NCBI GenBank assembly: GCA_965153355.1
Contig: OZ231126.1
Location: 5,580,001-5,644,000, forward strand
DNA: 64,000 bases
Source of the DNA: Flaccisagitta enflata
Lineage: Eukaryota
Direction: 5' to 3'
In this document: one piece after another, positions 1 to 64,000 of the stretch
Position numbering within the stretch: position 1 is the stretch's first letter
Layout: each line of letters begins with the position of its first letter
Translations under genes and position numbers: made by a program
The notes under the pieces: model-generated
What the model was told of the DNA's origin: nothing
The model's input: only the letters and a program-made list of their open reading frames with translations
Databases searched by the model: none

Positions 1-2
1 AA

Positions 3-1292
3 GTTGTACAAGAAACACCATCTTATTATGGACGCAAGATTAAGTGTCCAAATACTGTAGATATGAAAAACTGCTTTCCCTCTCATTTGGCAGTCAAAAT
101 ACAGAAACAAATCTATAAAAAGAAGGGCGTTACAATTTCATCATTGGCGGGTGAGAAACCGTCGCATGAGAACCTAGAAATAATCAATTTGCTCTCGGTT
201 ATTTTCAAAGTTCCCCTGTCCAAACCAGATCATGATCAAAATTATCTACTAAGACTGCCTGTTTTCAAAACCAACGTTGACAAGTTCCTCCACTTTGTTC
301 AGCCCGTAAGGCAGAAACTTGATGACATGACCAAATGCACTGACCACGAAGATGGATGTTGTTGTTTCTCAGATGAGTACATCAACCTTTTCTGCCTTCT
401 TGAAGAGAACGGTTTGATTGTAACTGATGGAGATTGGAAAGCCAAGATGCGACCAATACTTGAGAAGCACCCAGAATATGCAAAGAGGGAATCATGTGAC
501 GGAAAATCTAGAAGCGTTGTTGCATTGGTCAGACTGCTCAGAAATCTTTCAGCTCACAAAGACCCTGAAGATCTCAATCATTCTTTATTCACAGAGATTA
601 TCGAGGAGCTTGATTGGACCATCATGCACTGCTTTTCATTTTGGGCTAAAAATGTCCTGAAATCAAACTATACCCTCATTGTTTTTGCCGACACATATCA
701 AAAACTTGAAAAAAATACAGTCGAGGAACGACTGACTAATGGTACACTAGAAAAACCCACAGACGCAATATTCATTGTTCAAGTTCGCAGCAAAGTTGGG
801 ATAAGCAAAAACACAGTTTTTTTCAAAGATACAACCAAAACAGTGGATGATTTGGTGAGGGAAACCCACCAACAAATTGGTGTTCCCATGCGTAAGAGGA
901 TAAGTTACATGGGCATATATGAACCAACTGTTTCATCCACTCCAACAACAGCATTAATCCCAGTCTTGCAACCTTCAGCTAATCTTGCAGATCTTAAACT
1001 TGACACCCTTAAGCCACATCTGATAAGAATCGAGGAGGAGCAGATCTGCTTACAAATCAAACTTCAGTACAATGACACTGAAGAAGATATGGAGATGAGG
1101 CTTTGGTCAGATGAGAAATTTGGAGTGGTTAAGGATCATATTGAAGACCACACTGGAGAAGAGCTCAGACTCTTCAAAGATGGGATTGTCATCAAGAATA
1201 CAGCAACCATTGGATCCATTTGCATTGATGATTTCCAAATACTTGCCATGGATAGTGATGCAAGGAAGAGATTCTTTGCTAGGTTTCAATGA
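3..1292 (+). CDS. 5'-truncated intronless ORF: IRE1/RNase L-like kinase C-lobe + KEN (HEPN-type) ribonuclease domain + two ubiquitin/SUMO-like domains
   Basis: The frame is open from nt 3 (VVQETPSYYGRKIKCPNTVD-M at 63) to the TGA ending at 1292. 'IINLLSVIFKVPLSKP..YLLRLPVFKTNVDKFLHFVQPV..LLEENGLIVTDGDWKAKM..SVVALVRLLRNLSAH' is colinear with the recalled IRE1 '[67 protein letters not shown]'. The RNxxxH motif is at 540-557. Segments ~768-1037 and ~1044-1253 have beta-grasp-like patterns (TVDDLVRETHQQIGVP; LRLFKDGIVIKNTATIGSICIDD). Confidence 0.75.
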   Translation, partial: VVQETPSYYGRKIKCPNTVDMKNCFPSHLAVKIQKQIYKKKGVTISSLAGEKPSHENLEIINLLSVIFKVPLSKPDHDQNYLLRLPVFKTNVDKFLHFVQPVRQKLDDMTKCTDHEDGCCCFSDEYINLFCLLEENGLIVTDGDWKAKMRPILEKHPEYAKRESCDGKSRSVVALVRLLRNLSAHKDPEDLNHSLFTEIIEELDWTIMHCFSFWAKNVLKSNYTLIVFADTYQKLEKNTVEERLTNGTLEKPTDAIFIVQVRSKVGISKNTVFFKDTTKTVDDLVRETHQQIGVPMRKRISYMGIYEPTVSSTPTTALIPVLQPSANLADLKLDTLKPHLIRIEEEQICLQIKLQYNDTEEDMEMRLWSDEKFGVVKDHIEDHTGEELRLFKDGIVIKNTATIGSICIDDFQILAMDSDARKRFFARFQ

Positions 1293-1301
1293 TTAGTCTT
1301 A

Positions 1302-1370
<69 letters not shown>

Positions 1371-2432
1371 GACAGACAGAGACAGACAGAGATTTTGTAT
1401 TTTGAAAGTGAAAATCAATTTTGTGAACCATCAACTAAAGGCAGCTTTTTCCCCCACCCACAGATGATTTTGGATTTCTTGGACTGGTGATCTTCATATA
1501 CTATCAGTCTGAATGGACGCAAATCAAGCCAATGTTTATCTCGACATAACCTTTGATTCTTCTACTAATTTCGGCGTTTCATATTGACTTGGATGTTTTC
1601 CATTACATAAATTTCTCCTAAGTTTTAGAAATCATTTGTTTCTTCATAAAATTGGTACAAGTATTGTAAAGAGGGTTAGTGTCAAACATGGTATTATAAA
1701 GAGAATGATAGACAGACTTAGGCTTATAAATAGACATTATCACTTCAGTCAACTTCAAGAGGGCATCATACATAAATGCAGGAATGTTTTTAATAGAATT
1801 GACTGATGTATTAACGGACCACCATTCGCACAGGATGACCCAGTAAATGGTTAAGTGATTAACAAATTCTTTAGATTTGAACCTGAGAATATAAGGAGTG
1901 GGTGGCGCCATACATTGATGAATATAACAGTAATTTACGGTAAGTGCATCACTCGATACAAATGGGGAGTAGGGGGATCTGTTCCATTGCATTAGAAAGG
2001 TCAAACAAAAATCGAGCAAAAGACCGACTAACTGCAAGGCATGGATCTCGATGGCCCAGTAAAACCAACGGGCTGACTGGTGAACCTCCTGGGTGGCCTG
2101 GAAGCAACCAGAAACCACAGCATGTTTGTTTTTTTATTTGATATGAGAGAGAATGACAAAGTCACTGTTTATATGAGTTTTGAGAACTTACCACTTACTT
2201 TCATATCAAAAGGAAAACAAGCATGCTGTTTGAAAATCAGCGGCTACCGTGGGTTTCATTGCTTTTCATTGATTTCTTTCAGGAATTATCAGTGCCAGTG
2301 GACAGGGACTGTCGTAGGCACGAACCTCGGATGTTTTCCGGTGGTGGTGGAGGTTCGAGGCTGCAAGATCTGATTTGGGTTACATCAATGGCAATGGGGT
2401 TGTAGTCTAATGGAAAATTCAAAGTCACCAAC

Positions 2433-14004
<11,572 letters not shown>

Positions 14005-14532
14005 GATTGATTGATTGATTGATTGATTGATCGATTGATTCGAAATTTTGTTGGATCAGATTTTTTTTAAATTCACTTGTTCAGGTAGACAGTCGAAGAT
14101 GGATTTCAATAAAAGCATCTGCCTTAATCATTCATTTGCCAAAATTTTAATATTCATTGGTCAATCGAGGAAAGGTCCAGATGAAGGGATGCAGCTGTGT
14201 GTTGTGTTGAGTTGTGCTGTGTTGTGTTGTCTTCTGTGTGTGTTGTTGTCTTCTGTGTGTGTGTTTTCTGCAAGAAAGGTGTGTTGACCAGCAAGAAAGA
14301 ATTTTTGTACGATAGAATGAATATCTTGAATAATTTATTGTCATTTAAAAAGTTTTTAATCTTGATTTTCACAATTTCTTTCGATAAAAGTTATAAATCT
14401 AAACCTCTTTTAATCGTCCGTTACCCGGGCAACTGTCTGTAAACAACTCTTTCAATGTTCGATTCAAATTCTAATGCTTTGTGAGGTCTTTCAGTGAAGT
14501 GCGAGATGGAGGGTTCTCCATGTGTGTGTGTG

Positions 14533-14713
<181 letters not shown>

Positions 14714-14967
14714 ATGGCCTGACCTAATCCCCAGTCTGACCTAATCCCCAGACTGACCTTTCCCCCAGCATTCTTGGTAACAATACGACCTCCAAGCGAG
14801 ATATATCCAGACCGTCCCTGGTTCTCATCCGACCAACTCCCAGCAGGCCCATCCCCGCAACCAACAAGCAACAAGACCTCCAAGCCAATCACTACAAGAC
14901 CCATCCCAGTGAACAACAAGACCTCCAAGCGAATCACTATAAGACCCATCCCAGTGAACAACAAGAC

Positions 14968-15437
14968 CTCCAAGCGAGCGTGGTGGCCGACAATTTCCTT
15001 CTTATGAGGGAAAGTAACGCCGGCGAGGAAATGGAAGAGGAAAGGCGCCTCGCTTCGGCGCCGCCGGGATAAGGAGACCGGCGCGGATCACGTGACCCCG
15101 CCGAATGTGGAGATGCTGCTGTTGCTGCTGCTGCTGCAGCTGCTGTCGATGCTGTCTGAGCGCCGAATGTCGGAGAAAGAGCGCCGCCGCCCGCTTGAGT
15201 CGGCGTCGTCGCGAATCGAGTCCGCAGCCGCTGCGCCGTCGGCGATGACGTCAATGATGATGGCGCTGCTAATGCTGCTGCTGTTCCTTTGGACGCGGCC
15301 GTTGCTGTTGCTGCTGTTGCTGTCGTTGCTGTCGTGGATTCATGGACCGGGTCCAAATTAGTTTTCGTTCGATCTCTCGGCGAAGATGGGGTAATTTTTA
15401 TGGAGTGGGAAGAAGTCAAATCTGGTTCCTCTTCCAT
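14968..15437 (-). CDS. Candidate alternative first coding exon of ADGB (low-complexity S/T/A-rich)
   Basis: ATG at 15437, open for 156 codons + 2 nt to TGGAG|GTCTTG. Phase 2 fits ADGB exon 12705-12813. The donor is weak but is echoed in 45-bp repeats. Confidence 0.45.
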
Positions 15438-15593
15438 TGCCGACTTTGTGTGTGTTGATTGGGTGTGTTAATTGTTTGTGTCAATTGTTGGTGTCAATTG
15501 TGTGAGTCGATGGAGTGTTTTTTGTTGGTTTGTGTAACAGTTGGGTGCTTCACATAGCAAAAGTTGCTTATTTCTTTTCATCCTCTTTACCTA

Positions 15594-16616
15594 ATGTGGA
15601 GTGACCAATTTTAGGACTCTTACCATTTTTCTTTTATCAAAAATTGTTCATCTTCCGTTTTTTAGAAAATTGTTTTTGAGAGCCTAATTTGTATATTGCA
15701 GTGGGATAAAAAAAGTATGCTGATATTCTTTGAATTAGCTTTTGTAAATTTCTGCTCTTCAAAGAATTGTTAATCTGCTTTTTCACAATCTCTTATGTAG
15801 GAGTGCAATCGAAGACAAAATTTGGTCAGTCAAAATGTTTTTTTAACATATTATAGATGTTGTAGATTTGTATATCTTATAAATGAAAAATAATAATTAG
15901 TTTGTATTTAGACTATTTTTGCATTAAAAATAATTTGTGTGTCTAAAGTTACTGTGAAATGTAGGGATAAACGTCTAAAAAAAGGAAGTTTTCAAGGAAA
16001 ATTTTACTTTACAATCTGACACGTCTTGGAAAAAATTATAACTTTGCATAGAGATTCAAAAATTGTCATTTCAAAAAACATGGCGTCTTTCTAAAGACTC
16101 TTGAGATGAGGGCCATGTGTTTGGAAATGCAAATTTTTTCATTCAGAAGCAGAATTATAATTTTACCTAACAACTTTCTGAATTTTTCCTCTAATTTTTA
16201 GGAGAAATTTTCCTGTTTTTTTGAATTACTTTGGACTTTACGAACATATACTAGAAACTTTTTATATTGTTATCATTTTTTTATATTCTTAAAGAAATCA
16301 GGAGTACAAAATTTTTTATTTCAAATCCTATCACTAACAAAGATAACTATATATAGCAATTTATTGTGATTGAAAGTCAAATTTTGTCTTTGTTTGCACC
16401 CCGACTTATGTAACTTCTGCTCTGATATTTTAATTTATTTTTACAAAAATTATGATTTTCTTAAACTAACAATTGTTCCTTTTGTAACAAGACTACACAG
16501 GATTTTGCTGAATTCTGGGAAATCTGAGTAAACTTTAAAGCCAAAACAAAAACGGAAGATGAAGGAACTTTGAGAAGAGGAAAACGGTCATCCTCATGAT
16601 TTTTTTCACTCTATAT
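15594..16616. mobile_element. Old AT-rich foldback-like element
   Basis: Nested imperfect IRs: TTCATCTTCCGTTTT (~15647) / AAAACGGAAGATGAA (~16549) and TGCAATCGAAGACAAAATTTG (~15804) / CAAATTTTGTCTTTGTTTGCA (~16378). Confidence 0.45.
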
Positions 16617-18229
16617 TCGGTTAGCGGGACAAGGAGAAAATCAATTTTTTTGCTATGCGAAGCACGCAAGTGTAACAGTGTTACGCAATATTTTTTCAAT
16701 TGGCGGTACATCCAAATATAGCAAATTCGAATTACAGAATAGCCGTAGGATGGTGAATCGAGGCAGAGGGAAGGAACATTGGCTAAGCCAATGAATGAGT
16801 GATCTTGCAGCGAAATGCACCAGAGATAGTTTAATTAGTGCCACCGGTTTAGTCTTAAAAACATGCTGAAGAGGTCTAGATTATCACAGAGGCTGTGTTC
16901 CGACTGGAAGTTGATGTCGGTTTGATAGGAAAATTTGAGGGAAGTGAGGCAGTTCGAGTGAGGAAGAGAGCGCATGAGCTAAGTGAGTAGGACAGAGAAA
17001 TCGAAGGAAGTGAGTAGAAACCAAATAGCCTCGCAAAATGAGCGAGTTACGTATAAGCGGTTTGAGCGAATGAGGTGAGAGAACGTGTAACAGCCCTTCT
17101 AAAGCAGAGAAGCCGAATCAATCGATGACAACCGAGAAATGAATGGCAAAAATCCGTGACTTATCATCGGCAATCGGAATAAAGAAGAGTTAAAAGAGGA
17201 GACTCAATTTTAGGGGCAATTCAAGTCCCCCACTTGGTTTTGGGTTCAACTTTAAAAGTTGTAAAGTTGACAAATAGAACCTCAAAAGGTATTGGTCAGG
17301 GGTGCCCTCAAAAAGAAGCGAGGCGCCTCGTTGCGAGAGCACCGTTGTCAATCAGTGAAATGCGTCTTTGTGAGGACACCGTTGGTCAATAGAGCATCAA
17401 AAGGTCAACGGTGCCCTGAAGAAGCAAAGTACCCAGTCGTTCTTTTACTGTTAACTGATATGAGGATTAACATTGAAGTCAGAATCCGAAGCTTTTGTTT
17501 TTGAGTATTTTCAAGCCGGCGATGAATTAGGGTAAAGAATGGAGATAGGGTTAGGGTCGAGCTTTGGTTTAGGGTAAGGGGTAACCCAAGGCGGGTGGGG
17601 TTTTACCATTTTCATCTCGAATGGGCTTGAAATGAGGAATATGCGTGAAAAAAACAAAACAAGTGCACCGGATTGCGACATTCAGACTTTTCAATCCTTA
17701 TGAGAACTGGTACAAAAACAAAGAGAATAAGGAATAGGACCATTGCATTCATTTCTGTTTGGAAGGGTGGCATTTGATAGCGTAAAAAAGGTAAGAGCAG
17801 ATTTGCACTTTTTTAAGTGTGTCCTCGCACTTCTATAAAAGGTCATGTCCGTCTATCGGTTAATTGGTCTGTCCGGTAACGCAAACGTTTGAAATGTGCA
17901 AAACGGCTAATTTTGACGTAAATTTTCAGTCCTATCACCTTACCACATTCATTTTCATTCATTCATTTATTCATTCATTCATTCGAAACCTTCATTCACA
18001 AATTCTTAATCAAACGAGGCAGACTCATTGGCCATAACTACAACCTTGGAAATAAGTTTATCGCATCACTTACAGCCTCATATCTCCTTTACAAATAAAA
18101 AAATCTAAGAAAAATTGGTGAGATTCTGAAACATCTTCAAATTTTCTAGCAGTTGGTGCCAACTGTGTGACTGTGCATCTAATCGTTTAGAAATGAGAGC
18201 TGAATGAAGTTGGGTACCTTTTTAGAAAA

Positions 18230-18570
18230 ATGGCATAAAAATGGCATTTTTGAAATGCGGTTTTTGGGAAATGGCGCACCCACTTATCTGGCTGTTTCAA
18301 CGAAGCAATGGCGTCAAAGGCACAGTGTCAAAGGTCAAACACTCTTCCAGTTAGCCCAGGAACAGCCCAGAACTCGAGCTGATTGAATCTCTATGGTCCC
18401 AATTGACGCAATGGTAAAGTCGAGAATGTGCAACATGGATGGCAGGACTAAAAGAAATCGCGCTAAAGTCTGGAGGAACATCACGCTATCATACCTTCAG
18501 TCGCAGTACAAACGCATGCTGAGACGCAGGGAAGCGTTTGGAAAGGTCAAGGAGGGCAAGACCAAGTATC
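18230..18570 (+). pseudogene. Degenerate Tc1-family transposase C-terminal fragment
   Basis: Across frameshifts and stops it reads FLGNGAPTYLAVSTKQW..; (*)PRNSPELELIESLWSQL; VWRNITLSYLQSQYKRMLRRREAFGKVKEGKTKY. This resembles Tc1 'QDGAPCH..WPxNSPDLNPIExLW..W..I..SMxRR..GxxTKY'. Confidence 0.75.
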
Positions 18571-18989
18571 AAGATTGTCACAGATATGTTAATTGTACTA
18601 TCTTGTCCATAAAATGCCCGTTAATCAATAATGCGATAAACTTTTTTCCAAGATAGTAGGCCTTGTTTTTCTTTTTGCGACCACCTTGGTCGTACTCGTA
18701 GGTCGTAATGCCAGTTCAAAGGGCACGTGGAAAGCAGTTAAATAAAACAACAACTTTAAAAAGATAATGAAAAAAAAAACTGTAAAAGGAAATCTTGAAA
18801 TGTTTAGAGGGTGTTTTAAAAACAATGAAAACTCAAAAGGTGAAAAGCTGTCAAATATGAAAACTGAAAAGTGAATTAAACTTTAAAGAGTATAAATATG
18901 ATTTCATACCAAAGAAAAAACACTTACCGCGACATGATCACTCATCAATTTTTAGCACTATTTTCACTGATGGCTTAAAGGCTACGTGA

Positions 18990-19020
<31 letters not shown>

Positions 19021-19205
19021 AACGATGACGACGACGGCGACGACGCGTGGAACGGACTAATTCCTCGTTCTAACAATCATTTGGCCGAACCAAACATTGC
19101 ATGCATTCTATTTTTACAATGACGTTTACTAATCAGAGACAGAGGATACGCAGAGGTAAAAATGGGGAAGAAGTTAGAAATGTATTTAATACGAGAGGTT
19201 CGACA

Positions 19206-19331
19206 ACAAGCCCGATCGGGCAACTAGATGCGTCATCTGCGTGATATTAGAAGAGGCGTAACGGACCGACGGACGGACGGACCGACGGACGGACAGACCC
19301 TCTTATAGAGATGCGATGACGCATCTAAAAA
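19206..19331 (-). mobile_element. Minimal Helentron/DINE-like (HINE) element, family B (also ~17812-18047, ~31082, 38541-38953, ~60789-60916)
   Basis: On the minus strand: T-run, subTIR TAGATGCGTCATC, adjacent partial IR GCATCT, (GTCC)n, 3' subTIR GATGACGCATCTA, terminal hairpin GCCCGATCGGGC, TT. Confidence 0.75.
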
Positions 19332-20440
19332 CGAACTTGTAAATCTCTTGACATTTAATGCCTGAAACAAATAGCATGAACCACTATTTTCATACATAAA
19401 CATTCAGACCTTATAAGTTGATCTCATAATACTGCTTGATTTTTTTATCCAAAGGGCAAAGGTTATCAAATTCAAAATAACTTGAAATTATCTTATGGGG
19501 TATCTGCTAAGTCACTAATTGGTTTGGCTTTGATTTATTCACCTTATACGGTTATACCAGAAAGAAAGTCGATCTAAGCGATAGAAAGAATGCCACATGA
19601 AAGAAAGCTAAATCTACACAATACATAGAATATACCCGATGCTAAGCAATATTCGTCTCTTTTTCATGCAGCATGGAAACGATGAAATAGTATTTGACAG
19701 CCGGCGCTATTTTAAGCCTGAACCAACCTGTCGCTCGAAGTGTCGGCCATGTTTCACAGTCAGTCGTTTGTCCTTTTAGTGATCTTTAAGTTATGACTAA
19801 TCTTCGTTGACCGTTGTTGCTGTTGTGGCTGTTAATGCTGTTTTTTCCCTATGTTGACGGTGTGGTATATTTCTTGAAATGATTGTGTAATCCATGTAGA
19901 ATTCATTCTGTATGTCGTTTCTTGATTATTGATTTATACATTTTTTGCTTGTTCATGATGTGAAGATAAATAGCGTCAGAGTTGACTGTAATTTTTAGCG
20001 ACAAATGTCATCATTAAAGAAATCCAGACAATTCAATTTAAACCGTAACATTAAAGGAAAATATCACTTTCAACATTCTTTTAAAAAAAGATTTTGTCAT
20101 GGATAGGAGATTTCTGGACTTTCTCTCCGCTTTTAAAGGAATTCCGGCCTCGGCTCATGGTTTCCATAACAAAAGAGAAGAAGAAGAAGAAGAAGAAGAA
20201 GGAATCTGTTCCTTTCCCAAGAAGAATTGATTATCTCATGTTTTCATATAAATTTGAATAAGAGAGAAGAGAGAGAGAGAGAGAAAGTGGAAATCAGGAT
20301 TTTGCGATCTTGACTCTGCGAAGAAAAGGCTCAATCAATGAAATCAACGAAATCCCAGTTGGCCCAGTCTTGCATGTCCTGGAACAACCTTACTCCGAAA
20401 AGATCTCATAACTTACTTAGCTTTCCGTCCCTCTCTGTGT

Positions 20441-20765
<325 letters not shown>

Positions 20766-21334
20766 GGCTCGTTTGCAGGGAAATGAACCTTCCCATTTTC
20801 ATAACTTGTACTATAACGTCTACCAGTAATGGCGGCTGTCGCCGTGAGGAAAAAAGTCGTAAGCATTGGTCACTTTTCACCAAGCTTTTGTTTTCAGTCA
20901 CTGCAAATCTTTCTACTTGTTAGATCAAATCAAGAGCACTTGCATATATTGGTTGCACTGTTAATCCCAGAAATATAGGACTGAGCCAAATGAGCTATAT
21001 GAGCTAAAATGCTCAAAATCACTCAACCACACAACCAGCTATGCTCACTGACACTTTCTTGTATTTGCATTTATGTATCTATCCCATTAAAGATCAGAAA
21101 AAAAGAAAGCTACTATCTTGCTAAAAAAAATCTTCCGCCCTTTAATAAAAACATATCAATTAGCATAAAAACAGTTAAAAATCTGTTACAAATCCATGAA
21201 TAATTAGTTTGAGCCCCTTTTGACTAAATTAGGGCCGACATTTGTTGGGGAAGTGATTTGTAGAGCTTCAAGATGTAATTCTGGAGTGATGGGTCTTCAG
21301 ATCTTTCTCACAATTTTTTTTATCTCTTTCTCCT

Positions 21335-21677
21335 CTACATTTACACTCATAACTACCAAAAAATACATCAAATCATAAAAAAATCGGTGACTAAAATGAA
21401 GCCCTTCAAAATTGCAAGCTGTCTGCGCAAACCGCATCTGTCCAGCTCAATGCATTTAGAAGAAATTTGAAAAACAGTGAAGAGATATCATTTAAAATTT
21501 GTGTAGAAATGGCATAAGCAAAATTAAAATATTTCAATCAAAGTTGAATAACTTTTTAACGCATTGACCTAGAGGGATGCAGTTTATGTAGATCTCTTGC
21601 AAATTTGAAGGGCTTTAATTACCTCACCTATTTTTTTATGATTGCTTGATTCTAAGCTGAGATATACATGTAAACGT
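21335..21677. mobile_element. Palindromic (foldback) MITE-like element
   Basis: Arms AAGCCCTTCAAAATTGCAAG..GCATC..TCAATGC versus GCATTGA..GATGC..CTTGCAAATTTGAAGGGCTT. Confidence 0.55.
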
Positions 21678-21773
21678 GCCGGAAGATTTTTATTAGCAAG
21701 ATAGTAAATGAGCCAAGTGAGCTAGAATACATAAGAACACCCTCGCAAATAAGAAACTGAGCTCACTGACATA

Positions 21774-22121
21774 CCGTATTTTTTCCATTTATCGCCCCCC
21801 CTTCAATTAACGCCCCCCCCCTCTTTTGGCTCCTCAGATCATAGATTTGTTAGAAGATTAGGAGGCAAATGATTCTTGTGCATAGAGGGATTTAGCTTTT
21901 TTCAGTGTTTTTTTTTTCAGTGCTTACGTGGAAAACAGGCAAAAAATATCCCTTGATATTACTTTTTCTTGAAATTCTGAAATTTCAAGAAGCATTCACT
22001 GGGAAAACCACTGGATGACTACATATTTTCAAGTTGAAAGGGGGCGCTGATTGGAGGGTAAAATGGTAATGTCATTTTTTAATTTCAAAAGCGCCCGGGG
22101 CGCTAATTAGAAAAAATACGG
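21774..22121. mobile_element. Tc1/pogo-type MITE
   Basis: TA|CCGTATTTTTTC ... GAAAAAATACGG|TA, inserted into a local degenerate repeat (GAGCTAAATGAGC family, ~20985-22300). Confidence 0.8.
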
Positions 22122-23759
22122 TACTTTTTTGTATCTGCTTGCTTAAACATGTAACAAAATATTTATTCATTTATTGCATTTGAAATCAGAAAAAAAGACA
22201 GAGTGAAATGAGCTAAATGAGCTAAATGAGCAAGACTGCTCAAAAACACCCTCACAGATGAGCAGCTATGCTCATAAACATGTTTTCTTGTATTTGCATG
22301 CTCAAACAAACATAAATGCACTTTTTTTTTATCTTACTTAAAATATAAAAAAATATAAAAAAATTCAATTTGCAATTTTCAAAAATAAATCTTTGAAAAA
22401 TCATAGCGCGAAAAATATTTGTCGTAGAGCATTCTGCTTGGCGCCAGATGAAAGAGAATTATCAAATTTACTTACCCTATTAATTTCATTGGAGGCCTCC
22501 ATCGCCCTAATGAGTTCCGAAACTTTCTCATAAGAAAATGAAAACCCTTTTTCTCTCGAATATGTCAAAAAGTCGAAGACTGACTTCGACTTTTTTCCCG
22601 ATAAGAAAACAAGGCCGGATACGCGGCACCCCAGTCCCGGACAGTAGGGCAGGGGCCGTAACGCCGAAACCGCTTGCATCTTAAGAATATCAAATATGAC
22701 GAGACGTGACGGACGGACCGGCCGATACAAGCAAGTTCTAGAGAAGCATGTCCGCGACTAAAAAAAGATTAAGACTTGATGGCATGGATAGTCTGTGCCT
22801 CTGTATAAAGTACTATCAACAAGTAAATTCTTTCAGATGTTTGTTTGTTTGTTTGTTTGCTTGTTTTTTGATGGTTAGTTTGTTTGTCTGTCCTTTTGTT
22901 TGTTGATAATCACTGGCTTTTAATGATCACCTGGAAGCGCTTCTGGATCTCGACGGCGGTCGGACGTCCAAAGTTGATGAGGTACTTGTAGTGAGCCAGG
23001 AAGCGGTACTTGGACGCGACATCCCTTCCCGTGACAGCGAACCGACCGACAGCGAATATGGCAGCGACACCGACAGCGAAAATGACAGTGAAAGCGACGA
23101 CTACAGCGGAAATGACAGCGGTAGCAGAAAATGACAGCAACAGCCAGAAAGTCAAAGCGGCAGGGGAAGTAGAAGTTGCTGATAGTCGCAGCAACAGTGT
23201 TAGTGACTGCAACAGCGATATTTGCAGCGATAATTACAGTGAGATTGACGGTAACAGAGAAAGCAGAAGTGACAATCATGGGTCTTGACACTTCCGTTGA
23301 TCGATCATACGAATTTGTGATCAATCATTCAGGTGACAAATTTTCCGTTTAAAAATCTTACGTTCGCAAGTATTTCAGCCCCATTTTTACTTTAGAAAAT
23401 CACTTAAATGAAGTTAATCGACAAATTATGACTAGTTTTATTCCCGGACGCGAAGATAATTCACATAAAAAGTTAAAAATGATCACTTAAAAAAAAAAGA
23501 TTGACAGTGCAGGATCACATTTGTCTACAACAGACGATAAAAGAAGACCTGTATATTTTTGAGTAATGTACTATGCAGTACACTTTATAAAATTCAATTA
23601 ATTATTTCATATTTTAATTCCCCAATCCCCATGAATGGTTTCCTAAGAATTTCTTTATTGGTTTAGTATGTCGGCTAAGACCGTGACTGGTTTTGTGTGG
23701 GCCAAAAATTATTTCAAACAACAAATCAATAACAAATGAAAGCTGATTTAGGCCCTAAG

Positions 23760-23951
23760 AAGGCCTGATACACGGATACCCCAGTCGCGTGCGGGTGGGC
23801 AGGAGCAGTGCTGGAGAAGGTCACTAGAGCATTTGGGCAGGAGCAGCAGGCTCAAAAAGCTCAAAAACGCCGAAAGTGTAAAAAGGGACTAACCAACCGA
23901 CCGACCGACCGACATAGCGGGGTGTAGAGTCGCGTAGCACGCGACTAAAAA
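23760..23951 (-). mobile_element. HINE-like element, family A (copies ~22609-22765, 25004-26597 split, 42289-42508, 47447-47620, 51073-51242; fragments ~28290-28360, ~46490-46556)
   Basis: T-run, AGTCGCGTG..CGCGACT hairpin/subTIR, (GGTC)n, CCTGCCCACCCGCACGCGACT, 3' GGCCGTGTATCCGGCC-type hairpin. Confidence 0.75.
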
Positions 23952-25109
23952 GCTTTATTGGTTTTTATTTGTATGAAATAATTTTAATTGAATGAATTCA
24001 TTTCTGAAGTAGGGACATTTTGGTCCTTTACTTTTTCTGACTAAGGAAGTAAAGATTATTCAAAACCCCCTTTTTTTTAATTGTTTTAAGCTGTCAAGAT
24101 AAGAAGGACTCGATCTTAACCGAGCAATACTCACTACCGTACAAATGCAATTCATAATCTATGCACAATGCAAAGATAAGCAATTAATCTGTTTTAAAAC
24201 TGGGGCGATTAATTCTGGACGTGCATATTAACTTGCATTGCCGAAAACTTTGTCTGTATCTTTCTTAATAAATTTATCTCAATCGCGTGCACGCGACCCT
24301 AGAATCCCTGTCGGTGGATTCGTCCGTCCATCTGTCTGACGGTTTTCTTTGACCTGGGTAGGAATTCCATGATGGTAGGAATTCTATGATTACGTTCGTT
24401 TCACTGCGAGTCTACGACCTAATTTGACTTTGATCTCCCCAGCCCATATTTCCCATATTTCTTTTTGCTCATCCATATGCTTCCTTTCCTCCCGTTCCTC
24501 ATTTCTTCTTCTGATTCCTCTTCTTCTTCCTCTTCCTCTTCCTTTTCCTTTTCCTTTTCCTTTTCCTTTTCTTTTTCTTTTTCTTTTTCTTCTTCTTCTT
24601 CCTCTTCTCCTTCTTCCTCTCCCTTTTGGGCAGCGGCCCCGAATGACCTATGCTTTCACACATATGGGGAGTTTTCTCCTTCATGTCCGTACCCGCCCTC
24701 CCCCAGCCTCCAGGCCCATATCTCAGCCTGGAGGCCTATATCTGAGCCTCCAGGCCCAAATCCCAGTCTTGAGGCCCAAATCCCACCCTCAGGCCTACAT
24801 CCAGGGCCTACTCTCTAGGATTTGGGCCTCAAGACTGGGATTTGGGCTGGAGGCTGGGATATGGGCCTCCAGGCTGAGATATGGGCCTGGAAGTGAAGAA
24901 GAAACCATGTGTTCATAGGTCATCGAGCTCTTCTTCTCCTCCCCTCAGCTGCCAGCCTAAGCAGGGCACGGGTACCGCTGACCATCTAACGCTTTTGCGA
25001 CTATTTTAGTTGCATGCTACGCGACTCTACACGCCGCTATGTGCGTCCGTCCGTCCGTCCGTCCGTCCGTCCGTCCGTCCGTCCGTCCGTCCATACGTCC
25101 GTCTGTCCG

Positions 25110-26450
25110 CAGAGCCGGATCAACCATTTGCGAGGCCCTAGGCACTTGGGGAGGCGAAGCGCCCCCCCCCCTGCTACACTACCTTCTGATCACGCTAATG
25201 GAGTACACCCATTATGGAGATGTTGAAACAGATGAAACAGTTTCAACATCTCCATAATGCTTGTACTGAGTGGTAGTACCACAGATAGTGGTAGAAACCA
25301 AGCTGTGGCAGGTCTAGGCTTATTTTTTTTATATGTCTGGTTTTGTGAAAACTACACTGTAGCAGTGAAATTTTGTGGTTTAAAATTTTATAATTTAAGA
25401 GTGTAATTTTTCTCAAAACAAGCGATAATCACAGAATTTTTAGTCTAGAAGTTTTTTGACTTGAAGCCAATGATTTTATACTGAAATTAAGTAAAATCTT
25501 TAACAACAATGAAACATTTTCCATGCATCTTCTTATCAGTCATGGGTGGGCAAGGGCTGTAATGCTCAAGCAATTAGCTTGCCCAAACCATGAAGGCACA
25601 ATTTTTTAAGATATAAAAAAAAAGAAGTGTTTTTCTGGTCTTCCTTTTTTCTCTTTCACCTATTTTCTTTAACACCCTTTTTTCTTTTTTTGCTTCTTCC
25701 TTCTCTTCTTTCTTCATTTTTCTTTATCCTTTACGTATCTTTTTTTTTTTTTTTATTCATCTTATTCCTCTCTTGGGGCACAAGGCGCAAGGCCCTAGGA
25801 CGGCGAATTTTCGAAGGAAAATTAAGTGTTTCACCATACTTTTTGCATCATTATCAGGACAATAATGAAGCTGGAATGCTTTTAGTAGACATTTTGTCTC
25901 TAAAGACACCTGGTGTATACCTTTTTATCATATTCTGACCTAAAAAGTAATTTGAACTATGCGATTGACATGGAAATAAGCAGGAAAATGATGGTTTTTA
26001 GCAAATTTCTGCTTACATTTTTTTTCATTTTCTGTGGTCTAAATTCTAAGAAAGCCATACACAGGGAAATTTTGCATTTTGAAAAACATAGTTCTCTCTG
26101 TAATCGATTTGGGAAGAGAACTATGTTCTTTGTTTTTTGATATTTTCATTTTCTATGCAAATTTAGAATTTAGACCAGCCCCCTGTCAGTAACCAAAAAT
26201 GAAAAAAGTAGAAATTTTCAATAAATTTTTTTTAGTAACATTGGCTAAACTTGATCCTTCTTGCTAAATGAATGCAAATTTTTCTTTTAGATATTATGTC
26301 TGAGCTATCTGAATCATTTTTATTCACTTGTTTTTCCATTTCCATTCATTCAAAATTTCCATTTTGACCCTCTTTGAAACACAAATGTTGCCTTCGGGGG
26401 GACGCTGTCCTAGGCACTGCCTATTGTGCCTATAGGTTGATCCGGAACAG
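25110..26450. mobile_element. hAT-like non-autonomous element inserted into a HINE family A copy
   Basis: TIR core CCGGATCAACC/GGTTGATCCGG; 8-bp TSD TCTGTCCG/TCTTTCCG (1 mismatch). The host HINE resumes on the far side. Confidence 0.75.
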
Positions 26451-26661
26451 TCTTTCCGTCTCTCAATCTGTTGGTCTCGTCATTACTTTTTTTTGTTTGT
26501 GCGGTCTTTAGCCTCACTGCTTCGGCCCAAATATTCATGTAATTCAAATACTGGCCCTGCCCACCCGCAGGCGACTGGGCCGTGTATCCGGCCTTGTTTT
26601 CTTTTTCTTATCCGGCTTAGCCCTCGTCACCTTCGTCACCTTCTTATCCCCTCCTTTTTTG

Positions 26662-26782
26662 TCTTCTTCTTCTTCTTCTTCTTCTTCTTCTTCTTCTTCT
26701 TCTTCTTCTTCTTCTTCTTCTTCTTCTTCTTCTTCTTCTTCTCCTTCTTCTTCTTCTTCCCCTTCTTCCTTCCCTTCTTCTT
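26662..26782. repeat. (TTC)n microsatellite
   Basis: Direct inspection. Confidence 0.95.
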
Positions 26783-27183
26783 TTCTATTTTCATATTCTT
26801 TTTGTTGTTTTTTTGTTTTCGGAGGTACTGCATCCACTGTAGTGACACCTTCTGTCTCTTTGTGCCTTTTGTTCGGCAATATGTCAGCGCCCATGGTCGC
26901 ACGCCGTAAATTTTCTGATAAATTTTTTCGTAATTTTAATATTTAGTAATGATTATTTCCACCTCGCGGGGCTCCGGACGTCGCTAATTTTCTGCTATTA
27001 TTGTCCTCTTGACCGTGCAGCGGGCTTCCAGTAGTCTGTTTTTATGATATTGGTGTTATCCTTGCGGTCAGTTGGTTTTCCCCTCGCTGTGGTTGCGTAA
27101 CATTTCACTCGTTCTACCCGTTTCCTTATCACCTTTACTTCCTTACGTCCCCAGGTCCGATCGCCGCCGTGCCATTTTCCACT

Positions 27184-28933
27184 ATGGGAGACGACAATAA
27201 AGAAGTAGACATCTTTCGAGACACTCTCTTACGGTACGCGGGATACGCAAATGAAGTCGGTGAAGCGTTTAGAGCCCTCACACCAAAGGTTTTCGTTCAC
27301 GGAACATACGTTGTCGCCAGCGCTTATGTTCTCGCCGATGCAACCGACAAAGGTAAGTTGATGATATGTAGGCTACACAAGTGAATTGGCTGCAGGATCC
27401 TTTGCCTGACAACACCATCAATTCATAGGGAAATCTATGAATATTGAAAGTGTATATACGAACAGTTAAACTCCGCTCCAACGATTTTCAGGGGACCAAT
27501 AGATTTTATCTATTTTAGGCGAAATTTTGTGGGAACTGGTTGAAGGATCCAAGAATTAGTATCTGTTATAGGCGGAATTCCGTTAAAAGCGGGTCCGTTA
27601 GAGCGGGGTTCAACTGTATACATTGACTCTACTTTTGCTGCTACCGGATGCCATCATAGGCGTTTGTCATTATGAGCTCGTACTCGTCGACCTGCCAATA
27701 TCGTGTACTTGTCAATGTCTAACGAATCTATTACGTAGTTGTCACTTAACTTCATCTTTCGTAGCCATAAAGGCGAATAAAAAGCCTTACGCGGATGACT
27801 CGAAGCGTACTGCGGCGGTGGCTGTTGGATTCGTCGACTCGTTAGTGTGGCAGGCCTTCGCTTCCGTCATCGTCCCAGGATTCACCATCAATAGGACATG
27901 TGCGGGCTCGCTATGGACCATGGAGAAGGTCAGGTTTTAATAGCTAATAGCTCGGTACTTTAAGATAGGTATAGATGAGTAGCCAAAATCTGTAGCTTTG
28001 CCCCCTACAGCTTGCACCATGGCCATCGAGTGGTCATGTGGGATTTCCATCAAAAGCTCATGTTACCATCAGTAGGTATCGCTTTTCATGAGTTAGCCCA
28101 GTACTTGAAATTAAATACAGCGCCTCTAAAGGTAACAAAGCCAACACCTTAGTCGTGTGCGGTTGTTAGGACCATTAGACCAAAAGACTAAAAGATTAAA
28201 AGACTAAGACTAAATGTAAATAGTCTTGAAATAACTTACAATGACATGAAATTTCGTTTACAAACAGACGAGAAAAAGCTAAACAAACCAAAGCGTGACA
28301 GACGGACCGACCGACGGATCGACGGACAGAGCGGGTCATAGTCGCGTGCACGCGACTAAAAACTCGAGTTAGTGTTGTTGAAATGGCTGCTTTTATCCCC
28401 TTGAGCCTAATGATTCTTAGGCCTGTCTCTTGGTTGAAATGGAATGATCGCCTTGATGGCGCCACTTCTTTTTATATGATACCCCATTTGACCATAGATA
28501 TATTCTGTATATTATACAGCGCCTCTCATACGGGCTGTAGGGGCGCTGCTAGCGATTTCAGCCAGCAGCTACCCACTATTCTCGTATTTTCATTCCGTTT
28601 GGGCAATTTCTTTCAATCATAAGTTTGTCCTCCCAATTTTCTTTCCTGCAAACTTCTCTCCTTTGTTCTCTCTCTTTCGAGCTTTCTTTCTTTCGAGCTT
28701 TTTCTTTTTCTCTCTTTCTATATTTCTTTCTTTCTCTCTCACTCACACTCACTCTCACTCTCACTCCCTCTCACTCTCTGTCTCTCCAGGTAATTCCCAA
28801 GGTTCCATTGACAACGCGTAAATGGATCACTACGTTTATCGGCTTGGGCATGATTCCTCTCATCATTCATCCCATCGACAACGGCGTTCATTACGTCATG
28901 GATCAGTCCATTCGTAAAGTTTATCCCAATTGA
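27184..28933 (+). CDS. MTFP1: Mitochondrial fission process protein 1 (MTP18), 158 aa, 3 coding exons
   Basis: Exons 27184-27352 (DIFRDTLLRYAGYANEVGEAFR), 27765-27928 (DSLVWQAFASVIVPGFTINR) and 28790-28933 (RKWITTFIGLGMIPLIIHPID). Introns are GT-AG, phases are consistent, total 477 nt. Confidence 0.96.
27463..27616. mobile_element. MITE, same family as 5527-5703, in MTFP1 intron 1
   Basis: Shares the 3' end CTGTTATAGGC.GAATTC.GTT..AGCGGGTCCGTTA.AGCGGGGTTCAACTG|TA. Confidence 0.8.
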
Positions 28934-30035
28934 CATGCGACTGAAATCGTACGTGGAGATTAACGAACCTTTGTACTCATTGTAATTGAGTGCTTCAAAA
29001 CTGATAAATTCGGGAGCAACATGACTCATGTGAATTACCCTTGTGTACTTCACTATTTTTTAAAGGCCCACGAGTTGGCTTGAAATGAGAACCGGGATTG
29101 TTAAGGTCATTAGAAATGAGAGCGATCGACGCGTCCCCAATGGCTCTTCACACGTGCGTGCAAGATTGCATGCTCAGCGCTTATCTCTACACGTCTGAGA
29201 ACACAACATGCATTTATCAAGCGACTATACTAATTGATGAACACTACTTTCTCCCACTCATTACTAAGCCGATAACGGATTACATATTATTTCTACCCCG
29301 CGTATTACGGCGAATCTCTCGACTACATTAAAACTTTTTCTCCACACATTACGAGCCTTATTATCCACATTCACTGGAGATCCCCTGGATAAACACCAGT
29401 TTCCTAGTCATTATCTTAAACTTATGTAACCATTTACTCATCGATCTATCTACGTGTGAGAACGCGAGTGTTTAAACGGATGGATGTGAACTGAATTTTG
29501 CTAATTTCTATCGATTGCTGTCTCGTAGATTTAAAGTGTGCCGAAATTCTGGATGTGTCGATGATTTTAATATTTTTTTCAATCGCACTTTTCTCCAGGC
29601 TTTGTTGTTATCTTTCAAGAATGTATATTCTCCCGAGCTTGTTAATTGTTTGCCTCCCTTTGTCGTTGATTTTATCACTATTTATTTGATGATTGCTGAC
29701 TAACGCAGAAATATCAAGCAAGTAGCTAGAATCATTAACGGCTTTAAGAATAATTTTATTGATAATCGCTACGGGGAACTGAGAAGTAAAAATCCATCAC
29801 CGGGAGTAAAGAATATCCGGAAAAAACTGCTGAAAAAAAAAGTACACAAAACATAACAGCAACCAAATCAGTGAATAAACTTGAACGATTAAGTAAAGAA
29901 GAGAACCCAACTAAGACTGTAAGACATAGCATCCAGACTTTGATCTAGCTACCGTCCAGAGGGGTTTGACACCGAACTCATTGCGGAGAAGTTGTAACTC
30001 TTGGAGTTTGCGGAGCTTCACTGCGGCGATATAGG

Positions 30036-31176
30036 ATGGCCTCTGCCGACGTGATTTGCGACTTGTGTCGCGATCCCATCGAAATTTACGCGACCGGCAG
30101 CTGCGATCATTCCATCTGTCACACCTGCGCCACCAGAATGAGGGTCCTTTGCAAACAAAACTACTGCTCCATTTGCAGGTATAGGCCACTAGAATGAGGG
30201 TCCTATGCAAAGAAAAGTACTGCTCCATATGCAGGTATGTGTCACCAGAATGAGGGTCCTATGCAAACAAAACTACTGCTCCATTTGCAGGTATAGGCCA
30301 CTAGAATGAGGGTCCTATGCAATCAAAACTAATGCTCCATTTGCAGGTATGTGCCACCAGAATGAGAGGCCTATGTAAACAAAACTACTGCTCCATTTGC
30401 AGGTGTGTGCCACTAGAATGAAGGTCCTATGCAATCAATACTACTGCTCCATTTGCAGGTATAGGCCACTAGAATGAGGGTCCTGTGCAAACAAAACTAC
30501 TGCTCCATTTGCAGGTATGTCCCTGGGGGACCGGGGAAGGCTCTGGAATCATTCCATCGCTCCATTCGCGGATGAAAAGCCGAGGAGCGATGTTGTTGGT
30601 CCGTATGTTGATATTTTGCCATTCACGATTCGTTGAATTCTGACATTCATTCTGATTTGATGATGTTGCAGTGTTGATGTGTACGGTTTTGCCGATCTTC
30701 CTCGTCTGGGGTAGGTTCGTGGCTGAGCTTCATGACACCTTAATTCCTGTAAATTTTTTGTCAACAATTCTTGTTTAAGTGAAAGCTGACAATTGTCATC
30801 TCCTGTCCATAGGACTGAGCTCTCTGAGATGGTTTTCGGTTGGGAGAGTCGGAAGTTTTCTTGGTACTCCGCCAAGTCGTCGACTTTGTTGGTCGATAAG
30901 CTGCACCCGGGATTCAAATTCGAAGACCGAGACGTCAGGTAAGTGGAGAGACTTGGACGTATAACTAGATCCAATTACGTGGTGAAAATGAGACGCGCTG
31001 TAACCGCAAAAAAAAAAAATTCACTCTCGAAAGGCACTGGATTCCTCACTGGATTTCTAGATCTATGAGTTAGCCTATCGATTTTTAGATGCGTCCTCGT
31101 ATCTCTAAAAGAGGCTTTGTCCGTCTGTTGGTCCGTCCGTGGCGTGTTTTTTTTTGGGGGGTGCGTAAAATCGAGC

Positions 31177-31272
<96 letters not shown>

Positions 31273-34200
31273 GTGCGCTATTACAAGCCCCTTCACAAGA
31301 AGAAAGCGCAAAGGATGCATCTAAAGCGCGATTTTACATTAGACTGAATTGAAATCTAATGAAACGACTGAAATGACTGAAATGACTGAATTGATTTTAC
31401 ATAAGACTGAATTGAAATCTAATGAAATGATAGTGAAAAGAACGCACGGCGAGTTTGATTGATGCCCCTAATGTAGTTACTTAACAGTTAGCAGTCACCG
31501 CCTTCCACCACAACAGCATCGATAATTCCCTGATAAAACTTTTATACCGTGCCTTTTTAAATTCAGGCGACGCTTCCAAGCGTTATTAGAGCATCAATGT
31601 CATTTATGCGACGCGGATCCTTGTCTGACATTCGCTCTCCTAAAAACTCACTACACTCGGAATCATTCCTTGTTCTTCTGCGATCTCTGCCTGAAACATC
31701 TCGACTTGTTCTCTCACGAACGGAGAGTGTATGACCGGTGAGTTACAAGCGACAAGTCGTTCGGCACCTAAAGTATGCCAGTAAATGTGTGTTGGTAGTC
31801 TTTTGATTGGTGAGTGTTGTCGGTTTGACAGTCGAGTAGTGTCTTTCGAGGTGAATTGCATGACTGCACGTCAGTGAGTGAAACATTTGTCATTGAGTAA
31901 TGTCAATGAGTAAGTGGTAGAAGAGATTGTTTGAGAAGGGGAACGGATTGGAATGGGCGGCGCCAATGTTATGCCATAAAATGTGTTGCTAGTCTTATGC
32001 TTGGTAAGTGGTGCGAGTTTGACTGTCGAGTGATGTCATGCGAACCGAATGGCGCGCTAGTGAAAGAGACGTAAGCAAGCGAGTCGAAGGAGAGGTTGAA
32101 ATGGCCGCTTGTTCTCTGTGGAGTGCCCTGCCATATAATGAAGCCCCTTCCCATTCGTATTTGTTTTCGTATTTAACTGCAGCAAAGAGTTGGCTCGTCA
32201 TCGTCGTGAGGGTGACACGGAGGACCGATCCCATCGAGGGCATCCACTCTGCGAGTTTTGCGACGAGCGATATTTCGACAACGACGAACTCATGAAGCAT
32301 TTGAGAACCGAACATTACTTCTGCCATTTCTGCGAACACGATGGCGTCAATAACCAATACTACGCCACTTACTCTGATCTCAAAGGTGAATTTGTTTTGG
32401 TCGACTGTATTCGCATTGGCAGTTTAACAACGTCAGGTGTTCATTGCGAATGTATTCTTTTAAATGAAAATCAGTAAGGTGGGCGATGGAGGTATGTGCG
32501 ATTCGCGAGAAATTCTATCGGTGTTGATATTAGATATTGCGTCTTGCTAATCAAACTTACATTTTCTGTACTCTCGTCACTGTTTCCATTATTTTTACTT
32601 TGCCTCAGTTAAGCAAATTTGCTCTGTACCTTGCCTAGGCAAAGAGGTGCATGCAACTACACGACAGTTCACAATTATGATTTCTGGCTCAAACGTCTAG
32701 AAGCATGACATGAGCGTGTATTTAAAATTTCAAGGCAATAGCATCAATATTTTAGAAATTACAGCCGTTTTTATATATGACAAGAAAAAAGAAAAAACCG
32801 ACAGTGTTTTTCTCCATTCTCACGGAACTTGCCCCCAATACAAATTTCAAATTTAAAAAAAAAGTATTTTCCAGGGTATTGGATCTAGGCAAATTAAGTC
32901 ATTTCCTATCGATTGCACCCCACTTTTAAAGACAATTTTTGAAAAAAATATTTTGTAAAAATTCTTAGAGGCCCCAAGTAAAAATACTCTAAAATTTTCT
33001 AGGATTTCTGAAAAAAAAATAATTTTCAGGGTATTGGATCTAGGCGAATTGGGTCATATCCTATCAATTGCACCCTACTTTTGAAGACCATTTTCCAAAA
33101 AAAAATTTTTGATTTTTTTCCAAGTCGCGACAAAAAAATTTCCAAGTTTTTTTTAAAAAAGTCAAATTTCAAGATTTTGGATCTAGGCGAATTAGGTCAT
33201 TTCCAATTTATTGCACCCCACTTATTTTTTTCAAAAAAAATTCTTTTGGGTTTTTTTTGGGGGCCCTTAGGGCCCCCTTAGAAGTCAAAACATTTTGGCT
33301 TACTGAGAGAATGCCGCGTAAGAAATCGAATCTCTGTCAAATAAAACCAAGAACATCTACATCGGTTGTGATTTACGCCTGTCGTGAGTCTAGACACTTC
33401 AGGGGGCGAGTTTTTTTCAAACAGAGATGCGAATCCAGCCTTATAATTTTAAAGTAGTAGCTCGTCCCCTACCTTGCCTTTATCAACTTTTTCTGTGCGA
33501 GCAGGGCCTACATTACATGTAGAATAATTTGTAATCATTGCCGTTTAAAATGTTTTCCGTCCTTGTTAGATCACTTCAAATCGAGTCATTTCCTGTGTGA
33601 GGAGGGTGAATGTGCCTCAGCGCAGTTCACCAACGCGTTTCGAAGTGAGATCGACTTGAAGGCTCATCTCGGTTCCGCGCACAAGGACAACTACAAACAC
33701 AAAGGAAAACTCAAGCGCGATCTGCAACTGGATCTGGATTTCGGACCTCAATCTAGGTTTGCACGTTTGACAAACGTTTGTCTACGTATTTTTTCATCAT
33801 TTTTAGTTGCGGACACGCGACTCTGAGGCTGTGTCGGTCATTTGGTCTGTCGGTCCGTTTGTCCGTTGGTCCGTCAGCACTAGTCAAAAAGTGGGAAAAA
33901 GTGTTACTGTCTGACTAGTCTAGCCTTTCAGACATCGTTTTCAACCGATGTCAAGCGACTGAAATCGTCCATATGTATTCACATTACAATTGAACCCCAC
34001 TCCAATAGTCTCGCTTCAAACGGAATTCCGCCTATGACAGATGTTGATTTTTTATTTCTTCTGCTAGTTTTCTTTTATTTCTTTTATTAGCTATTATAAA
34101 ATTAAAGTCTTTAACAAATGAAATTTAATGGTCCCTTCAAATCCGTTGGAGTGGCATTGAACTGTATTTTCTATTCACTTATATTTTTCTTTACTTGCGT

Positions 34201-36192
34201 TCGTTTTACTGAATAGGGGATTGCCTGGTCGTGGACGCGGGCGGGAACGAGATCGGGGTGAAGAGGCGCCGCGCGGTCGAGGCCGAGGCCGAGACGACCG
34301 AGACAGTCCTAGGACAGTCGGCAAACTAGACAGGACTACGCTAGACGATGGAGGAGGCGGAGGCGGAGGAGGAGAGACGCCTAACAGGTCGGTGACTAAG
34401 TTATCGTCTTTTCTCTCTCTTGATTCAAAACTGGCGCTCTATCTCGGTAACACGTCCCTCCCTTTCACACCCACCTCCCATCCTTTCACACCCACCTCCC
34501 AGTCCTTTTAAGCCAACCATTTTACATTGTGATCGTTCCTCATCTCTTTGATTTTTAGGCTTGCCCTTCTACAGAAGCTGTTCGTTTGGTCTTATCCGTC
34601 TGTCGATATATACATATGTGTGCACATGTGGACGATGCTGTCCCCTGCGTGAACGAAATCTTCTGATATTTTCTGTTTCTTCTGCTTCATTTCCTTTCAG
34701 AAACAGTCCACTTCCTGAAACGACTTTTCGATTGGATGAAGTGGCCGAGTTTCCGACGCTTGACAATACCAAGCCCATTCCCCAGTCAACGACCCCGGCT
34801 GTTTCCAAATCAAAACCAGTCCGGTATGATGCATTGACACGTCTTCTTAGGCGAGTGTATTTTACTATCTTAACTATACATATATTTGATAAGGGCAGTA
34901 AGGCGTAACGAGAGTTCTGGTGATTTCTTATGAAGATGTGGTTTTGTAGTATTAATACGTAGATGACCACGCTGGGGCCAATGGTTTTAAATATTTGCTT
35001 AGGAGCAACTGTTCCAAAGATGATTCTGTTTAAGTATTTGCACGATCTTGGATTCGACCTTGGCGGCTTTTACATTCATGTCAATTGCGTGTTTACTTTC
35101 TATGCACATCTTCATGCCGTCACTAGGGGGCTGGGGGCTGTGACTTTACAGCCCTTCCCTCCTCCAATACTCATCCCCCACCTGCCTATCATCCTCCAAT
35201 GCAGGGAAGAAGAAGAAACTTACATCGTATTCTCTGAGAGTGTGGATCCTAAAACTATGAAGCCCAAAGAAGGATCAGCGGCAAAAGTCTCCTCTGGATT
35301 GAAAGCGTTCAGGACGGTTTGGACCAACGACAGCGGAATCGACAATGATCAGGTGAATGACAATGAACTAGGTCAAGCTGAGAGACGCGCTCAGGATGGT
35401 TTAGACCAACGACAGCGGAATCGACAATGATCGGGTGAATGACAATAAACTAGGTCAAGCTGAGAGTCACGCTCAGGACGGTTTGGACCAACGACAGCGG
35501 AATTGACAATGATCAGGTGAATGACAATAAACTAGGTCAAGTTGAATCGCGTTCAGGACGGTTTAGACCAACAACAGCGGAATCGACAATGATCAGGTGA
35601 ATGACAATAAACTGGGTCAAGCTGAGAGTCGCGCTCAGGACGGTTTGGACCAACGACAGCGGAATCGACAATGATCAGGTAAATGACAATAAACAAGGTC
35701 AAGCTGAGTCGCACTCAGGACGGTTTAGACCAACGACAGCGGAATCGACAATGATCAGGTGAATGACGATGAACTAAGTCGAGCTGAGGGTCGCGTGTGA
35801 GTGTAGAAGTGAGCTATAGCTACAAAAAGAAGTAAGCGACTGCCGACCAACCGCTTATAGATGTGTAAAATGCATTTCAGTCAGAACCTAGAGGGTATGT
35901 CCGTCTGTCTGTTCGTCCTTCAGCCAGTTCAACATGCAAGTTCTTATTGATGGTTGGAGATGATTCATTCACAAGGAGACGTCTTTCTAATTTTTCACGA
36001 CTCTTTATCTCATCTCTACTTTAGGCGGCCTTTCCAACGTTGGGTGAGAGTTTACAACCGAAGAAAAAGTCTGAGCCGCCTCCAAAAGAAACGCCCACAT
36101 CCAAACAGCAAAACTCGGGCTGGACTCTGGTCGACGACGACGATGACGACCATCCGTGGTCTCAACCACAACCACAACCACAACCAAAAAAC
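30036..36192 (+). CDS. ZNF598: ZNF598/Hel2 ribosome-quality-control RING E3 ligase; 3' end not resolved
   Basis: Exons 30036-30178 (RING CDLC..CDHSICHTCATRMRVLCKQNYCSICR), 30813-30938, 31567-31737 (LFFCDLCLKHLDLFSHER), 32183-32385 (LARHRREGDTEDRSHRGHPLCEFCDERYFDNDEL), 33570-33756 (HFKSSHFLCEEGEC..AFRSEIDLKAH), 34217-34387 (RG-rich), 34701-34823 (EFPTL), 35205-35352 and 36025-36192 (AFPTL). All are phase-consistent with GT-AG introns. Confidence 0.93.
30129..30520 (+). repeat. 7 x 56-bp tandem repeat of the ZNF598 exon-1 3' end + donor
   Basis: Units start at 30129, 30185, 30241, 30297, 30353, 30409 and 30465; each ends TGCAG|GT. Confidence 0.97.
32655..33430. mobile_element. Probable non-autonomous element with three ~150-bp internal repeats
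   Basis: GGATCTAGGC.AATT.GTCAT.TCC.AT..ATTGCACCC.ACTT at ~32881, ~33037 and ~33179. Boundaries are approximate. Confidence 0.45.
33987..34164. mobile_element. MITE, inverted diverged copy of the 5527-5703 family
   Basis: TA|CAATTGAACCCC..GGAATTCCGCCTAT.ACAGATG ... TGAACTG|TA. Confidence 0.7.
35309..35795 (+). repeat. 6 x 80-82-bp tandem repeat of a ZNF598 exon 3' end + donor
   Basis: Units at 35309, 35391, 35473, 35553, 35635 and 35715; each contains GACAATGATC(A/G)G|GT(G/A)AAT. Confidence 0.95.
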
Positions 36193-37936
36193 GTGAGTAC
36201 AAGATAGTAACCCCATCCAAAAACGATCTCACGTGATCATAATCATAACCAGAGGGCGTGAGTGAATGGCCATCTCTGACCGCATCGATAATCTGAAAGC
36301 GTGTTTTCATTCACAGTTCATGAATGGGCACCTTATGTTTAAAATGAAATTGCACAAATCATTCGCTATACACTCGTCTGTCTCTTTCTGCGTCTAGCTT
36401 TGTCTGTCTATGTTGGTCGCTCTACCCGTCTTTCTATCTTTGTCTCTCTAAGAAAGTTTGTTTGTGTCTCTGACTCCTGCGTATGAGTGCGCGCGTATGT
36501 CTGTCTGTTTCTATTTTTGTAGATGACTGTCTTTCTCCCGTCGTTCTCTAAAAACGGATATACATTTTGAAATTTGGAAATCGTCCACAAGTTGGTGCCC
36601 TCACGACCACAACCACCGCTATCTTGAACCGCAAGCTGACTTGCATCCTGACTCATGCGCAGAAAAATGAAATGGAGAATGCGTATGGTAAATAGGTTGT
36701 ACAAAAAGCGATAACAGGCAGTTATAACATATCGGTAATATCGGCAAAATAAGCATTGTACCAGTTAAAGCTTTCACACTTAATACACGGGACTTGGTTT
36801 TTGTAGTTGAAGCGTGCCTACTGTTAGAGATGGTAGAATTTTTTTTCAGGCGGTCACGGTGTTTTTATGCCATTTATATTCAAATTTTGCGCTTTATTTT
36901 CCATCCAAGGCTTTTCAGCACCCAATATCATTCCCAGAGATCGCATTTGAGTCTAAGAACTTGAAGTTTTAACAAAAATTGGCGATTTTCATGTGATTTT
37001 AGTTAAAAATAATGATCAATTTTTGGTAAAAATCGTGTAGCAAATGTGTAGCACAGAGAAATACTCATTTTTGGGACAAGTTTTACTTCATTCATACCGT
37101 GAGGAACGTGGAATTATCTCTATTGACTTATTAGAGATAGATGAAAAAAAAATTTAGGCGATATCTTTCTTTTTACGCGAAAAAGCTTGCTCAAAAGATG
37201 CAGTGTCAGTGACACCGAAATTGTTTTCAACCCATCAACTCTATGGGTTATTTCATAATTCTTTAGAGGGGGTCTGGCTAGTGATTTAAAGTGATTTTTC
37301 TGTTGCAGTCCCTAGATTTAGGTCTAATAGACCAAAGACGACCGTTGATTTGATCAAGACAATCGCAAGAGAAATTCCCTATCCACTTTTCCGACCAGCC
37401 CTATTTCCGGCGCTTTAAGAAGACATGTTCCATTTTGTCACAGGTGTTCTTATCATGTCATATTCCGTTGTTAAGCAATCTACGTTGAATTAAGCTTTTT
37501 TTTTTAACTTTGTTGGCATGTTTTCAACTCTGCAGAAAAAGAAAATGCAACAGTTGGACGTAATGATATCAGAGTTGATCATGTGACAGGATGACCCTTT
37601 TTCCGACGCTTTAAGAAACTTGGCGGAAACTCGGCGAAAGTTGCCAGGGTCAATTTCAATAACTATAAGGTTGCTCATAAGTTTTTATTTGCAAGCTAAT
37701 AAGAGGAAACACTATGACGCTTCTGAGAGCTGATCCCATTGAAACATATCGTCGTCGTCGTCGTCGTTGTTGGAGACTCAGTGGGGTAATAATTATTCTA
37801 TTTTAACGATTTCTTAGGCTTAGCCCATAAATACTGACCCAACTGGTCAAAAAACAGGTCAATGACTGGTCAAAGTTGATTGAAATTGGAGAAAAGGCAG
37901 AAGCTCTAATTAAGCTTTGGGATCAAAAAGTCGTTT

Positions 37937-38492
37937 ATTCATTCACTCATTCATTCACTCATTCATTCACTCATTCATTCCTTCATTCATTCATTTGTTC
38001 ATTCACTCGTTCATTCATTCATTCCCTTGTTCATTCATTCGTTCATTCACTCGTTCATTCATTCATTCGTTCATTAATTTGTTCATTCATTTGTGCATTC
38101 ATTCATTCACTCGTTCATTTATTCAATCACTCGTTCATTTATTTATTTACTCATTCATTTATTCATTCACTCGTTCATTTTTTCATTCACTCGTTCATTT
38201 ATTCATTCACTCGTTCATTTATTCATTCACTCGTTCATTTATTCATTCACTCGTTCATTTATTCATTCACTCATTCATTTATTCATTCACTCGTTGATTT
38301 ATTCATTCACTCGTTCATTTATTCATTCACTCATTCATTTATTCATTCATTCTTTTATTCATTCACTTGTTCATTATTTCATTCATTCGTTCATTCATCC
38401 GCTCATTCATTGACTCTTTCATTCATCCTCTTGTTAATTCATCCACTGTATTCATTCACTTGTCCATTCATACCCTTCATTCATACCCTTCA
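37937..38492. repeat. (TTCA)n-derived satellite with a 20-bp higher-order unit
   Basis: ATTCATTCACTCGTTCATTT repeated. Confidence 0.9.
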
Positions 38493-38654
38493 TTCGCACG
38501 TATTTCCTGAAAAAAAGCGTCTAGGTTGCTTACAGAATTGAACAAGTCAGATCGGGCAACTAGATGCGTCATCTGCGTGATATTAGAAGAGGCGTAACGG
38601 ACCGACGGACATAGCATTCATTTTAGCCTTATTCTCTAGTCAGAGAGAGACAGG

Positions 38655-38725
<71 letters not shown>

Positions 38726-39516
38726 GTTGACCAAATTTTGACCGACACTGCTTTATTTTGCATCAAAAAAGGAGCACAAATCGTCTTAAAGAGCATTCGA
38801 TTTGATAGGCGACATCGCCACGGCAGATAAGTGCCGAAAACTGTGTTTTTAAGGAGGCGTAACGGACGGACCGACGGGCGGACCGACGGACCGACCGACG
38901 AACCGACGGACGGACAGACCCTCTTATAGAGATGCGAGGACGCATCTAAAAACAGCTTTCCTACCCCTTATGACGACGACAATGACCAAGGCGATAAGAA
39001 ACTTGAGGATTCCAAGTTTTCAGATTCGTCTGTTAGTTTTGCTTCTCCCGCCAAACTTCGCTCCCATTTCCATTCATAAAAATGGATTGCGGAAATCATG
39101 AGCATCCTGCGCTTATATGCTAAGGAAGGACGGACTCTTTGAAAACGCGATATACCATCCAAAAGGGCTTTTAACATATCCCGACACGAAGAAATTCTGC
39201 TTTGAGCAGTGGCGCACTATCAAGGGTTAACCTGATTTGCATAATTAAGTGAAAACTCGCATTTGCCGGCGTGCTACAATTTATTAAGCGCCAATATCCC
39301 GAGGAATGACTAAAGGTGGTTTCTAGGAAAGGTTATGACGAGTTTTTAACAGTTTTGAAAGATGAAAATTTTTCTTGTCATTTGACCGCCTGAAAAAAGA
39401 TTCGACCAGATATTATTATTATTTCCCTAAATTTTTAAGGAGTATCTTTTTGTCGTTTTCTCGCTGTAATTGTTTTTTGTTTTAAGGAGACTGTTGTTGT
39501 TCTTGTTGACTAGTTT

Positions 39517-61409
<21,893 letters not shown>

Positions 61410-61528
61410 CGTCGGATGTTTTCTTCGTTGTCGTTTTATGATTTTATCCCTTTATCCCATATTTCGCGTAAAGAAATCTGAAAGAAAATGTCGAGGGAAA
61501 TAAAAATTATGCTCTGGTTTAATCTTGA

Positions 61529-61716
61529 ATACCAGTAAAGGCGGCTCTCGCCGACCGGAAAAAAATCGTAAGATTGTTTTTGTTTTTTTCAGTTTCTTCT
61601 TTCTCTTCATTGCATTCACATGCTTCTGTGTGTTTGTGTGTCTGTATGTGTGTGTCTGTATGTGTGTGTCTGTCTCTCTTTGTCTCTCTCTCTCTGACTC
61701 TCTCTGACTCTCTCTC

Positions 61717-61799
<83 letters not shown>

Positions 61800-62767
61800 C
61801 TCTGTCTCTCTCTCTCTCTCTCGTGTCTTTTTTTTCTCTTTCCCCCCTCCCTCTCTCTCCTTCTCTCTCCCTCTCTCTCTGTCTCTCTCCCTCTCTCTCC
61901 TCTTCCTCCCTCTCCCTCCTCTCTCCCTCTCCCTTCCTCTCTCTCCTTCTCTCTCTCTCTCGCTCCCACCTCTCCCTCCCTTTCCCCTTCCTTCACTCCC
62001 TCCCTCTCTCCCTCCCTCTCTTCCCTCCTTTCTCCCTCTCTCTCTCTCCCTCCCTCTCTCCCTCCTTCTCTCCCTCCCTCTCTCCCACCTCCCTTCCTCT
62101 CCACCTCCCTCTCTCCCTCCCTCCATCCTTCTCTCCCTCCCTCTCTTCCTCCCAGTCTCCGTCCCCTCGCTCTCCCTTTCTCTTAACCTTTTACCCTCTC
62201 ACTCTCCCTCCTCCTTCTCTACCTCTCCCTCCTCTCTATCTCTCCCTCCCTCCCTCTCTCCTCTCCCACCCTCCCTCCCTCCCAATCTCCCTCCCTCCCT
62301 CTCCTCACCTCCTATCCCTCCCTACTCCTCTCCCTCTCTACTCTCCCTCCCTCCCTCTCTCTCCACCCTCTCCTCCCCATCTCCTCCCTCTCTCTCCTAC
62401 TCTCTCTCTGCCTCCCTCTCCCTCCCTCCCTCTACCCTCTGCTGAACTCATTTTTGTTGTGACATAGGGCCCAAAATTGAGATCGATGAAAAATATCGAT
62501 CCTTGAGAAATTTGCGGAAAATGTGAAAAAATAAAAAAAGATTAAAAAATTCATAGCGCCTAAAGTATTGGTCCGACAGTGCCCTGCTTTTTTCCAGAAC
62601 GTGTAAAAAAGTGCCCTCTTCCACCCTGTACCAATTTCAACCCCAGCCACGGGCGAGCCTAGTTCTGACTCAACTTTCCCAAATTGTCTCAAGCGAAAAA
62701 GGGAAACATTAATTCCTAACCCGGAACTCAAAAAATCGAAAAACGTTTTTCGATTTTTTTCCCAATT
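61529..62767 (-). mobile_element. Non-autonomous Helitron-superfamily-like element (copy 2), just upstream of the TRIM start codon
   Basis: Reverse complement of 10181-10510 and ~11455-11617, joined by a CT-rich low-complexity core. Confidence 0.7.
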
Positions 62768-64000
62768 ATTCTTTCTGATCCACCCAGGCGTGTATAAATT
62801 TGATTATTGCTTTCCCCTGGGGGGGGGGAAGCAAGATGAAATCCGAAGGTTTGGAGATGGCAAAAATAAACGAAGGCTAGAAAAGAAGAAAAATGATCAA
62901 TTTTGAAGATTTAAAACTACTGGTAGTTCCAAAAGTCCATAATCGATTACTACATCAGTATGGGGGTCCAAAGGTAGTACAACACAATTCTATACTATTT
63001 TGAGACAAATTCTACCATATTTAAGCTCTACGGGGTAGGGAATCAAATACTTTTTTGGCCGACCGGGGAAGGAAATCAAAAGCCAGTCAACGTTATACAC
63101 CCCAGATTAAACCATTTCACCACGACAGTTCTCTCTCCAATCTACATCCTCACTGAACTTTGAAGAAATTGTGGTTCATTCTTTTTGTAATCGAATTAAG
63201 TCTCAACTCTCAACCGTTTCCGCGTATATGCGCGCTCACGATCACATGTTCAAGACAGCTGTGCCAAAAAAAGATAAAAATATAGAAACAAAAAAAAAAG
63301 ACTGAGGGCTGCCATATCAAGTATGCTTGAAAGGGAGATGGTGGAAAAAGGCAAGGAAAGATGGATGTGCCTGGTGTGATTTTATGTGCCAACTTGGATT
63401 TCCTTTTTTTCCTTTTTTAGTTGGTTGATCCGTTTTTGTATCTAGCCGTTGCTTTTGTTTTGATCATGGAAAGGATGATATATCGAAGCTAAGTTTGTGT
63501 CAAGGTCAAGGGCCTTGATGGGAGAAGGGAGAAGAAATTTCAAAGATCTCCCCACCCCCATCCCCATTCAATCCCCATCCCCACTTCACCATCCCGACTT
63601 CTTCTCCATCCTCATTCCCACCTCGCCCTATCCCACTCCGTTTTCTTCATGCGATGAGATTATTGACGTGGTTCCGTTGTTTGTGAAAGAGCTTTTGCCA
63701 TCAAACCGTCATCTTTTGCGCTTGAAAGCCTCGCTTCACCAAAATCCACTTAAGAGAGCATTTTTTTCTCTTTCTTTCATTTTCCCCTTTATGGCTTTGT
63801 GTCGTTAGTAAGCAGTTGCTGAGTCAAAAATGTTTTTTTTTTGTCTGTTCACTAAACTGGCTTTTTAGGCAGCGGCCCCGAAGGGGTCAATGTATTTTAC
63901 CGCACATGGCCCAATTTGCAGCCTCGAGGCTCAAATCCCCTGCTCAAATACACGCCAAGCATAGGTCATCAGCTCTTTTTGAGCCGCTACCCTTCTTACA

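What the first reader, a model, noticed from the sequence alone, without database searches (positions are those of the whole stretch)
30129..30520. Seven copies of the ZNF598 RING-exon end, each with TGCAG|GT (donor and acceptor in one)
Only the first donor keeps the frame (a TGA follows within unit 2), yet it is the weaker GTATAG, while GTATGT variants lie downstream. Each junction is preceded by a short pyrimidine-rich stretch (CTGCTCCATTTGCAG). It could therefore act as a zero-length recursive site: splicing donor 1 to a later AG regenerates a donor. This is also the classical AG|GT-duplication route to intron gain.
Basis: partly seen in the sequence, partly recalled or inferred. Interest (0 to 1): 0.75.

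Follow-up and report, generated by a model that had tools for sequence, protein, structure and literature searches.

The report
Splice-junction "mirage" repeat in ZNF598
A 56-base piece covering the end of a ZNF598 exon and its splice signal is repeated seven times, and the assembled RNA uses only the first signal; this is a known oddity ("mirage" minisatellite) that seems common in this animal's genes.

Summary
The array is real: 7 x 56 bp (30129-30520), each unit 50 nt of ZNF598 exon-1 end plus 6 nt of intron. Only donor 1 (GTATAG, the weaker variant) gives an open frame; all other donors hit a TGA at 30195-30197. RNA contigs from 3 of 4 runs join 30178 to 30813, with no depth over units 2-7; contigs cannot show rare isoforms. 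A second copy of the locus 237 kb away has 11 units and a GTATGT first donor. Inner units carry neutral-looking changes, and their splice letters are not significantly conserved. It is a boundary-spanning "mirage" minisatellite (amphioxus; human F7 intron 7). It is not Rogers-type intron gain; recursive use is unsupported but not excluded. The class recurs here: a second array in the same gene, two in the neighbouring gene, and 6 of 424 sampled kinase, myosin and kinesin junctions, on donor and acceptor sides. Inside genes, 6 of 7 long-unit arrays straddle a junction (1.4 expected; threshold partly post hoc), but a blind test showed no enrichment. The scan noted this class before on other DNA (urchin, annelid, camelid).

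The parts
30036..30178 (+). Coding part of ZNF598-like exon 1 (RING domain), ending in unit 1 of the array
   Evidence: Open frame from ATG 30036; Pfam RING_ZNF598 E 2.8e-15; covered by RNA contigs in X1, X2, X4
30129..30520 (+). Minisatellite, 7 x 56 bp; each unit = last 50 nt of exon 1 + first 6 nt of intron 1
   Evidence: TRF; unit alignment; 50 exon-derived + 6 intron-derived nt
30179..30184 (+). Authentic donor GTATAG (32nd percentile of sampled donors)
   Evidence: GT..AG joint 30178-30813 in one contig each of 3 runs; score
30195..30197 (+). TGA in unit 2, reached by any mRNA that keeps array sequence
   Evidence: All later donors and all internal AG-to-donor retentions stop at codon 54
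30230..30520 (+). Six decoy CAG|GT junctions (AG ends at 30234, 30290, 30346, 30402, 30458, 30514); 4 of 6 score as stronger donors than the authentic one
   Evidence: no RNA contig depth from 30211 to 30771
30521..30812 (+). Unique remainder of intron 1 with the real acceptor (AG 30811-30812, 71st percentile)
   Evidence: Sequence; shared with the second gene copy; joint; score
30813..30938 (+). Exon 2
   Evidence: In frame after donor 1; RNA contigs
35305..35795 (+). Second donor-spanning array in the same gene, 82 bp x 6 (18 units in the second gene copy); first donor after 35352
   Evidence: TRF; exon chain stays open through it; unit counts; no RNA test
48374..50291 (-). Donor-spanning array, about 70-72 bp x 27, in the neighbouring NHL-repeat gene; first donor after 50227 (ATG|GTAAGA)
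   Evidence: TRF; sequence read; 27 of 27 decoy GT intact; exon inferred from sequence, no Pfam hit on this exon, no RNA test
56346..56801 (-). Degenerate donor-spanning array (about 55-62 bp) in the same neighbouring gene; first donor after 56759 (CTG|GTGAGT)
   Evidence: TRF; long open frame ends there; no RNA test

Best explanation
A tolerated, length-variable minisatellite of the 'mirage' / F7-intron-7 kind. A 56-bp tandem duplication caught the end of exon 1 and six bases of the existing intron, before the two gene copies diverged. Unequal exchange then varied the unit number (7 and 11) and shuffled variants, including the GTATAG tail now shared by units 1, 3 and 6. The spliceosome takes the first donor after the exon even though later ones score higher, so units 2-7 leave with the intron and the protein is unchanged. 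Shown: anatomy, frame consequences, the main joint, the copy difference. Inferred: the duplication history, positional (first-come) donor choice by analogy with F7, NMD of any mis-spliced mRNA, and near-neutrality.
For: Direct 30178-30813 joint in 3 of 4 runs laid (2 studies) and no contig over units 2-7. Second copy has 11 units, all but one with an intact GTATGT. Unit 1 is identical in its 50 exonic bases in both copies, while the units show 10 synonymous, 21 non-synonymous and 1 stop variant; 31% synonymous is compatible with the neutral 19-25% (P 0.08-0.28). Splice dinucleotides of decoys are neither conserved nor destroyed across 13 donor and 7 acceptor arrays (p 0.15 and 0.48). 15 of 16 inner units share one variant across both copies, so the array predates their split. 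Same arrangement and outcome in human F7 (PMC1557585; abstract, introduction and passages read) and amphioxus mirages (PMC3087553, PMC3902484; passages read).
Against: RNA evidence is thin: assembled contigs of depth 3.8-13.6 from other individuals, whose arrays and first-donor alleles are unknown; contigs drop rare forms; the only raw-read run did not hold the gene. Internal AGs score like real acceptors. Only 1 of 16 inner junctions lost a splice letter (not significant). In human IFI6 (6-16) and CBS some pseudo-donors are used (PMC1557585 introduction).
Confidence: 0.8

Rival explanations
1. Internal CAG|GT junctions act as zero-length recursive sites: donor 1 splices to AG 3-7, which rebuilds a (mostly stronger) donor that then joins exon 2. 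The mRNA is the same.
For: CAG|GT with 9-10 pyrimidines in 14 nt; scores at the 46th-68th percentile of real acceptors and in the top 3-6.5% of 1412 intronic AGs. Recursive sites occur over a range of intron sizes in human (PMC10156609, passages).
Against: 634-nt intron; for human introns under 1,000 nt conventional lariats predominate. The step to AG 2 is shorter than any of 69 introns. No significant conservation. The acceptor look comes from the exon's own codons, which predate the array. Sister arrays lack the AG. No intermediate could be tested.
Confidence: 0.1
2. The stronger downstream donors divert part of the transcripts into PTC-containing, NMD-degraded forms, so array length and donor allele tune ZNF598 dosage.
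For: The used donor is weaker than 4 of 6 decoys; every alternative stops at codon 54; pseudo-donor use is reported for two human genes. NMD would hide such forms from poly(A) assemblies.
Against: The weak first donor is specific to this copy; the other copy has GTATGT throughout. No contig in the array. Inner units vary neutrally.
Confidence: 0.06
3. Intron or exon gain in progress by AG|GT duplication (Rogers model, or the mirage-recruitment model of PMC3087553).
For: Each unit has AG|GT; mirages are proposed as raw material for new introns.
Against: The duplicated segment is not purely exonic, and coding does not resume after unit 7. Any 1-5 units kept as an exon stop at codon 54, including the 168-nt in-frame case.
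Confidence: 0.02
4. Assembly artefact.
For: No DNA reads were laid, and the assembly holds many near-duplicate gene pairs.
Against: Units differ pairwise by 2-10 of 56 bases, and the second copy has its own distinct 11 units.
Confidence: 0.02

Closest known systems
Amphioxus 'mirage' minisatellites (Adh3, globins BflGb6/BflGb9, TnC, PGBD5; PMC3087553 and PMC3902484, passages read)
   Same: Tandem copies of an exon-intron boundary; both 5' and 3' boundaries affected within one genome; most units keep splice signals; normal splicing continues; unit number differs between haplotypes (6 vs 3 there, 7 vs 11 here); boundary units partly excluded from homogenisation; several loci per genome.
   Different: Different animal and gene. 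Here the unit is almost all exon (50 of 56 nt) and the used donor is weaker than most decoys. The passages read list single loci and give no genome-wide rate; here a sample gives 6 of 424 junctions. Their supplements were not read.
Human F7 intron 7 37-bp VNTR, with IFI6 (6-16), CBS, LMNB2 and PDGF cases (PMC1557585; abstract, introduction, passages)
   Same: First unit spans the donor; 4-8 functional pseudo-donors follow; the most upstream is used even when downstream sites match U1 better.
   Different: The F7 unit has only 4 exonic bases and identical donors; it was tested by mutation in mammalian cells. No such test exists here.
Recursive splice sites / ratchet points (PMC5126111 and PMC10156609, passages read)
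   Same: YAG|GT junction with a pyrimidine-rich stretch inside an intron.
   Different: Here the sites are by-products of an exon-end repeat in a 634-nt intron, variable in number, not conserved, and without lariat evidence.
Intron gain by tandem genomic duplication (Rogers model; PMC3443670, passages read)
   Same: Tandem duplication of a segment containing AGGT.
   Different: The model needs an exonic segment whose last copy resumes the coding sequence; here the segment spans an existing donor and no new intron results.

Membership tests
Mirage / boundary-spanning minisatellite | Tandem repeat whose unit spans an exon-intron boundary | tested here: met
   50 exon + 6 intron nt per unit; boundary confirmed by RNA joint
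Mirage / boundary-spanning minisatellite | Most units keep intact splice signals | tested here: met
   6 of 6 decoys in the window, 9 of 10 in the second copy
Mirage / boundary-spanning minisatellite | Regular splicing continues from the authentic site | tested here: met
   Only joint across the array is 30178-30813, in 3 of 4 runs; assembled contigs only, rare forms invisible
Mirage / boundary-spanning minisatellite | Length instability between haplotypes | tested here: met
   7 vs 11 units between two copies of the locus; whether the copies are alleles or paralogues is unresolved
Mirage / boundary-spanning minisatellite | Concerted evolution within a cluster, boundary units excluded | tested here: inconclusive
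   Mean differences 5.9 and 5.6 within copies vs 6.8 between; the two first units differ by only 2; no tree or test was run
Mirage / boundary-spanning minisatellite | Somatic instability (reported for Adh3) | not testable with these tools
   Needs single-individual deep DNA reads
Recursive splice site | Juxtaposed YAG|GT with pyrimidine tract | tested here: met
   CAG|GT; 46th-68th percentile of real acceptors
Recursive splice site | Lies in a long intron (classical cases) | tested here: not met
   634 nt; short-intron cases exist but are minor
Recursive splice site | Site conserved above intronic background | tested here: inconclusive
   1 variant in 4 junction columns among 36 distinct variants in 56 columns; pooled arrays p 0.15; number of sites varies
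Recursive splice site | Splicing intermediates or lariats at the site | not testable with these tools
   Only assembled contigs held the gene
Intron gain by tandem genomic duplication | Duplicated segment is exonic and coding resumes after the last AG|GT | tested here: not met
   About 290 nt of unique intron and a separate acceptor follow unit 7

The most novel reading that the evidence does not exclude
In this genome, long-unit minisatellites inside genes arise or persist preferentially at splice junctions, about four times more often than random placement predicts. They sit on about 1-2% of all junctions, on donor and acceptor sides alike. That would mean a mutational or retention bias tied to exon borders, such as junction-linked DNA breaks or strand invasion ending at exon borders. 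It would also give hundreds to thousands of natural ladders of near-identical splice sites in which the exon-proximal copy wins over stronger ones.
Probability: 0.4. Interest if true: 0.55.

Novelty: new member of a known kind. Interest (0 to 1): 0.3.

Why it matters
As a single locus it is a clean but ordinary mirage. Its use is as a natural test of position versus strength in donor choice: the used donor is weaker than four identical-context rivals, and units carry SNPs that let reads be assigned. The wider observation matters more. If junction-centred arrays are really enriched and cover about 1% of junctions, this genome allows a first census-scale study of how mirages originate, which the amphioxus paper calls unclear. 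It would also show how the exon-proximal site is chosen on the acceptor side, where the last AG of the ladder must win. Such arrays also mislead gene predictors, since they look like repeated exons.

Tried and rejected
Raw-read run X8 held only a dispersed repeat at 31080-31140, so it says nothing about the gene. A 24-nt exon-end pattern found 0 matches in metagenome contigs. Scoring array consensus units for donor motifs against shuffles was weak and uninformative. A codon-based exon classifier was unreliable (it scored an intronic stretch above real exons) and served only for leads.

Blind Pfam test of enrichment: 34 arrays (period 40 or more, 2.5 or more copies) in the window plus 400 kb; 150 of 161 edge frames sent, covering 32 arrays. 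3 had a hit over the cut-off, against 3 of about 31 random control places (150 of 333 control frames sent). No enrichment.

The idea that decoy GT or AG letters are selected for or against was rejected. An excess of unit lengths divisible by three is not significant (9 of 17, P 0.075). My early idea that only donors would be affected was rejected: acceptor arrays are also common. Breakpoint microhomology at this array is absent or imperfect on inspection and was not tested formally.

Literature searches for a genome-wide count of such arrays returned none in their listings. One search returned nothing. The library lacks most subscription papers, including the original Adh3 mirage paper. The organism was not identified, and the age of the intron position was not tested against other species.

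Full report
OBSERVATION. The array is as described. TRF gives 7.0 copies of 56 bp at 30129-30518. All seven TGCAGGT words of the window's + strand lie in it, and none is on the - strand. The frame from ATG 30036 matches Pfam RING_ZNF598 (E 2.8e-15). Each unit is the last 50 nt of exon 1 plus 6 nt of intron. Donor tails are GTATAG (units 1, 3, 6), GTATGT (2, 4, 7) and GTGTGT (5). With the acceptor at 30812|30813, only donor 1 reads on into exon 2; donors 2-7 stop at TGA 30195-30197. All 15 combinations that splice donor 1 to an internal AG and keep one to five units also stop at codon 54. Nine exons chain into an open frame up to 36192; I did not locate the gene's end.

RNA. Eight runs were listed and four laid on 29650-31170 at 90% likeness. 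X1, X2 and X4 (two studies, assembled contigs) each hold one contig with the GT..AG joint 30178-30813, skipping 634 nt, at depth 6.7, 13.6 and 3.8, with 111-129 letters on the shorter side. Depth is zero from 30211 to 30771 in all runs. X8, the only raw-read run, matched only a dispersed repeat. So the main mRNA uses donor 1. Rare isoforms and intermediates are invisible in such data, and the array alleles of the sampled animals are unknown.

SECOND COPY. The genome holds a colinear copy 237 kb upstream, mostly 87-97% identical over at least 30 kb. Its array has 11 units, all GTATGT except one unit that lost the GT. The two first units differ only in the last two donor bases, so the weak GTATAG is specific to this copy. 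It recurs in units 3 and 6, which implies exchange involving unit 1 (inference). Fifteen of 16 inner units share one variant absent from both first units, so the array predates the split. Distinct variants in the coding part are 10 synonymous, 21 non-synonymous and 1 stop; neutral expectation is 19-25% synonymous (P 0.08-0.28). Near-duplicate gene pairs on one contig are frequent in the match lists (read by eye, not counted). One RNA contig combines window-type exon 1 with a second-copy-type start of exon 3. Both points suggest two alleles assembled side by side, but a segmental duplication is not excluded.

SPLICE-SITE STRENGTH. I inferred 69 kinase introns (shortest 70 nt) and built matrices from them. 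The boundaries were chosen with a recalled generic donor table, so the matrices are partly circular. Donor 1 is at the 32nd percentile and GTATGT at the 81st. Internal AGs are at the 46th-68th percentile of real acceptors and the real acceptor at the 71st. But donor 1 to AG 2 would be a 56-nt intron, and the pyrimidines are simply the exon's own codons. Across 13 donor and 7 acceptor arrays (three donor arrays are second copies), the splice dinucleotide columns vary in 3 of 26 and 4 of 14 cases, against 60 of 234 and 24 of 126 neighbouring columns (p 0.15 and 0.48). There is no sign of selection to keep or destroy decoys.

THE CLASS IN THIS GENOME. The same gene has a second donor-spanning array (82 bp, 6 units here, 18 in the other copy). 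The neighbouring minus-strand NHL-repeat gene (Pfam NHL; 'TRIM2/3-like' is my recalled label) has two more, inferred from sequence only. To test generality I annotated exons independently of arrays. Across 66 kinase loci, those with two or more domain exons gave spans of 96,336 bp with 190 junctions; they hold 29 arrays of period 20 or more, and all 4 with period 45 or more and 2.5 or more copies straddle a junction, two donors and two acceptors. That threshold was set after seeing this list. Applied unchanged to 33 myosin and kinesin loci (117,716 bp, 234 junctions, 30 arrays) it gives 2 of 3, P 0.12 alone. Pooled: 6 of 7 against 1.36 expected, P 2.5e-4, and 6 of 424 junctions, 1.4% (interval 0.6-2.9%). 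The excess weakens with looser rules: 6 of 12 (period 30 or more, P 0.002), 6 of 20 (also 1.9 copies, P 0.03), 6 of 59 (all periods, P 0.38). Two short-period arrays touching exon edges (L127, L135) were scored as non-straddling without close inspection. Seven planned motor-gene regions were not fetched. Against enrichment: the blind Pfam test gave 3 of 32 arrays and 3 of about 31 control places. That sample includes intergenic and dispersed satellite families and Pfam misses many exons, but it is a null result. One kinesin array has 5 units in one gene copy and 7 in the other. In acceptor arrays the copy continuous with the coding exon is the last one (inferred from reading frames, no RNA).

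MECHANISM. Most likely (0.8): a boundary-spanning tandem duplication, amplified by unequal exchange, tolerated because the exon-proximal site is chosen. For donors this matches the oriented selection shown by mutation in human F7, where stronger downstream pseudo-sites do not compete (PMC1557585). Mis-splicing would give a 53-residue product and probably NMD (inference). Arrays in which the wrong site won would be purged, which explains why surviving arrays extend into the intron. Why they might form preferentially at junctions is not shown. Rivals: recursive use (0.1), regulated diversion to NMD (0.06), intron or exon gain in progress (0.02), artefact (0.02).

KNOWN KINDS. The term and closest family, amphioxus 'mirages', came from earlier notes of this scan. 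I checked it in two papers (listing; passages). They describe tandem copies of 5' and 3' boundaries, intact signals, normal splicing, haplotype length differences, an unclear origin and a hypothetical intron-gain route. Four of their features are met here, one is inconclusive and one untestable. The Rogers model fails its defining test. Recursive sites match in motif only. Earlier scan notes report the same class in sea urchin, annelid, camelid and another invertebrate, including several arrays per gene; these are unchecked notes. My searches listed no genome-wide count, within a library that lacks most subscription papers; no supplements were read.

VERDICT. Real, correctly described, and a new member of a known kind. 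The recursive and intron-gain readings are not supported. Interest 0.3. The remaining value lies in the possible genome-wide enrichment at junctions (probability 0.4, interest 0.55 if true).

Noticed in passing
G000:C1:5369674-5400000 (L004-L007) vs window 26907-57483: Colinear second copy of this whole region, mostly 87-97% identical, 237 kb upstream. It lacks matches to window 36831-39414 and 40120-46029. Many kinase, myosin and kinesin genes also occur as near pairs on one contig, suggesting uncollapsed haplotypes or frequent local duplication.
   Followed up: partly
L057:1932-2881 (minus strand): 63 bp x 15 array spanning a kinase exon's acceptor; 14 of 14 decoy AGs intact, 9 scoring above the authentic last one.
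   Followed up: partly
L071:2451-3660 (minus strand): 105 bp x 11 acceptor-spanning array in a DUF2838 gene; using the previous AG would add a stop-free, in-frame 35-residue insert, so expanded isoforms are possible here.
   Followed up: partly
L062:4447-4586: 48 bp x 3 array spanning the acceptor of a chromo-shadow-domain exon.
   Followed up: partly
L097 and L107: Two kinase genes each carry two junction-spanning arrays (112 and 87 bp acceptors; 103 and 99 bp donors), hinting that such arrays cluster in some genes, as in this window.
   Followed up: partly
L133:3943-4398 and L147:336-978: 96-bp donor-spanning array in a kinesin gene, 98% identical units, 5 units in one copy and 7 in the other; unit start and array end share a short GTGG word.
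   Followed up: partly
window 12800-12937 (minus strand); L014:317-834; L066:8900-9165; L022:2047-2346; L075:5916-6042: Further candidate junction-spanning arrays with open flanking frames but no Pfam hit over the cut-off.
   Followed up: partly
window 44443-45441 and 52727-53733; also L032, L050, L059: A dispersed composite repeat of about 143/162/303-bp period recurs at many loci; one copy lies in an intron of the NHL-repeat gene and is missing from the second locus copy.
   Followed up: no
window 39560-39920 (minus strand): Acidic, charged open frame ending in TAG with a 33-bp coding-type repeat; conserved in the second copy; gene not identified.
   Followed up: no
window 31080-31140: Short dispersed repeat fragment that draws very high RNA depth in all four runs laid.
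   Followed up: no
window 31784-32040: Imperfect two-copy duplication inside ZNF598 intron 3, each copy with a donor-like GT; not at the exon end.
   Followed up: no
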